Positions 1 to 64,000 of a stretch of 64,000 nt of DNA are shown here, in pieces (the stretch's first letter is position 1; the number at the start of each line of letters is the position of its first letter). Source of the stretch: Bdellovibrionota bacterium FG-2 (GTDB lineage Bacteria; Bdellovibrionota; UBA1018); assembly GCA_051382305.1 (NCBI GenBank), contig JBBCAV010000153.1:11387-75386 (forward strand). Direction: 5' to 3'. Both the position numbers and the translations under genes were made by a program. A model generated the notes under the pieces. That model ran no database searches and was not told the origin of the DNA. It was given only the letters and a program-made list of their open reading frames with translations.

Positions 1-55
1 TGGCTCCGAGACCTACAAATCTTAGCGCGGAGCGAACCAATTTAAGAGAGTGCAT
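1..55 (-). CDS. possible 5' start of a gene running off the left edge (MHSLKLVRSALRFVGLGA...)
   Basis: ATG at 55 with a GAAGG RBS-like sequence; signal-peptide-like start; sigma54-like motif upstream. Confidence 0.35.
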   Translation of the reverse strand, partial: MHSLKLVRSALRFVGLGA

Positions 56-84
56 ACAGAGACCTTCTTTCCAGAACCCCCTTT

Positions 85-100
85 TGCACACGCTATGCCA
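85..100 (-). promoter_or_regulatory. candidate sigma54 -24/-12 promoter
   Basis: TGGCATAGCGTGTGCA on the minus strand, GG-N10-GC spacing. Confidence 0.45.
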
Positions 101-155
101 TGTCGCATTACTTTATGATCTTTGTAAAACTTAATTCGTATGGTATTTCACGGCT

Positions 156-728
156 GTGATACGCAAGCCCGTCCTTATAACTGGAGGAGATCGAAGTTCG
201 CAGCCTAGATATCTGTGACCCTCGCAACCCTGTTTCTGGAGTGAACTACATCAAAGGAGATGTCCGCGACCCAGTGGCCCTTGCGTGTGCGGCTGCTGGG
301 GTCGAGGCCAGGATCCTCTTTCGCCTTATTCAGGCGTTATCAGTATTTTCTCCCGATTGAGTCGCGATCACATCCCCCTTCAAATTCACGGAGGAGGGAC
401 ACAAACGCGTGATTTCATCTCCGTCCACGATATCGTAGCCGCCTGTTTTTTGGCCCTTCCACCCACGACCGTTTCAGCAGAGGCGATCAATCTAGGAACA
501 GGTAAAGCCACCTCCATTCGGCAATTAGCGGAACAAATCTCAGGCATTTCCAGAGGAACCCCTTCTCTCGTCGCAACACCCTCCCGCGCTGCTGATGTAT
601 TACATTCACTTGCTGATATTTCTCAGGCGGAGCGTATCCTTGGTTGGAAACCTCGGGTCACACTCGTAATGGGTTTGAAGGAGCTTCTTTCAGAAATTCC
701 ACCAAACGCACCGGACCCCAAAAAATAA
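156..728 (+). pseudogene. NAD-dependent epimerase/dehydratase remnant with internal deletions
   Basis: GTG156 frame gives VIRKPVLITGG; a second frame gives ...YIKGDVRDPVALACAAAGVE; ORF 285-728 gives GQDPLSPYSGVISIF...TRDFISVHD...NLGTG. The GxxG remainder and YxxxK core are missing. Confidence 0.7.
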
Positions 729-764
729 TTTATTTATTGCACAGGCTTCGGCTATATTCTCCCA

Positions 765-1790
765 ATGCCATTGCCTCACACGACAGTTCACGGACGCGTT
801 CTGCTTCTTACCCCTTCTTTTGAAACTGAGGGGCTCCTTACGGAGCTTCGAGCCAGGGGCCAGTGGGAGCCATTTGTGCTACCTTCACCCCCGGCGCTTT
901 GGGGCTTACTTAAGTTCATTCATGCCCACAAAATCAATATCATTCACTCCCATGGCAAGGGCACCCTGTTTTACGCGGTTTTAACAAAAATTCTCACATT
1001 TGGTCGTATTCGCATTGTTCATTCCCAGCCGAACTTCGCTCCTCTGAGCTTTCTTGTGCGCTTTGTTGACGTTCTAGCCGTCGCTAGCGAAAGCCTGCAG
1101 GCGCCCTATGAGGCACTAGGTGTTGCCCAACCCAAGCTCAGAGTGATTAACAATGGCGTTGTTTTTCCAAAGCAGCCCGTTGTCACTTTTGATGAAAAAA
1201 TACAGCTCCGCCGTGAAATTCTAGCCCAGCTTTCCTCGGGGGATAAGATTATTCCACCCCGAGCCCCTTTTCCCGTTTTTGCAACTAAAGATCACTGGAT
1301 CCTTGACCTTGCCCCCTTGCACACACTTGAGGATCAAAAGAAGGCAGCCGAACTGTGGAGTGGGCTAAACCCGGTGATTCGAAAAGCCTCATTACTATGG
1401 ATCTTCAAGGCCGAGCCGAGTAGCGACTTATTGAAAGCCTTTGAATCCGTTCCCAATCGAGATCGAGTGGTTTTCATCCGTAAGCACAATGAGGGGGCAC
1501 TGACCCGGCAACTTTGGCTCAGAGCTTCGGACTTAGCCCTCACCATGGAGCCCCATGAAGCCTTAGGTTCTGGCCTCGCCGCAGTAGTGTCTTCTGATGT
1601 TCGCCAGAACGCGGCTGCGATTGAAGCGGCCCTCACCGCGCCAGGATACCGGACCCCTCTTTATTACTATCACCTCTGGCGGGCAAATCGGGGCGTGCGA
1701 CAAGATTTTTCACTCATGGGCATGGTTGAAAAGTATGGCAAGGCATACGAGGATTCTTTGGCGACTTCTCAGCAGGCATCAAATAACTGA
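765..1790 (+). CDS. glycosyltransferase family 4-like protein (divergent or degenerate)
   Basis: IIHSHG, VHS, AVASE and VINNGV motifs of the GT4 N-terminal domain; C-terminal donor-binding motif poorly conserved. Confidence 0.6.
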   Translation: MPLPHTTVHGRVLLLTPSFETEGLLTELRARGQWEPFVLPSPPALWGLLKFIHAHKINIIHSHGKGTLFYAVLTKILTFGRIRIVHSQPNFAPLSFLVRFVDVLAVASESLQAPYEALGVAQPKLRVINNGVVFPKQPVVTFDEKIQLRREILAQLSSGDKIIPPRAPFPVFATKDHWILDLAPLHTLEDQKKAAELWSGLNPVIRKASLLWIFKAEPSSDLLKAFESVPNRDRVVFIRKHNEGALTRQLWLRASDLALTMEPHEALGSGLAAVVSSDVRQNAAAIEAALTAPGYRTPLYYYHLWRANRGVRQDFSLMGMVEKYGKAYEDSLATSQQASNN

Positions 1791-2173
1791 AACACGAAGA
1801 TGGATTGAATTTGATTTTGCTCTAGCTGATCCAAACTCACAGTGCAATAATCCTCATTTTCGACCACGATCTTGGTTTCACGTTTTTGTGCATCAAAAGT
1901 CGCAGCAATAACCTGGCAAGCAGAACCCGTCGTGCGCACCACAAAATCCCGCCCCAAAGCGCCAGGAACTGAAAAACTAATCGCGCGGTAAACGATGTCA
2001 TCGCAACGCATGGGCAGAGCGAGCTCGCGACCGCCGTCACGTCTCCAATCAATACGCTGATGCGCATATATGCCGTTTTCCGGGTTTTTTGGAGTCGCGC
2101 CAAAGGCGCTGCCAACTATTGATTGAAAAGCGACAAGACCCAGAGCCAATACAGAAATTTTTTGTGGTTTCAT
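1769..2173 (-). CDS. hypothetical secreted protein
   Basis: 134-aa ORF with an N-terminal signal peptide (MKPQKISVLALGLVAF...AFG) and several Cys. Confidence 0.55.
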   Translation of the reverse strand: MKPQKISVLALGLVAFQSIVGSAFGATPKNPENGIYAHQRIDWRRDGGRELALPMRCDDIVYRAISFSVPGALGRDFVVRTTGSACQVIAATFDAQKRETKIVVENEDYCTVSLDQLEQNQIQSIFVFQLFDAC

Positions 2174-2269
2174 CAGGCCCCAACCTACGCCACCGGCCCG
2201 CGAAGGTGAAATGCATAGATGTAAAGTTATTATACCTAATGTGCATGATGCCGAAAACCGCGATCGGAT

Positions 2270-4150
2270 CTAGTGCCCCATCGTGCTTTCAATGAGAATC
2301 AAGATAATCCCGATAATCGAGCCCCCGGCAATTACCCCGGCGGCCAGCGTTTCTTGGTTGGCCACAAAAGCTCTAAAGCCAAAGCTCGATTTTTCCTTGA
2401 ATTTGAGGCGGCAAATCCAAAAGAACAGCGTCCCGACCGCCATGAGCCAGGCGTCGGAAAATCTCAAAACAAAGCCCAATCCCATCCCCACTCCCGAAAT
2501 AGGCCATTTGCCACGAGTGCGTTTATTTAAAATCTCGAACACTATACCAAGAATCGCACCCACAAGCGCCGCCACTTGCGCAGTGGGGTGAAGCGCGCCC
2601 AATCCCTTCGTGAGCACCTCCGCAACGCCTTTCCAAATCGAAGCCCCCGGGAGCGGGAGCGCATCTGAAGTAAAACGTGAAATATCGCCCCCGAATATTT
2701 GATAAAACACGGGAACGGCGACCAGGCCCCCTGCAAAAATTCCGAGGACATGGCCGATCGCTTGATGCCGAGGTTTGCCGCCCAAGAGGTACCCCGGTTT
2801 GATATCCATCAATAAATTGCTCGCATTGAGCGCCACTTCGGAGGTGATTCCGGCGGTCATCAAATTGGTCGAAATGTTCCCAGGCGCCAACACGCTGTAG
2901 GTGATCTGCGTGAGTTTGCCCAACGCCCCACCCGGCGTAATCGCCGTCAAGCCCGTCGAAGTCACTGCAATAAGGGTGAACACAAAAACCAGCGGAATCG
3001 CAAGCAGCCCCAGCCACCAATGAATGCCGAACCACGCATGCCCCATCCAAACCGTGATCGCGCCCATGATAGGGATACCGACCACAAAAATCCACATCGG
3101 CAGCTCGATGTCTTTGAGGGGGTCGACTTTGAGGTCGGCTTTTTTGGCAAACGGCTTCTTGAAGGCATCAATCAACATCTGAGGCTTTGAGAAAAATGCA
3201 TAGAGAGAGGACGTCGTCATCATCGAAGCGCCCAGCCATAACGACCACATCGTAATCGCCTTGAACTTCGCCTCCGGAATCACCCCCGCATTGATCATAA
3301 TCGGCGCCAACACAAAATAGTTCAGCCCGCCACCCAAGAGGATCGACATCGCAGTCTTCATGCTCATCAGCCCGCCCGTGCCCACCATCACAATCGAAGT
3401 CTCCCATTGGATGGTCAACGCTTTGAGGGGAATTCCCCCAATCGCCGGCGTGAAAAACCGATACACAAAATCATCCCAATACTGGGGCAGCGCCAGCGCT
3501 TTAAGCCTCAGGGCGCCCATCACCGTCGAATTGCGCCAAGTCTCTAAAAGTGCAGAAAAGAACATCCCCATAAAAAGTAGTTTTGCCTTAAACACCCCCT
3601 CTTTGCCCCCGTGATCGGAGTGCAAATTGTCCAGCACAACTCCCGAAGCATAGCCCTCAGGAAACGGCAGCTGCTCATCGTTGATAAATCTCTTCTTAAG
3701 GGGGAACGCAAACAAGACGCCGAGCAATGAGAGCACGATGATCCACCAAAACGTCTGCCACATGGGAACTACCGTGTGGGTGACCATCATGTACGCGGGC
3801 ATTGAGGCCATCATGGGCGCGGTCATGTAGCCCGCGCTCGTGGCGATGGATTGCATGGCGTTATTTTCGAGGATCGACATTTCCTTTCCCAATTTGAGCC
3901 GAGACAGAACCCGAAAAATAGCAAAGGACAAAATCACGGAGGAAATTCCTACGCCTAATGTCCAACCCGTTTTAATCCCTACATAGAGGTTGGTGAGACT
4001 CAAAACTCCGCCTAAAAGCATCCCCGTAATAGCGGATCTAAAATTGAGTTGCGGCATATCGCGCTTATAAACGGTCTTAAGCCACCACTGATCTTTTTGC
4101 TCAAGAGTCATCGTTCGGATTTGTTCGGGGGTCAGTTCGTGTATTGCCAT
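2270..4150 (-). CDS. OPT-family oligopeptide transporter
   Basis: 626 aa, multi-TM; NLYVGIKTGW, ENNAMQSIATSAG, LPFPEG and DIKPGYLLG motifs. Confidence 0.92.
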   Translation of the reverse strand: MAIHELTPEQIRTMTLEQKDQWWLKTVYKRDMPQLNFRSAITGMLLGGVLSLTNLYVGIKTGWTLGVGISSVILSFAIFRVLSRLKLGKEMSILENNAMQSIATSAGYMTAPMMASMPAYMMVTHTVVPMWQTFWWIIVLSLLGVLFAFPLKKRFINDEQLPFPEGYASGVVLDNLHSDHGGKEGVFKAKLLFMGMFFSALLETWRNSTVMGALRLKALALPQYWDDFVYRFFTPAIGGIPLKALTIQWETSIVMVGTGGLMSMKTAMSILLGGGLNYFVLAPIMINAGVIPEAKFKAITMWSLWLGASMMTTSSLYAFFSKPQMLIDAFKKPFAKKADLKVDPLKDIELPMWIFVVGIPIMGAITVWMGHAWFGIHWWLGLLAIPLVFVFTLIAVTSTGLTAITPGGALGKLTQITYSVLAPGNISTNLMTAGITSEVALNASNLLMDIKPGYLLGGKPRHQAIGHVLGIFAGGLVAVPVFYQIFGGDISRFTSDALPLPGASIWKGVAEVLTKGLGALHPTAQVAALVGAILGIVFEILNKRTRGKWPISGVGMGLGFVLRFSDAWLMAVGTLFFWICRLKFKEKSSFGFRAFVANQETLAAGVIAGGSIIGIILILIESTMGH

Positions 4151-4235
4151 AGGGATGTTCTACAATAGCCGCTCCTTTTTGTCACAATTCCTCCTATCTT
4201 CTCTCGCCGCGCTTTGTTATTACCTTCCCCTCACT

Positions 4236-5864
4236 ATGATTCACTTTACCAACGTCACCAAGCAGTATGGTCACCATGTTTTATATCGAGAAGGCAGCTT
4301 TCAAGTGCGCCCCAACGATCGCATTGGGTTGGTCGGCCCCAATGGCGCCGGCAAAACCACAGTTTTTCGCCTCATTACGGGCGAGGAGAAGGCCGACGCC
4401 GGGGGCATTACGTTTTCAGATAAGCTCGTGATTGGCTATTTCTCCCAAGACGTGGGCGAAATGTCTGGCCGCTCGGCACTCGAAGAAGTGAAAGCGGGCG
4501 CAGGGCGGATTTCGGCGTTGGCGGAGCGGATTTCGACGATGGAAAAGCGGCTGGAACTTTCGGCCGTGAAACCACTGTCTGATGACCAAATGGAGAAGCT
4601 CCTTGAAGACTATGGCGACGCCCAGCTTGAGTTTGAGCAACGAGGCGGCTACGACCTCGACTCTCGTGCCAAAGCCGTTCTAACCGGACTCGGAATTGGT
4701 CCTGACGACTACGACCGCCCTGTCGAGACTTTCAGCGGTGGTTGGAAAATGCGTATTGCGCTGGCCCGCATTTTGGCACTCAACCCCGATCTTTTACTCA
4801 TGGACGAGCCGACCAACCATTTGGACATCGAAAGCATTGTCTGGCTTGAAGAGTGGCTTGCGAGTTTCAAAGGCGCGCTTGTGATGACATGCCATGATCG
4901 CGATTTTATGAATCGTCTCGTGACAAGAATTGTGGAAGTCGCCAACAAGGCCATCACTTCTTACACCGGCAATTATGATTTTTATGAGCGCGAGCGGGAC
5001 ATTCGCAAAGACCAGCTCCTGGCCTCTCAGAGAAAACAACAAGACATGCTGGCTAAAGAAGAGGAATTTATTGCGCGCTTCGCGGCTCGGGCCTCCCATG
5101 CAGCGCAAGTGCAGTCGCGAGTGAAGAAGCTTGAGAAGATTGACCGCATCGAGATCCCGGCGGCGGAGAAGACCGTAAATTTTGAATTTCCCACGCCTCC
5201 TCGCAGCGGCAATGACGTTGTGAAACTTGACGGGATTGCTAAATCTTGGCCGCTGCCTGATGGCCGGGTGAAACCGGTTTTTCACGGAGTTTCTGGCCGG
5301 GTGACCCGGCTGGATCGTATCGCGGTCGTCGGCGTTAACGGCGCGGGCAAATCCACACTGCTCAAATGCATCGCCGGAATGACAGAGCCCACGGAAGGCC
5401 ATGTCACCATTGGCGCGAACGTCAATATTGGCTATTTTAGCCAGAATTCTTTAGACGTCTTGAATCCGGAAAAATCGGTTTTCGATGAAATTCACGACCG
5501 GATTCCTGATTCAACCTTAGGCTACGTTCGTAATCTCTTAGGTGCTTTTTTGTTTGGCGGCGATGACGTGTATAAGAAGATCTCGGTGCTTTCGGGCGGC
5601 GAAAAAAGCCGTCTCGTGTTGGCAACGATTTTGGCCACTCCCGTGAATTTTTTGATTTTGGACGAGCCTACTAATCATCTGGACATCAAAACCCGGGAAA
5701 TTCTCCTGCAAGCCATCCAAAATTTTGATGGGACCGTCATGATCGTTAGCCATGATCGACACTTTTTGCGGCACGTCGCCCGCAGTGTTGTGGAAGTCGA
5801 CCACGGGGAGCTGCGCGTGTACGAAGGCGGCTACGAGTATTATCTCACAAAAAAGGGACACTGA
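4236..5864 (+). CDS. ABC-F family ATP-binding protein
   Basis: two ABC cassettes (GPNGAGKT/FSGGW/DEPTNHLD and GVNGAGKS/LSGGE/DEPTNHLD), linker between them, no TM. Confidence 0.95.
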   Translation: MIHFTNVTKQYGHHVLYREGSFQVRPNDRIGLVGPNGAGKTTVFRLITGEEKADAGGITFSDKLVIGYFSQDVGEMSGRSALEEVKAGAGRISALAERISTMEKRLELSAVKPLSDDQMEKLLEDYGDAQLEFEQRGGYDLDSRAKAVLTGLGIGPDDYDRPVETFSGGWKMRIALARILALNPDLLLMDEPTNHLDIESIVWLEEWLASFKGALVMTCHDRDFMNRLVTRIVEVANKAITSYTGNYDFYERERDIRKDQLLASQRKQQDMLAKEEEFIARFAARASHAAQVQSRVKKLEKIDRIEIPAAEKTVNFEFPTPPRSGNDVVKLDGIAKSWPLPDGRVKPVFHGVSGRVTRLDRIAVVGVNGAGKSTLLKCIAGMTEPTEGHVTIGANVNIGYFSQNSLDVLNPEKSVFDEIHDRIPDSTLGYVRNLLGAFLFGGDDVYKKISVLSGGEKSRLVLATILATPVNFLILDEPTNHLDIKTREILLQAIQNFDGTVMIVSHDRHFLRHVARSVVEVDHGELRVYEGGYEYYLTKKGH

Positions 5865-5871
5865 GGCGTCC

Positions 5872-6534
5872 GTGAGTGAGCTCGTCTTCGACTCCCATGA
5901 CCCCTTTCCCCTGTTTCCACTTGACCATCACGCCTACGCCGACGCGCAAATTCATTCAGAGCAGGTCGATGCTTGGCTTGGATTTGAAACTTCGCCTGTT
6001 GAATCGGGGCTTGCATCCCCGAGCCTTGATCAGCAGTTTTGGCAGCATCTGCCTCCGCGATCCTTTCAGACGCCCTACACGGAGATAAGGCAAATCCTTC
6101 ACGTCTTGGATCCAAAACCTGGCAGCACTTTGATTGATCTGGGCGCGGGTTATGGCCGAATGGCCTTTGTTGTAAGCCGGCACTACCCAGAAGTGCGTTT
6201 CATAGGATATGAAGCCGTGGAGGCGCGCGTTCGCGAAAGCCAGCGAGTTTTAGAACAATGGCCAGTTTTAAACGCCCAAATGGTTTGTGTGGATCTTTCG
6301 CGGCCAGAGTTTGTTTTACCATTTGCGGAGAACTATTTTGTTTTTGATTTCGGCTCTCGGCAGGACGTTTCCAAGACTCTGGACGATCTTAAGCAACTCT
6401 CGGCACGCGGCATGCTTTCGGTGGTCGCGCGCGGGCGTTTGAGCCGTCATCTCATTGACCAAGAGCATCCCTGGCTTGCACAAGTGGTTCCACCTCGGCA
6501 TTTTGCGCAGTTTTCGATTTATGCGAGCGCTTGA
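5872..6534 (+). CDS. class I SAM-dependent methyltransferase-like protein
   Basis: LIDLGAGYGR motif I preceded by QTPY; GTG start at 5872 inferred. Confidence 0.75.
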   Translation: MSELVFDSHDPFPLFPLDHHAYADAQIHSEQVDAWLGFETSPVESGLASPSLDQQFWQHLPPRSFQTPYTEIRQILHVLDPKPGSTLIDLGAGYGRMAFVVSRHYPEVRFIGYEAVEARVRESQRVLEQWPVLNAQMVCVDLSRPEFVLPFAENYFVFDFGSRQDVSKTLDDLKQLSARGMLSVVARGRLSRHLIDQEHPWLAQVVPPRHFAQFSIYASA

Positions 6535-6552
6535 ATTAGTTCGCGCGCGACG

Positions 6553-6612
6553 CTAGTTAATTTTCGGGTTTGTTCGGGTTTTGATTTCCTAACAAACCCG
6601 AAAATTCACTAG
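6553..6612. repeat. 22-bp inverted repeat bounded by CTAG
   Basis: CTAGTTAATTTTCGGGTTTGTT-N16-AACAAACCCGAAAATTCACTAG, 21/22 match. Confidence 0.85.
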
Positions 6613-6676
6613 GGTCTTTCAGCCTGCCCGTCTCAGTCATTGCCATGTCCTCCATATATGCGCTACATTGAGCGCT

Positions 6677-8866
6677 ATGAAGCGACAGAAGAAACAAGAA
6701 GACCGACCTGCAAACAGTGGACATTTTGTTGACCGAAGTGGTCGCGTGCACGGCAAAAAAGGAAGCGTGGCTCCCGCCACGCCTGCAAGCTCCCATAACC
6801 CTGCGCATAAAAATGCACCAAAGGGCACGCCTTCAGGCGCGCGCACCGCGCGCACCGCGCGTCCCAACACGCACAAGATCGTGCTAAACCGCCCAGAAAA
6901 ACAACCTCCCAAGGAAATTTCCGCACCTCGTGAGACACGCCTCCGAGGCACAGTGGAGAAGAATCGCAAGGGTTTTGGATTTGTGATTTTCGAAGGACAA
7001 AGAAGAGAAGACGCCTTTGTCCCGCCGCGAGATGCGGCAAAATTGTTTCAGGGTGATCGGGTGGAGGTCACCCTCAATCAGCGCGGGGTCGTGGTTGATC
7101 TTAAAGTCTTGGAGCATCGTTTTCGCGAGCTGGTGGGCCGCTACTCTCCCATGCCAACGCAGGGCAAACACCCCCGTGGGGGCTTTGTCGTCTATGAACG
7201 CAAACGCTCACGCGAAGAAGTTTTTGTGCCAGAGAAGTCTGCGGTTCCCAAAGACGGTAAAGCGATGATCCCTGGCGACTGGGTGCGCGCCAAACTGTAT
7301 TTTCATGAAAAGGGCCCCTTCCCTGTCACCGCCGAAATCACCCAAAACTATGGCAGTGTCCTGCCCGCCAGCGCCGATATCGAAATGGTCGCCGCCGAAT
7401 ACAATTTAACCGAAGAACATACCGCCGCGGCGGTACGCGAGGCAAAAGAATTCAAGCTTGATTTCCAGCAGGTTCTCGCCTCAGGACGCGAAGATCTGCG
7501 CAAAGTGCCCTTTATTACCATTGACGGCGAAACGGCGCGAGACTTTGATGATGCCGTTTTTGTTGAGCGCAACAAATCAGGGTATAGACTCTGGGTCGCT
7601 ATCGCCGACGTCAGCCATTACGTTCGCCCAGGCACGGCACTTGATAAAGAAGCGCTCTCCCGAGGGACGAGTGTCTATTTTCCAGAACGCGCTTTTCACA
7701 TGCTCCCCGGAGCCTTGTCTGAAAACTTGTGCAGTCTCAAACCTAAAGAGCCCCGTCTAGCTTTTGTCGCCAAGATGGAATTCGATCGTAATGGGGTGAG
7801 GGAAAACACGCAACTCATCGAGGCCGTCATTGAGAGCCACCGGCGTGCCACCTACACCGAGATTCAAAACGAATGGCAAGCACAGAAGAGGAACGCGAGC
7901 TGGGAATTTGTGCCTCATTTTGAGCTATTTCGGGCGATTCAAAAGACCCGCACCGCCCGAGGTTCGATCGATTTTGATTTACCTGAGGCGCAGGTGCGCG
8001 TCGATGATACCGGCGAACCGATTTCAATTACGCTGGCAGAACGTTTCGATTCTCATCGTTTAATTGAAGAATTCATGATCGCGGCCAACGAGGCCGTAAC
8101 CGAATGGATGATGCAACGGAAATGGCCGTTTATTTATCGCACGCATGATGAGCCCGCGGCGGAGGCCTTGCTCAAGTTTTCGAAACTTGCCGCAACCGCA
8201 GGCGTGAAGTTTTCATTAAAAGGCGATAATCTCAATCAGGCGCTCGCAGATCTAGTCCGCCGGTTGGACAAGCATCCGGCCCAATCCCTTCTGAACACGG
8301 CTCTTTTGCGTTCCCTAAAACGCGCCATTTACAGTGCGATTCATGGTATCCACTTCGGTCTCGCCTCTCCTGGTTATACTCATTTTACGAGTCCGATTAG
8401 GCGATATCCTGATCTGGTGGTGCATCGGCTCCTGCGCCATGCTCTGCAAATCGAAAAACGCAAACTTCCCTCGCTCAAAATGAACGAGCGAGACGCAATG
8501 GAAAAGTTGTTGGATGAAACCGCCGAGCATTGCAGTTATCGCGAGCGGGTCGCGACCCTTGCGGATCGCGAAGCGACGAGGCTAAAACAAGTGCGTCTGA
8601 TGATGCATCATTTGGGTGAGGAGTTTGCGGGCAAAATCATTGGCATGGCGGAAATCGGGATGTTTGTCCAAATTGATGCGCCTTACGTCGAGGGTCTTGT
8701 GACCGCAGAGTCCATCGGCGATGACTTTTACCAATTCAACGAAGAGCGCATGATCTTCTCTGGGACGCGCAAGAAGAGAACTTTTCGCATGGGCGATCCG
8801 GTGCGCGTACGCGTGACTCGGGCAGATCTGGATGAGCGAAAAATCGATTTTCAGTTTATTGAGTAG
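6677..8866 (+). CDS. rnr: ribonuclease R
   Basis: cold-shock domain GFGFV, RNB motif TIDGETARDFDDA, HFTSPIRRYPDL, C-terminal S1 domain. Confidence 0.93.
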   Translation: MKRQKKQEDRPANSGHFVDRSGRVHGKKGSVAPATPASSHNPAHKNAPKGTPSGARTARTARPNTHKIVLNRPEKQPPKEISAPRETRLRGTVEKNRKGFGFVIFEGQRREDAFVPPRDAAKLFQGDRVEVTLNQRGVVVDLKVLEHRFRELVGRYSPMPTQGKHPRGGFVVYERKRSREEVFVPEKSAVPKDGKAMIPGDWVRAKLYFHEKGPFPVTAEITQNYGSVLPASADIEMVAAEYNLTEEHTAAAVREAKEFKLDFQQVLASGREDLRKVPFITIDGETARDFDDAVFVERNKSGYRLWVAIADVSHYVRPGTALDKEALSRGTSVYFPERAFHMLPGALSENLCSLKPKEPRLAFVAKMEFDRNGVRENTQLIEAVIESHRRATYTEIQNEWQAQKRNASWEFVPHFELFRAIQKTRTARGSIDFDLPEAQVRVDDTGEPISITLAERFDSHRLIEEFMIAANEAVTEWMMQRKWPFIYRTHDEPAAEALLKFSKLAATAGVKFSLKGDNLNQALADLVRRLDKHPAQSLLNTALLRSLKRAIYSAIHGIHFGLASPGYTHFTSPIRRYPDLVVHRLLRHALQIEKRKLPSLKMNERDAMEKLLDETAEHCSYRERVATLADREATRLKQVRLMMHHLGEEFAGKIIGMAEIGMFVQIDAPYVEGLVTAESIGDDFYQFNEERMIFSGTRKKRTFRMGDPVRVRVTRADLDERKIDFQFIE

Positions 8867-10118
8867 AGGCTGAGAGTTTCCTGACCCTGGCCATAAAGGC
8901 CAACTGCTCGGGCGGGAGAGGCTTCATGCCCTCAAGAAGATCTAGAATTCTTCGTGATCCGTTGGTTTTAGCTATTATGGCTGAATGAGCAAGAAGCATC
9001 CATCGCCCCGGGGTTGAAGCCGCTTCGCGGATTAAGGGTTCTGATAAACTTTCAAAAGCGCCGTCGCAAATGAGGTGGACGATGCGAGGTAGTTCAGTAT
9101 TTGCACTTTTAGGAACGCCCTCAAACGAGTGGTTTTCAAGGTCTTTGAGAAATACTTCAAAAAACAGGCCGCGAATAATGGGTTTCGAAAACATGGGTAA
9201 GCGAGTCTGGGTAATTCGTTCCGAAAATCGTAACCAAGACTCCGAAAACAAAAGCAACGCATTTTCGGTGCAATCACTATGAGGTGTGAGTTCAGGGCAA
9301 AGAAGGGTGCTGCGAATAGCGTCAGCATCAATGACATTACTGACCCCTTCAAAAAGGTCCCCCGTGCCTAACATAACCCTAAGCCATTCAAAGAAACCTT
9401 TTTCCAAGGCACGAACAAGGTGAACCCCAGTCAGAATCCCGACAAAGTGCCCGTCTTTATCAAAAAGTGGCGAGCCACTATAGCCCTTGCGAGAGTCAAG
9501 CTCGACCTCCAGAAAGGGGCCGATTCTTCCTGAAACAGCCCCCTGCTTTACGAGCGTCGCGCCCTCATATTCGAAATGCCGATTCGCAAGAGTTAGAACT
9601 TTCTCTGTAGGGGAATTTGGATTTTTATCAAAAGAAGGTTTCCCGATGGGCTGCCCCACTTCGGCAAAAGCGCAAACATCGAGCCATTGCGAACAGCGCA
9701 GCGGCTTTATCCGTACTTTTCTAAACTTAAGCTCGTTATAAAAACTGACATTCATTTCCTCGGGGCAGCCAGTACTCAAACAGATAATATTCAAAACATG
9801 ATGATTCGTTAAATAGTAATTAGAACCAGGAAAGCGATAGGCTCGCGCGCCCGAATCTTCATTAGCAGGAGAAATATCAAGAATGGCAGACTGCACTTGG
9901 GCGAGTCTCGAGGGGTCGAGCACAGCAGAAGCAGGAACAGACTTATAGATTCTAAACGACTCAACGGTCTTGAGCCAAGTCATTGCACTCTTCGCAACTA
10001 TAATGAAAATGCTCAGGAGCGCAAAAAAAAGCACGACTGAACCAATCCACCGGGCCAGGGTTCTCCAGATTTTTGCAAGTGTCGCGAACATCGTCCGCCT
10101 GCGTTTCTCTTTGTTCAT
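8856..10118 (-). CDS. trypsin-like serine protease with N-terminal membrane anchor
   Basis: LTNHHV (His), LDV (Asp), GYSGSP (Ser). Confidence 0.75.
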   Translation of the reverse strand: MNKEKRRRTMFATLAKIWRTLARWIGSVVLFFALLSIFIIVAKSAMTWLKTVESFRIYKSVPASAVLDPSRLAQVQSAILDISPANEDSGARAYRFPGSNYYLTNHHVLNIICLSTGCPEEMNVSFYNELKFRKVRIKPLRCSQWLDVCAFAEVGQPIGKPSFDKNPNSPTEKVLTLANRHFEYEGATLVKQGAVSGRIGPFLEVELDSRKGYSGSPLFDKDGHFVGILTGVHLVRALEKGFFEWLRVMLGTGDLFEGVSNVIDADAIRSTLLCPELTPHSDCTENALLLFSESWLRFSERITQTRLPMFSKPIIRGLFFEVFLKDLENHSFEGVPKSANTELPRIVHLICDGAFESLSEPLIREAASTPGRWMLLAHSAIIAKTNGSRRILDLLEGMKPLPPEQLAFMARVRKLSASTQ

Positions 10119-10256
10119 AGATCAGGAGTCAAACACAGTATATTGCGAAGCTCAACACCCGAGGTTATTGCTTCTCTTGCTTTAAGCGATCTAACTCAGC
10201 TTGAGCTTGATGGATAGCCATTTCCAGGTCCAAATCCTCGTCAGATTGGGTGTTCA

Positions 10257-10595
10257 TTAAACCCTGCTGACGAGCGATGCGGCTTTGTGATAGCAAAGAC
10301 CTTTCAGTAACCAAATTTGAAAACGACCTCGACTATCTGCTGATGCAGACGGTCCAATGTTAACCCCCCAGATCACATAGACCGACTCGTCCCCATAACG
10401 GCCGTAGTATTTAAATTCGGGAAATTGATTTGGCTGGGCCGAGGAGTTCCAATCCAACAACGGTGTTGCATCATAATACGATCCTCGGACAACCTTGCAC
10501 CCGAGAGGCGCATCGTCAGCAAAGGCCGTACCTTGCAATAATGAAAGCATGAGGCTTGTAGCCACTAATACCTGATAAGCGATTTTGATAAACAT
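10257..10595 (-). CDS. hypothetical secreted protein (C-terminus possibly frameshifted)
   Basis: AAGGAG RBS and signal peptide ending AFA; a short coding-like segment continues in another frame past the stop. Confidence 0.55.
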   Translation of the reverse strand: MFIKIAYQVLVATSLMLSLLQGTAFADDAPLGCKVVRGSYYDATPLLDWNSSAQPNQFPEFKYYGRYGDESVYVIWGVNIGPSASADSRGRFQIWLLKGLCYHKAASLVSRV

Positions 10596-10688
10596 TCTCC
10601 TTCGTTTCTAAATTCTATGATTCTGCCCGAAACATGTTTTTTCGTGTTTCAGGCTAACAGCCGGCTCACTCGGTTGTGCAAGTGCAAA

Positions 10689-10723
10689 CGGAACAATGTG
10701 TTCCGACCTAGCAAAACGGAACA
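10689..10723. promoter_or_regulatory. palindromic operator-like site
   Basis: CGGAACA-N3-TGTTCCG at 10689-10705 plus another CGGAACA half-site at 10717-10723, between divergent genes. Confidence 0.45.
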
Positions 10724-10810
10724 CCACCTGCCTTTTGTCCTCTTTGAAATACCTTGCCTAAGGGTGCGATGCGATATATCAAAATCCAACCGTTATTGGG
10801 GGATGATACT

Positions 10811-11617
10811 ATGAACCGCTTTTCAATCACTTACGCGTCTTTTATATTTGCGCTCGCCCTAGGTTTGGCCCCAGTTCCCGGGGCGTCAGCAGCAGATCCG
10901 TTCTGCGCCCGCACGCTTAATGACATCAAGCAAGCGGCGCAAGATCCCGCGATGCGCTTGAGTTTTTCCAATCAAGGGGGCGCTTTTAGTTCAGGGGTAT
11001 GTTGGTGGCTTTCCCGATTTCAAAGAGCCGCGCTCTATCTCGCGAGGTTTTATCCCGAACTCCCCAAACCCACCGCTGACGAAGCCCGAAAGCTGATTCG
11101 GCGGCTTGCGCAAATGAACGAAGTCGTTGAGATCCCAGGGTATCGCAATATTTTTGATTTCTCGTGCGACTTTTCGACCTTGATTCAACGAAGACTTGAG
11201 CGTTGGCAAATTCTCGACGGAATTTTTCGATTTGCCTGGATTGAGGGGATTAGAGGCAAGTCCGCTCTTCCAAACTAAAAAATGAAATCCCATATGGTTG
11301 ATCTTTTCTTGGCCCATGAACAAAACCGGGCTTTGACGTTTCTGAAGCTACAGGTCCCTGGACTTGTCGCCCACTCTTGGATCGTCATTGATCTACTTCC
11401 CACACCCAGCGGCTACGAAATCTATTCAATCGATAGCAACGTTCCGGCAGAAACGCTTCGTACCCAATACGTTTTTGGTGACACCCATTTGTCGTTCCCT
11501 TATGCCCCTCTTAGGTTTGTGCCTCATCTGGATTTTCAAGGTGACCTGCGAAAAATGGGGGCTGCACTCACAAAAACTTGCGGTCCGTCACAACCCGGCA
11601 ACCCCAATCGTATATAG
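10811..11617 (+). pseudogene. secreted protein with Cys/His/Asp papain-like signature, split by an in-frame TAA
   Basis: ORFs 10811-11278 and 11282-11617 share a frame and are separated by TAA AAA; signal peptide; GVCWW...AHSW...IDSN. Confidence 0.7.
11587..11614 (+). promoter_or_regulatory. candidate ECF-sigma promoter (autoregulatory)
   Basis: GTCACA-N16-CGTATA about 20 nt upstream of the ECF sigma start. Confidence 0.5.
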
Positions 11618-11633
11618 CAACAGAAGAGGTTTA

Positions 11634-12152
11634 ATGGACGAGGAACTGAGCAATGAAGCATTGATGGTCGCTTATCAAAAGGGCGACCTGAAGGCGTTTG
11701 AAGTTCTTTATCGCAGGCATTCGGGCCGAGTCTATGGCTTTTTAGTAGGGAAACTAAAAGGAGTGGGAATGGCGGATGACGTTTTTCAAGCCACGTTTCT
11801 GAAGCTGCATCAGTCACGCGCGTCTTATGAGGCCTCCTACCCTTTTCTGCCTTGGCTGTTTACGATTTGCCGAAACACGATGATCGATTCGTTACGCAAA
11901 AACAAACGATCGATAGAAGAACTTAATCCCGTCGCGATCGAAAAAGCACAGGCGCCGGCAGGGGAAAACACGGAGGACTGGAGCGCGATTCCGAGTCTGA
12001 GCACGCTTCCCGAAAACCAGCGTCAGGCCCTTGAACTTCGCTACAGTGAGGAGCTTTCGTTTGTAGAAATTGCGCAAAAACTCAAAACTTCGCCCGTCAA
12101 TGTGAGGCAGCTCATTAGCCGCGCTGTCAAGAAACTGAGGGCGAACGCATGA
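11634..12152 (+). CDS. ECF-family RNA polymerase sigma factor
   Basis: GDLKAFEVLYRRH, ADDVFQATFLK and WLFTICRN (region 2); LPENQRQALELRY...IAQKL (region 4). Confidence 0.92.
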   Translation: MDEELSNEALMVAYQKGDLKAFEVLYRRHSGRVYGFLVGKLKGVGMADDVFQATFLKLHQSRASYEASYPFLPWLFTICRNTMIDSLRKNKRSIEELNPVAIEKAQAPAGENTEDWSAIPSLSTLPENQRQALELRYSEELSFVEIAQKLKTSPVNVRQLISRAVKKLRANA

Positions 12153-12673
12153 TGACTGAAAACAAAAGTTTCACAGAATTTATTTCAAGCAAAGAGGTGA
12201 CGCCTCCCGCCCATCTCACGCATGAGATTCTCAATACTGTACGCGGCGCCCTTCATCCCCCAGTCTGGAGGGTGTTTACGAAACTGGGATCGTTGCAACT
12301 AACCGTGGGCGCCGTGGTGCTGATGTTTTGCCCTCAATTCGGCACGAACCTGTTTCCTGGAATGGGGCTCATGTCCCTGTTTATGCGCTTTGGGGACGTG
12401 GGTTGCATGATCGGCTGCGGGGGCGTGTTCTTGGGCGGGAGTGGCCTTTTAGGGAGCCTGATTTTTAGTCTGGAGGAGATTCGGGTGATCCGTGGGTCGA
12501 GATTCCTTCAACTGAGTTCCATGACCCTGCTTTCAGGCGCCGCGTTCGTGTGCCTAGCCGGTGACCAACTCCTGACCCTTGGCGTGGCTTGGGTTTTAGG
12601 CGGACTCGTGGGTGGAATGACGACTCTTGAGCTGGGGTGGCTGGTGCGCAAGGCCGTTTGGGCCGGAAAATAG
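12149..12673 (+). CDS. membrane protein, probable anti-sigma factor
   Basis: overlaps the ECF stop (ATGA); several TM segments containing Cys residues. Confidence 0.65.
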   Translation: MMTENKSFTEFISSKEVTPPAHLTHEILNTVRGALHPPVWRVFTKLGSLQLTVGAVVLMFCPQFGTNLFPGMGLMSLFMRFGDVGCMIGCGGVFLGGSGLLGSLIFSLEEIRVIRGSRFLQLSSMTLLSGAAFVCLAGDQLLTLGVAWVLGGLVGGMTTLELGWLVRKAVWAGK

Positions 12674-12774
12674 CCCGACCAAAAGAGTTGGTTGCGGCGT
12701 AATAAGCGCAACAAAAGAGTCAGATTTTGCGCAACTACTTTTCTCCACGAAACGATCGTGCTAAGCCTTCCCAC

Positions 12775-13797
12775 ATGCCTAATACCAATCTGCCGATCCT
12801 AGAATTCGTCCTCAAAAACTACAAAAATTTCAATTCACGCGCGACCCGTGATGCGACTCTCTCTTATTGGAGTCATATTGAAGGCGGCGGCAAGATGTTG
12901 TGGGCCGTGGCCGGTGCTATGTCCTCCGCCCAACTCGGCATTACACTCGCGCCAGCAATTCGCGCAGGCCTGATTCACGGTCTCTCGGTGACCGGCGCCA
13001 ACCTCGAAGAATCCCTTTTTAGACTCGTGGCGCATCACGGCTACAAAGATTTTCCGGAGTATCGCTATTTTACCAAAGATGATGATACGCGCATCCTTGA
13101 ACAACGTATGCGTCGGGTGACGGATACGAGTATTCCCGAAGACGAAGCGTTTCGCGCGGTTGAAAAATACATCGTCCCCATGTGGACGGATGCGACAAAG
13201 AGCAACACGCGCCGTTTCTGGCATGAGTACTTTTACGAACTCATTCAAAAGATTGATCCGCAACTTTATGAAGGGAGTGCTGAGGAATGTTGGCTCTTGG
13301 CTGCCGCCCGCGCAAAGTTACCTATGGTCGTGCCGGGATGTGAAGACTCCACATTTGGAAACATTTTTGCTTCCCACGTTAAGACCAACGAGTGTAGCGC
13401 CTCGATCGTCAAATCCGGAATCGAGTACATGGGGCAGCTTTATGATGATTATAAAGAACTGTCTTCAGGCAAAGGTGTAGGATTCTTCCAAATCGGCGGC
13501 GGAATCGCAGGCGACTTCCCGATCTGCGTGGTGCCCTCGATTAAGTATGACTTGAGCGAACCCGTGAAACCTTGGGCGTACTTCTGCCAGATCTCGGATT
13601 CGACGACTTCGTATGGTTCGTACTCAGGCGCGACCCCCAACGAAAAAATCACGTGGGACAAACTCACGCGCGACACGCCGATGTTCGTCATTGAATCGGA
13701 CGCAACGATTGTGGTGCCGCTCATGCTCAACGCGCTTTTAGAAGCCAAGCAAAATCCAAAAGTGGCCAATGAGTTAATTAAGAAGTATACGGCTTAA
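12775..13797 (+). CDS. deoxyhypusine synthase-like protein
   Basis: AGAMSSA, TGANLEE, EDSTFGN, QIGGGIAGD and SYSGATPNEKITWDK motifs. Confidence 0.9.
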   Translation: MPNTNLPILEFVLKNYKNFNSRATRDATLSYWSHIEGGGKMLWAVAGAMSSAQLGITLAPAIRAGLIHGLSVTGANLEESLFRLVAHHGYKDFPEYRYFTKDDDTRILEQRMRRVTDTSIPEDEAFRAVEKYIVPMWTDATKSNTRRFWHEYFYELIQKIDPQLYEGSAEECWLLAAARAKLPMVVPGCEDSTFGNIFASHVKTNECSASIVKSGIEYMGQLYDDYKELSSGKGVGFFQIGGGIAGDFPICVVPSIKYDLSEPVKPWAYFCQISDSTTSYGSYSGATPNEKITWDKLTRDTPMFVIESDATIVVPLMLNALLEAKQNPKVANELIKKYTA

Positions 13798-13805
13798 CCG
13801 TTCAC

Positions 13806-14465
13806 CTAGCCCAGCCACTCCGCGAATTCCTCCACGCGCTTAAACAACGGCGTGGGTTGCTCGATCATAAAATGATGTTCGGGCAGATGAGCAGGCTTTT
13901 TGGCCCACGCCGCGCCCGCAAAAGCACATTCTGCCGCACGCGCCCCTTCCCAATCATGGGGATGATCGCCGACGACCAAAATCTGTGAGGGCATGAGCGC
14001 CATTTTCTCTAACGTCAAATGAAGGCCTGAAGGATCAGGCTTGTTGACAGCTACCATGCATCCCCCAACGACCGTTTCGAAATAATCTCGCACTCCGTTT
14101 AATCGCAAAACCTGCTCGGCACCAAAGGCGGGCCGACCTGTCCAGACGCTCATTCGAATGCCAGCGGTTTTAAGCGTGGCAAGCATATCTTTGATTCCCG
14201 GGAATAGCGGGATCTTCGAGGCCCCTTGCGTTGCGAAACTCGCTAACCGCTCAAAGGCAACTTTTGCGTCTTTGGGAGGAAGCAGGTCCTTAAACACCTC
14301 GAGCGCAGGCAGCGCTCGAATTCCCTCAAGCAGCACGTCATCGCAGACAATGCCAAATGGCTCCAGCGCATATTTAAACGACTCAAACACGACGGCCCCT
14401 GAATCAATCAAAGTGCCATCCAAATCAAAAACGACTGCCGCAAATTCGCGCCCCTTCGGTTCCAT
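13806..14465 (-). CDS. HAD-family hydrolase (phosphoglycolate phosphatase-like)
   Basis: FDLDGTLIDS, KPDP and VGDHPHD motifs. Confidence 0.9.
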   Translation of the reverse strand: MEPKGREFAAVVFDLDGTLIDSGAVVFESFKYALEPFGIVCDDVLLEGIRALPALEVFKDLLPPKDAKVAFERLASFATQGASKIPLFPGIKDMLATLKTAGIRMSVWTGRPAFGAEQVLRLNGVRDYFETVVGGCMVAVNKPDPSGLHLTLEKMALMPSQILVVGDHPHDWEGARAAECAFAGAAWAKKPAHLPEHHFMIEQPTPLFKRVEEFAEWLG

Positions 14466-14505
14466 GCCACAAGCATAGCCCATAAATAATTAAGAGTGAA
14501 ACATT

Positions 14506-14757
14506 TCAGAGACTCTGGCTTTTTTCCCGACGACTATTCTCGGGATTGAACTTTTGCTGTTCTTCCCGATAAAGCGCTTCAAAACGATTTTCAAAGCCTA
14601 GAAAATGCTCTTCGAGATAACGCTTTAACGTATCCAATTCAAGTTTGACGTGTCCCAGTTCGCCCTGCTGCGCCAGCCGCTGGGCTTCGAGCGATTCCCC
14701 AAGAAGTTCAATTTCTCTTTTCAACAAATGCATATCCATAGCACCAAGTGTCGACAT
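14506..14757 (-). CDS. small coiled-coil hypothetical protein
   Basis: ORF directly downstream of polX with an RBS-like AAGGGGG. Confidence 0.55.
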   Translation of the reverse strand: MSTLGAMDMHLLKREIELLGESLEAQRLAQQGELGHVKLELDTLKRYLEEHFLGFENRFEALYREEQQKFNPENSRREKSQSL

Positions 14758-14789
14758 CGTGTGCCCCCTTAGCGCTTTGGATTGCAAAC

Positions 14790-16553
14790 TCAGTGCCTTC
14801 TCAACAACTTCTTAATCTCGCTCCATGAACGAGTATTGACGACGTCCGACGCCTCAAGCCCCCCCCGCCGCGCTTGTGCAATGCCCAAAGGCATGAAGTC
14901 CAATTCGTGATCATCATGTGCGTCAGAAGAGATCACAACCTTCACACCCAACGCCTTTGCCAACTTGCAATGCACGTCATTCAAATCCAAACGCTCAGGC
15001 TGGGAGTTAAGTTCTAAGAAACACCCCCGCTCACGCGCGGCCTGTAGGATTTTCTCAATATCAATGTCGTAAGGCTCGCGTTCCAAAAGAAGCCGTCCGG
15101 TCGGATGCGCCAGCACATGAAAATGAGGATGATCCATCGCGCGAATGATCCGCTCGGCTTGCTTCTCACGCGTTAACTTAAACCGTGAGTGCACTGAGCA
15201 CACCACCCAATCCAGCGCCGCAAGCAACTCATCGTCATAATCGAGCGCGCCGTCTTCCAAAATGTCGACCTCGGCGCTTTTCAAAATCCGAAACAAACCA
15301 TCATTAAGCTCATTAAATCTATCTATCTCCCGAATGCGCTCCCACAACCTTTTGGGCTCCAACCCCCGCCCCACTGTGAGGCGTTGAGAATGATCCGTCA
15401 CGGCCAAGTATTCATAGCCCAAGGCCCGTGCTTTGGCCGCCATCTCTTGGAGCGTTTTTCGCCCGTCGGAAGCGGTCGTGTGGCAATGAAGGTCGCCACG
15501 GATATGCGAAGTTAAGACAAGGGAGCGTAGTTTGTGTGCGAGAGAGGCTTCGATTTCACCTGCGTTTTCTCGCAATTCGGGCGGAATATACGACAATCCC
15601 ACCGTTTTAAAGATATCCGTCTCCTCTGCCCCACTCACCCACCTGGCGCCCTTGTATACCCCGTACTCGCTAATACGAAGCCCCTTCTTCATCGCCATCG
15701 TTCGCACAGCAATGTTATGCGCCTTTGAACCCGTAAAATAGTGCAAAGCAGCGCCCCACTCCCGCTCACTTACGAGCCGTACGTCGACATGCATCCCTGC
15801 GTGCCCTTGGGGGTACCCCCTCAATACAAACGTCAACTTCTTGGGACCACGCGCCAGGACGGCTTCAATGTCCTCATATTCCAAAATGGTTTTGAGGATT
15901 GCGGTATGCCCCTTAGATCCAGCGGCCGCCTCCACCAAAATATCCAGATCTCCCACTGTTTCCAAACGGCGCCGCAAACTCCCTGCGACCTCCGCTTGCT
16001 TAACCCCTGGGATCGCCCGTATATACTCAAGCATCGGCAATGCGAGTTGATTAGCGGCTACCCAAAGCACGCGAGTGGGAAGCTTGGCCTGCGCCATCTT
16101 CTTTACGATTCCCTCATAAAGTTGGTGCGCAATCTTCTCTCCAAAACCAGGCAGCTCGACCACTCGCTTTTCTTTAAGCGCCTTTTTGAGGTCGTCGATT
16201 CCTTGAATTTTAAGATCCGTCATCAAAGTTCGGACCCGCTTTGGCCCTAAGCCCGGGATCTTCAGTAACTCCAATACCCCTACCGGAATTTTCTGCGTAA
16301 GCTCTTCCAAAAGAGCGATTTTCCCTGTCGTCACGAACTCCGCGATCTTTTGCCCCAGGTCCTTCCCCACCCCGGACATCTTTGGCAAGGCCTCGCCCTT
16401 CGCGATTAGCTCCGAGAGTTCCAGCGCAGATCCCGTAATGACGCGCGCCGCGTTTCGATAGGCACGTACCCGAAACTCGTTCTCCCCCTGAATCTCGAGA
16501 ATGTCGGCGATCTCTTCGAAACAAGCGGCAATTTCAGAATTATGAATAGCCAT
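14790..16553 (-). CDS. polX: DNA polymerase X / PHP-domain 3'-5' exonuclease
   Basis: FRVRAYRNAA, HhH GLGPK, GSLRR..ETVGDLD, YFTGSKAHN; PHP motifs DLHCHT, TDHS, SSDAH. Confidence 0.95.
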   Translation of the reverse strand: MAIHNSEIAACFEEIADILEIQGENEFRVRAYRNAARVITGSALELSELIAKGEALPKMSGVGKDLGQKIAEFVTTGKIALLEELTQKIPVGVLELLKIPGLGPKRVRTLMTDLKIQGIDDLKKALKEKRVVELPGFGEKIAHQLYEGIVKKMAQAKLPTRVLWVAANQLALPMLEYIRAIPGVKQAEVAGSLRRRLETVGDLDILVEAAAGSKGHTAILKTILEYEDIEAVLARGPKKLTFVLRGYPQGHAGMHVDVRLVSEREWGAALHYFTGSKAHNIAVRTMAMKKGLRISEYGVYKGARWVSGAEETDIFKTVGLSYIPPELRENAGEIEASLAHKLRSLVLTSHIRGDLHCHTTASDGRKTLQEMAAKARALGYEYLAVTDHSQRLTVGRGLEPKRLWERIREIDRFNELNDGLFRILKSAEVDILEDGALDYDDELLAALDWVVCSVHSRFKLTREKQAERIIRAMDHPHFHVLAHPTGRLLLEREPYDIDIEKILQAARERGCFLELNSQPERLDLNDVHCKLAKALGVKVVISSDAHDDHELDFMPLGIAQARRGGLEASDVVNTRSWSEIKKLLRRH

Positions 16554-17024
16554 GCCCTAGTCTCTAACACAACATCCGTGAAGCAGGGAGATCCTTGCCC
16601 AAAAAGACATCTAGAGTTAGGAGTATGGCCATGCTCCATTACGGTGCCTTCACAATATAATCCGTCAGGCCTTGGATCATTTACTTTGTCGTTTGGGCAA
16701 CAGACAAATTACTTCGATAATACCGAGCAAACGGTGACAATATCGGATCTTGGAAAAACAGATATCGCGGACCTCAAGCAGGGGCCTTATGCTGTTAACT
16801 ATGACAACAACGTGGATGCCGCCTGTTTTGCCACATACGCGTATAGCAAGGATAGAAAGATCGGCAAGGAGAATCACTTCAACTGGGAGTGCCGACTTAC
16901 TGGCAAGGGAGGCTCCAAAATGCTGTGTGCGCTCAAAATGACTTCCAATCCCGAAACGATTGACCCCGAACACGCTGATTATAATACTCGCATTGGAGCG
17001 TTCATAGAGTTCGTGCGGAAATAG
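16542..17024 (+). CDS. hypothetical protein, probably an N-terminally truncated remnant
   Basis: 160-aa protein-like ORF whose 5' end collides with the divergent polX start. Confidence 0.4.
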   Translation: MNSHALVSNTTSVKQGDPCPKRHLELGVWPCSITVPSQYNPSGLGSFTLSFGQQTNYFDNTEQTVTISDLGKTDIADLKQGPYAVNYDNNVDAACFATYAYSKDRKIGKENHFNWECRLTGKGGSKMLCALKMTSNPETIDPEHADYNTRIGAFIEFVRK

Positions 17025-17187
17025 CAATATGTGATAGCTGACAACCGTTTGTTTTCGCGACGGCGGATGACCGGCTTCCATAATATGAGATATCCCGACC
17101 GCCCCAACTTCTGAAATAGTGAAGTTAGAGGCTCACCCCCCTGCCGGGTAGGCCATTTTCTTCGCTATTTGCGAAGTTCGGGGATTC

Positions 17188-17220
17188 TTCCAAGATAATT
17201 CCAAGATAATTCCAAGATAA
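17188..17220. repeat. tandem repeat (TTCCAAGATAA)x3
   Basis: three exact 11-bp copies in intergenic DNA. Confidence 0.9.
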
Positions 17221-17384
17221 AGTGAGAATTGAGTTAATCGTCAAACCTTCGCAACAGCTTATGCTCTCAGGCACCGGAAGCTTAGTCACAAGAACTCGTC
17301 AAAAATAAAAAACATGGGGTCCTTAGCCCCCCGCTCCACCCCGCTCCACCCCGCTTCGGCCCAGTTTTCGCTACTCATTAGAGC

Positions 17385-17975
17385 ATGACAAACCGCAAAC
17401 TTGATCACCAATTTAGAGAGCCTACCCGCACTGATCCCTATCGCGACACCCGCAAAGCCGCAGGCCTTGCCACTTGCAAGGACTGTGGAGCCGTTTGTTT
17501 TCGCGGGCGCTGGGTTTCGGAGGCCGAATATCAAAAGCACTTTGAATTAAGGCCGCTTGAAATGCACAAAGCCACATGCCCCGCCTGCCTAAAACTCAAG
17601 TATCGCTATGCCCAAGGTGTGCTTGAACTTACGGGCACCCAATGGCTTAAATCAAAGAATGCAATTCTCAATACCTTGCGACGATCAGAGCAAATCTTTC
17701 GAAAGCGCAACGACCAAAGCCGAATCTTATGGTTTGGGGATAACCCAAAACATCGAGAGGTCGCCGACAAATTCAAAATCTATGTCACCCTCCCCGAACT
17801 CGCCCGTCACATGGGGCGCCAGCTTCAAAAAACGTTCAAGGGACTGATCCATACGAGTACCTCCCCAGAAGAGCCTTTTGTTCGTGTGCGATGGGGTGCA
17901 GAGCAGCCCATTGATCTAAACCGTCGGCGCCACACCTCGCGTGCGTTTCGAAAACGAGGATCTAGCAATGCTTAG
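17385..17975 (+). CDS. BCAM0308-like zinc-binding protein
   Basis: DPY...CKDCGA...GRW...CPAC, LARHMGRQL...F.G and VRVRW pattern. Confidence 0.75.
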   Translation: MTNRKLDHQFREPTRTDPYRDTRKAAGLATCKDCGAVCFRGRWVSEAEYQKHFELRPLEMHKATCPACLKLKYRYAQGVLELTGTQWLKSKNAILNTLRRSEQIFRKRNDQSRILWFGDNPKHREVADKFKIYVTLPELARHMGRQLQKTFKGLIHTSTSPEEPFVRVRWGAEQPIDLNRRRHTSRAFRKRGSSNA

Positions 17976-17978
17976 TTT

Positions 17979-18311
17979 CTAAGTCGATTGTTTAGAAAGG
18001 TCGACCTGCACGCTGATTTTAAGTTGCTTGCCATCAGAGCCCAAAACCTCAAAATGAACCCCGGAAGCTTTGCTTGCAGAACTCAAAAGCTCAGCGGCTA
18101 ACGCCTCCACATCACGTCCGGTGACCCAAGCAATGACAGAAGAATTATCTAAAACGAGATTGGTTTTCCCACCGACGCCAACCGAAAAACGAAAAGGTTT
18201 CCCCCCAGGAAAAGGTACTTTTTCGGAAATGGCCGTTCCCTCCCGAAGACTCACAAACTCTTTTTCGCTCAAGCGAAACCTTACTGATCTTCCATCAAGT
18301 CGAATGTTCAT
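17979..18311 (-). CDS. conserved hypothetical protein
   Basis: MNIRLDGRSVRFRLS start; overlaps the mobA stop at the end of the operon. Confidence 0.65.
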   Translation of the reverse strand: MNIRLDGRSVRFRLSEKEFVSLREGTAISEKVPFPGGKPFRFSVGVGGKTNLVLDNSSVIAWVTGRDVEALAAELLSSASKASGVHFEVLGSDGKQLKISVQVDLSKQST

Positions 18312-18876
18312 GGTATTCCTGAAATTCCTCTGGAGTATTTACATTCAAAAACGCTGCACGCTCAACAGACTGCAACGAGAGTGCCTCTAGGTTACTGCTT
18401 TCCCCAAGAAGTTCAAGAAATGCCTGAACCGAAAGACGAGAATCCGCAATGCACCGCAACAGGCAATCTAACACCCGAGGCTCGCACCGAAGAGCCACAG
18501 GCAGCGGAAATCCCTCAAAATGCACGGCCAAGGTATCCTCACTCGCCAAGAGGGCTTGCGCCATTTTTTCAAAGTAATGCTTTGTCATTTGCGGCATGTC
18601 AACGGGGACAAAAAGTAATGCTTTGGGCGGAACTTTCTCACCTAGCGCACGCTTCAAGACTGTGCTCACCCCACCCAGAGGACCCAGATCTGGGCAATCA
18701 TCAGCAATGCCCCCTGCTCCACTCACCCAAATCTCAGGGGTCACTTCGCGCAGCCGCGCAATCATTCGATCAAGGAATCGCTCACCTGACACCTCAAGTA
18801 ACTCCTTGGGACGCCCCATCCGCGAGGATTTACCCCCCGCCAAAACAACGCCTACAATCTCACGCCCTTGAGCCAC
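18295..18876 (-). CDS. mobA: molybdenum cofactor guanylyltransferase
   Basis: LAGGKSSRMG..K, GPLGG, PVDMP and NVNTPEE motifs. Confidence 0.9.
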   Translation of the reverse strand: MAQGREIVGVVLAGGKSSRMGRPKELLEVSGERFLDRMIARLREVTPEIWVSGAGGIADDCPDLGPLGGVSTVLKRALGEKVPPKALLFVPVDMPQMTKHYFEKMAQALLASEDTLAVHFEGFPLPVALRCEPRVLDCLLRCIADSRLSVQAFLELLGESSNLEALSLQSVERAAFLNVNTPEEFQEYHEHST

Positions 18877-19337
18877 TGCGATTCACCCTCTTTATAATGT
18901 TCCAATTTCCAAATCGGCGCACGGATTTTGAGTTGCTCTATCAAATAGCGAGACGCTTCAAAGGCCGCCTCGCGATGCGCACTCCCCACGGCTATCCCCA
19001 CGCTCGCCTCACCCACCGCAAGTTTTCCCACGCGATGTACCAGGACAAGGTCTAAATCTTCATCCCACTTGGCGTGCGCATTCGCCACGCTTTCTTGACA
19101 AATTTCCCCAAAAATCTTCTCAGATAATCCAAGATGCGCATCATAAGAAACAGCCAGAACTTCACGACCGTCATGAAAGTTACGAACGATGCCTAAGAAA
19201 AGCACACTCGCACCATGCGCAGGGTTCGAAACAGAAGCCAAAAGGGCTTGCAATCGATTCGCATCGATGGCCTCATCGCTCACTTTTACCGTAATACGCC
19301 CCACGCCTCTATCCTCCACAAACCGGCGGCAACACAC
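18852..19337 (-). CDS. moaE: molybdopterin synthase catalytic subunit
   Basis: GA...F.GIVR, HRVGKL.VGE, SAHR and K...PIWKLE motifs. Confidence 0.92.
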   Translation of the reverse strand: MCCRRFVEDRGVGRITVKVSDEAIDANRLQALLASVSNPAHGASVLFLGIVRNFHDGREVLAVSYDAHLGLSEKIFGEICQESVANAHAKWDEDLDLVLVHRVGKLAVGEASVGIAVGSAHREAAFEASRYLIEQLKIRAPIWKLEHYKEGESQWLKGVRL

Positions 19338-19569
19338 TTAAGGTCATACTCTTTGAGATTCGTGCTTCATCCGAAAGAATATGACTCTCATCCGCAAAAA
19401 CCGAATCACTCACCAGCGCGGCCTCCATCGCTTGTGGATCATGAAGCTTGATTTCCTCACTCAAATGCCGACGAAACTCTCCCACGCTACATTCGGAGAC
19501 AAGGTTGACGTTTAGTTCTGAGCCCAGCCTCTTAAACGCTCCAAAATATTTTACCTTCACTTCAATCAC
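19309..19569 (-). CDS. moaD: molybdopterin synthase sulfur carrier subunit
   Basis: VKYFG start and LPPVCGG C-terminal GG. Confidence 0.9.
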   Translation of the reverse strand: MIEVKVKYFGAFKRLGSELNVNLVSECSVGEFRRHLSEEIKLHDPQAMEAALVSDSVFADESHILSDEARISKSMTLSVLPPVCGG

Positions 19570-20873
19570 AAAAATACTCCTCCGCCACTAAGGGTCGCCT
19601 GCAGAGGATAAACCTCTAGCAACTCGCCTTCTCTCAAAACATCAATAGACTCTGGCAATACCGCCCAGGCGTTAGCCTCCAAAAGCGGACTCACCATGAA
19701 CGAAGCTTGTCCCTGCAAAATCTTCACACGCGCCTGCCCATCTTGCGCGCTTACACGAAGCTGCGCCTTATAGAAACACTCCAAACCCGGAGGTTTCTTC
19801 ACAACGCCCTCAAGTTTCGCCCAAATAGCTGACTCGTTCTTTAACCCCATTAGATTTCTCAAAAAAGGAACGACAAAAAAACGCAAGCCAACTGCTGTCG
19901 AAACGGGGTTCCCGGGAACGCCAAAAAATGAAACGTTTCCGAGCTTAGCAAAAAGAATTGGTTTTCCGGGTCGAATCTTGACCTTATGAAAAAACACTTC
20001 AGCGCCTTTTTTTTCTAGGACTTGCGCGACAAAATCAAATTTGCCCATCGATACAGCACCTGTTGTTAAAACGACATCTGGTTTTTCCGCCAGTACACGA
20101 TCTAAGACGCGCTCAAACTCCCGCGCATCATCTTGAATATTGCCAAAAAATGTAGCTTGAGCCCCAAAGGTTTTTAGAGAGGCTTCAAGATACGGGGCGC
20201 TGGAGTTTCGGATAGTTCCCGGTTTTAGGCCAACTTTAAGTGCCCCGGTATCCAGATCCACAAGCTCGCGGCCCGTAGAGAGAAAAATCACTTTGGGTTT
20301 TCTCAGCACTTCAAGCTTGGCAATCCCTAATGAAGCGAACGCCATGATGCACTCTGGGGTGATGCCCCGCCCCTTTTCGCCTATTTGCTGCTCGCGTTTA
20401 AAATCTTCACCTATAAAACGAACATTTTCCCCAGGTTTTAGGGCTTTTCGTAAAATCACCTCCTGTGGGTTGCCCTTTGCGTCGCGCACCAATTCAACAT
20501 CTTCGATCTTAACCACACCATCAAATTTCATCGAACCGTGTGACACCGGCATCGGGGCCCCAGTCATAATCTCGAATACGCCCCCCTCGGCCGCAGGATA
20601 ATCAACGCAAATGGGGGCATCGCCTGCCGATATGCAACCCAACGCTTTCAACTTCAGAGGCGCTGCCGGAGAGGCAGAAAAAGTAAGCAGTGCGTTGACC
20701 GCAAATCCATCCATGGCCGAATTGTCAAAAGAAGGGACTGCCTCTGGTGAAAAGAGATCGGTAGCCAAAACACGTCCCAAAGACTGATCAAGACTCACAC
20801 TCTCCACACCCCAGGGCCCGAAACTCTGCGCGACTTGCGTTAGGATTCCGCGCGCTTTAGTGTAAGATAGCAC
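19566..20873 (-). CDS. moeA: molybdopterin molybdotransferase
   Basis: FDNSAMDGFA, IMTGAPMP, STGREL, TTGAVSMGKFD, RPGKP and PGNPVS motifs. Confidence 0.95.
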   Translation of the reverse strand: MLSYTKARGILTQVAQSFGPWGVESVSLDQSLGRVLATDLFSPEAVPSFDNSAMDGFAVNALLTFSASPAAPLKLKALGCISAGDAPICVDYPAAEGGVFEIMTGAPMPVSHGSMKFDGVVKIEDVELVRDAKGNPQEVILRKALKPGENVRFIGEDFKREQQIGEKGRGITPECIMAFASLGIAKLEVLRKPKVIFLSTGRELVDLDTGALKVGLKPGTIRNSSAPYLEASLKTFGAQATFFGNIQDDAREFERVLDRVLAEKPDVVLTTGAVSMGKFDFVAQVLEKKGAEVFFHKVKIRPGKPILFAKLGNVSFFGVPGNPVSTAVGLRFFVVPFLRNLMGLKNESAIWAKLEGVVKKPPGLECFYKAQLRVSAQDGQARVKILQGQASFMVSPLLEANAWAVLPESIDVLREGELLEVYPLQATLSGGGVFL

Positions 20874-22042
20874 AACCCCTCCTCAAGAACCTCAAACGCA
20901 ATTGCCACGCACAACACCCAAAGCATATTGTTCGTGAGGACTGTGACCCCGGCCGCCACAAGAAGTTTCAGTTTCCCAACAGGCAGCCGCCAAGTTTCAA
21001 CAGCCAATCCCATATGGAAAACTCCCGTCGCCATGAGCAGGGAGGAAAGCAAAAACGGCGCAATCCCAAGTCCTGAGGGCCCAAACCAAAAGCCAAGCAA
21101 AGCCACGGCCATCACGATGTTTGATAAAGCGCTTCGTGCACCGCCCGAGCCATGGCAAAAAGGGAGTCCCGCGACAGCGGCCGTTAGGAGATTCCCCAAT
21201 CCAATCGAAACGAGCAGACTCTTGATGCTCACACGATGGACTGATTCTCCAAAATAGCGATCCACGGCCTGTTTCGTTCCCAGCACAGAATTCGTGAGCG
21301 TCAAAGCTTCGGGGGTAATATCGCGAGGAGAAATTCCGGTGCCGCCTGCAACGACAATAAGATCTGCTTTGTCCGTTTTCGAAAACCTCTCGATAGCAGC
21401 CGCCACCAAAGCCACCTCATCGGCAACGACTCGCAAGCAGATGTCGCTTGCGCCTTGGGCTTTCAAGATCTCGACCGCTTTGGGGCCTGAAGTGTCCTGT
21501 GCGTCTCCGCGCGAGCAGCGATCGCTGACGATGAGCACGCGCGCACGAACACCATTCAACGCAAGCGCCGCTTGAGGCTCCGCAGCAGCAGGGGCATGAT
21601 TGGGATTAACCCACACACCTGATTTGCCCCCCTCTTTTACGCTCAGGTGAATGCCCGAGATCGTCAGTACCGGATCAATCCCCTTCGTCAAATCATAGAC
21701 GCACAAAAGCGCCGCACTCACGCCGGCTAAGGCTTCCATCTCCACACCCGTTTTTGCAAAAGCGTGGGCTTCGCAACTGACAACGACTTCAGAGCCTTGG
21801 ACTTCACACTTCACATAGACCGCATCTAACGGCAAAGGATGGCAAAGTGGCAGCGTTTCAGAAACTCGCTTAGCACCCATGATGCCTGTCATTTCGGCAA
21901 GCGCCAGCACGTCACCTTTAGGCATATCCCGAGCCGCAATTCGCTGAGCCGTCTGGATCGCCATTTCGATTTTGCCGAAGGCCACCGCGCGACGATGAGT
22001 CGAAGTCTTCTCTCCTACGTTGATCATTTTAAAAGTACTCAT
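20840..22042 (-). CDS. moaC: MoaC fused to a truncated MogA/MoaB domain and a C-terminal molybdate transporter (MOT1-like) fragment
   Basis: MINVGEK, KGDVL, PLCHP, TGVEMEAL and YDLTK (MoaC); VSDR...DTSG, GGTGISPRDITPEA (MogA); LTLTNSV...PFCHGSGG (MOT1). Confidence 0.85.
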   Translation of the reverse strand: MSTFKMINVGEKTSTHRRAVAFGKIEMAIQTAQRIAARDMPKGDVLALAEMTGIMGAKRVSETLPLCHPLPLDAVYVKCEVQGSEVVVSCEAHAFAKTGVEMEALAGVSAALLCVYDLTKGIDPVLTISGIHLSVKEGGKSGVWVNPNHAPAAAEPQAALALNGVRARVLIVSDRCSRGDAQDTSGPKAVEILKAQGASDICLRVVADEVALVAAAIERFSKTDKADLIVVAGGTGISPRDITPEALTLTNSVLGTKQAVDRYFGESVHRVSIKSLLVSIGLGNLLTAAVAGLPFCHGSGGARSALSNIVMAVALLGFWFGPSGLGIAPFLLSSLLMATGVFHMGLAVETWRLPVGKLKLLVAAGVTVLTNNMLWVLCVAIAFEVLEEGLCYLTLKRAES

Positions 22043-22045
22043 GAG

Positions 22046-23068
22046 CTAGCCCCCTATTTGCGAAAGATTTTCGATATTTCCCAGGCGCCCCTGACGTAAC
22101 CCATGAGCTTCGGGTTTTAACTTCAACACTGTGCGCACGCGATCCAGCAACTCGCTTTGTTGATCAGGGCTTTGCAATAAATCGCGCAAGCTCGCCGTTT
22201 GATTTCCATCCCCAAAAAGACAAAGCCGCAAAGCGCCTTTAGCGCTCACCCTGAGTCGATTGCAACCGTCACACAAACCTTCTTGATAAGGAGAAATCAA
22301 TCCCACACTTCCCGCATAATTCGGATGCCCATACTCAAGCGCTGGGCCATCCGTAGATGATTTGGATTTTGGACTAAAACCGAGGCCAACAAACTTTGAC
22401 CTCAAAGCATCTAAAGACAAATGAGCCTGCTCAAAAACCCCTGCTGCGCTGCGAGTTTGCATGAGTTCTATAAAGCGAATACTAAGCTTTTCAGTTCTCG
22501 CCCAATGAAGGTAGGCATCAATATCTTGATCGTTTAGCCCCTTCATCAACACGACATTGATCTTAATCGATTCAAACCCAGCGTCCTGAGCCGCTCGAAC
22601 GCCCGCCAAGACTCCATCTCGACGATCCATCCCCGTGATAGAGCGGAACCCCTCGCGAGTAAGACTATCAACACTTACATTGATTTGATCCACGCCCGCT
22701 TCTTTGAGCGAACTAGCCAAAGCCTTCAATCGGTAACCATTCGTCGTAAGCGCAAGGGTATGGATTCCTGACACCTGTTTAGCAACGCGCGCGATCTCCA
22801 GAATATCGGCACGAACCGTAGGCTCACCTCCTGTCAAGCGGACCTTCGTCACGCCTAAAGTGGTAAAAGCAGAAAGGAGATTTTGAATTTCAATGGGGGT
22901 CAAAAAAGGGTTCAAAGAATCGGGGGCAATACTCCCGCACTTCTCGGCAACGTAACCCTTGGGCAGGCAATAGACGCAACGAAAGTTACACACATCCGTG
23001 ATCGAAAGCCTGAGGTAATTAAATGTGCGCCCAAAGGGATCGGCCAAGCCGATCCCGGAATTATTCAC
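22046..23068 (-). CDS. moaA: GTP 3',8-cyclase
   Basis: YLRLSITDVCNFRCVYC, TGGEP, RFIELM, CDGCNRLR...LCL and the IGG end. Confidence 0.96.
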   Translation of the reverse strand: MNNSGIGLADPFGRTFNYLRLSITDVCNFRCVYCLPKGYVAEKCGSIAPDSLNPFLTPIEIQNLLSAFTTLGVTKVRLTGGEPTVRADILEIARVAKQVSGIHTLALTTNGYRLKALASSLKEAGVDQINVSVDSLTREGFRSITGMDRRDGVLAGVRAAQDAGFESIKINVVLMKGLNDQDIDAYLHWARTEKLSIRFIELMQTRSAAGVFEQAHLSLDALRSKFVGLGFSPKSKSSTDGPALEYGHPNYAGSVGLISPYQEGLCDGCNRLRVSAKGALRLCLFGDGNQTASLRDLLQSPDQQSELLDRVRTVLKLKPEAHGLRQGRLGNIENLSQIGG

Positions 23069-23076
23069 TGTAATTA

Positions 23077-23222
23077 GCCCCTTTCCAAACGCGGAAGGTC
23101 AATACTTACGCGGAAGTTTTGTCCGTACGCTACTCCACAATTTAAAGACTTGCAATTGGCCCAAAAACCTCTATAAAGGCCCTCGCACCTTTTCAGCCCC
23201 AAGGGTGTCCCTTTTAGAGTTG
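23077..23222 (-). ncRNA. Moco RNA motif (molybdenum cofactor riboswitch candidate)
   Basis: moaA leader reads ACTCTA...CACC...CTGAAAAGGTG...CCTTCCGCGTTTGGAAAGG, matching remembered features of the E. coli moaA leader, including the RBS-sequestering 3' stem. Confidence 0.75.
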
Positions 23223-23324
23223 ACGCAACAAGTTGCTCCTGATAGACGCTACGCATCTAGCGGGATTCGTTTGGGACGTTGAACCTACAAAGTAACTTTA
23301 CTAAGAAGTCTTAGGAGGACTTAT

Positions 23325-24422
23325 ATGCAGATTATTTCAAATCGTTTAGCACTCGTTCTATCATTGGGTCTGCTGTTGGGAACAACTTCGCAGGCCCTAG
23401 CTGCGGCCCCTGAAGATGTCGCAATCGATCCCATTACCGGGGACACCTTTGTAATCGAAAAAAGCCAGAATCCCCATGGTACTCTCTTGATCCTAAACGA
23501 TCACGACGAAAATTTTAAACAAACCCTAGACCTGCTTGATACCCCTTCAGATAACGCCAAGTTTGAAGTGAAGCTCAACGAATCAGGCAACTTAACCTAC
23601 CTCGTCTCCGTAGACGGTTTGTGGATGATGGGAAGCGTAAAGAAGACCGACAAAGGTTGGGCTAAGACTTCTCTTCGCAAAGCGATCAGTGGCCAAGGCG
23701 AAGCCCAAGGCTTAGCCGCTCTTCCAGATGGCCGCGTCGGGGTCACCGTGAGTTCTAACGAAGCGCCCGATGGCGAAATTCTCTTGGTAAACACCCCTGT
23801 TCAAACAGGCTCAAATTACCAGGTCATTGAAAAAATTCCTGCCGCTGTCATCGAAAACAGTGTCAATCAAGTCGTGGCTGAAATGGCCGCAAAACCAGAA
23901 TCCGAAAACACAGGATCCGGCCACGGATTGGGATTTGCGGCTGGCGTTGAAGCCGGAGTCGGAATTGCTTATCGTCGCCATTTTGAAAACAAATGGGGCA
24001 TGCAACTCGCCGGGATCGCCTTTGGTAGCAGCTCCTCCGTGAACGCAAACTTTGGCGCCACGATTCTACGCACGCTGGCCAAGACCCAGATCGTTCGGTT
24101 TTACGCCCTTGCCGGGGTCAGCGCTTTTTATAGCGGCAATAACAACCAAACCTACGCGCCTTGCCCTATAAGCTATGATCCCTACGGCAATCCCATCAAG
24201 GATCCTAATTCAACCTGCGGAAACGAACCTGCGACGAGCACCTGGAACAATAACTGGATGTTAAACTTCGGCATGGGTATAGGGATTGAATTCACGATCG
24301 CTAAGACCATCGGCCTAGCCATCGAACTTCCTGTCACCGTGTCGTTCCAAACGGAGCAAGGTAACCTCAAGTTCAATTATGTTTACCCGATTCCAAGCGC
24401 CGCACTCATTTACTATTTCTAA
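23325..24422 (+). CDS. secreted/outer-membrane protein with probable C-terminal beta-barrel
   Basis: AGGAGG RBS, signal peptide, alternating beta-strands in the C-terminal half, terminal YYF. Confidence 0.7.
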   Translation: MQIISNRLALVLSLGLLLGTTSQALAAAPEDVAIDPITGDTFVIEKSQNPHGTLLILNDHDENFKQTLDLLDTPSDNAKFEVKLNESGNLTYLVSVDGLWMMGSVKKTDKGWAKTSLRKAISGQGEAQGLAALPDGRVGVTVSSNEAPDGEILLVNTPVQTGSNYQVIEKIPAAVIENSVNQVVAEMAAKPESENTGSGHGLGFAAGVEAGVGIAYRRHFENKWGMQLAGIAFGSSSSVNANFGATILRTLAKTQIVRFYALAGVSAFYSGNNNQTYAPCPISYDPYGNPIKDPNSTCGNEPATSTWNNNWMLNFGMGIGIEFTIAKTIGLAIELPVTVSFQTEQGNLKFNYVYPIPSAALIYYF

Positions 24423-25545
24423 GACTGTAGTAGTGGGGATGTCCGGCGGAGTTGATTCCGCCGTGGCATCCCTTCTGCTTAAACAGCAGGGCTACAACGT
24501 CATTGGGCTGTTCATCAAAAGTTGGAATGAGAAAGATCCTGATGGCAGTTGCACCTCTGCGCGTGACTTCAGCGACCTCGAGCGAATTTGCGCAAAACTT
24601 CAAATCCCCTACACTTCCGTCGATCTCGTCAAAGACTACTGGGATCGTGTTTTTTCAAACTTCTTAGCCGAAATCAAAGCAGGCTTTACACCCAACCCCG
24701 ACATCTTGTGTAATCGCGAAATCAAATTCGATGTATTCTTGGAAAAAGCGCGCGAACTCGGCGCAGACTTCTTCGCCACCGGTCATTATTGCAGACTCGA
24801 GCACGACACTCACGGCAGCCCCACCCTCCTCAAAGGTTTGGATACAAACAAGGACCAAAGCTATTTTCTTCACGCCGTAAAAGGCGAAGCGCTAAGAAAC
24901 GTCCTCTTCCCACTGGGCGCGATGACCAAACCCGAAATCCGTAAAATCGCAGAAGCCGCCGGAATCTCAGTGTTTGCCAAAAAAGGGAGCACCGGCATTT
25001 GCTTTATTGGCGAGCGCCGGTTTCGCCCTTTTTTGAAGCAATACCTTTCGGCAAATGAAGGTGAAATTCGCACCTTAGATGAAAAGCGCGTAGGCACTCA
25101 CATGGGGAGTGCCTACTTCACGCTGGGCCAACGTAAAGGTCTGGGCTTAGGCGGCGAAGGCGAGCCATGGTTTATCGTTAAAAAAGACACTGTGAGAAAC
25201 ATCCTTTATGTAGCTCGCGGCGACGATCATCCCGCGCTTTATGCGAAGACCCTTTTTGCGGAGAATCCGACATGGATTTCTGGTGTGGCACCCGGCGAGA
25301 ATCCCAAAGCCCCCTATCGCTGCTGGGCCAAAATCCGGTATCGGCAAGCGGATCAGGCGTGCACGATCACGGCTCACGGATCTGAGGGCGGCTTGCGAGT
25401 GGATTTTGATGAACCCCAGCGCGCGATTGCTCCCGGCCAGTTTGCCGTCTTTTACCAAGGCGATGTGTGCTTAGGTGGTGCAGTTATTCGTGGAGTGGGG
25501 GATCCTGAGCCTTTGCCTGAGCCTTTGCCTGAGCTTTTGCCTTAG
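24379..25545 (+). CDS. mnmA: tRNA 2-thiouridylase
   Basis: GMSGGVDS, TPNPDILCN.EIKF, ATGHY, KDQSYFL, STGICFIG, GQRKGLG and PGQFAVFY motifs. Confidence 0.96.
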   Translation: MFTRFQAPHSFTISKTVVVGMSGGVDSAVASLLLKQQGYNVIGLFIKSWNEKDPDGSCTSARDFSDLERICAKLQIPYTSVDLVKDYWDRVFSNFLAEIKAGFTPNPDILCNREIKFDVFLEKARELGADFFATGHYCRLEHDTHGSPTLLKGLDTNKDQSYFLHAVKGEALRNVLFPLGAMTKPEIRKIAEAAGISVFAKKGSTGICFIGERRFRPFLKQYLSANEGEIRTLDEKRVGTHMGSAYFTLGQRKGLGLGGEGEPWFIVKKDTVRNILYVARGDDHPALYAKTLFAENPTWISGVAPGENPKAPYRCWAKIRYRQADQACTITAHGSEGGLRVDFDEPQRAIAPGQFAVFYQGDVCLGGAVIRGVGDPEPLPEPLPELLP

Positions 25546-26047
25546 ATTCCGCCCGGACACTCGCCGCAATTGTCCTTCTTGATTGCTTTTGTTGATCCGC
25601 CAAAAGAAAGCTCTGATAAAAAGTATTTCCCTCATTAATTCTTTCAACTTTTCTAGACTGCTCTATGGCCACGCTCCGATCTTTTTCTAAACCAACAAAC
25701 AGTTTTTGCGCGGCAATTTGGGGCCTAAAATCCTCAGTGAAGGGACGCTCCATCTCGGCGACTAGAATCTGTTTTGCGGCGTTCTCAGACGCTGCATTCT
25801 TTGCCCTGACCGCAATGCGATGGGCTAAGCGCACGCATTCCAATCGATAGCTAGCGGGCATCGATGTCTCGCGTTTCAATACGGCACTCAGCGCACCGAG
25901 ATAACTGATCGGATTCTCGCTAATTGCTTTGAATTCATCGCTGCGTAAAGCCAATGACATCATCGTCCGCCGCTGGCGAATCTTCAGCGAAGCCCCCACC
26001 CTCCGTCCACGTTTCTTGCCCACAGAGGGATCGCTATCGGGAGACAA
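25484..26047 (-). CDS. hypothetical helical protein or gene remnant
   Basis: 187-aa ORF filling the gap between mnmA and the NTase gene; no recognisable motif or RBS. Confidence 0.35.
   Translation of the reverse strand: MSPDSDPSVGKKRGRRVGASLKIRQRRTMMSLALRSDEFKAISENPISYLGALSAVLKRETSMPASYRLECVRLAHRIAVRAKNAASENAAKQILVAEMERPFTEDFRPQIAAQKLFVGLEKDRSVAIEQSRKVERINEGNTFYQSFLLADQQKQSRRTIAASVRAESKAKAQAKAQAKAQDPPLHE
25504..25539. repeat. 12-bp tandem repeat x3 at the mnmA 3' end
   Basis: CCTGAGCCTTTG x2 plus CCTGAGCTTTTG; encodes PEPL repeats. Confidence 0.85.
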
Positions 26048-26114
26048 GAGTTTGCCGCGATCGCGTCACAACAGTCTGAACGTCGACATCTAGTTAGAAA
26101 GTCTTAATCGGAAC

Positions 26115-26657
26115 TCACCTGGACTTCAGTGCTTCTTGCATTTGGTCATAGCGTAACAATTTTTCCCGATCAGCCGACGCATCCCTTAATTTTCCGATCA
26201 AGCGAACCAGTGTTTTTCCTTCCGAAGATGATAGTTCGGCTGATTTTAACTTGAGCATTTCAAGACAGTCTCGAAAATCAGATTCCGATAACCGAGACAA
26301 TTTCAACTGAAGGAAAAGCATCACGCTCGGACGATAAATCTTTGCCTGTCCCTGCTGAATTAGAACGAGATGATTCTTGAAATCCGGAATTTTTTGCAGA
26401 AAAAAGGCAGCGGCCCCATTCACGGTTTCAATGGGTAACCCTAACTCCTCGCAAATCGTCATGATCTTTAAACTCTGATCATTCGTCATGGCCTCGACTG
26501 GAACAAAATCGATATCAGTCGTCGTGCGATAGGAGTGCCCAAGATACGGCAAGACCGTTCCTCCTAAGAGCACCCACTCCCCGCTTAGCCGCCCAGAAGC
26601 CAGCTTCAAGAATCGCTTTAGCAGTTTCTCATCAAGACTCTTCACCACAGGGGTCAC
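26115..26657 (-). CDS. Pol-beta superfamily nucleotidyltransferase (AbiEii/DUF6036-like)
   Basis: LLGGTVL...RTTTDIDF and C-terminal LKLSR...D..D; overlaps the upstream stop. Confidence 0.8.
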   Translation of the reverse strand: MTPVVKSLDEKLLKRFLKLASGRLSGEWVLLGGTVLPYLGHSYRTTTDIDFVPVEAMTNDQSLKIMTICEELGLPIETVNGAAAFFLQKIPDFKNHLVLIQQGQAKIYRPSVMLFLQLKLSRLSESDFRDCLEMLKLKSAELSSSEGKTLVRLIGKLRDASADREKLLRYDQMQEALKSR

Positions 26658-27178
26658 AAGTACTCCGAAATCTTCGCCAAGGCCAAGCGCCGCAATTTAA
26701 CCACGCGCCCCGATCGTACCCGTGCCATAAACTCGGCCTGCTGGTTTCGTCCGAAATGGGCTCGGAAAAAGGAAGGATAATGCGTCGAAAGCGCCAAAAT
26801 CAACGCCGCAACTGCTTCGGTTTTTCGCGCCTCACATCCACCAGCGCTCGCTTCAATAATCGCGGTGCGGAGCTCTCGAACCAAGTCTTCTTTATTACCT
26901 TGATTGCCCCTATGCCTTGGCCCCAGAGCGCTCGACTGCGCTCGCATCAGAGGCAAACCCAATTCGATGAGTCGGTCCCAATCACAAGTTTTTAGCTGAA
27001 GCTCTACCGAAAAGCCTAAGACTCGGCCCAACTTCTCGAGGGTATCTATCGAAGGATTTGAAGTCCCAGCCTCCAACTGTTGAAGCGTCGGGAGCGCAAT
27101 CTGGGCCTGAGCCGCAAGCTCAACCTGGGTAAGGCCAAGGCATAAGCGTTGAGATCTAACATTTTCCAGAACAGACAT
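26654..27178 (-). CDS. Xre-family HTH regulator with C-terminal helical domain (putative antitoxin)
   Basis: RLCLGLTQVELAAQAQIALPTLQQLEAGTSNPSIDTL. Confidence 0.85.
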   Translation of the reverse strand: MSVLENVRSQRLCLGLTQVELAAQAQIALPTLQQLEAGTSNPSIDTLEKLGRVLGFSVELQLKTCDWDRLIELGLPLMRAQSSALGPRHRGNQGNKEDLVRELRTAIIEASAGGCEARKTEAVAALILALSTHYPSFFRAHFGRNQQAEFMARVRSGRVVKLRRLALAKISEYL

Positions 27179-27213
27179 ACATCTATTAAACCATGTATGC
27201 TAAACTATGTCAA
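27176..27213 (-). promoter_or_regulatory. sigma70 promoter with overlapping palindromic operator; probably leaderless
   Basis: TTGACA-N17-TTTAAT-N6-ATG; CATACAT-N10-ATGTATG inverted repeat spans the -10 box and the start codon. Confidence 0.75.
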
Positions 27214-27220
27214 CTTCGCC

Positions 27221-27814
27221 CTATGCCGCCTTCACTTGGTTACGACCCGAAGCCTTTGCCACATACAGAGCCTTATCCGCCTCGGTTAGAAGCTTCTCGG
27301 ACTCGTACCCCAAGCGCTCCGTAGAGGCGACACCCACACTGATAGAGCACCCGCCAAAGCGCTCTACTTGCCTTCGGACCCGTTCAGCAAGGGTTAAGAG
27401 ATCCTGCTGCGAGCCTTCGGCGGCAATCACGAACTCCTCACCCCCAAAGCGACCTACCACGCAACCTGCAGACTCAAAATTCTTTAGAAGCCCTGCCACT
27501 CGTTTAAGCACCACATCTCCTTCGACATGCCCTAGCGTGTCGTTGATCTTTTTAAAATGATCAATATCCACGATGATCATTCCGCAGTTTTCAGTTTCCT
27601 TCTCACACGTATCCAAAATCGTTTTCCATTTAGCGAAGAAGGCCTTTCTTCTGAGGAGTCCCGTTAGCTCATCGACGTTACACACGCCTTCTAAGTTTTG
27701 AATAACCGAAAGCACCCGAGAGTAGGATGCCTCTAACTCGGTGACTTCACCATGGAGGTTAGAGAGGAGTTGGCGAATCTCGAAGAGGCTTGTTTCTAGG
27801 TGCTTTCGGTCCAT
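27221..27814 (-). CDS. diguanylate cyclase (short coiled coil + GGEEF domain)
   Basis: DELTGL, DIDHFKKINDTLGH..GD, RFGGEEF, ADKALY.AK..GRN; AAGGAG RBS. Confidence 0.93.
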   Translation of the reverse strand: MDRKHLETSLFEIRQLLSNLHGEVTELEASYSRVLSVIQNLEGVCNVDELTGLLRRKAFFAKWKTILDTCEKETENCGMIIVDIDHFKKINDTLGHVEGDVVLKRVAGLLKNFESAGCVVGRFGGEEFVIAAEGSQQDLLTLAERVRRQVERFGGCSISVGVASTERLGYESEKLLTEADKALYVAKASGRNQVKAA

Positions 27815-27843
27815 ATTGTGTTTTCTCCTTGCACACTAAGTAG

Positions 27844-27859
27844 AGCACGCGCAGTGCCA
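27844..27859 (-). promoter_or_regulatory. candidate sigma54 promoter of the diguanylate cyclase
   Basis: TGGCACTGCGCGTGCT (GG-N10-GC), 30 nt upstream of the ATG. Confidence 0.6.
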
Positions 27860-27995
27860 TTAAATTTAGCTGCAAAAACGCGAGGTTACTTAGCGTTCGG
27901 TCCAAGTTACCCTGTGGTACCAAAAGACACACTGATGCGCGCGCGACCTCTTTTTCTACTGGACAACGCTGTGCAGCCACCATATGTTGCACCGC

Positions 27996-28592
27996 ATGAA
28001 AACAATAATGCTGATACTCGCCCTGAGCTTAACAAGCCTAATGCAATTACACAGTGCCCTTGCAAACGATCGCGAAGATCTCACCCCCGGTTTGCTCGAT
28101 GAGATTCAAGCCGTAAAAGATGGCATGAAAAAAACGCGAGTCTACTTGAGTCGCTCACTACACATCAATCGTACCGACTATATCGGAGAATCCGACAGCA
28201 GTGTCGTCGGCGGCGGACTTGAGAAGACCATTAAAGACAAACGTCGCAATGAAGACATTCCCAGAAACGCAAGAGGCCAAATCATCGAAATCAAAGACGA
28301 GCACGTCTGGATCGCTTTCGACAAAGATTGCGAGAGCAGAGAATGCGCTTTTCATTTTCAATTTCGCGCGCGCGAAAACGATACAAGCCGATTCCCCAAG
28401 GAAAAATTCATCTTCAACAACGCCCCGAAGAATCCGGATTTTAGAACCGTGACTTATCGAGCAACCAGTTTTTGGTTCGGGATTTTGAGAACCTCCGAAA
28501 TCATTCATCTCGAAGTCAAATACGACGAAATTCACGAGTTTATCACCGAGTACAAAACTCACCCTGGCGTGGATGCCCCGGACGAGCGCTAA
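27996..28592 (+). CDS. hypothetical secreted protein
   Basis: signal peptide MKTIMLILALSL...ALA. Confidence 0.65.
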   Translation: MKTIMLILALSLTSLMQLHSALANDREDLTPGLLDEIQAVKDGMKKTRVYLSRSLHINRTDYIGESDSSVVGGGLEKTIKDKRRNEDIPRNARGQIIEIKDEHVWIAFDKDCESRECAFHFQFRARENDTSRFPKEKFIFNNAPKNPDFRTVTYRATSFWFGILRTSEIIHLEVKYDEIHEFITEYKTHPGVDAPDER

Positions 28593-30115
28593 GCGATCTT
28601 CTTAACCGGCACCACCACGGCGCTCGGGGACCCACCTACTTTTCTAAAGTCCGAAGCCGTGATGCGAAACTTGCGCAACATACGCAGAAAATTACTGCGA
28701 TCAATTTTCGATTCTTGAGAGGCCTTACTCACATTCCCATGGTGACGGGTGAGCATCCCCGTCAGAAACTCTTTTTCGAAATTCTCACTCCAGCGTTTCT
28801 TAAGATCTCGATATACGCCCAGCTGAGACGTGGATTTTACCGGGAGATTTAGCGTCTGAGCAACTACTCGCAGCTCAGACGTCTTAGGAAGAGCAAGCAA
28901 TCTCGCGCCAACAGTCTCCCCACCCTGGAATACAAGCGCCACCCGCTCAATCACGTTTTGTAATTCACGAACGTTACCCGGCCACGCGTAGCCCTCTAGC
29001 GCCGCGCGCGCTTCTTCGCTAAACCCAGAGAAGACTTTTCCGCGCGCGGAAAACGCGTCCCTTGAAAACTGCTCGGCAAACGGGACGATATCAGAGCGCC
29101 TTTCACGAAGCGCCGGGAGCTGTAAAACGACGCGACTCAAACGATGAAACAGATCCTCGCGAAACCCGCCTTCCGCCACTCGCTTGTTGAGATCCACGTG
29201 AGTTGCGGCAATCACCCGAACATCTGTCTTTTCGTCTTGCGTGGCGCCCACGCGCCTAAACACTTTTTCTTGAAGTACGCGCAGGAGTTTAGCTTGAAGT
29301 TTTGGATCCATTTCACCAATTTCATCTAAGAAAAGTGTGCCGCCTTTTGCGATTTCAAAAAGGCCGCGCTTTAGCGCCACGGCGCCCGTGAAGGCGCCCT
29401 TCTCATGACCAAAGAGTTCAGACTCCAAAAGCTGCTCATTAAAATTTGCACAGTTCACGGCTACCCAAGGTCCCTGCGCACGCGCCGAATCAGAATGGGT
29501 TCGACGCGCAATCCCCTCCTTACCAGTTCCACTCTCTCCCAAGATCAGGACGGTAGGTTCTTCTACGCCCTGCCTTAAGGCCTCGCGCCGCAAAACACTG
29601 AGCCACTCATTGACCTTGGACATCGACGGATCTTTTGAAGCAATCCAGCTCTTCACCAATCGGGCGCCCCCGCCCTGCGCCTCAGCTCTAACGGCACGCG
29701 CTTCCAGCCTTGCGAGCAGGTCTTCATTTTCGCGTTCTAAAAAGACTTCGGCCTGCGCTCTTTTAACAGCGATGCTCAGCTCATCTAAATCAAAGGGCTT
29801 CTCCAAGTAATCCACGGCACCTAACTTGAGTGCCGAGATCGCCACATCTTTTTCGCCATGCCCAGTGATCATAATGACCCGAAGCCGCGGAAATATCTCT
29901 TTGGCCCAAGCCATCAAAGCCAGCCCATCTTTGCCGGGCATTTTTAGATCCGTGATCAATACCCCAAAACCAGGGGTCAAGGCTTTTTCGGCCTCTTCGG
30001 CCCCATGTGCGGTTACGACCTCAAACCCCTCACGCTCCAAACGCGACTTCAGGAGTTTTCTAATCGTTTCTTCATCATCCACAACCAGCACTTTTTGCGG
30101 CATCTGATTTTTCAC
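28589..30115 (-). CDS. sigma54-dependent response regulator (NtrC/AtoC family)
   Basis: REC domain (DDE, DLKMP), GESGTGKE, ELFGHEKGAFTGA, LFLDEIGE, WPGNVREL, Fis-type HTH. Confidence 0.95.
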   Translation of the reverse strand: MKNQMPQKVLVVDDEETIRKLLKSRLEREGFEVVTAHGAEEAEKALTPGFGVLITDLKMPGKDGLALMAWAKEIFPRLRVIMITGHGEKDVAISALKLGAVDYLEKPFDLDELSIAVKRAQAEVFLERENEDLLARLEARAVRAEAQGGGARLVKSWIASKDPSMSKVNEWLSVLRREALRQGVEEPTVLILGESGTGKEGIARRTHSDSARAQGPWVAVNCANFNEQLLESELFGHEKGAFTGAVALKRGLFEIAKGGTLFLDEIGEMDPKLQAKLLRVLQEKVFRRVGATQDEKTDVRVIAATHVDLNKRVAEGGFREDLFHRLSRVVLQLPALRERRSDIVPFAEQFSRDAFSARGKVFSGFSEEARAALEGYAWPGNVRELQNVIERVALVFQGGETVGARLLALPKTSELRVVAQTLNLPVKSTSQLGVYRDLKKRWSENFEKEFLTGMLTRHHGNVSKASQESKIDRSNFLRMLRKFRITASDFRKVGGSPSAVVVPVKKIA

Positions 30116-31332
30116 CCTAATTCCCTAAAATCTCTTGGTATGCGAACTAAAAACACCGTCCCCTTGCCCATTTCACTTTCAACGCGGATCGAACCATGAA
30201 GCTTTGAAATCATCCCATAACTTAGACTCAAACCTAGCCCCATGCCCTTACCAACTTCTTTTGTCGTAAAAAAGGGATTGAAAGCCTTGGATTTGGTGCG
30301 CTCATTCATGCCGGCGCCGTCATCACTAAACTGGACCTCAACAAACTCACCGTTAATTCGCGTCGTAATTGAAACTTTCCCAGAGCCCCGCCCTGTCGCC
30401 TCAATCGCATCCCGCGCATTAGTGGCAAGATTAATAAACACCTGCTCCAACTGAAGCGCGTTAGCATAGACCGGAGGAAGCTCCTGGCCGTAGCAACGGG
30501 TGACTTGAATTCCCCGCGTGACGAACTGTCGGGCTAGCATTTTAAGGGCTTCTTCAATACGATCATGGACATTCGTGAATTCGTGGCTCTCCGTTGATTT
30601 TCGTGTAAATGCGCGCAGATAATCAATGATTTTAGCCATCTTGTCAGCGTTGCTGATCACTTCTTGCAAACCGTCTTGGGTTTGCTTGAAGCCCTCTTGA
30701 TTCGCAATCAAGGGCAGCGCAATCGCCTGCAGCTCCTGAGCATAACCTCTGATCCCCTGTAACGGTTGATTAAGCTCGTGTGCGATGCCTGCCGCAAGTT
30801 CTCCCAGTGCCGCCATCTTGCCCGATTGCACCAGCGTTTCTTGCATCGAGTGAAGCTCCGCATTTTGCTTTTCGAGCTGAAAGTAGGCGTTTCTTAGTTC
30901 CGCGTGTTTTGTGATGAGCTCCCGCTCCATGCGCTTTTTCTCGCTCACATCTCGAAAAATCGCGAGCGACAGCTTGGAGTGACTCCCCTGCACACGCCGG
31001 ACACTCACATCGACCAACGTTACATACCCATCTTTTCTCACCACGGCGATATCTTCATACGTGCCCGCTATCTTAAACGTTTCTCGCGCCAGCGGCCTTG
31101 CTCGTTCAGGGATTCGGTGTTTTGTGGGATCGGGAATCAAGAGCTGAATGGATTCCCCAATAAGTTCTTCTTTGAGATACCCCGTCAGCTCCTCGCCGGC
31201 CTTATTGAGCGCATCGACTTTGCCCGTGGGAAGCACTGTTAAAATTGCGTCCGAAGCCTGGTCAAATAGGATTTGATAATTATTTTCGGACTCCGCTTCT
31301 GCTATGCGAAGATGTTTTCGATTAGTGGGCAT
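30112..31332 (-). CDS. PAS-domain sensor histidine kinase
   Basis: PAS domain; AHELNQPL H-box; NARDA, DDGAG, FFTTK and GLGL boxes. Confidence 0.93.
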   Translation of the reverse strand: MPTNRKHLRIAEAESENNYQILFDQASDAILTVLPTGKVDALNKAGEELTGYLKEELIGESIQLLIPDPTKHRIPERARPLARETFKIAGTYEDIAVVRKDGYVTLVDVSVRRVQGSHSKLSLAIFRDVSEKKRMERELITKHAELRNAYFQLEKQNAELHSMQETLVQSGKMAALGELAAGIAHELNQPLQGIRGYAQELQAIALPLIANQEGFKQTQDGLQEVISNADKMAKIIDYLRAFTRKSTESHEFTNVHDRIEEALKMLARQFVTRGIQVTRCYGQELPPVYANALQLEQVFINLATNARDAIEATGRGSGKVSITTRINGEFVEVQFSDDGAGMNERTKSKAFNPFFTTKEVGKGMGLGLSLSYGMISKLHGSIRVESEMGKGTVFLVRIPRDFRELG

Positions 31333-32209
31333 GCAAAAACGCGCTGGCCCTTTCTATTTCTTTTCCCAATTCCTCTTCGAGGACGGGAATTTCCTCCGGC
31401 TTAATTTTCAAGGGGGCCAACATATCGGGCGTGATGTCGCCAGCAGAGAAGTCCCCGGATTTTCCGATTTTATTCTTCACACAAAGCGCGTTGGCTAGCC
31501 TCACCATGTGGATCACGGGCTTGGCCGAAGCTAAAACGCTATCCATTTTTGAAACATCAAAATGATGATAGCGAATCGCGAGACGAATAACCTGAGGCAA
31601 CCCCCATTTTGAGGCAATCACCTCGCCCAAGAAAGAGTGTCCTGGAAGTTCAAATTCTTTTTCGACCTCCACGAAGGAGCATTCACGTTTGAGGGTTTCC
31701 TTGATGATTCCCTGTAGGCGTTCAGGATCAATTTTATGGAGCACAAGTTTCCCAATGTCGTGAAGCAGTCCACAGGTAAACGCCTCTTCAGGCTTGGGAT
31801 GTTTAATGCGTTTCGCGAGCATCTCGGCGCCCACGGCGGTTGCAAGTGCGTGCCGCCAAAAATCCATCATGGGAAAATCTTCTAACTCGATATCTGGAAA
31901 AACCGAGAAAACGGAGAGCCCCAACACGAGTTGCGCAAGCGTATTGAAACCCAAGAAGGCCAACGCCCGCTGAACATCGGTCACCCCCCCTGGAATGGCA
32001 TAATACGAGGAATTCACAAGCCGCAGGATCTTGGCCGTCAGGACCTGGTCCTTTTTAAGCACCATGGCAATGTCCGAGCTTGAAGAACTGGGATCGTTAA
32101 TGAGCTCGTTGACGCACATCGCAACAACCGGAAGAGTTGGAATATCTTGAAGTTTTTCAAGCAGAGCCGAGTATTCGGATTGAGTTTTTTTCGTATTGGG
32201 TGTGGCCAT
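31322..32209 (-). CDS. HDOD domain protein
   Basis: IPTLP, DQVLTAKILRLVNSSYY, FWRH, GLLHDIGK, WGLP...IRYHH. Confidence 0.92.
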   Translation of the reverse strand: MATPNTKKTQSEYSALLEKLQDIPTLPVVAMCVNELINDPSSSSSDIAMVLKKDQVLTAKILRLVNSSYYAIPGGVTDVQRALAFLGFNTLAQLVLGLSVFSVFPDIELEDFPMMDFWRHALATAVGAEMLAKRIKHPKPEEAFTCGLLHDIGKLVLHKIDPERLQGIIKETLKRECSFVEVEKEFELPGHSFLGEVIASKWGLPQVIRLAIRYHHFDVSKMDSVLASAKPVIHMVRLANALCVKNKIGKSGDFSAGDITPDMLAPLKIKPEEIPVLEEELGKEIERASAFLHAH

Positions 32210-32225
32210 AGGCTCTCTTAGGTAG

Positions 32226-32253
32226 TTATCGGAAGACGGGGGCGAGAAATTGA
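32226..32253 (-). promoter_or_regulatory. candidate sigma28 (FliA) promoter
   Basis: TCAAT-N15-TCCGATAA, 17 nt upstream of the HDOD ATG. Confidence 0.55.
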
Positions 32254-32298
32254 AGGAAAAGGGAGAAGAGTAGAGGCAGGAGGGAAAACATCAAACCT

Positions 32299-32327
32299 TT
32301 GACGCCAACAAAAAACAACGTTATAGG
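32299..32327 (+). promoter_or_regulatory. sigma70 promoter of tRNA-Val
   Basis: TTGACG-N17-TATAGG. Confidence 0.55.
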
Positions 32328-32348
32328 TTTGTTTCCTACACGAAATGT

Positions 32349-32423
<75 letters not shown>

Positions 32424-32561
32424 TTAAAATTCAATCATGTAACCAGAGAGAAGGAATGCACAAGAACGCCCCGTGGGACAGTGTTAATTCTACCAGATCT
32501 GACGCTCGGCGTCAAGTGAGTGGCCAATGCGCCGAGCCTCCCAATCGGTACGGTTTTAGCA

Positions 32562-34836
32562 CTATTCGCAACCCACCTCTTGCATGACGAATTCAATCGC
32601 CTTGCCACCTTTGGATTCCCTTCGGTCTAAAATCTTGAACTTAGCGCCGGGAAGAAAAATTATTTCACGCTCCTCTGGGTGAACGGAGATCTTTTCAATA
32701 TTGCGTCCGCATCGAGAGGAAATAATAAAACGGTGTGTGCACTTAAAGCCAGATCCGATCGAGGTACTTGTATAGCCTTCATAGGTCACAATGTCCCCCA
32801 CTTGATGATGCTTCAGAGCGGCATCGGGCAAATCAGCCCCACGTTCAACTGGGCCATCTTTCCAAAACGAGGCCCACTACTTTGATATAGGGCTCTGCGG
32901 ATTTAAGTTCGGTGCACCCACTTCTTAGTGCGTTGTTGACTTGCATGAAGATGCTCCCGGTATAGCTACGAATGGCGGCCACCTCGGCGTAAGTAAGATG
33001 GTATTGTCGGACCAACTCTTTGCCACCCGTGCTGGTTTTTGCAAAGAAGTAATTATCATTCGTGGCCAAGAGGGGGCGTCCATAGAAAGTCTCGAGCAGG
33101 GTCTCCTCGACCTGCTCTTCAGTGTCTGGGCCCAGATTCAAGGCTACCGATTTAACCTGATCGCCGTGCGTCCAGCTCACTGTTTTGAGTGAAGACGGCT
33201 CTAGTGTCTTTATAGAAAAATCAAACTCAGTTTTCAACTTGGGGTTATGATCAATCATTTAGTTGTCTAAAATGACCGGAAGCAAATCGTCCTTCAAAAT
33301 ATAGATTACCTCGGATCGCTCTGGCGGCGTGATGTGAAACAACACGGATTGAGCCCAGTCGCGAACAAAAGGTAACGGTGCTTTTCCGTAAACCAGCAGA
33401 CCGGTCCCCGCTTCACTCTCTGCTAGGAGGTTTGCGACAATTGATTTGAGCCAGCTTTGGGCTTCGGGGCTATCGACTTTTCCGAAACGCCCCGCAAGCG
33501 GATTTAGGGCTTGAGTCATTTGCCTGCCGTCGGGGTTGAAAAGATGCATAATCTTCTCAGTCGTGTTCGTGAGCGTTGCCGTAAGCATCTTCACTTCGTC
33601 AGGAGTCCGGCAAAGATTATTGAGATCTGCCGTCGGCGGAACCACAGGCGCAGAAGCAAGGTCGGGGATTTCAATCAATAAATCACGATAGCATTGAATA
33701 TTCGTAGCAGCGACATTTTCGAGAATGGCGGCAACCTGGATGGGGAATTTATTTCGGATGTGCTCAGATTTGAGAAGTGACACAATGACTTCGGCGTCTT
33801 GAGTGAGCTTGAGCGCGCCCGGCTTTTGAAGTTTGAGCAAAAACGCTTCTGTTTGGCTGGCGGAGAGTTGCCCATTCTTGAAGTCGCGCAGATTGGGTAC
33901 AGCGGTTAGCCAGTCCTTATCTTGGGATGGATATCGGCAAAGCAACCATGAAGAATACTTTCGGAGCTAGAGAGAGGTGTCTGTCCCTTAGTTGTTACGC
34001 TTTGGTTGGCACAGTCTGGTTTCTTAAGGGGCGTTTCATCTGCAATTTGCAAAGAGCCCGTAAAACAAGCTTTTTCGATTTGATAAAGGACCGGTGGCCT
34101 AGCCTTGTCATCTAAGGAGAAGTTTCCATTCGGTTTGGAGTGATAGAGGGGATAAGGAAAAATATATTCTCGATCATTAACCCACAGGGTGTCTTTATAT
34201 CCGCTCACAGCGGTGTATTGAAAGAAGTTTCCGTTTACAATATCGAAGTTTCCCTGAGACAGGTTTGCCTCCTTGGGAAACTTCTTGACTGGATTTATCA
34301 AATTATCAAAATCCAGTGCGTAGCTTTCTTGGGCCGTTTTACCGAGAATTATGAAGTTTTTGCTTTGATTGAGCGTAGCGCTACCCTGCGCGGGGATAGA
34401 ATAGTTTTGGATTAACGCTCCAGTCGGAAGAGAGCAATGTAGGATAGAAGAGGGGGTTTGAACGACAAAACCGGGCGTGGGTGTCAGGATCTTAACGTGC
34501 TCACTCGTACCTCCGCAGGCTTTGATAAGCTCAGCTTCTGGGCGTGTGGTCTCTATTGCCCGCTGGGGCTGAACTGGCGCATGAAATGTCAGTCGCAATT
34601 GACTTTTGAGTTTGGGATTCGAAAAGAACCAACTTACCCAATGAAGAGCAAAGCGCTAGTCGAGTTCCATCGTTTGAAATGGAGCGAAAGGTTGAATTTT
34701 TAGGAAACGGAATTGCCACAAGGTTTTGAACGCATTTTTCGGGAAGTGATGACGCGGTTGCAGATTCAGTAAAGAAGAGCGGCAACAAGCTTCCTAATAC
34801 ATTAATGAACACAGAGGTGTGCCTGCACATTCCCAT
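32562..34836 (-). pseudogene. large secreted protein with C-terminal R-S-E ADP-ribosyltransferase domain, in five fragments
   Basis: contiguous ORFs 34836-34531, 34598-33906, 33945-33259, 33258-32845 and 32831-32562; signal peptide; YT...VNNALR, VERG, YTSTS and EERE motifs. Confidence 0.78.
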
Positions 34837-34991
34837 GTTGGTTTTATCGGCAATTGCGGGCTTTTAATATTTAATAAAGGTTAAAGGTGTCGGTGATTGC
34901 GTCAATAAAGTAGCGGTTTTTTCTACCCCCCATCTAGTATGTTTGGAATCCAAACCGCTCCTACTCACTGGCAGAACTCAAGGACCGCCCC

Positions 34992-35984
34992 TCAATACAC
35001 CCGCTCCGGCGGCAAATACTCAATCATCGCGCCCTGCCCGACATTCACGGTAAACGTCCACCCCGTATGAACATATCCATCCGCCTCAACCAAGCCCGTG
35101 GGCGGATTGGGAAACCGCGAAATTTTCCGCCATGACGAATCCACGGCTGAATCAAACTCATCGATTCCTGAGCTTTGCATTCTGCGGATTTCAATGAGCC
35201 CCCCCTCTCGATCCAAAATCACATCCACCACGGTCGAATACTCTCCCGGCCGCACTTGCCTTCGGTAGCCAATGGAGCGAATCCGAGACTGCCAAACAGG
35301 ACCAATGGCTTCATACAAACGAGCGTAAAAAGTATAAAAAATAGATTCCTTTGTATTCAAAAGATTCTCAGCCCCCTCCGGCAAATCCTTTTCACGTAGC
35401 GCCTGATCGCCCCCCTCCGAGCCGGGCTGCACTTGTTGAGCTTGCGATTTGCGCCCGTCTTTTCCTACTTTTTTGCGATCGGGAGCAAATTTCATGGGAA
35501 TCCCCAAATTCCCCAGCTTTACTTTGGATCGCGACTTAGCGGCTTCGTTTTGAGCTTTGGGCAGTGCATTTTCCTGGGGCTGCGCCTGCTGAAAAGGAAC
35601 TGCGGGCTTAGGAATCACATTCGTTTGCTTTGCCCGTTGTTCTTTTTCCACCCGAACATTACGTGCGGATTCATAGCGTGCGTCCTTAGGCGCCTCCTTT
35701 TCGCTGGGCGCTTTGGGATCTTTATCGAGGAGAAACCCCGTAGGTTTCTTCTCTTGGTCACGCCATTGCTTGCGGATCGCCTCGAGTTTATTCATATCAA
35801 TCTGCTTAACTTCGACAGGCATCGGACGAGCAGGCGAACTCCACTGAACCTTCACCCACATAAAAAGCAGATGAAAAATCAAAGCCGCGAGCAAAGCAAG
35901 CCACACCCCGGAGCGTCGCCATGGAGAAGGCTGATCCATACTCACTGAAGAAGTAAATGAGGAGGTGATAGCAGACGAAGACAT
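34992..35984 (-). CDS. TonB/TolA-like C-terminal domain protein
   Basis: N-terminal TM containing H, low-complexity linker, SSGIDEFD..V...RFPNPP. Confidence 0.75.
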   Translation of the reverse strand: MSSSAITSSFTSSVSMDQPSPWRRSGVWLALLAALIFHLLFMWVKVQWSSPARPMPVEVKQIDMNKLEAIRKQWRDQEKKPTGFLLDKDPKAPSEKEAPKDARYESARNVRVEKEQRAKQTNVIPKPAVPFQQAQPQENALPKAQNEAAKSRSKVKLGNLGIPMKFAPDRKKVGKDGRKSQAQQVQPGSEGGDQALREKDLPEGAENLLNTKESIFYTFYARLYEAIGPVWQSRIRSIGYRRQVRPGEYSTVVDVILDREGGLIEIRRMQSSGIDEFDSAVDSSWRKISRFPNPPTGLVEADGYVHTGWTFTVNVGQGAMIEYLPPERVY

Positions 35985-36020
35985 AACTCAAACCTAACTT
36001 GAGTTGACCTGCAATCCAAG

Positions 36021-36080
36021 CACCTTGAAGGTGATTCCAAAATGGAACCATTTTGCGCCCCCAGAACGCCTTTGGAACCA
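36021..36080. promoter_or_regulatory. candidate upstream activator sequences
   Basis: palindromes CACCTT-G-AAGGTG (36021-36033) and CAAAATGG-AA-CCATTTTG (36038-36055); TGGAACCA repeated at 36043 and 36073. Confidence 0.45.
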
Positions 36081-36232
36081 CCTACTAGTTGCGCACAGCT
36101 CAATAGAAACACTCAGACACAGATCTCAAAAGAAGAGGTCAAAAAAAACATGGCCTCAAAAGGCCTTAATTATAGGGCAACATCAAAAATCACAAAAACA
36201 ACTGCCCACAAAACCTCCCAAACCCGGCCAAC

Positions 36233-36248
36233 TGGCACAAGCATTGCT
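36233..36248 (+). promoter_or_regulatory. sigma54 -24/-12 promoter
   Basis: TGGCACAAGCATTGCT, matching the TGGCAC-N5-TTGCW consensus. Confidence 0.8.
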
Positions 36249-36258
36249 AACTGCTAAA

Positions 36259-36374
36259 TCCGTTCGGCTGCTTTCACCACTGAGAAAAATCTTTTCCTTT
36301 CCAAAAAAAGGAACATTCCCCTCCATAGAGATTTAGCTCAACCAAGGGTGGTGAAAGCAGCCATTCGTTTTTTT
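36259..36374 (+). ncRNA. candidate sigma54-transcribed structured small RNA
   Basis: 15-bp perfect closing stem (36266-80/36348-62), nested helices, T7 run at 36368-74; no ORF downstream of the promoter. Confidence 0.6.
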
Positions 36375-36392
36375 GCGGATTAAATCTCAACT

Positions 36393-37205
36393 TTAAGACA
36401 TTGCGCGGATCAAGAACCCGACGAGCATAACGGCTAAGAAAACCAACCCCAGCTTCGCGTCTGAGCGCGCCGCAAAAACCCCCAGCGACTCCAGAAAACT
36501 GTTTTCCAAAAATGAGCGATTCAATGCCCGCGGCGTGTCCACGACTTGCTGCAACTGTTGAAATTCGCTTTCTTTTTGCGCAAAAGACGGAAAAAACTTT
36601 TCAATCGCAAAGTAAAGCTCGCGGGCAACACCCAGCGATTTTCTACAAGAAGCGCACGCCATTAGGTGATTTTGCACAAAAAGCTGCTCAGATTTTTTCT
36701 CAAATTCATCATCCAAAAAACGCTGCGTCCATGGCCTCAGCGTATCGTATTCAGGGCATTTGGCTCCGGTTTGCGAATTCCCAACAGGATAACGCATTGC
36801 AGCCCCAAGCCCCGCCTCTCCCAACTGTACCCGCGCACGCCAAGCTTGCTCCTGCACCCATTCCACATCCTCATCAAAAACTCGAGCCAATCTCTGATAG
36901 GACCAGTTTCCACGATGCAGCGCAACAAGCAGAAAGCGATGTTCTGGAAACAAACGATAAAATGGATGCCCCAGCAAATGCAAATTCTCTACTAAATTCG
37001 CAGGCATCCCCTCGCGAGTCGCACGTCCAATGAGGGCCGACGCAGCGCGCTCAAGCGTCCTCTCTGAGGTAAGCTCAAGCGACGAAACTGCACTGAGGGT
37101 CTCCGTTACAATCCGAACCGAACGCACAGGATCCGCCCAAAGTGCGACTCCTAGCTCAGTAAAAGTGCGAATTTCCTCACGATCAAGACGCGACATGGAT
37201 TTCAC
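36393..37205 (-). CDS. sigma region-4-like HTH + ZAS zinc-finger + C-terminal TM protein
   Basis: LFPEHRFLLVAL...SYQRLARVF...WRARVQL; C...HLMACASC; terminal hydrophobic helix. Confidence 0.65.
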   Translation of the reverse strand: MKSMSRLDREEIRTFTELGVALWADPVRSVRIVTETLSAVSSLELTSERTLERAASALIGRATREGMPANLVENLHLLGHPFYRLFPEHRFLLVALHRGNWSYQRLARVFDEDVEWVQEQAWRARVQLGEAGLGAAMRYPVGNSQTGAKCPEYDTLRPWTQRFLDDEFEKKSEQLFVQNHLMACASCRKSLGVARELYFAIEKFFPSFAQKESEFQQLQQVVDTPRALNRSFLENSFLESLGVFAARSDAKLGLVFLAVMLVGFLIRAMS

Positions 37206-37298
37206 AATACCTCTGTACCCCTTGACAGCCCTCACATTTTTGAGAGAGGCTGCCCTTGCATTGAAGTTTAACACAATGTTTTGTGGAGGGGAAATTCA

Positions 37299-38540
37299 GT
37301 GCAACTAAAAAGTTTCGCCTTTTATGCGTGCTTGGTTTTGTTGGCTTTTGAGAGTGCGCCTTCGCTTGCTCGCACCCCTAGCACCCCCATTGGGCCAATT
37401 CGCGAATCTGTGCTGAGCCTGGATGGTTTCACTTTGGCACTCAAGCATTTTTCTAACCCAGGAAAACAGCCTCTTCTTCTCATTCACGGCCTTGCGCAAA
37501 ATGATCGCATCTGGGACTCACCCATTGGGCGCTATCGATTTGCACAAATCCTTCATGCTCAAGGCTATGATGTGTGGGTTGGAAACTTAAGAGGCGCGGG
37601 GACCGAAGGTTTTCGAAGCGACACGCCTCCTGGACCACACCACTGGACAGTTGATGACTATGCCATCAATGACATGCCAGCGCTGGTAGACAAGGTGTAC
37701 AGAGAAACCGGTCAAAAACCTTGGCTCATCGGCCACAGCTTGGCGGCATGGGTTTTCACGGGTTACCTTGGCGGAATTGACTACACGCTTGATGGACAAG
37801 TCAGCGCTGACGATGAAAAAAGTGCGGTCCGGCAAGCCACGGTGGCAGGAGTCATCACGATTGCAGGAGTCTACAATCTGGCTTGGGAGCATTCGGTAGA
37901 GAATCTCCTCAAAGATCCGATTCGCTCCGAAGAAGACTTCTATCACTCAAACTATGAACTGGAACTTCTGGCCAAGGATCGGCCGCTTTTCTGGATCATT
38001 CCTAGGCTCCCGGGGCTTCCACTCGGGTGGATTGGCACCGTTTTGGGGCTACAATTTGATCGGATTCCGCTGATCGGAAAAAAACTTACGCAAGCTTACT
38101 CGGGGCTGCAGTCGCAGATCATTAAAACGCCTGTGTTCAGCATGTTCTACTCGCCGTCGAACACGAATGCCGAGATGGTCAAGAAACATGTCGCCGATGG
38201 ATTTGAAGACCTGGGCCCCCATCTGGTTGAGCAACTTGCGAACGCCGTGAATAATCATGAAACCACGAGCTATTATCACTTAGAGCGCCCCCTGCAAGCT
38301 TATCGCTACAGCGATGTTTTGAAGTCGCTCAAACTCCCTATCCTCTTTATGGGCGGGGAAAAAGACCGGCTCGCCTCTACACATCAGATCTACAATGACG
38401 GGTATCTGAAGACCGCGAGCCTTGATAAGATGTTCATCACCGTCCCCAATGCCGGACACCTCGATATTCTAACCGGGGAAAACTCCTCTGAAATCACGAT
38501 CCCGGCTGTCGTGCGGTTTATCGAAGACCACCAGCGGTAA
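37299..38540 (+). CDS. secreted alpha/beta hydrolase (lipase-like)
   Basis: signal peptide; HGLAQN, NLRG, GHSLA nucleophile elbow, D in GEKD, GHLD; GGAGGGG RBS. Confidence 0.88.
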   Translation: MQLKSFAFYACLVLLAFESAPSLARTPSTPIGPIRESVLSLDGFTLALKHFSNPGKQPLLLIHGLAQNDRIWDSPIGRYRFAQILHAQGYDVWVGNLRGAGTEGFRSDTPPGPHHWTVDDYAINDMPALVDKVYRETGQKPWLIGHSLAAWVFTGYLGGIDYTLDGQVSADDEKSAVRQATVAGVITIAGVYNLAWEHSVENLLKDPIRSEEDFYHSNYELELLAKDRPLFWIIPRLPGLPLGWIGTVLGLQFDRIPLIGKKLTQAYSGLQSQIIKTPVFSMFYSPSNTNAEMVKKHVADGFEDLGPHLVEQLANAVNNHETTSYYHLERPLQAYRYSDVLKSLKLPILFMGGEKDRLASTHQIYNDGYLKTASLDKMFITVPNAGHLDILTGENSSEITIPAVVRFIEDHQR

Positions 38541-38567
38541 GACTAATATTTGCAGCCCCTCTGAGGC

Positions 38568-39479
38568 ATGAACAAATTTATTTTTCCACACGGCCTAAGT
38601 CGGTGGATGTTTGTCTTGACGATTCTAACGCTTTCTTGTGCCGAATTCATGGTTTCATGTAGCAGCAAAACTACGCCGCCCCTCCCCCAAGAGAGCCAAC
38701 AGCCAGGTATAGCACCCACAACCATTCCGACCGCTGAGCCGCCGGAAACTCCGACGGAAACTCCAACAAGCCCCTCACCAGTTCCTGACGCTCCTGGAAC
38801 CGCGCCTTCACCAAGCGCTCAGCCAGCGCCGTTGCCATCCGCCATCCCAAGCCCTTCTCCGATTCCCACGCCCACTGAAACCGTCACTTGGTCCATTGTC
38901 TCTGAGAAAAAAGATTGTCCCTACCCCCTTTGTAAAGGCCGTGGGCTTTTTTGGATTGACAGCACGGGGCACTACTTTCAAGAACGCGAACAGGAGTCAG
39001 AGGACGACTTTAGGTTTCCCGATGCTCTGCGAGCGCAGGGCCGAATTACTCCCAGCGAACGGGTTGAGCTCTCAGCCATTGCGGACGTGGTGGCGGAGCA
39101 GAACTTTTCGCACTGGATGAGCTGCTCACCGATGAGTCCCGTACCGGGAATGTCGAGCGTGACCCTTCAGATGTGGTTTACGGATTGGACACTTCAAACT
39201 ATCTATAAAGTGGATGTCCAGAATGAAGAGGCCTGCCACGCAGGCAGCCTACCCAAGGCGCTGGCGCTTTACCGTGTGCTCGACACCTTGGTAAATAAAT
39301 ACTATATCATTCCTAGTAGTTACGAACCCTGTCGCGACAAAGCTTGTGGTGAACAATGTAAGATCTGCTCGCCCGATGATCCCACGTGTGAGGAGACAGC
39401 TGTCATAAAGCACTGTGACGCGCAAAAACACTGTGTGCCGGGGGTCGTGAGCTGCCCACCCGCAGCTATAAGTCACTGA
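38568..39479 (+). CDS. putative lipoprotein with Pro/Thr-rich linker and Cys-rich tail
   Basis: lipobox-like Cys, PTPSP repeats, C-terminal multi-Cys module. Confidence 0.65.
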   Translation: MNKFIFPHGLSRWMFVLTILTLSCAEFMVSCSSKTTPPLPQESQQPGIAPTTIPTAEPPETPTETPTSPSPVPDAPGTAPSPSAQPAPLPSAIPSPSPIPTPTETVTWSIVSEKKDCPYPLCKGRGLFWIDSTGHYFQEREQESEDDFRFPDALRAQGRITPSERVELSAIADVVAEQNFSHWMSCSPMSPVPGMSSVTLQMWFTDWTLQTIYKVDVQNEEACHAGSLPKALALYRVLDTLVNKYYIIPSSYEPCRDKACGEQCKICSPDDPTCEETAVIKHCDAQKHCVPGVVSCPPAAISH

Positions 39480-39576
39480 AAATACAACCAAAAATACTGC
39501 GGCCAAAACGCAATACTGTAATTGTCAACTAATCAATTCCGAGCTATAATCATATTTGGGGGAACTAGATATCGCT

Positions 39577-40536
39577 ATGGGGATATCGCGACGCTCTTTT
39601 GCCACTGCCTTCGTTTCAGCATGGGCAACACTTGCCATGTGTTCGTGCGCCGTGGAGTTCTACAACGACCCCAACGCCGAGACGCCCGCAACTGCAGCCG
39701 CGACAGCCGATAACATCGAATCGCCCACTCCAAGTCCTTCGCCTTCGGCGTCGGCAACGCCATACGCTTCGCCTTCAGCGTTGCCGAGCCCGGCATCAAC
39801 TGCTTGCGCTGACATCGCAGGGGACTGGGCTGGCCCATGCAGATCAAACTCCAAAACAATGGTCTTATACACGTTTAATTCAGACTGCAGTTATAGTGGA
39901 TTCACCCAAAACTTCTCCGATGCCAACTGCGCTGTTGCGACGACGCAATCAGATGTAATCTCGGGCACCCTCGGCTTGGGAACCGAATCCTCGGGACAAA
40001 AGAGTCTAACACTTACTGAAACTAGCAGCCACTTCAGCCAAACTCTCTATTCTGCAATTGAAATTATCAATAACGAACTCTTCATGCAAACTGAGTCTGC
40101 TTCAGCCGTCTCATTGACCTCGCCACTTGTTATTTCATTTACTGACACCAGCCGAGGTTTAGGCCCAGCAATGACGGCGGCAAACCTTGCAGGAACGTGG
40201 ATCATAAACACTTGCGCCTGGCGTGGGGCCTACTCTGCCTATGCCAAGGACATCTATACCTTTGACGCAAATGGCGCCGCCACCCTCACAATCAAGGCCT
40301 ACTCCGATGCAGGTTGCACAAGCTTAACTTCAACAAACTCAGTCTACTCGGGGCATTACGCGCTCACTGATCTTGGAGGAAACAACTCAGGTGCCCAAGG
40401 CATCAACTTTAGTAACCCCGCGCTCACCGTTGACGGACACGGCTCAGACATTTTCGTCACCTTCTGGGGATCTGGGTTCATCGGATTCGATAGCACACGC
40501 GCCATTAACACCACGCCCTACTACACCAAACAATAA
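39577..40536 (+). CDS. putative lipoprotein with Pro/Ser linker and two internal beta-rich repeats
   Basis: MCSC lipobox-like motif; IAGDW..PC...YTF...SDANC and LAGTW...TC...YTF...SDAGC repeats. Confidence 0.7.
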   Translation: MGISRRSFATAFVSAWATLAMCSCAVEFYNDPNAETPATAAATADNIESPTPSPSPSASATPYASPSALPSPASTACADIAGDWAGPCRSNSKTMVLYTFNSDCSYSGFTQNFSDANCAVATTQSDVISGTLGLGTESSGQKSLTLTETSSHFSQTLYSAIEIINNELFMQTESASAVSLTSPLVISFTDTSRGLGPAMTAANLAGTWIINTCAWRGAYSAYAKDIYTFDANGAATLTIKAYSDAGCTSLTSTNSVYSGHYALTDLGGNNSGAQGINFSNPALTVDGHGSDIFVTFWGSGFIGFDSTRAINTTPYYTKQ

Positions 40537-40564
40537 CCTCCACACATTCTGTTATTCTCCCCAT

Positions 40565-42052
40565 GTTATGTGAAAAATCAAGCAAGGACTTTGCCCTAAA
40601 TTGACTTTTTGTATTCTGTGATCTCAAAATAGTTTCTGTTTTTACGGTTCTTTTCCCTTTTCTATCTGCTTCGACAATTTTAGCTGAACGACCTGTTATT
40701 CGTAGTCAAGGCCTTAGCCTCGCCACCAGTTGCAAAATTCGCTGTCTAAAAATCATGTGCCGCGCCACATACTGGGACTACGTGATGAGAAAATCCTCTC
40801 ACGAGGGGGATAACGTAGTCACGGCAAAGCTCTCAGTTCATACCTTTTTGTCGATGCAAATCATTGTATTCGATCAAAACTTCTATTCGCTGTTGTGTGT
40901 TTCGACTCACATGCAGACCCCCAATTGATATGTCATTTTTTGCCTGAAACAGGCCCTAATTCGACCACTAAGTTTTCTGGCAATGGCGACGATTGCCCTT
41001 TTCTTGCCGCGCGTGCCAGCGATCCGTTCGAACATGGCTTTAAGCGCCGGATCTTTATCTATCGCAAACCATGCGGCCTCCACCAATATTTGCCGGACTC
41101 GATACGACCCCTGATGCGTGATGTGGCCTCTTCTAACGGCGTAAGTCCAGTGAATTTGAACAGCTCCCTCTCATTATTGAATCGCTTTGATAAGTCACCC
41201 ATCTCGTTTGACAGTACTCGCGCTCCAATTGGCCCAATGCCCGGCACACTACGGTAAACCTTTTCCAGATGAAGGTCCTTTTTGCTTTGCTCCTGAAGCT
41301 TCTTTCGAAGATCCACCAACTGTAGGGTCAAAAAACGCCATTGTTCGATCAAGAGATTCAAGGAATCCGAAAGGTCCTCGGGTAATTGCGTTTCTTAGAT
41401 CTCTTTTAAACGGCGATTGCAAAGCGTCCGTTTAGGAGTATTGCAAGTGAGCAAGCCAAAATAATAGAGTTTGCTCTTAATTTGTCGAGCAACACGTCCC
41501 CGCGATTCTACAATCTGCTCCCGCGTGCGTGTTAACTGCCGTCTAAGTTCTTGCGCCCGATCTGGCACAAAAATACAACGAAGTCTTCCCGCCTCTAGCT
41601 GCTCCGCGAGTTTTTTTGAATCCCGGCGATCTGTTTTGACTTTGTCGTTAGCAGCCACTTCAACGGACGCCGCATTGATTACGATGTTGTGAATGCCTCC
41701 CTCGACCAATGTACGATGTAGTACAAACCCACTAAAACCAGCTTCGTACACGCTAAAAATACTCTTCGCATCCCCAAAGCTCCGCTTCAAGAAGGTGACG
41801 ACCCCAGTCGGGTTTGCCTCCATCGTTACCCGATAGGCGATCTCTCCGTCGCATCGAACGGTAATCGAATAAGTTTTTAAATGAACAGCAATTCCCACGT
41901 AGACTTTTTTCCCTTTATAGCTGATTTTCTTAGCGCTCATATGAGCCCCCCTTGGTTGGTTTTGTTGTTTGTTTAGCAACCTGTAACAAATGCCAATCAA
42001 GGGGATCTTTCAATAACTTCTCTCACCACTCCTTGTGATTTTTCAGCATAGC
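40565..42052 (-). mobile_element. IS110-family (IS1111-like) insertion sequence, inactivated
   Basis: transposase remnant flanked by imperfect inverted repeats with core TGAAAAATCA (40571-80) and TGATTTTTCA (42036-45); ~320-nt non-coding region 3' of the transposase. Confidence 0.75.
40907..41940 (-). pseudogene. IS110-family DEDD transposase pseudogene
   Basis: YVGIAVH (first Asp lost), YEAG, KTDRRD, SVPGIG, GLTP; in-frame TAA at 41395, SSG segment missing, later frameshifts. Confidence 0.88.
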
Positions 42053-42081
42053 GACTGAGAGTGTGCTAGAATCCTCCCTCT

Positions 42082-43305
42082 ATGGGAAAAATCTTGTTTT
42101 TCGTCTTCGTTCTGCTTGCCACGCTTTCGCCTTTTTCAGCCCGTGCCGGAGGCCTCTGGAAAGCCACCGAATCTTGGAACTGGGATTGGGAAAAGCGCTA
42201 CGCTACCTGGGTGGACACGGAGTTGACGGCGGATTTCTTTTTCCGCTTTGGAATTCCCACCGACTGCGCCGACGCAGGCCTGGCTGCGCGCTGGATCTTC
42301 TCGCGCATCAATCACCTTCCAGCTGGAAACCATCTCGCGGGCGCTGATAAACTTTTGACTCACCAATCAATGCGACGTGAATGGATGAGTCTGCCGACGT
42401 CTGAAAACTGGGCAGAAGACAAACGGTTTCGAGCCGCACTCGATTATCTTCTTCTTTACACCGATTCCCACAGCGTTTTCCGGGACACTTATCCTGTTGC
42501 GATCACCCCAGAAGCCCTTGCGCCCGGAACACTTCAACTCGAAATCAGTGAGCACAGCGGCCACACCTATATTGTAAGACACCTTGATCTCACCCCCAAA
42601 GCCGAAGTGCCAATCGGACTTATGAACTCTACCGTTCCCAGAAAAGTACGAATTCTAGCTGAAACGGGGTTCTGGCGAATGGATCAACCCACCGAAGAAG
42701 AGGGGGGCTTTAGAAGGTTCCTCTGGATTAAAGAGATCGAGCATGGCCAGTGGGCACAGCTCGCGCCCGAAGAAATGCCCTACTTTTCTCGTGAGCAATT
42801 CGAACCCTTTTTTGTCGCGGGTTTTTTTAGTTTTGCCGATGCCGTGATTGTACGAATCAATCCTACCTATGACCGAGTGAAACGACTCATTGGAGGAATA
42901 GAGAGCCTCAAAACCCAACTCATCATGCGGATGCGACTCATCGAAAACGGCATTCAAGTCTGTCAAACAAATCCGTGCACTCCGCAATCGGCAAACTATT
43001 ATTATTGGAGCACGGATCATCGAGACGCACAAATCGGCGCCGTCTTCGAACAACTCGAAGCCCTTTACCAGGAACTAGCTCCCTTTCACTCAGAGCTCGC
43101 TGCGAATTGGGAAAACGAAATGAATCAAGTCTTCCTCGTCCCACTGCCTTCCTTACCTTTTTCGCTCAAAGAACTCGCTAGGCGATGGAAGACGCATCAG
43201 TATTCTTCTGATCCCAGAGATACGGAAGAAGCGCGCTGGGGTGGACCCGTAACTGAGTTAGCCCTTGAAATATCGGCGCTACGCAGCCATACTCAGGCAT
43301 CATGA
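42082..43305 (+). CDS. hypothetical secreted protein with DCAD...SGH motif
   Basis: signal peptide ending ARA; 407 aa. Confidence 0.7.
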   Translation: MGKILFFVFVLLATLSPFSARAGGLWKATESWNWDWEKRYATWVDTELTADFFFRFGIPTDCADAGLAARWIFSRINHLPAGNHLAGADKLLTHQSMRREWMSLPTSENWAEDKRFRAALDYLLLYTDSHSVFRDTYPVAITPEALAPGTLQLEISEHSGHTYIVRHLDLTPKAEVPIGLMNSTVPRKVRILAETGFWRMDQPTEEEGGFRRFLWIKEIEHGQWAQLAPEEMPYFSREQFEPFFVAGFFSFADAVIVRINPTYDRVKRLIGGIESLKTQLIMRMRLIENGIQVCQTNPCTPQSANYYYWSTDHRDAQIGAVFEQLEALYQELAPFHSELAANWENEMNQVFLVPLPSLPFSLKELARRWKTHQYSSDPRDTEEARWGGPVTELALEISALRSHTQAS

Positions 43306-44567
43306 ATCCCTCCCTCATCCAATGGCTTGCGCTAATTATATTTGGGCTTGCGGTAAGTCACACATTTCTCGTTAAACGGTTTCAACACTGGGCCCATCAA
43401 TACCGCGAAGGATCGGTTCCGGAAAACTTTTTCCATCTCTTGGGCGAAGTCGAGATCGTCTTTGGACTTTGGGCGGCCGTTTTGATTTTGGCTCTAGCCG
43501 CCCTGAGTGGCCCCACAGTTGCTATCCAGTATCTTGAGTCACGAAACTTTACGGAGCCGGCGTTTGTTTTTGTCGTCTTAAGTCTTTGCTCCACCCGCCC
43601 CATTTTGGAGCTTGCCGAAAGATTGATCTCAGCTCTCTCAAAGCTTCTTCCGTTTAAGCGCCCCATTGCATTTTTTGCAACCGCCTTGGCCGTGGGTCCG
43701 ATCTTGGGGAGTTTCATCACGGAGCCTGCAGCGATGACAGTGACGGCGCTTCTCCTTCTGGACCACTTTTTTGGGAAAGAAATCTCCACCCAGCTTAAAT
43801 ACGCCACACTCGGGGCCCTCTTCGTCAACGTCTCCATTGGCGGAACCCTCACGCCCTATGCCGCCCCTCCTGTACTCATGGTCGCAGGATCTTGGGGCTG
43901 GGGACTCAAACACATGTTTCTTAATTTTGGATGGAAAGGTGCGACCGCCTGCATTATTTCAGCCGCATTTGTCGCGATCCGGTTCAAAAAAGAAATCAAC
44001 ACCCTTCGCGTCGACCTGAAACTCCGCGCCCGAAGATCTCCGCTTTGGGTACAAGCCATCCACTTGCTGTTTCTCATCGCAACTGTCGCGGCGGCCCACT
44101 CCCCTACAATTGTCATTGGCTTGTTCCTCTTCTTCTTGGGCTTTACGCGAGTCACAAGTGAACACCAGGAACCGATTCAGCTACGACAAGGACTCCTCGT
44201 GTCTTTTTTCCTCGCAGGACTCGTCGTGATCGGAGGCCAGCAGAATTGGTGGCTCGGACTCATTCTGGGTCAGCTCTCGACTCTCTCGCTCTACTTAGGT
44301 GCTATCGTCCTTACTGCTTTTACGGACAATGCCGCCCTCACCTATTTAGGATCACTGGTCCCTACGCTCTCAGATTCCTCGCGCTACGCCTTGGTTGCAG
44401 GCGCAGTCGTGGGTGGTGGCCTCACCGTGATCGCTAATGCACCAAATCCAGCAGGCTACAGCATCCTCAATCCGAGCTTTGGCGAAGAGGGAATCAGTCC
44501 CCTTGGACTTTTTCGCGCAGCCCTGATTCCGACCGCGATTGCGGGGACATGTTTTTGGTTGCTCTAA
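43302..44567 (+). CDS. putative Na+/H+ antiporter (DUF1504-like)
   Basis: multi-TM; HLLGEVE, GSFITEPAAMT, NVSIGGTLT, TDNAALTY and GGLTVIANAPNPAG motifs. Confidence 0.85.
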   Translation: MNPSLIQWLALIIFGLAVSHTFLVKRFQHWAHQYREGSVPENFFHLLGEVEIVFGLWAAVLILALAALSGPTVAIQYLESRNFTEPAFVFVVLSLCSTRPILELAERLISALSKLLPFKRPIAFFATALAVGPILGSFITEPAAMTVTALLLLDHFFGKEISTQLKYATLGALFVNVSIGGTLTPYAAPPVLMVAGSWGWGLKHMFLNFGWKGATACIISAAFVAIRFKKEINTLRVDLKLRARRSPLWVQAIHLLFLIATVAAAHSPTIVIGLFLFFLGFTRVTSEHQEPIQLRQGLLVSFFLAGLVVIGGQQNWWLGLILGQLSTLSLYLGAIVLTAFTDNAALTYLGSLVPTLSDSSRYALVAGAVVGGGLTVIANAPNPAGYSILNPSFGEEGISPLGLFRAALIPTAIAGTCFWLL

Positions 44568-45211
44568 CCCAAAACCGCGCTTTCGTTTTTCTTCAAATAC
44601 GCCAGGTAATCTTCTTTGAAAGTCGGCCTCACCGATTCCCGAACCGCAGGGAACGCAATTAGGGCTTCCGCCCATTTTCGGGTTTTAGGCATTGGCGACC
44701 AGGCAGAATCTGTCCACAAGCTGCTTAGAAGCTCTAGTCTTACAAAAAGAGGCGCAAACGAGGTATCGACTAAGGAAAAAGTTTGTCCGCTAAAATAGGG
44801 CCCTTTGATCATCGGTTCAAGTTTCTGCAGCGTTTCAAAAAACTCCGCTTTTTGAGTGGCCAACGCCTCTCGCTCCTTCTCCACCGAAACTTCATAGAGC
44901 ATCCCAATGAGCTCCGAAGCATATTCGATCCACGCGCGTTCAAATGCTTTTTGCAAGGGCTCGGAAGCCAGCAGTCTGGGCGCAGTCACTTCGTCCAAGA
45001 ATTCGTTAATAACTGCCGACTCAAAAATGGCCGTTTTGTCATCCACCATCAACACGGGAACTTTTCCAAGCGGGGAGAGCTTTAAGAACCATTCCGGCGG
45101 ATTCACGATGTCGACATCTCGAAAAGTGAATGGCACCTTCTTGTGTTTAAGTGTGATCACCGAGCGTTGAACATAGGGGCAAAGTGAGAAGCTAAGAAGC
45201 TCGAATTTCAT
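44564..45211 (-). CDS. glutathione S-transferase
   Basis: CPYVQR, SPLGKVP and FESAVI.E motifs. Confidence 0.92.
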   Translation of the reverse strand: MKFELLSFSLCPYVQRSVITLKHKKVPFTFRDVDIVNPPEWFLKLSPLGKVPVLMVDDKTAIFESAVINEFLDEVTAPRLLASEPLQKAFERAWIEYASELIGMLYEVSVEKEREALATQKAEFFETLQKLEPMIKGPYFSGQTFSLVDTSFAPLFVRLELLSSLWTDSAWSPMPKTRKWAEALIAFPAVRESVRPTFKEDYLAYLKKNESAVLG

Positions 45212-45318
45212 AGCGCTAGAGCTTAGCGCGTGCGCGCGAGATTCGCAACGAGGTCATTTGGCTCAGCGCCGCCATCTAGAATCATTGACATTATTGGCCT
45301 TCCCGCAGTATTCATTAA

Positions 45319-47790
45319 GTGGGGAGTGTGCCTGTGCGTTTCGAAAAAATCTGGCGAAGCCTTTTGGTGGTCTCGCTCATTGTATTTCCTTTTTCGTATT
45401 CGTACGCGTCTTCTGCCGCGACTCCCCCCCAACCTCGAACTTTTTCCGCTCTCACTCTCAACGTCCAGTTTCTGACCTTCCCCACGACCGTGGCAAATAT
45501 GTATCTTGTTTCCCAGCGCAAGCGGGCAAAACTTCTGGTTCAAAATGTCTTAAACGATAGCGGGCCCGACATTGTCGTCCTCAACGAATGTTTTTCCGAC
45601 ACCTGCCAAGATGCCGTCATGAGCGCGGCGGTCTCCCCGCTCTATATCACGCGCTTTACCCATATTTTTCATCGCTCCGCAAACCTCCTACAAGACAGTG
45701 GGCTTGCGATTCTCAGCAAATTTCCCCTCGCAGATATTGCGCAAGACCTCACGGATCCCTTTTCCTATTCCGAATTGTGTGCGCGAGGCAATCTCGACCT
45801 AGGAAACAGGCACTTCAAACACGCTTTTGATAAAACGGTTTGCTTAGAAAAATTCTTTCGGTCTTTTGCGGAAATTGCAGAAGTAAGACACCTCCGATTT
45901 TCAAATTTCGACCGGCTCGCAGCGCACCCTTTTGATACCGATAGTCAGGCCGAAAAAGGCGTCGGTTTCGTCCGACTTAAAAACCCCACGACTCAACGGG
46001 ACATCGACATTTACTTTGCTCACTTGCAATCGGGGTTTTCTGAGCGCGCGTCCACGGTCCGAAAAACTCAGTTGGAATCCATTCAAGATTCCATTCTAGC
46101 CCACTCCTTTTTAGCCCCCGGCACCCACGTCGATAACACCGACATTCTATTCATGGGTGACCTTAATGTTGCCGGAGAGCCTCCCGGTTCCCCGCTTAAT
46201 GCATCAGAAGTCCCTGGCTTTTGGGACACCTCCCACCGCTGGAGCCAACATATCGCACGCAGCGACAGCGACCTGAACAGGAAACTCTCGGAAAAAGGCC
46301 GGTATTTATGGGACTTGTGGTGGAGCACAAACCCCGAGCATGACACAGGCGAAACCCATTCACGGAAAACTGCCCATTTTGGGAATCGGGATTATTGGAA
46401 CGGAACACGTGACGACGAAGCGCGATTTGATTATCTGCTGCTGAGCGCAGCCCCTCTGCGCGAGGGCGGCCTTTGTGCCCAGAGCATTTTTCTAGATGAG
46501 AGTTTCTCTGCACCCGAAGGTTATCCACTTAACAACGCAACTCAAGCCCCTCGGGGGGGGCTATATCTCACCGATCATTTCGGCGTGCATGCTATTTTTG
46601 GCCCCACCTATCCTGGCTGCCGAGTGAGGGATGCAATTCATGTTGAAGACGTGCGTTCTGCGAATGCAATTACATCCCTGGCGTCCCAAATTCCAGTTGC
46701 GAATGGATTCCAATGGTTTGAACTTGCTCCGGGCACCTATACAGCACGACTCATGGCCGACGCCGCTTTATCGGCCTCTGCCTTTTCCGGATCAGACGTG
46801 ACCCACGCGTTGCCGCTTCATGAAGCAATTCTCGATGAGAAATCCCGGTCTTTTGCCTTTTCCGCAAGTGAGCGCCTCTTTTTTCGTGTGGGAACTCAAG
46901 AGACGCCCGCCCTGTATGAGATCCAATTTTTGCGACATCAGGGCGTATCATTTGATGAAGCGCTTGACCTGGAAACTCCCGGGATTCGAAAACCGTTGGA
47001 ACTCGATCCAGACGCAGAGCACTTTATTCGCATCACCCCTCGCACCTTGTCTCACCCGGGGCATCAGGTGTTTTCGGTAGACTTAGGAGCAGAGCCTTCT
47101 CAAGAACCAAACATTGCTGTAAGCGTCATACGAAGAAATGAAGACCGACTTGAAGTTTTGCACGATCTTCGAACCGGCCTAATTCTCGATTCGCTTTCGC
47201 CCTCTTCTCCCATGCTACAAGATGGCTTTTCATTAGATAATGAGTCTGAGTTTTTCGTCCGCGTTTCCAGTACTGCGCCCCTTACTCTCCGGCTAAACCC
47301 TCGCTATGATACGGACCTTCGCTCGTTCTCCCTAATCAACCTCCTCAACCTCAACAACAAAGAATCAGGCTGGTTTTCTAATGACCAGATTCGCCTTCGA
47401 GTTCTTATCAAGAATGCTTCTGGCAACACCTTAGAATCCTTCACTCACTATTGCGGAGCGATGGACAAAAACTCCCCGTGTGCTTTTCCCGACGCAAATA
47501 CAGTTCCCGGCATTCGCGGTTTCACGATTAACTTCCTGCCTGTTGACACAGTCGATGTCGAACTTTGGGAAGACAGGCTCATAGGTCAAACATCTTTTGC
47601 GGCCTTGAGTGACCGCTATGGAATCCAGAAAGCCCGAATCCTCCAAGACGACCCCGAAACCCAAGGGGTTACGATCCCAGATCCCTATCGTTCTTCAGAA
47701 ATAAAATCCGAGATTTGGTTTCACAAGCGAAGGTTTCCGAGCTTGCGCGCCGACTGGGCCTATCACCTGACCTACACCACAACACGTTAA
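45319..47790 (+). CDS. secreted endonuclease/exonuclease/phosphatase (sphingomyelinase-like) with long C-terminal extension
   Basis: TLNV, LNECF, DSGLAILSKFP, EKG, HLQS, GDLN, RFDY and TDHFGV motifs. Confidence 0.82.
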   Translation: MGSVPVRFEKIWRSLLVVSLIVFPFSYSYASSAATPPQPRTFSALTLNVQFLTFPTTVANMYLVSQRKRAKLLVQNVLNDSGPDIVVLNECFSDTCQDAVMSAAVSPLYITRFTHIFHRSANLLQDSGLAILSKFPLADIAQDLTDPFSYSELCARGNLDLGNRHFKHAFDKTVCLEKFFRSFAEIAEVRHLRFSNFDRLAAHPFDTDSQAEKGVGFVRLKNPTTQRDIDIYFAHLQSGFSERASTVRKTQLESIQDSILAHSFLAPGTHVDNTDILFMGDLNVAGEPPGSPLNASEVPGFWDTSHRWSQHIARSDSDLNRKLSEKGRYLWDLWWSTNPEHDTGETHSRKTAHFGNRDYWNGTRDDEARFDYLLLSAAPLREGGLCAQSIFLDESFSAPEGYPLNNATQAPRGGLYLTDHFGVHAIFGPTYPGCRVRDAIHVEDVRSANAITSLASQIPVANGFQWFELAPGTYTARLMADAALSASAFSGSDVTHALPLHEAILDEKSRSFAFSASERLFFRVGTQETPALYEIQFLRHQGVSFDEALDLETPGIRKPLELDPDAEHFIRITPRTLSHPGHQVFSVDLGAEPSQEPNIAVSVIRRNEDRLEVLHDLRTGLILDSLSPSSPMLQDGFSLDNESEFFVRVSSTAPLTLRLNPRYDTDLRSFSLINLLNLNNKESGWFSNDQIRLRVLIKNASGNTLESFTHYCGAMDKNSPCAFPDANTVPGIRGFTINFLPVDTVDVELWEDRLIGQTSFAALSDRYGIQKARILQDDPETQGVTIPDPYRSSEIKSEIWFHKRRFPSLRADWAYHLTYTTTR

Positions 47791-47855
47791 TCTTCGGGCA
47801 CTGAGGGCACTGATCTCGCTTGACGAAGCAGGGCGTTTTGAGCTTTGCTTTCCCC

Positions 47856-49565
47856 ATGATCCTACTTCATCCCCATAAAACTATTCGACCCAGCACCGAT
47901 CCCCATACTCGAGAGCTCATGCTCAAAACCGTCGAGTTTTTTGAAAACCGCGGCAAAGCCAAGCTTAAGCAAGATGATCATGACCGAGTTTGGTACAAAG
48001 ACTTCTTGGAGTTCATCGCAAAAGAACAGGTTTTCGCTTCCCTCCTCACTCCCCCCGCGTACGGCGGTCCGGCGTGTCGCTGGGACACTTATCGCAACTG
48101 CGAGTTCAATGAGATTTTGGGCTTTTATGGATTACCCTATTGGTACACCTGGCAAGTTTCAATATTGGGGCTGGGTCCTCTTTGGATGAGTAAAAACGAA
48201 GCCATCAAAATCAAAACCGCCGCGCATTTGAAGGCCGGTGGAATTTTTGGTTTCGGCCTTTCGGAAAAAGAGCATGGCGCCGACCTTTATTCGAGCGAAA
48301 TGACACTCACCCCAGAAAGCCCGGGGCATTATAAAGCCAACGGTCGCAAGTATTACATCGGAAACGCAAACGAAGCGGCGCTTCTTTCCACGTTCGGCAA
48401 AATGAGCGCCAAAAAGACTGAAGGCGGCGACTATGTATTTTTTGCCACCGATCCCAAACGCGAAGGTTTTGAGCTCGTCAAGAATGTCGTCAATTCTCAA
48501 AACTACGTCGCTGAATATGCCTTGCACGATTACGCCGTTTCTGAAGCCGAGATCTTATCCAAGGGTCAAGAGGCCTGGGACTGCTCTCTCAACACGATCA
48601 ATGTTGGGAAGTTCAATTTGGGTTGGGCTTCTATCGGAATGTGTACGCACGCTTTATACGAGGCCATCAACCACGCTTCGCACCGCAAACTTTTTGGACA
48701 CACAGTTACGGATTTCACGCATATCAAACACCTCTTTACCGATAGTTACGCGCGCTTGACAGCTATGAAACTCTTTGCCCTGCGCGCTTCGGATTACATG
48801 CGCTCTGCAACGCTAGAGGATCGCAGATATTTGCTCTATAACCCCATGGTCAAAATGAAAGTCACCACGCAAGGCGAAGAAGTCATCAATCTTCTCTGGG
48901 ATGTGATTGCCGCCAAAGGATTTGAAAAGGATACGATTTTTGAATCCGTCGCCCGTGACATTCGAGCCCTCCCTAAGCTCGAAGGCACCGTGCATGTCAA
49001 CATGGCGCTCATTATTAAATTTATGGGCAACTACTTCTTTAAGCCTGGGAAGCTCCCGGCAATCGGCAAGCGCGATGAGCCCGTCCACGATGAGTTTCTT
49101 TTCAAACAGGGCCCTACCAAAGGCTTAAGCAAAATTCGTTTTCACGACTACCGCATTGCCTACAACAGCGTGAATCTGCCTAATGTGGATATTTTCAAAA
49201 AGCAGATACGTATTTTGAAAACCTTTTTACTCGTGGCCAAACCGAGCAAGAAACAAACTGAGGACATTGATTTTCTGCTGATTTTGGGCGAACTTTTTAC
49301 CCTGGTCGTTTATGGACAGCTGTTAATCGAAAGCGCCAAAATCCAGAAAACCGAGGGCGAACTCTTGGATCAGATTTTTGATTTCATGATTCGAGATTTC
49401 TCAAAATTTGCGCTGCAACTCTATTCCAAAACGAGCAGCACGACGCTTCAACAATTCTTGTGTCTGCAGATGATCAAAAAACCAAAGGTCAATCCGGAGC
49501 GCACAGATCGCATCTGGCGCAATCATGTGGAGAGCTTAAAAGATGGGTATGAGATGAAAGCGTGA
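47856..49565 (+). CDS. acyl-CoA dehydrogenase family protein
   Basis: FGLSEKEHGAD, NGRKYYIGN and LEGTVHVN motifs. Confidence 0.88.
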   Translation: MILLHPHKTIRPSTDPHTRELMLKTVEFFENRGKAKLKQDDHDRVWYKDFLEFIAKEQVFASLLTPPAYGGPACRWDTYRNCEFNEILGFYGLPYWYTWQVSILGLGPLWMSKNEAIKIKTAAHLKAGGIFGFGLSEKEHGADLYSSEMTLTPESPGHYKANGRKYYIGNANEAALLSTFGKMSAKKTEGGDYVFFATDPKREGFELVKNVVNSQNYVAEYALHDYAVSEAEILSKGQEAWDCSLNTINVGKFNLGWASIGMCTHALYEAINHASHRKLFGHTVTDFTHIKHLFTDSYARLTAMKLFALRASDYMRSATLEDRRYLLYNPMVKMKVTTQGEEVINLLWDVIAAKGFEKDTIFESVARDIRALPKLEGTVHVNMALIIKFMGNYFFKPGKLPAIGKRDEPVHDEFLFKQGPTKGLSKIRFHDYRIAYNSVNLPNVDIFKKQIRILKTFLLVAKPSKKQTEDIDFLLILGELFTLVVYGQLLIESAKIQKTEGELLDQIFDFMIRDFSKFALQLYSKTSSTTLQQFLCLQMIKKPKVNPERTDRIWRNHVESLKDGYEMKA

Positions 49566-49573
49566 GGCGGCAC

Positions 49574-50581
49574 TCACTTCAACCCCGGAACAAACTGCGC
49601 CATTTTCTCGGAGCCAAACTCTCGAATAGCCTCCCACGGGTTGTGCTTCGCACATAACAAACGCAGGGATTGAAGTTCCGACGCGCCCCCCTTGGCAAGT
49701 GGAATGCGATGATCGATTTGAATTCCAAATCTAGACCCACATCGCCTGCCCGTCTCGGGCGAAACAAAAGTACAACAGCCGCCATCACGAGCCCAGACTT
49801 GCCTGCGCACAGCCGCCGGAATATTGCGCCGCAAAGCCTGGGGCGGCTGGGAAGCCTTAGTTTGCGGCTCTTTTGTGCGCTGCGCCTCCGGCGCCGGAGT
49901 GATTAGCGGAGTAGACTCTGAAGTCGCCGTTGGAACAGATTTTCGCGGCTTTTTTCGAGCCGGATCCAATTGCGCGAGCGCCCGATCCGCCAAGAGTTCA
50001 ACCAACTGCGCGAACCTAAGACCTGGGTGAGCATGCGCCAACAATCCCTTAAGATGATCGAGTTTCTGCATCCACTCGTCTGAGGCGAAGAGTTTAAGTT
50101 CAGTTTCCGTGGGAGAAATCACCCGCAAACTCTCCTGGCGCTTTGCTGACTCAGGCGAGATCCTTTGAAGGATTTTGTCACACTCGCGATGTGAACGATT
50201 CTCCATTTGCCCAAGAAGCTCACGCTTTTCCTGAACCGAATAGACTTTGCCTTTTCCGCGCTCTTCACGTTTCAAGAAACATTGCACTGAACTTAGGGTA
50301 GAAAGATTGAGAACTCCTGTTTCAATTTGTACGACCGCACCCGGCACGTCCTTCAGCAACCGCATTGAATGAATTCGGCGAGCGGCACTGGCTTCACTAT
50401 AGCCCAACTCTTTGACCGCGTACAAAAATAGCGACGCGTAACCTTGTTGCGCGAAGAGTCTGCGACGCTCTACCTCGCGCAAAAGTTCGAGCACTTGCAC
50501 GGTAAACTTGCGCTCTTCGAGTGCGCAATGTTTGAGCTGATTCAAAAGATCGCAGTCGGTTAGTGTTTTGGGGTGTTGCAT
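49574..50581 (-). CDS. HNH endonuclease with DUF222-like helical N-terminus
   Basis: RRLF...GYASLF.Y....LGYSE..A.RR; RNIPAAVRRQVWARDGGCC...C...IDHRIP...GG.....LRLLCAKHN. Confidence 0.85.
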   Translation of the reverse strand: MQHPKTLTDCDLLNQLKHCALEERKFTVQVLELLREVERRRLFAQQGYASLFLYAVKELGYSEASAARRIHSMRLLKDVPGAVVQIETGVLNLSTLSSVQCFLKREERGKGKVYSVQEKRELLGQMENRSHRECDKILQRISPESAKRQESLRVISPTETELKLFASDEWMQKLDHLKGLLAHAHPGLRFAQLVELLADRALAQLDPARKKPRKSVPTATSESTPLITPAPEAQRTKEPQTKASQPPQALRRNIPAAVRRQVWARDGGCCTFVSPETGRRCGSRFGIQIDHRIPLAKGGASELQSLRLLCAKHNPWEAIREFGSEKMAQFVPGLK

Positions 50582-50700
50582 AGGTGGGCAAGCCTATCAC
50601 AAATTCAACAAAAAACAGCTTAAAAGAAGCTAATATCTCGAGTTTTTTTCAAGCCAACATAGTCCGAAAACCGGACCCATCCCAGCCCCGAACCCCCTCG

Positions 50701-51486
50701 CTAAATCGCTCGCCCAATCACTCGCATCACCCCCGGCAAAAACCGCGCAAGCCACACCGCGACCTTGCCATGCAAAGTCACAACATACTCACGCCGCCGT
50801 TTAACAACCGCGCGCAAAATATGGCGTGCCGCCGCCTCCGTAGGCATCACTAGCCATGAGGGCGCGCGATCCTCAGTTTCAGAATGCAGCACCCCTTGAT
50901 TATCCACGTGCCTAATCTCACTCTTCACAAGCCCCGGAGATACCAGCGTGACGCCCACGCCCCACTCCCGCCATTCTTCGGTCAATGAATCCGCAAGCGC
51001 ACGCACTGCAAACTTGCTCATCGAATACGCACTGGATTCTGCAGGTGAGATATAAGACATAACGCTACCCAAAATAACAAATTGACCGCGCGAATTTTTC
51101 AAAGACTCAAGACCCGCATACGCCGATCGCAAGACCCCAAATACATTTGTTTCAAACTGGCGTCGGTAGTCATCAAGTCTCAATTCGTTTAACCGGCCTG
51201 TGACACCAAAACCTGCGTTCGCGATGAAAACATTGAGTTTGCCATATTCCTTAATCGCAGCCGCCACTGCCGCCTCAAGATCCCCATCACGATTGACGTC
51301 TGCCGCAACAGCCAAGGCTCTGCCTCCACCTGCACAAATTTCTTGCGCAAGCGCTTTGATGCGATCATCGCGTCGGGCAACAAGCGTGACGAAAGCACCC
51401 TGGTGTGCGGCGAGCCTAGCCAACGCGGCTCCAATTCCTGCAGATGCCCCTGTGATCAAGACTGATTTTCCGTGAAAATTGCTCAT
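50701..51486 (-). CDS. short-chain dehydrogenase/reductase
   Basis: TGASAGIG, NAG and YSMSK motifs. Confidence 0.93.
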   Translation of the reverse strand: MSNFHGKSVLITGASAGIGAALARLAAHQGAFVTLVARRDDRIKALAQEICAGGGRALAVAADVNRDGDLEAAVAAAIKEYGKLNVFIANAGFGVTGRLNELRLDDYRRQFETNVFGVLRSAYAGLESLKNSRGQFVILGSVMSYISPAESSAYSMSKFAVRALADSLTEEWREWGVGVTLVSPGLVKSEIRHVDNQGVLHSETEDRAPSWLVMPTEAAARHILRAVVKRRREYVVTLHGKVAVWLARFLPGVMRVIGRAI

Positions 51487-51600
51487 GCAGGTATCCTAAA
51501 TAATATTCGCTTATTGACCTAACGGAAAATGGCGTCAAATTCTAGACGCCATGGGCCCAAAAATCCGCACCAGCGCCGTGCAACAATACACAAAACATCA

Positions 51601-51628
51601 TCAAGCCCCACCCCATTCTCGCCGAAAA
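51601..51628 (+). promoter_or_regulatory. candidate sigma28 (FliA) promoter
   Basis: TCAAG-N15-GCCGAAAA followed by AGGAG and GTG51647. Confidence 0.6.
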
Positions 51629-51646
51629 GTCCTTTAGGAGTGAGCT

Positions 51647-52895
51647 GTGAAATCTATTCCCCTTAATCGCCCCAAGACCGTTTTCTCGAAGTAACTCTAC
51701 TTCTCACTGACCGCGATTACTGCCCTGACCTTAGGGCTGGCACTGGGCCCGCAAACACATGCGGCCCCGCCGACGAGCCTTACCCAACCGCAAGCCCAAG
51801 CCGAAGAGCCTCTTTTCTTTACCGTCGACGCAGGCAAGGGCCATGAAATGATCGAGAAGGCCATCAAGACCCCGTTAGATAAATCTGCTCCAGATTACGG
51901 GATGAGCATCTCCAAGAATTCAGTGATGTTGAATGACCATCTCGGTCGAGTCAAAAACTCTAATAGAAGAAGGGAAAATAGATCCCAAAATAAAAGAAGT
52001 GCAATTCGTCACAGATCACGACGTGAATTTCAATTACCTCTCGCGCGGACTCATTATAGTTCCCCACCCCTCCCTTAAAGATAAACTCGTTAAAATGGGC
52101 AAGGACCCCAGCCTTGTGAAGGTTGTGGAGGGGATTCCAGCTGGGCCCGCTTATCTTGAAGATTTTGACAAAGCGGCCGTTCGAGCGGAGCTCAATGCAT
52201 CTCTCTCGGCTGAGCTGAAGAGGCCGAATATTTTGGGCATAGAAGACCCCTTGATTCTTGCGACCGGTGGAGGGTTAGGTCTGGGGCTTAAGCCCATTGC
52301 AGATTTTTTGCCAAAGTGGAAACCCACGAAGCCGGTAAAGCTTGTAGTAGTCTGCGGGAGCAATAAAGAAATGCTACTACGTTTTCAGAAACTTCAAGTA
52401 TCAAACAAACTTGATCCGAATATTACACTCATCGTAAAGGGCTATACACCCCTTGCGCCCTACGTAAAAGCCGCGACGATGATCATTTCAAAGCCTGGGG
52501 GTTCGCAAACCGCAGAAGCCATTGCCGCAAAGCCCCCTCTTTTCGCGCATACTTATATCCGAGGACAGGAAACCAACAATTATGAGCTTCTGAGCAAAAT
52601 CGAAGCAATCGGCAAACTCGATCTCAATGAGCTCAATGATATGGATAAGATGCTAAAGCGCGTGGAAGTCATCACGGCGGGGATTAAGCGCGAATACCCA
52701 AATGCCCGAAAGCTCCCAGAACAAATTGCCCAGATTTTGGGGGATTATGCTCATGACCGGATTCGAGATAATCCCAAAGAATGGGACGCGATCCTTGCCC
52801 GAAGAGCGGCGATAGCTGCGAAAGTTCCCTTGGGCAAGCGAATTGGGTGCAAGCTTTCGGACGTCTTGTTTTCGCTGCTGCACCCCGAATCGTAA
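51647..52895 (+). pseudogene. MGDG synthase/UgtP-like (GT28) glycosyltransferase with signal peptide, disrupted
   Basis: GTG start, in-frame TAA at 51692, GKGH motif, frameshift near 51930, then VTD, GGGLG, VCGSN, KPGG..TAEA and GQE..N. Confidence 0.72.
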
Positions 52896-52937
52896 ACGCG
52901 AGAGCCTTGGCCCACCTCTTGCTCTGCCCCTAAGCCT

Positions 52938-54407
52938 ATGCGAACCACCAAAATGTTTCTGCTGCTGCTGTTCCCACTCATCCTTCTGACCCCGGGCCCT
53001 GCTCCCTCAATCGCCGCGGACACGCCCGAGACCCTAGAACTGCCCCCCCTGGTCTTAGCCCAAGGAGAACAGCGTCTCATCAAGCTCGCCCAAAACTCAG
53101 ACGTCAAGAAGTTCACGCTTGGCAGCCCCATCGTCAGATCCCTGAAATCCTCCGCGGAACACATCCTTCTCAAAGGCGTCAGCCCCGGGATCACCGATCT
53201 TTGGGTCTGGAAATCAGACGGATCGACTGAACATCGAAAAATCCGCGTAGAAAAACTCAATCCCGGTGACCTCTCCTCACCGCTTGAGCGCGCGCTCTCC
53301 GATCTCACCGAGACCGAGGTCATTTTCAACGGCAGAAGCGTGCTCCTGCGCGGCACTATTCAAACCCTCAAAGAGAGCACTAAAGTGACTTTTCTCACCG
53401 AACAGTTTCCCAAAGAAGTCATCGATCAAACGGAACTTGGCGCTAAACTCCTGGAAAAAGGACAAAACCTGCTGCGCGATTGGATTGATAAAAACAAATA
53501 CTCCACAAAAATTCGAATCGAGACCGAAGGCAGGAGCCTCTGGGTGCGAGGCCACATTGAACTGGCTCAAACGCGAACCGAACTTGTGAGACAACTTCAC
53601 GCGATTTTCCCGCCAGCCAAGATCATCATCGACGCGCTCCCTGATGAAGCCCCGACCATTCACTTCAAGGTGTTTCTCCTGGAACTCAAACGCACGCGCT
53701 TTTCAGCCCTGGGAATCACCTGGCCCGGCGGCCAAGAAGGCGCCTTTCGCGTCACGACCGGAGGAATCCAAAACCTGTTAGCCCTGGATCTTGCACTGCA
53801 AGCGCTCGAAGGAGAAGGTTCGGCGCGGATCCTATCCAATCCCGAACTCGTGGTGCGCGCGCCAGGTGATGCTGAGCTTTTTGCAGGAGGAGAAATTCCG
53901 ATCCAAATCAAAACCAAATTTGGCTCAACCGTGACCTGGAAAAACCATGGCCTAACCCTGCAACTCAAAGTGAGCCACTCCACGGGCGAACTCGTGCGCC
54001 TGGATATTTTCACCGAAGTCAGTCACCTCGACCCTTCGACGAGTATCGAAAACATCCCTGGCATCGCGGCCAACCGCATGAAAACCCAAGTCGACGCCCG
54101 TTACGGAGTACCGCTGCTGCTCTCCGGCCTCCTCCAACAAGGCATGCGGGAGCAAGCACGCGGGCTGCCTTGGCTGAGACGAATTCCAATCTTGGGTGTT
54201 CTCTTTGGCTCCGAAGATTATCTGAGTGAAAAATCCGAACTCGTCGCGATTCTACTGCCCAGCCTTGCACCGCCTTCTACTCAAGTCTCAAGAATCCAAG
54301 ACGCGATTCCGAAAGGTCCCACACCGCTACCGCGAGATTGGCTGAGTCCCGAGGAACAAGAAAAACTTAAGGCGGATCCCGACTATCCCTGGAACGTGCT
54401 CCAATGA
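52938..54407 (+). CDS. cpaC: Flp/Tad pilus secretin (CpaC/RcpA-like)
   Basis: signal peptide, N-domain G..PG.TDL.VW, secretin motifs ILSNPEL, AGGEIP, LPWLRRIPILG.LF. Confidence 0.85.
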   Translation: MRTTKMFLLLLFPLILLTPGPAPSIAADTPETLELPPLVLAQGEQRLIKLAQNSDVKKFTLGSPIVRSLKSSAEHILLKGVSPGITDLWVWKSDGSTEHRKIRVEKLNPGDLSSPLERALSDLTETEVIFNGRSVLLRGTIQTLKESTKVTFLTEQFPKEVIDQTELGAKLLEKGQNLLRDWIDKNKYSTKIRIETEGRSLWVRGHIELAQTRTELVRQLHAIFPPAKIIIDALPDEAPTIHFKVFLLELKRTRFSALGITWPGGQEGAFRVTTGGIQNLLALDLALQALEGEGSARILSNPELVVRAPGDAELFAGGEIPIQIKTKFGSTVTWKNHGLTLQLKVSHSTGELVRLDIFTEVSHLDPSTSIENIPGIAANRMKTQVDARYGVPLLLSGLLQQGMREQARGLPWLRRIPILGVLFGSEDYLSEKSELVAILLPSLAPPSTQVSRIQDAIPKGPTPLPRDWLSPEEQEKLKADPDYPWNVLQ

Positions 54408-55444
54408 ATACCCCCACCTGGCTTGCAACACTTCTTGCGCGCCCTGATATCACCGACCTGTGCCTCAACGGTCACACCGAAGTCTTCGCAGATCAGGGCG
54501 GCGGAATGCTCCCCTCACCTTTCGACAGCTGGAGCGAGCCCGAAATGCGTACTTGGGTTTTGCAACAAATCTCAGCTGCCGGAAAAACTTGGGATGCAAA
54601 AAACCCCTTCATCGATGCAACCCTGCCCACGGGCCATCGAATTCATGTCGTTTTTCCGCCCATATCTCCGCAAGGCCTGATTGTGTCCCTGCGCAGGCTC
54701 GCAAAACGGAATCGCCAAAACGCCACGGACAACTCCCACACACAAAGTGCCGAATCTCGTTGGGGCGACTCCCCCCTGTTTCAAACACTAAAAGAAGCGG
54801 TGGTGCGTGGGGATTCGGTGATTCTCTCAGGCCCCACAGGTAGCGGGAAAACCACGCTGGCCAATGATTTGTTAGAAGGAGTTCCGGCCAATGAGCGCAT
54901 TATTGCGCTTGAAGATACGCCGGAGCTTTCGCCCGCTCACCCCCATTTTCTCTCGCTCATCAGTCGCCCCCCCAACGCCGATGGTTTTGGAGAAGTCACC
55001 CTCCGCTCGCTCCTCAAACAAGCTTTGCGCATGCGCCCAGATCGAATTGTATTGGGTGAATGTCGCGGTGCCGAAGTCTTAGACCTCCTGCAAATTCTCA
55101 ACACAGGCCACCAAGGGGGGCTGGCCACGCTCCACGCCAACTCGCCGAGAGATGCCCTGCGAAGGATCGAACTTCTCTGCCTGCTCGCGTCTTCCGGATC
55201 TTTGCCGCAGAGCGTGGTTCGCGAGTTTCTAGCCTCGGGAGTCCAATGGGTAGGGCAGCTTCAGACGGATCGAAAATTGGGCAAGCGCACCCTAACTGAA
55301 CTTTGGAGAATTGAAGGGCGCGAAGGGGATACCATCCTGATGAGGCCAATGGTACAACAGAAGCAAGGAGACATTACTCGGCATGACTTCAAACTATCCC
55401 ACTGGCAATCCCATGGGCAACCCTACGCCCGCGCAAACACCTAG
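54404..55444 (+). CDS. tadA: Tad pilus assembly ATPase (CpaF/TadA)
   Basis: GPTGSGKTT, LEDTPEL, ALRMRPDRIVLGECRG, NTGH.G...TLHANS. Confidence 0.92.
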   Translation: MNTPTWLATLLARPDITDLCLNGHTEVFADQGGGMLPSPFDSWSEPEMRTWVLQQISAAGKTWDAKNPFIDATLPTGHRIHVVFPPISPQGLIVSLRRLAKRNRQNATDNSHTQSAESRWGDSPLFQTLKEAVVRGDSVILSGPTGSGKTTLANDLLEGVPANERIIALEDTPELSPAHPHFLSLISRPPNADGFGEVTLRSLLKQALRMRPDRIVLGECRGAEVLDLLQILNTGHQGGLATLHANSPRDALRRIELLCLLASSGSLPQSVVREFLASGVQWVGQLQTDRKLGKRTLTELWRIEGREGDTILMRPMVQQKQGDITRHDFKLSHWQSHGQPYARANT

Positions 55445-55871
55445 CTTTCCCGTTATTCGTAGGCTCATGAAAGTACTCGCCTTCATTTATGCGGTGGTAG
55501 GCATGAGTTTTTTCTTTTTTTCCGAAACGGTATTAGAATCCATTAACTCGATTGCATCACTGTTTAAGCTCGCCACGCCCATCCCCTTAAACACAGAACA
55601 CTTCTGGGTCGTGCTCGCAACTTCCATGATGATCATGCTCGTGGCGCTCTCAATCCTTTCCTCACGCGCGCCTGAGATTCGGGGATACTTGTGGGTACAC
55701 TTGGTGTCTAAAGTCGCATCGAGTGCAGCCTTTTTTTATCTCTTTTTTCACAAACAACCCTATTTTGCTTACGTTGCGGGAATTGCAACCGATCTCCCAC
55801 TTGCGCTCCTTATCTTGGGATTCATCATTCGCATCACTTTAGCATTAAGAACCTCAAGGAAGGCGACATGA
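55383..55871 (+). CDS. hypothetical membrane protein (about 4 TM)
   Basis: hydrophobic segments; translationally coupled to the next gene. Confidence 0.7.
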   Translation: MTSNYPTGNPMGNPTPAQTPSFPVIRRLMKVLAFIYAVVGMSFFFFSETVLESINSIASLFKLATPIPLNTEHFWVVLATSMMIMLVALSILSSRAPEIRGYLWVHLVSKVASSAAFFYLFFHKQPYFAYVAGIATDLPLALLILGFIIRITLALRTSRKAT

Positions 55872-56869
55872 CAGGCAACTCGCCCCTTTGGGCGCCCGAT
55901 AGGCAACCCTTTCAAGAAGTCTGGTATCTCAAACTCAACGATCCAAGTGCTCAACGCGCCCTTTGGCTCCGATTCACTCTTCTTGTGAGCCACAACGGAT
56001 TCAAACGGATTGCGGAGGTTTGGGCGATCTTTTTTCAGCGCGGCCTCACCAAGGATATTTCAAAAATCGCTTTGAAACAAACCTTCAGCATCGAGAACTT
56101 TGCAAATAACCCCAGTAGCACTGGAATTCAAATCGCGCAATCTGAGCTGACCTCCTCTCTCACCAAGGGTGCGATTCAATCCAAAGGCAATTCGATCGAA
56201 TGGGACTTAAAAATCTCTTCGGCTCAGGATTACTCATTTAATATGGTGCCCGAAACGCTCTCAAGACTCAAAGTCGTCAAGAACACGGCCGTAACCGTCG
56301 CAGAGGATCTGCGTTTCACCGGTACTTCAAAAATCAACGGAGAAACGGTTTCTTGGAATCAAGCCCCTGGAATGCAAGGCCACTTAAGCGGCCCCAAAAA
56401 CGGTCATTCCTGGACCTGGGGACACTGCAACTGTTTCACAGATGAAAAGGGCAATGCAGTTCCCTTTGTTTTTGACGGCCTGACAGCGCGCGCGCAAGTC
56501 GCCGGAGCGCCCACCCCTTGGCTTTCGACTTTCTTTTTCCTTTATCGCGGGACACCCTATCGCTTCAACACCCTTTGGGACGCGCTACGGGTACGTTCCT
56601 CTCACTCCCATACCGAATGGAGCTTTCAGGCAGATCGAGGAGAACTCTCTTTCCGAGGGGAAGCCAAAGCAGAACACAAAGATTTTGCGGGAGTCACCTA
56701 CGAAGATACTAACGGGTCCTTACTCTATTGCGCCAACTCCAAACTTTCGAACATGAAGATTCACGTTTATCGGAGGGGAAAACTTGAATCTACTTTTGTT
56801 TCAAACGGCAATGCGGCCTTTGAAGTCGTATCGCGGGAAAAGAACCCATACGTTCCTATCTTGATCTGA
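55868..56869 (+). CDS. tocopherol cyclase/CrtC-like beta-barrel protein
   Basis: EVWY, LWLRFT and GMQGH..G......W.WGHC pattern. Confidence 0.6.
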   Translation: MTGNSPLWAPDRQPFQEVWYLKLNDPSAQRALWLRFTLLVSHNGFKRIAEVWAIFFQRGLTKDISKIALKQTFSIENFANNPSSTGIQIAQSELTSSLTKGAIQSKGNSIEWDLKISSAQDYSFNMVPETLSRLKVVKNTAVTVAEDLRFTGTSKINGETVSWNQAPGMQGHLSGPKNGHSWTWGHCNCFTDEKGNAVPFVFDGLTARAQVAGAPTPWLSTFFFLYRGTPYRFNTLWDALRVRSSHSHTEWSFQADRGELSFRGEAKAEHKDFAGVTYEDTNGSLLYCANSKLSNMKIHVYRRGKLESTFVSNGNAAFEVVSREKNPYVPILI

Positions 56870-56960
56870 GCCGGAAAAATCCAAGGTTTCCCGCCCAACA
56901 AAATTGAAAACAGGACCACACGAAGCGCCCACGCAATGAGAGAATAGTTCATAATAATTT

Positions 56961-57980
56961 TTAGTGAGAAACCTCCCTTGCTGTAATCCAAAGCCCGAAA
57001 ATTAAAAGACCAATCAGCGAAGGTGCGACAAACAAAAACAAAGGTTTGAGCGCGCGGGTGGCGAGCAAAGACAGCTCCCGAGAAACGTGGGAGCGCAAAT
57101 CCTCGCGTAGAGAGATCAAAACGGATTCCACTCGCTCCACACAAGACCGACCTTCCATCAAACTCACCTGAATCCCCCGCTTAAGCGCAGCCCCTGCCTG
57201 CGCAATGGACTTCTCACAAAGCCCTTCGCGCCCAAACCCGGTCTCCCCTTTAGATGAGGCGCTCCAAAGCGAATTTCCCCACACAAGCGCCAAAGGCGGC
57301 GCCTGATCTCGCAAGAGGTTCAACGTTTCATTCCAAGCCAAATCCGGGGGAGAGCCCGACCGCACCAACGATAAAAAGCGCTCCCCTCCACATTGAGCAG
57401 CCAAGACCCACGTGCGTTTTTCACTTGTGAGCCCACCCCAGCGTGCGGCATCGGCCATCTTGAGCATCCAAAAGGCGCCCACGAGCGAAAACATGATGGA
57501 GACAATCCCTGCCATCAACCATAGCCACGGATGTGCGGAAACCCCCGGAAGAATCAAAAAGAGAATACTCCCAAACACCGGGACCAAGACGACCGAAAAT
57601 CCCGCTTGCATGATGGCCTGCGCAGAACGCCCCTGGGCCTCCCCTAGGTCCGCTTGATTCTGGACGGCTAGCGCTCTAAAGCGTTTAAGGGTCGGCAAAA
57701 TGGGAGCACCGTTTCGGCGCAGTTCAATGAGGCTCTGCGAGGAGAGCCGCCCCCAGGGGGCCGGTAGTTGTCCAAGTCTGGCCCATTGACCATCGGTGGG
57801 CACCAAACCGGATTCAAAACAGTCTTCGATTTCTAGGAGCATATCCACAACGTCCGCGAGCCGTTTCTTTTCTCGGCGAAAGGACATGAGCGATACCGAT
57901 CCGGGATCCGGACAAAGCGCCGCAAAAAGAGACCTAATTCCACAAAAAAACCCGAAAATCGCAACAATCCACAAGAGCAT
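56961..57980 (-). CDS. TadB/TadC-like (T2SS F-domain) membrane protein
   Basis: ESG..P, RRNGAPILPTL, TM pair, then a second RSG.PP...EG....ERV...KPLF.FVAP half; next to tadA. Confidence 0.65.
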   Translation of the reverse strand: MLLWIVAIFGFFCGIRSLFAALCPDPGSVSLMSFRREKKRLADVVDMLLEIEDCFESGLVPTDGQWARLGQLPAPWGRLSSQSLIELRRNGAPILPTLKRFRALAVQNQADLGEAQGRSAQAIMQAGFSVVLVPVFGSILFLILPGVSAHPWLWLMAGIVSIMFSLVGAFWMLKMADAARWGGLTSEKRTWVLAAQCGGERFLSLVRSGSPPDLAWNETLNLLRDQAPPLALVWGNSLWSASSKGETGFGREGLCEKSIAQAGAALKRGIQVSLMEGRSCVERVESVLISLREDLRSHVSRELSLLATRALKPLFLFVAPSLIGLLIFGLWITAREVSH

Positions 57981-58025
57981 GGTTCGGGCAAAAGCAAAAA
58001 ATGGGCCTAAAGCTCTACCATCAAC

Positions 58026-58256
58026 CTATGGGTCTAGAAAAACGATCATCTCCCCTAGCTCCGCAAGCAAACTATTTACCTCGTCCAGAAAATCCGGCGG
58101 AATCCGCAACTCCAAATCCCGGTGCGCGTCGCCAGATTTAAAATCCAAGGTCGAATAACTGCAAATCCCCTCCTGGGCTTCCATAATAAAATAGACAAAG
58201 GCTGAGTCTTCACTCCGAACCCGAATATTTTTGAAAATCGATCTTTGGGGCTGCAC
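58026..58256 (-). CDS. DUF4911-like small protein
   Basis: AFVYFIMEAQEGIC.YSTLD pattern. Confidence 0.65.
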   Translation of the reverse strand: MQPQRSIFKNIRVRSEDSAFVYFIMEAQEGICSYSTLDFKSGDAHRDLELRIPPDFLDEVNSLLAELGEMIVFLDP

Positions 58257-58339
58257 CTCGTCATTCGTACACCGTAAGCTCCATGAAATACCAACAAAAA
58301 CTAGTTGCCCGCGTGCAAGAGTCAACTTACCATTAAGAG

Positions 58340-59176
58340 GTGACCCACCTGCAACTTAAGGCTGCGACTGTGTGTTTGATGCTAACGAGCTGTGCCTGGG
58401 GGCGGCCCACGGTCAAACCGCAGGCTGAAGCTCCGATTGTGCCCGCCAAGCAAGCTGTCGTATCATCTGTGTTATCATCGGCGATTGATTCCCCACCCGC
58501 ACCTCAGAAAAACGAAACGGTCAAGCCCCAGAACACAGAAGAGCTCGCCCGGCAGATCGACGCTCTCACTCGTAAAGTCGAAGCGCTGGAATCAAAACTT
58601 GCCACCGCAGAACCCGCAAAGTCGGTGACCTCCGTCGCCGTGACTCCGAAAACGGTCGAGCACATCGGCTCTGCCCTAACAACTGCTCCAAGCCGATCGG
58701 ATCCAGAAGCGGGCTTCATCAACGATGCCGCTGTCAAAGATTTTCGGGCTGCAAAAGTTTTATTTGATGCAAAAAAGCATACCGAAGCCGTGCTCGCATT
58801 CTCAAATTTCTTGGAAAAATACCCCGATCACGCCTTAGCTGGCTCCGCACAGTTTTACATCGGCGTGAGTTACAGCAACCAAAACGAACCCAAGCTTGCA
58901 CTCCATGAACTCGAGCGCGTCCTAACCTCCTATGACCGTAGTGTCCCGGTCGCAGAGACGTTGCGTCGCATGGCAGAGCTGGAAGATTCGCTCAAGCTTA
59001 CCGCAGATGCCCAAAAACATCGCCAATTGCTCAATTCCCTTTTTGCGCAGTCACCCGCCGCCGCAACAACGGCCGCGAATACTCAAAGCAAGCCGGCTGC
59101 AAATCCCTCGCTCGACGAACCGCCCCCACCGACGGCTCCGATTCCTCAAACCCCCACGGAGGGTAAATCCCACTAA
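58340..59176 (+). CDS. cpoB: Tol-Pal associated TPR protein (CpoB/YbgF-like)
   Basis: lipoprotein-like signal, coiled coil, F..FLEKYPDH.LAGSAQFYIG TPRs. Confidence 0.8.
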   Translation: MTHLQLKAATVCLMLTSCAWGRPTVKPQAEAPIVPAKQAVVSSVLSSAIDSPPAPQKNETVKPQNTEELARQIDALTRKVEALESKLATAEPAKSVTSVAVTPKTVEHIGSALTTAPSRSDPEAGFINDAAVKDFRAAKVLFDAKKHTEAVLAFSNFLEKYPDHALAGSAQFYIGVSYSNQNEPKLALHELERVLTSYDRSVPVAETLRRMAELEDSLKLTADAQKHRQLLNSLFAQSPAAATTAANTQSKPAANPSLDEPPPPTAPIPQTPTEGKSH

Positions 59177-59178
59177 TC

Positions 59179-60813
59179 ATGAGTGGCACCCCATTGCATT
59201 TACGCAGCTTGATTACCTCATTCGTTATTGCTAGCGCTAGTGTCGCGTCCGCTGCACCCACCCCAACTCTGAAACCCATTACGGATGAAAGTTGGAAAAA
59301 CGTTGCGGGCGATAAACTCTCTGAAAAGTATGTGATCACCAAAGGCGACACTCTTTACGATATTTCAAAGCGCCTATTCGGCGACGCAAAGTATTGGCCC
59401 AAGATTTGGGCGCTCAACAACGACACGGTTTCAAATCCACACCTCATTTTTCCAGGAAAACAGCTCATATTTATTCCTGGCACAGGCACCTCACTTCCCC
59501 AACTTACCGTATCCGACGCCGGATCGACCGGGGGGATGTTACCCGACAAATTATCCGATAAACCTACCGGTAAATTGACCAAGATTCGCTCGGAAGAATG
59601 GAGAAACCTCGCCCACCAGCCTTGGGAGACTTACGAAACCCAGCTTCCACCGGATGTCGATGCCCTGGGTTTTGACAAGAGTGCGAAAATTCATTTTGGC
59701 AAATCTGTCCTCATGGAACTCCCCGCTGTTGCAGAGTCCGAGAAGCGGCAAATCTTGGGCGAGATCACGGGCGCGCGCAGTGAATCCACTTTTCTGGTTC
59801 TAAACGACACGGTCTACATTCGCGCAGAACAAGAGCTTCAAGTGGGACAAACCTACGCCCTTACGGACACCCCCGAAAAGCTCAAAGCCGGCAAGTCTGA
59901 TCGCGTGGGATATTCGTATGCGATCTTGGGCAAAGTCGAGATCAAAGGGGTTCGCGATGGCGTTTTTGTAGGCAAGATCGTTTCAAACCGTACACCCATT
60001 GCCCGCGGCGCGCTGCTCATGCCTCCCGTGCCCCGAGTCCCAGAGCCACAGCCAATCGCCGGCACCGCCTCGATGCAAGGTGTGATCATGGTGGACCCTA
60101 ATTCTTCCACTACGACGGTCGCGCAACACAAAATTGTATTTGTTGATCGCGGAGCCGACGACGGCATCAAGCCCGGAATGGTCTTTCGCGCCTATGCCCA
60201 TCGGGACCCCGGAACCGACGAAAAAGTCACCTCCTCAGATTTTATCGTAAATGCCGATCTTATTGTCCTTCACGTGACCGAGCGATTCTCCACAGCGCTC
60301 GTGCTGGATAGCTCTGTTCCCGTCCTCATGAATTCCCCGGTGGTTCTCCTCACCGACGTTTCAGATCTTAAAAAATCTCGAGACCTTCATGAAAAAGCGC
60401 CCGTTTTGGATGAACATGAAAAAGAACTCGACGAGCTTGATCGTCTAGACAAAGGCGACGGTTTAGGAAAAGAAGAAGAAAAAGAACTCAAGCAGCTTGA
60501 GGAATGGAAAGGTCCCGCGCCCGAAGAGGGAGCCCCTCCTCCTACCGCAGAGCCTCAGCCGCAGCCAGAGACACAGAAAGCGCCAGATAAGGGACCAGAA
60601 CAGGAACCAGAAAAGAACCCCGGCAAAGATTCTGAATTGGACTCAACTCTCGATGAGCTCCCTCCGCCTCCTCCTGCCCCTGGCACTGCGGAGCCCGTCC
60701 CCGCCGCGCCGCCAGAATCGAAGGACGCCCCAAAAACGCCGCCCCCAGTTGCGGAGCCCGGTGCAGCGGAGCCACTAGACGAGCTTCCACCTCCGCCGCC
60801 GCCAGTAGATTAG
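59179..60813 (+). CDS. LysM peptidoglycan-binding protein with acidic/Pro-rich tail
   Basis: YVITKGDTLYDIS...YWPKIWALN...NPHLIFPG. Confidence 0.88.
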   Translation: MSGTPLHLRSLITSFVIASASVASAAPTPTLKPITDESWKNVAGDKLSEKYVITKGDTLYDISKRLFGDAKYWPKIWALNNDTVSNPHLIFPGKQLIFIPGTGTSLPQLTVSDAGSTGGMLPDKLSDKPTGKLTKIRSEEWRNLAHQPWETYETQLPPDVDALGFDKSAKIHFGKSVLMELPAVAESEKRQILGEITGARSESTFLVLNDTVYIRAEQELQVGQTYALTDTPEKLKAGKSDRVGYSYAILGKVEIKGVRDGVFVGKIVSNRTPIARGALLMPPVPRVPEPQPIAGTASMQGVIMVDPNSSTTTVAQHKIVFVDRGADDGIKPGMVFRAYAHRDPGTDEKVTSSDFIVNADLIVLHVTERFSTALVLDSSVPVLMNSPVVLLTDVSDLKKSRDLHEKAPVLDEHEKELDELDRLDKGDGLGKEEEKELKQLEEWKGPAPEEGAPPPTAEPQPQPETQKAPDKGPEQEPEKNPGKDSELDSTLDELPPPPPAPGTAEPVPAAPPESKDAPKTPPPVAEPGAAEPLDELPPPPPPVD

Positions 60814-60819
60814 GAACAA

Positions 60820-61425
60820 CTAATACAGCGGAACGCTCACTCCCACCGCGATCACTTCGTGGCTCACTTCTGCACGCCAAACTAAAAAGTCATTGAAGCG
60901 TCTAAAAAGTCCAACGCCAAAGCGTGGAAACATCAAATTACTACCATTGACCACATCACCGCCCACGCCACCAAAAGAGAAAAAGGTCCAATCCGAATCT
61001 TTCAAAAAATCCCAGCGCAAATGAAGGCTATAAACGAACGCCGAAAACGGGGATGCAAACACTCCGCCAAGTTCTGTCTCAATCGAAGCTTGGTCATTGA
61101 TATCCTCGATAAAGCCATGCGGCAAAATCATCTTACTAAAGCTTCCCATGAGCGCAAAGCCAGGCTCGCCACGTACGATCCCCAATCCCGCATGCGCCCC
61201 AGCATGAACGATGGCCGCATCCGGGTTCCCCTTCCAATCTTTAGCAGGCTCACCGGGCTCCGCGGTAGGATAGGACGTCTTAGGCGCGGTCCGAGACGAA
61301 GGGGCAGACGTCGACGCGGGGGCGGGGGCCTTCTGCAGGGGTTGAGCGGCATAACCTGATTGCAAATACAGCACACCACTCAAAACAACGAATCCTTTAA
61401 CAAGAGTAACAAGAGCAGACTTCAT
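60820..61425 (-). CDS. putative outer-membrane beta-barrel protein
   Basis: AAGGAG RBS, signal peptide, amphipathic beta-strands. Confidence 0.6.
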   Translation of the reverse strand: MKSALVTLVKGFVVLSGVLYLQSGYAAQPLQKAPAPASTSAPSSRTAPKTSYPTAEPGEPAKDWKGNPDAAIVHAGAHAGLGIVRGEPGFALMGSFSKMILPHGFIEDINDQASIETELGGVFASPFSAFVYSLHLRWDFLKDSDWTFFSFGGVGGDVVNGSNLMFPRFGVGLFRRFNDFLVWRAEVSHEVIAVGVSVPLY

Positions 61426-61463
61426 AAAATTTTCTCCTTTTTCCCAAAACCTATTTTAAAACC

Positions 61464-62069
61464 CTACACGCGTTCCAATTGCCCTAACCGGTCTAAGATA
61501 TTTCTCAACATCGAACCCGTGGCACCCCAAATTCGATGCTCGCCCACCTGAAACACATGCGTAGGATAACGAATACTCCCCACACTCACAAACTCTTTGC
61601 GATAAGTATCTCGCGCCTGCAATTTCGAGAGTGGAACCCAAAAAACGTCGGCGATCTCCGCGCGACTGGGAGTCAAAACAATCTCCTGAATCGGCACTGT
61701 CAAGACCCCGACCACAGGAGTCACCCAAAACCCGGTAATTGTCCACAGTTTGGGTAATATCCCCAGGATTTCGACCTGCGAGGGAGCAATCCCGACCTCT
61801 TCGTGGGTTTCTCGCAGGGCAGCATAAATTTCTCCTGGAGCCCCGATCTCATTTTGCTCACACTTGCCGCCCGGGAAAGCCATTTGACCCTTATGGGTTT
61901 CGACCGACTCCGCCCGACGAGTGATTAAGATCTGCGCCTCGCCCCCCAGACCAAAGAGGACCAACACGGCCGCGGGGGTCCCTCCCTCCATTTGTGGCCG
62001 CTCGGGATAAGGCAAAACCAGTTCCAGGCTGGAGCGAAGCTTATGTTTGAAATCTTCTCGAAAATCCAA
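61464..62069 (-). CDS. Nudix CoA pyrophosphatase (NudL-like)
   Basis: AAVL, TRRA....HKGQMAFPGG, ALRETHEEVG, IWGATG. Confidence 0.9.
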   Translation of the reverse strand: MDFREDFKHKLRSSLELVLPYPERPQMEGGTPAAVLVLFGLGGEAQILITRRAESVETHKGQMAFPGGKCEQNEIGAPGEIYAALRETHEEVGIAPSQVEILGILPKLWTITGFWVTPVVGVLTVPIQEIVLTPSRAEIADVFWVPLSKLQARDTYRKEFVSVGSIRYPTHVFQVGEHRIWGATGSMLRNILDRLGQLERV

Positions 62070-62071
62070 GC

Positions 62072-63376
62072 TTATTTCCCTCTTAGCTCAATTCCATAAC
62101 GTTGCGCTTTTCGATAAAGCGTCGCGCGATCAATGCCCAAAACCTCGGAAGCCCGAGATTTATTGTAATTCACATCCTGTAAAACCTTTAAGATATGGGC
62201 CCGCTCGATGTCTTCTAATGAGCTCAGCGGTCCTGCCACAGGGACCTGTGTCTTGACAATCTCCGAGGGAAAATCCTCAGGAAAAAGCACGGTGGAATTC
62301 GTCAATGCCACGGCCCGTTCAATGACATGCTCAAGCTCTCGTACGTTTCCAGGCCAGGCGTAGGATCGAAGCAAGGCCAGCGCATCGTCAGAAACATGCG
62401 AAACCGGTTTGCGATTCTTTTTCGAAAAAACGGCCAAAAAATGCCCCACAAGTTCCGGCAAATCTTCCAACCGTTCCCGCAAGGGCGGAATCTCTATCGA
62501 AATCACCTTCAACCGATAATACAGATCATCACGAAACCGCCCCGACTTGACAAAGCCCTCAAGATCTTGATGAGTCGCTGCGACCACTCGAAAGTCTACC
62601 CCATGAGGGCGAATATCTTGATCTTGAAGAACCCTAAGTAACTTCACCTGCAAACCCTGGGGCAGCGCTCCGACCTCGTCTAAAAACAAAGTTCCGCCAG
62701 CGGCATCCTTAAAAAGCTCATTTTCCAGCAAATTTTCAGAAAGGGCGCCACAATCAACAACCACAAAAGCCTTCCCTCGGCGCATGCTGTTTTCATGAAT
62801 CGCACGCGCCACGCGCTCTTTGCCCGTCCCCGTCTCACCTAACAAAAGGACACTACTCGTGGCCATTGCAGCGCGTGCCAACGTCTTGTAGACCTCGACA
62901 ATTTTTGGCGATTTTCCAATGAGACCTCGCTCCGCAGACTCGATCACCGGGAGCGTTTTGCGATTCTTGGAATCCAATTCATTTGCCTGTTGTAACAGCT
63001 CCCACTGTTTAACTCCGCGAAGCACGAGGGACCGCAGATCATCTATTTTGAAAGGCTTACTAACGTAATCAAAAGCGCCGTGCTGAATCGCATCGATTGC
63101 ACCTTCCATGCTCCCAAAACCCGTCATCAATATGACGATAGTTGAAGCCGCCTTCTTTTTCGTGGCCCTCAATACGGCCATTCCATCTAACTCGAGCATG
63201 CGAATATCAGACAGCACCATCGCGAAGACTTCTTCACCGATCCGTTTCAGGGCTTCTTCACCACTTGCGGCAAGTTTGATGGAATAACCTTCCTGCACAA
63301 GGACTTCGCGCAAAAGGTTACGTGTCACCTCATCGTCGTCAACCACCAAGATTTTGATCCGCGTATTATCCTTCAT
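62072..63376 (-). CDS. NtrC-like response regulator lacking the GAFTGA loop
   Basis: REC domain, GETGTGKE, ENELF-KDAAGGTLFLDE, WPGNVREL, HTH. Confidence 0.9.
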   Translation of the reverse strand: MKDNTRIKILVVDDDEVTRNLLREVLVQEGYSIKLAASGEEALKRIGEEVFAMVLSDIRMLELDGMAVLRATKKKAASTIVILMTGFGSMEGAIDAIQHGAFDYVSKPFKIDDLRSLVLRGVKQWELLQQANELDSKNRKTLPVIESAERGLIGKSPKIVEVYKTLARAAMATSSVLLLGETGTGKERVARAIHENSMRRGKAFVVVDCGALSENLLENELFKDAAGGTLFLDEVGALPQGLQVKLLRVLQDQDIRPHGVDFRVVAATHQDLEGFVKSGRFRDDLYYRLKVISIEIPPLRERLEDLPELVGHFLAVFSKKNRKPVSHVSDDALALLRSYAWPGNVRELEHVIERAVALTNSTVLFPEDFPSEIVKTQVPVAGPLSSLEDIERAHILKVLQDVNYNKSRASEVLGIDRATLYRKAQRYGIELRGK

Positions 63377-64000
63377 TAATCCCTCGATAAGGAAGTCTCA
63401 CCACCACCCGCGTCCAAGAGCCCTCTCGTGAATCCAACTCCAGCGTCCCGCCATACTTCTGCGCGAGCTGTTTGCAAATCGTTAGACCCAAGCCCGTTCC
63501 CTGTTCAGGTCGCTTGGTCGTGAAAAAAGGCTTCAAGACGTTTCCCAAATCGGACTTTTTTATTCCCTCACCTGTATCATAAACCCTCAACTCTGCCCAC
63601 TCCTGCCCCCCTTCGCGCTGTAGATGGGAGGAAACCTCGACCAAAAGCTTGGTACGCTCACGCCGCTGCGCTTTAGCGCCTAAGCTATCCAATGAATTAT
63701 TGAGCAGATTTAAAAGAATCTGCTCCAAATCCATCGGTACCACTCGCAAAGGCCCCAAGGTTCGATCTAATTTCCTCCGAATTTCCACCCCCATGGAGTC
63801 GACCCGAGGGCCAATGATTCCAACCGACTTTTCAGCGATTAGATTAAGATCCACGAGTTGCGTTTGAGAAACCGGCTTCGCCGAGCGCTGAAGAAAACCT
63901 TTTACGATCAGAGCAATTTTTTCGACCTGCCCATTAATCAAATCGAACCGCTCTGGAGTTGCAGAAGGCAAGACGACACCCGAGCGAACCACTTCCTCCC
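63366..64000 (-). CDS. sensor histidine kinase, C-terminal part (truncated by window edge)
   Basis: NLLNNSLD, DTGEGI, FFTTK and GTGLGL boxes. Confidence 0.88.
   Translation of the reverse strand, partial: EEVVRSGVVLPSATPERFDLINGQVEKIALIVKGFLQRSAKPVSQTQLVDLNLIAEKSVGIIGPRVDSMGVEIRRKLDRTLGPLRVVPMDLEQILLNLLNNSLDSLGAKAQRRERTKLLVEVSSHLQREGGQEWAELRVYDTGEGIKKSDLGNVLKPFFTTKRPEQGTGLGLTICKQLAQKYGGTLELDSREGSWTRVVVRLPYRGINEG

Follow-up and report, generated by a model that had tools for sequence, protein, structure and literature searches.

A putative sigma-54-dependent small RNA with an invariant C-rich seed in Bdellovibrionota

A conserved intergenic gene predicted to code for a structured small RNA lies within a 64-kb window of a Bdellovibrionota genome (G000, referred to as the own genome); the window is the whole stretch of DNA analyzed, and all coordinates are positions in it. 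We favor, as somewhat more probable than its alternatives combined, the reading that this is a free-standing sigma-54 gene for a trans-acting RNA of about 118 nt, with an activator, a pairing seed, and a hydrolase target. Comparison among relatives establishes the predicted gene together with its promoter, upstream sites, fold, and invariant, accessible seed; its transcription, its activator, the way it pairs, the direction in which it regulates, and its target are what we infer. The initial annotation had proposed an undescribed regulatory RNA under the control of an enhancer-binding protein, a proposal that the comparative evidence and a pair of tandem upstream sites support. Features of the locus are listed in Table 1.

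Table 1. Predicted features of the small RNA locus and its neighbors
Feature	Position	Strand	Remarks
TonB C-terminal domain protein, divergent neighbor	34992..35984	-	Pfam TonB_2, E 2.4e-7; context
Enhancer-like site 1, imperfect palindrome GATTCCAAAATGGAACC	36033..36049	+	consensus in relatives GTTCCAAATTGGAACC
Enhancer-like site 2 CTTTGGAACC	36070..36079	+	TGGAACC core 30 bp after site 1 core
Sigma-54 (-24/-12) promoter TGGCACAAGCATTGCT	36233..36248	+	exact TGGCAC-N5-TTGCT; predicted start ~36258-36260
Predicted small RNA	36258..36376	+	~118 nt; predicted ends
Closing stem P1, 5' arm	36266..36281	+	fold and covariation; 15-bp GGCTGCTTTCACCAC at 36266-36280
Inner hairpin UUCCUUU/AAAGGAA, directly 5' of seed	36294..36313	+	arms 36294-36300 and 36307-36313
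C-rich seed CAUUCCCCUCCAU (C-rich segment CATTCCCCTCCAT)	36314..36326	+	predicted unpaired
Invariant 10-nt seed core UUCCCCUCCA	36316..36325	+	includes anti-Shine-Dalgarno core CCUCC
Closing stem P1, 3' arm	36347..36362	+	fold and covariation; GTGGTGAAAGCAGCC at 36348-36362 pairs with GGCTGCTTTCACCAC
T7 run 3' of closing stem	36368..36374	+	probable intrinsic terminator, read in sequence
Convergent 293-aa protein	36393..37274	-	H-x3-C-x2-C motif, hydrophobic C-terminus; context
Candidate target site TGGAGGGGAA	37284..37293	+	5 nt before GTG start (37299) of hydrolase
Secreted-looking alpha/beta hydrolase, candidate target	37299..38540	+	Pfam Abhydrolase_1/6, Hydrolase_4; hydrophobic N-terminus

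RESULTS

Fold, strand, and coding potential of the RNA gene

The plus-strand RNA (36259-36376) is predicted to fold at -43.0 kcal/mol (z -5.45), a stability reached by none of 200 shuffles. All of the structural elements described in the initial annotation are present, including the 15-bp closing stem, the nested helices TGAG/CTCA and AAATCT/AGATTT, the TTCCTTT/AAAGGAA hairpin, the C-rich segment, the T7 tail, and the convergent gene at which the region ends. The inner hairpin is seen in 15 individual homologue folds with variable loops, among them one with an insertion of ~30 nt (G012). A T-run of at least four within 16 nt 3' of P1 is found in 8 of the 15 close homologues and is absent from the other 7, and a T-run follows the closing stem in all four divergent homologues folded. 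The minus strand of the region is as stable (-46.4 kcal/mol, z -5.65), so that folding alone leaves the strand undecided, but G.U pairs outnumber A.C mismatches by 20 to 7, which favors the plus strand, and the orientation of the promoter agrees. Three sequencing runs are listed for 36200-36400 in the window, all of DNA or of unspecified type and none of RNA.

No AUG is seen in the predicted RNA, and loop-length differences among homologues are not multiples of three. The initial annotation saw no plausible ORF here; two mechanical plus-strand ORFs do exist, one of 110 aa with a TTG start at 36004-36336 and one of 71 aa at 36042-36257, but both are rejected as genes because together they extend over enhancer, promoter, and half of the RNA, and because the spacer that they cover looks unalignable by eye, even with that of a same-genus relative whose flanking proteins are 77 to 86% identical. 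No gene follows the RNA on the same strand, and the RNA and the 293-aa gene are on separate contigs in G018, both of which we count as pointing away from action in cis.

A cmscan search of Rfam 15 (35900-36500 in the window, both strands, permissive filters) gave nothing at the gathering threshold of any family, Qrr, Pxr, GlmY/Z, CrcZ, 6C, and RsaE included. The three sub-threshold matches (E 2.6 to 9, and 14 to 18 bits against thresholds of 50 to 60) are all to eukaryotic families.

A conserved promoter with tandem upstream sites

The pattern TGGCAC-N5-TTGCW matches once in the 64-kb window, where 0.10 matches are expected, and at least one match arises in 10 of 100 shuffles, so the promoter match by itself is just suggestive; it is conservation in relatives, rather than the window alone, that places the feature beyond chance. 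TGGCA[CT]-N5-TTGCT lies 16 to 19 nt 5' of the closing stem in 15/15 close homologues, all recovered with covariance models that were built without the promoter, and divergent homologues with other stem sequences retain it as well. The consensus promoter of the initial annotation is both exact and conserved, but it is no orphan in the sense of having no enhancer, as there are enhancer-like sites upstream. Promoter matches of this type number 28 in the own genome, where rpoN is present.

Of the 12 relatives with the promoter that were scanned, 9 have paired TGGAAC[CT] cores 30 to 32 bp apart, the exceptions being G018 (18 bp apart), G057 (one site degenerate), and G058 (three sites, 24 to 32 bp apart); a TGGAAC pair is also seen in G007 and, on a second contig, in G052, and related upstream sites accompany the homologues of families f5 and f13. 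Relative to the predicted start, the sites of relatives are positioned between -72 and -233, and those here are ~185 to 215 bp upstream, and the relatives' cores are conserved inside spacers that are not alignable by eye. Such conserved tandem sites fit an enhancer. A loose pattern of two TGGAAC[CT] cores 15 to 35 nt apart occurs seven times in the own genome, and among these only the RNA locus has the palindrome-plus-half-site layout. With no second enhancer of this layout in the own genome, a regulon cannot confirm the activator. A family-wide scan for the layout gave 25 matches versus 12 for controls, but 10 of these matches merely recover the enhancer of the RNA itself; the G011 match falls in coding sequence.

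Distribution and covariation

Among 127 genomes from the Bdellovibrionota class to which the own genome belongs, 26 carry a homologue of the RNA; they are distributed across four families, and one further homologue is on a metagenome contig. The initial annotation had named conservation of the promoter and the stems in relatives as a test, and both are borne out: in addition to the promoter in 15/15 close homologues, compensatory changes on both sides are present in 17 of 27 base pairs, a number reached in none of 500 shuffles, and paired alignment cells amount to 95.2%, compared to 35 to 49% in slid controls. Among the 16 pairs of P1, 7 are invariant and 7 have changed on both sides, and families f5 and f13 retain the long closing stem with a different sequence. 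The covariance model is positive in 14 of 75 family genomes, at one locus each, and the own genome has one full-length copy (the next-best match spans 22 nt), which argues against the MITE or dispersed repeat that was initially considered as an alternative.

The reach of the RNA depends on how it is searched for. At the order level outside family f1 the covariance model finds it in 0 of 42 genomes, and it gives one weak match in a phylum sample of 151 genomes. The same model missed real homologues in f5, f13, and f30 that later pattern searches recovered, a caution for distribution claims drawn from such models alone. A composite pattern of promoter plus seed matches 17 of the 127 class genomes (reversed control, 0), and 16 of the 17 are judged true homologues. 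A metagenome scan with a degenerate pattern, which proved too loose, matched at least 118 stretches, of which 80 were examined and one is a true homologue (L140). A scan of genome contigs gave 25 stretches, 10 of which score as homologues with the same scores as family genomes already counted; the remainder (Serratia, Lachnospiraceae, and others) are chance matches. RNA-bearing genomes are scattered on a regulator tree, with 10 changes of which at least 3 are forced; this tree was built on 43 rows of a single regulator protein, is poorly resolved, with 19 of its 40 forks open, and is without ~20 further regulator orthologues, with none usable from G052, G088, and G011. The RNA represents a new family for Rfam-type annotation, covering at least four Bdellovibrionota families.

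An invariant, accessible seed

The seed core UUCCCCUCCA is identical in 27/27 homologues, 15 of them close and 12 divergent (f5, f13, and f30). In the 15 RNAs folded, its mean unpaired probability is predicted to be 0.54 to 0.99, compared to 0.27 to 0.43 elsewhere in each RNA. The conserved block reaches into the hairpin arm (GGAAC/GGAAU plus AUUCCCCUCCA). Genome-wide, the 9-mer GGAGGGGAA occurs 35 times versus 35 to 38 for three control 9-mers and is thus not enriched.

A candidate activator on another contig

Twenty-two enhancer-binding-protein ORFs of the own genome were screened, and only one, an NtrC-type response regulator (G000:C1:17530-19035), shows reciprocal orthologues in genomes that have the RNA (2 of 3 screened) and in 0 of 3 that lack it; it adjoins a CHASE2 histidine kinase and is on a contig other than that of the RNA. 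Family-wide, orthologues are present in 11 of 13 other RNA-bearing genomes compared with 3 of 61 without it (counted at 69 to 94% identity and at least 702 bits, the next best being at most 564 bits). Across the 127 class genomes, 21 have both RNA and regulator, 5 the RNA only at the threshold used (G020, G063, G028, G037, and G253), 6 the regulator only (G060, G011, G065, G110, G111, and G113), and 95 neither; in family f13 the two occur together in 9/9 genomes. Related genomes are not independent, and an independent-pairs test, with only three supported pairs (median p 0.5), is powerless. We infer that this regulator is the best candidate activator, given its genomic co-occurrence with the RNA.

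Two other regulators were rejected as RNA-specific activators. One, encoded in the window at 28589-30115 together with a PAS kinase and an HDOD protein, was set aside because it has orthologues in 49 of 74 family genomes and is missing from four RNA-bearing ones, and a regulator that is syntenic in G010, G020, and G088 (orthologue G000:C381) is family-wide, as is the 293-aa neighbor. The leaders of the candidate kinase/regulator operon contain no seed match.

The neighboring hydrolase as a candidate target

The hydrolase gene that lies beyond the 293-aa gene codes for a protein that, among solved structures, is closest to gastric and lysosomal acid lipases (E 2e-10, ~110 residues aligned). A search gave 55 homologues of this hydrolase. 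The predicted duplex between the seed and TGGAGGGGAA has an energy of -21.4 kcal/mol and ranks 2 among 3,792 own-genome ORFs of at least 150 aa. Four other genomes also have the seed match, and they extend it to another genus within the family and to another family; the boxes of the hydrolase orthologues in G063 (-21.2 kcal/mol), G018 (-20.9), and G028 (another family, -24.0) sit in otherwise differing leaders. Complementarity is weak in 2 of 7 orthologues, G058 (-15.0, with 4.7% of the background as low) and G007 (-11.2, 25%), and the hydrolase leader of G019, which lacks the RNA, retains a G-rich box (-15.5); orthologous ribosome-binding sites can resemble each other by descent. The hydrolase is beside the RNA or the 293-aa gene in eight RNA-bearing genomes, whereas of 17 inspected genomes that lack the RNA only one has it next to the 293-aa gene. 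At the five f13 loci and one f30 locus checked, no hydrolase is found within 1.5 kb of the RNA. The neighboring hydrolase is the best candidate target, with its translation probably blocked at ribosome binding.

The own genome has just one other 11-mer seed complement, at the ribosome-binding site of an excisionase-like gene, which is set aside since ~2 such matches are expected by chance. When five genomes with the RNA were scanned for the 10-mer, 34 matches were obtained versus 13 for controls, with 11 lying before ORFs, among which no shared orthologue was seen; one match, at a gene judged by eye to code for FliW, is not conserved in the own genome. These searches found no target common to all lineages.

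DISCUSSION

Proposed mechanism

In the reading that we favor, a signal-activated enhancer-binding protein would bind the two TGGAAC sites ~185 to 215 bp upstream and render RNA polymerase with sigma-54 active at the -24/-12 promoter. The long closing stem would clamp the transcript, probably also terminating and stabilizing it, and the clamp would display the invariant single-stranded AUUCCCCUCCAU. This segment would mimic the anti-Shine-Dalgarno end of 16S rRNA and pair with G-rich UGGAGGGGAA-like ribosome-binding sites, such that translation initiation would be blocked. A search for Hfq (PF17209) was negative in the own genome, whose completeness is 85%; a pairing RNA may act without Hfq, or the hfq gene may be unassembled.

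Other explanations of the locus

The position of the RNA immediately before a convergent gene raises the question of whether it is instead a cis-acting partner of the 293-aa gene, as antisense RNA or terminator, with its 3' end overlapping the 3' untranslated region of that gene, a shared hairpin setting termination or stability, and the C-rich loop incidental. Ten loci have flanks long enough to tell, and in 9 of them the RNA is immediately followed by the convergent 293-aa gene; here 17 nt separate its stop codon from the predicted end of the RNA, and the hairpin folds on both strands. However, the gene is family-wide (62 of 74 genomes) and thus not specific to RNA-bearing genomes, and in 17 of 19 RNA-lacking genomes inspected by eye it abuts the TonB-C gene with no such element between them. 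Moreover, the RNA of G018 is on another contig, a further gene intervenes in G057, and no 293-aa gene is within 1.5 kb of the RNA in f5, f13, and f30. Action in cis also leaves unexplained the 10-nt invariant unpaired segment and a dedicated sigma-54 promoter with enhancer sites, and we consider it improbable. The flanking genes themselves are in part as initially annotated: the TonB-C assignment is sustained by its TonB_2 match, but the 293-aa protein, initially called a sigma/ZAS gene, has no Pfam or NCBIfam match, yet carries an H-x3-C-x2-C motif. The TonB-C gene is divergent only here and in the same-genus relative, and it is in the same direction as the RNA and just upstream in at least four relatives (G007, G010, G063, and G088).

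If the locus were a structured intergenic element only, either a bidirectional terminator or the remnant of a mobile element, the promoter match would be fortuitous, as the shuffles of the window allow; in its favor, most relatives have the element flanked by two gene 3' ends. That reading is very improbable: the promoter is at a fixed spacing in every close homologue and accompanied by tandem upstream sites, it is kept in divergent homologues despite different stem sequences, the element is single copy with no dispersed copies, and an invariant 10-nt loop maintained through four families is not a property of terminators. Titration of a protein or another RNA, by a sponge or decoy in which the C-rich loop or the GGAA-containing hairpin is recognized, is rather improbable but would accommodate the extension of the conserved block into the hairpin arm and the lack of a target conserved across all lineages, and some sigma-54-dependent RNAs elsewhere (CrcZ and GlmY) do titrate. 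Known titrating RNAs carry several motif copies, however, and there is one per RNA here; the motif includes the anti-Shine-Dalgarno core, and the second-best predicted ribosome-binding-site match in the genome is the neighboring gene, recurring in another family. A trans-acting, pairing RNA is thus the reading that we retain.

A wider extension of this trans-acting reading is doubtful. It holds that there is a class-wide Bdellovibrionota module in which a CHASE2 kinase that senses the extracellular side and an NtrC-type regulator that arose by duplication would have as their sole, dedicated output an Hfq-independent, anti-Shine-Dalgarno-mimicking RNA that controls the translation of secreted lipase-like hydrolases; equally tentative is its corollary that RNA and regulator have repeatedly been gained or lost together within one family. 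If true, and if the hosts are predatory like their cultured relatives, the module would be a post-transcriptional switch on prey-degrading enzymes. The predicted circuit is unusually complete for an uncultivated lineage, with promoter, enhancer sites, kinase and regulator, seed, and target candidate, and with it what was a nameless hairpin between genes yields predictions that can be tested directly.

Relationship to known small RNAs

Sigma-54-driven small RNAs are few and have been studied mostly in Proteobacteria and Campylobacter, and a literature search on Bdellovibrio found none described in that group. The predicted RNA is similar to the Qrr RNAs of Vibrio in being an RNA of ~100 nt with a -24/-12 promoter and upstream activator sites, in having a dedicated NtrC-type regulator (here a candidate) with RNA genes as its main targets, and in its long invariant single-stranded pairing segment (here predicted). 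It differs in that there is no sequence or Rfam match and one copy per genome rather than four or five genes, in an architecture of one clamp and an internal loop where the Qrr RNAs have several stem-loops, in its C-rich, anti-Shine-Dalgarno-like seed with Hfq not found in the own genome, and in the candidate regulator gene being on another contig and not adjacent. The Qrr regulator LuxO is described as an NtrC homologue in PMC11407668.

The Campylobacter jejuni RNA CJnc230 belongs to the flagellar hierarchy, whereas the present RNA has no flagellar context and no detected sequence relation to it. CJnc230 is presented in PMC11187230 as an RpoN-dependent small RNA that regulates translation of specific mRNAs, a mode of action also predicted here. 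Sensor kinases acting through an NtrC-type regulator and sigma-54 on a small RNA are a further parallel, as in GlmY/GlmZ (GlrKR) and CrcZ/CrcY (CbrAB), but these function mainly by protein titration and have no sequence or structural similarity to the RNA described here. CrcZ/CrcY are linked with RpoN in PMC6292655, and CbrAB is covered in PMC8871633.

An accessible C-rich motif directed against G-rich ribosome-binding sites, as predicted here, is used by 6C of Mycobacterium and by RsaE/RoxS and IsrR of staphylococci and bacilli, which are from unrelated phyla, have several C-rich loops, and are not known to depend on sigma-54, whereas there is one motif of fixed sequence here. The account in PMC6486639 has 6C acting independently of RNA chaperones, which would fit the apparent absence of Hfq in the own genome.

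A further parallel is Pxr of Myxococcus, from a predatory, formerly "delta-proteobacterial" lineage, which has a sigma-54-type promoter and is thought to be under NtrC-like two-component control. Both are small RNAs driven by a promoter of this type, with NtrC-like control a candidate here, but there is no Rfam match at threshold, the fold and seed differ, and the present RNA is from Bdellovibrionota rather than Myxococcota. We read it as a new, uncatalogued addition to the sigma-54-dependent small RNAs.

Probable sigma-54-type small RNA gene

The locus is very probably a genuine, conserved small RNA gene of the sigma-54 type, with a predicted enhancer. The promoter, closing stem, inner hairpin, C-rich segment and T7 run described in the initial annotation are all found in the window sequence, and the neighbor said to end against the RNA is encoded on the minus strand and is therefore convergent with it. 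The predicted RNA is about 118 nt long, and no AUG is seen on reading its sequence. The promoter pattern is matched once in the window (0.10 expected; at least one match in 10 of 100 shuffles), and the RNA has a predicted fold of -43.0 kcal/mol (z -5.45), with the opposite strand folding equally well (z -5.65). For the window by itself, the promoter match is suggestive and the hairpin unusually stable, and the case depends on cross-genome comparison. The RNA had been proposed as novel, and an Rfam search returns no family match (best E, 2.6). A MITE, which would be present in many dispersed copies, is excluded because the element is single-copy in its own genome (4.34 Mb in 433 contigs, 85% complete, with the window on contig C153), where the second-best match spans only 22 nt.

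Features of the RNA locus and of related loci (window positions unless a contig of the own genome, G000, is named)
Feature	Sequence	Position
Upstream enhancer-like sites		36033-36049 and 36070-36079
Sigma-54 promoter	TGGCACAAGCATTGCT	36233-36248
Closing stem, 5' arm	GGCTGCTTTCACCAC	36266-36280
Closing stem, 3' arm	GTGGTGAAAGCAGCC	36348-36362
Inner hairpin	TTCCTTT / AAAGGAA	36294-36300 / 36307-36313
C-rich segment	CATTCCCCTCCAT	36314-36326
Seed core	UUCCCCUCCA	36316-36325
T-run	T7	36368-36374
293-aa gene		36393-37274 (-)
Hydrolase gene, box	TGGAGGGGAA	37284-37293
Hydrolase gene, start	GTG	37299 (+)
HDOD protein, PAS kinase, NtrC-type activator		28589-32209 (-)
IS110-family transposase fragment		41395-42000 (-)
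Candidate activator		C1:17530-19035
Type III glutamine synthetase		C1:20114-22339 (L332 8115-10340, -)
Palindrome-preceded sigma-54 promoters		C121 near 218 and 2279; C352 near 2456; C385 near 9603; C328 near 13474; C177 near 9437
Short-repeat array	TTGGAACAAAGTCAGAACAAAG-like units	C313 about 1683-1888

Conservation of the promoter, structure and seed

BLAST identifies five clear homologues in the 40 relatives searched, and a covariance model of the RNA part only, with the promoter left out, finds the RNA in 14 of 75 genomes of the family (f1), at one locus each. The stems noted in the window are conserved and covary in these relatives: 95.2% of cells in the 14-homologue alignment are standard pairs (35 to 49% with slid partners), 17 of the 27 pairs have changes in both partners, and none of 500 shuffles reaches any of five structure measures, in an alignment that was fitted to the covariance model and is thus biased in favor of structure. 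Loop lengths vary freely. G.U pairs number 20 versus 7 A.C mismatches, an excess that favors the plus strand.

TGGCA[CT]-N5-TTGCT lies 16 to 19 nt 5' of the closing stem in 13 of the 14 homologues, found by a model that lacks it. The apparent promoter loss in the remaining genome, G052, is an assembly artifact: contig C182 (L075) ends in a fold-back that mimics promoter loss, with the promoter-to-enhancer spacer copied in inverted orientation and fused to the RNA. The small contig C377 (L336) has the true arrangement, with the end of the TonB-C gene (the upstream neighbor, coding for a TonB C-terminal domain), the upstream sites and promoter, and ∼40 nt from the start of the RNA. At least one metagenome contig among the matches listed (L140) carries a homologue, and with it and the second G052 contig the promoter is conserved in 15 of 15 close homologues.

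The seed core is identical in all homologues, and it has a predicted mean unpaired probability of 0.54 to 0.99 in all 15 sequences, versus 0.27 to 0.43 for the rest of each RNA. The core includes the sequence CCUCC, which is the anti-Shine-Dalgarno core of 16S rRNA. Transcription, regulator and target are predictions, and the RNA most likely acts in trans via its anti-Shine-Dalgarno-like seed.

Upstream sites

The promoter-upstream spacers of homologues are not alignable by eye; two TGGAAC[CT] cores, the first within the palindrome GTTCCAAATTGGAAC, are nonetheless spaced 30 to 32 bp apart (about three helical turns) in 9 of 12 relatives scanned, at -72 to -233 relative to the predicted start. 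The exceptions are G018 (18 bp), G057 (one degenerate site) and G058 (24 to 32 bp between three sites); L140 has one site, and the pair is present in G007. This tandem arrangement is the classical layout for an enhancer-binding protein, and these are putative binding sites. The own genome encodes rpoN and has 28 exact sigma-54 promoter matches, many of them just 5' of start codons as read from the sequence that follows them.

One family of sigma-54 promoters in this genome, outside the window, is preceded by tandem palindromes at about -100 and -68, of the types GTCCCA-N4-TGGGAC and GTTCCA-N4-TGGAAC. At least three of these promoters (on C121, C352 and C385) face short excisionase-like helix-turn-helix genes, followed on C352 by a 419-aa ORF guessed to be an integrase, and the arrangement looks like one of sigma-54-controlled integrative elements. 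The half-site of this promoter family resembles that of the predicted RNA enhancer, with a different spacing; a scan for the enhancer half-site also surfaced the short-repeat array on C313.

Genomic setting and distribution

In most relatives the TonB-C gene, enhancer, promoter and RNA are co-directional, and the 293-aa gene comes next, in convergent orientation. The window and the relative of the same genus have the TonB-C gene in the opposite orientation, and the RNA and 293-aa gene of G018 are on different contigs. The 293-aa gene occurs throughout the family (62 of 74 genomes). Among 19 genomes inspected that lack the RNA, 17 have the end of this gene opposite that of the TonB-C gene (recognised by eye), with a short spacer in between that contains neither promoter nor seed. 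The ∼350-bp module has therefore been either inserted or deleted at a single intergenic position. The 293-aa protein is single-copy and has no Pfam or NCBIfam match; with an H-x3-C-x2-C motif of the zinc anti-sigma type, a stretch resembling sigma-70 region 4 (read by eye) and a hydrophobic C terminus, it may be an anti-sigma-like regulator anchored in the membrane. The window also contains a 201-aa fragment of an IS110-family transposase (profile positions 1 to 158 of 343).

The covariance model finds nothing in 42 genomes from the order's 11 remaining families and gives one weak match in a 151-genome phylum sample. This match is a genuine divergent homologue and has the upstream sites, the promoter, the seed and a T8 terminator. 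A promoter-plus-seed pattern matches 17 of 127 class genomes (reversed control, 0): 12 in f1, two each in families f13 and f5, where the closing stem is kept with a different sequence and the seed is unpaired, and G099, where the match is inside a coding region and is judged chance. A looser hairpin-arm-plus-seed pattern gives 41 matches in 36 genomes (control, 18), inspection of which shows the RNA in all nine f13 genomes, where one copy is truncated at the beginning of its contig and two have a TTGCG promoter variant, and in one genome of family f30, with no promoter match found at the locus; eleven others are not the RNA. The total is 26 carriers among the 127 (f1, 14; f5, 2; f13, 9; f30, 1). 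Public records with the conserved motif are metagenome-assembled genomes labelled Bdellovibrionota, Bacteriovoracaceae, Bdellovibrionales or Oligoflexia.

Candidate activator

The NtrC-type regulator encoded upstream of the RNA, in a three-gene run read as an operon 6 kb away, does not follow the presence of the RNA within the family, and neither does another regulator, syntenic in three relatives. The 22 Sigma54_activat ORFs of the own genome were compared with every such locus in six genomes, three with the RNA and three without it. Only one ORF, on contig C1, has orthologues in genomes with the RNA (two of the three) and in none of those without it. It codes for receiver, AAA+ and HTH_8 domains and lies between genes for a CHASE2 histidine kinase (before) and a ParA-like ATPase (after). 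Family-wide, its orthologues are clearly set apart by score (69 to 94% identity and at least 702 bits, versus at most 564 bits for the paralogue) and are present in 11 of the 13 other genomes with the RNA versus 3 of 61 without it; in those three, neither the covariance model nor the composite pattern matches, and the 293-aa gene was not found. Across the class, 27 of the 127 genomes encode the regulator, among them all nine of f13, with both RNA and regulator in 21, RNA only in 5, regulator only in 6 and neither in 95, counts that come from related, nonindependent genomes. A tree of a single protein, poorly resolved, has the RNA carriers scattered: the best tree requires 10 changes, supported branches force at least three, and only three supported contrasts are available for co-occurrence. 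The chances that the C1 regulator activates the RNA are about even. A type III glutamine synthetase gene ∼1 kb past the ParA-like gene could hint at a nitrogen-related signal.

Candidate target

Pairing of the seed (36313-36327) with positions -30 to +10 of candidate starts was scored for 3,792 own-genome ORFs of at least 150 aa (mean, -8.8; standard deviation, 3.4; minimum, -23.2 kcal/mol). A secreted-looking alpha/beta hydrolase gene, next beyond the 293-aa gene, ranks second. Another alpha/beta hydrolase takes fifth place, and the ORFs ranked 1 and 3 lack a Pfam match. Orthologues of the second-ranked hydrolase have comparable boxes within otherwise differing leaders, and the box of same-genus G001 is identical to the window's, likewise scoring -21.4 kcal/mol.

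Predicted seed pairing of the hydrolase gene and its orthologues
Genome	Family	RNA	Score (kcal/mol)	Background as low
G000 (window)	f1	yes	-21.4	0.05%
G063	f1	yes	-21.2	0.05%
G018	f1	yes	-20.9	0.08%
G028	f5	yes	-24.0	under background minimum
G058	f1	yes	-15.0	4.7%
G007	f1	yes	-11.2	25%
G019	f1	no	-15.5	3.4%

The hydrolase gene adjoins the RNA or the 293-aa gene in G000, G001, G007, G058, G063, G018, G028 and G037, and of 17 genomes without the RNA only one has it next to the 293-aa gene; none is seen within 1.5 kb of the RNA at the five f13 loci and one f30 locus checked. The protein has a hydrophobic N terminus, gastric and lysosomal acid lipases are nearest to it among solved structures (E, 2e-10 across some 110 residues), and only 55 homologues at an E of 1e-20 or better occur in a large protein collection. 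It is the leading candidate target, with a likelihood a little short of even.

The RNA family, its lineage and the proposed circuit are new relative to the libraries searched and to the listings and abstract openings of the literature, and the RNA belongs to a known kind, that of Qrr, Pxr, GlmY, CrcZ and CJnc230.
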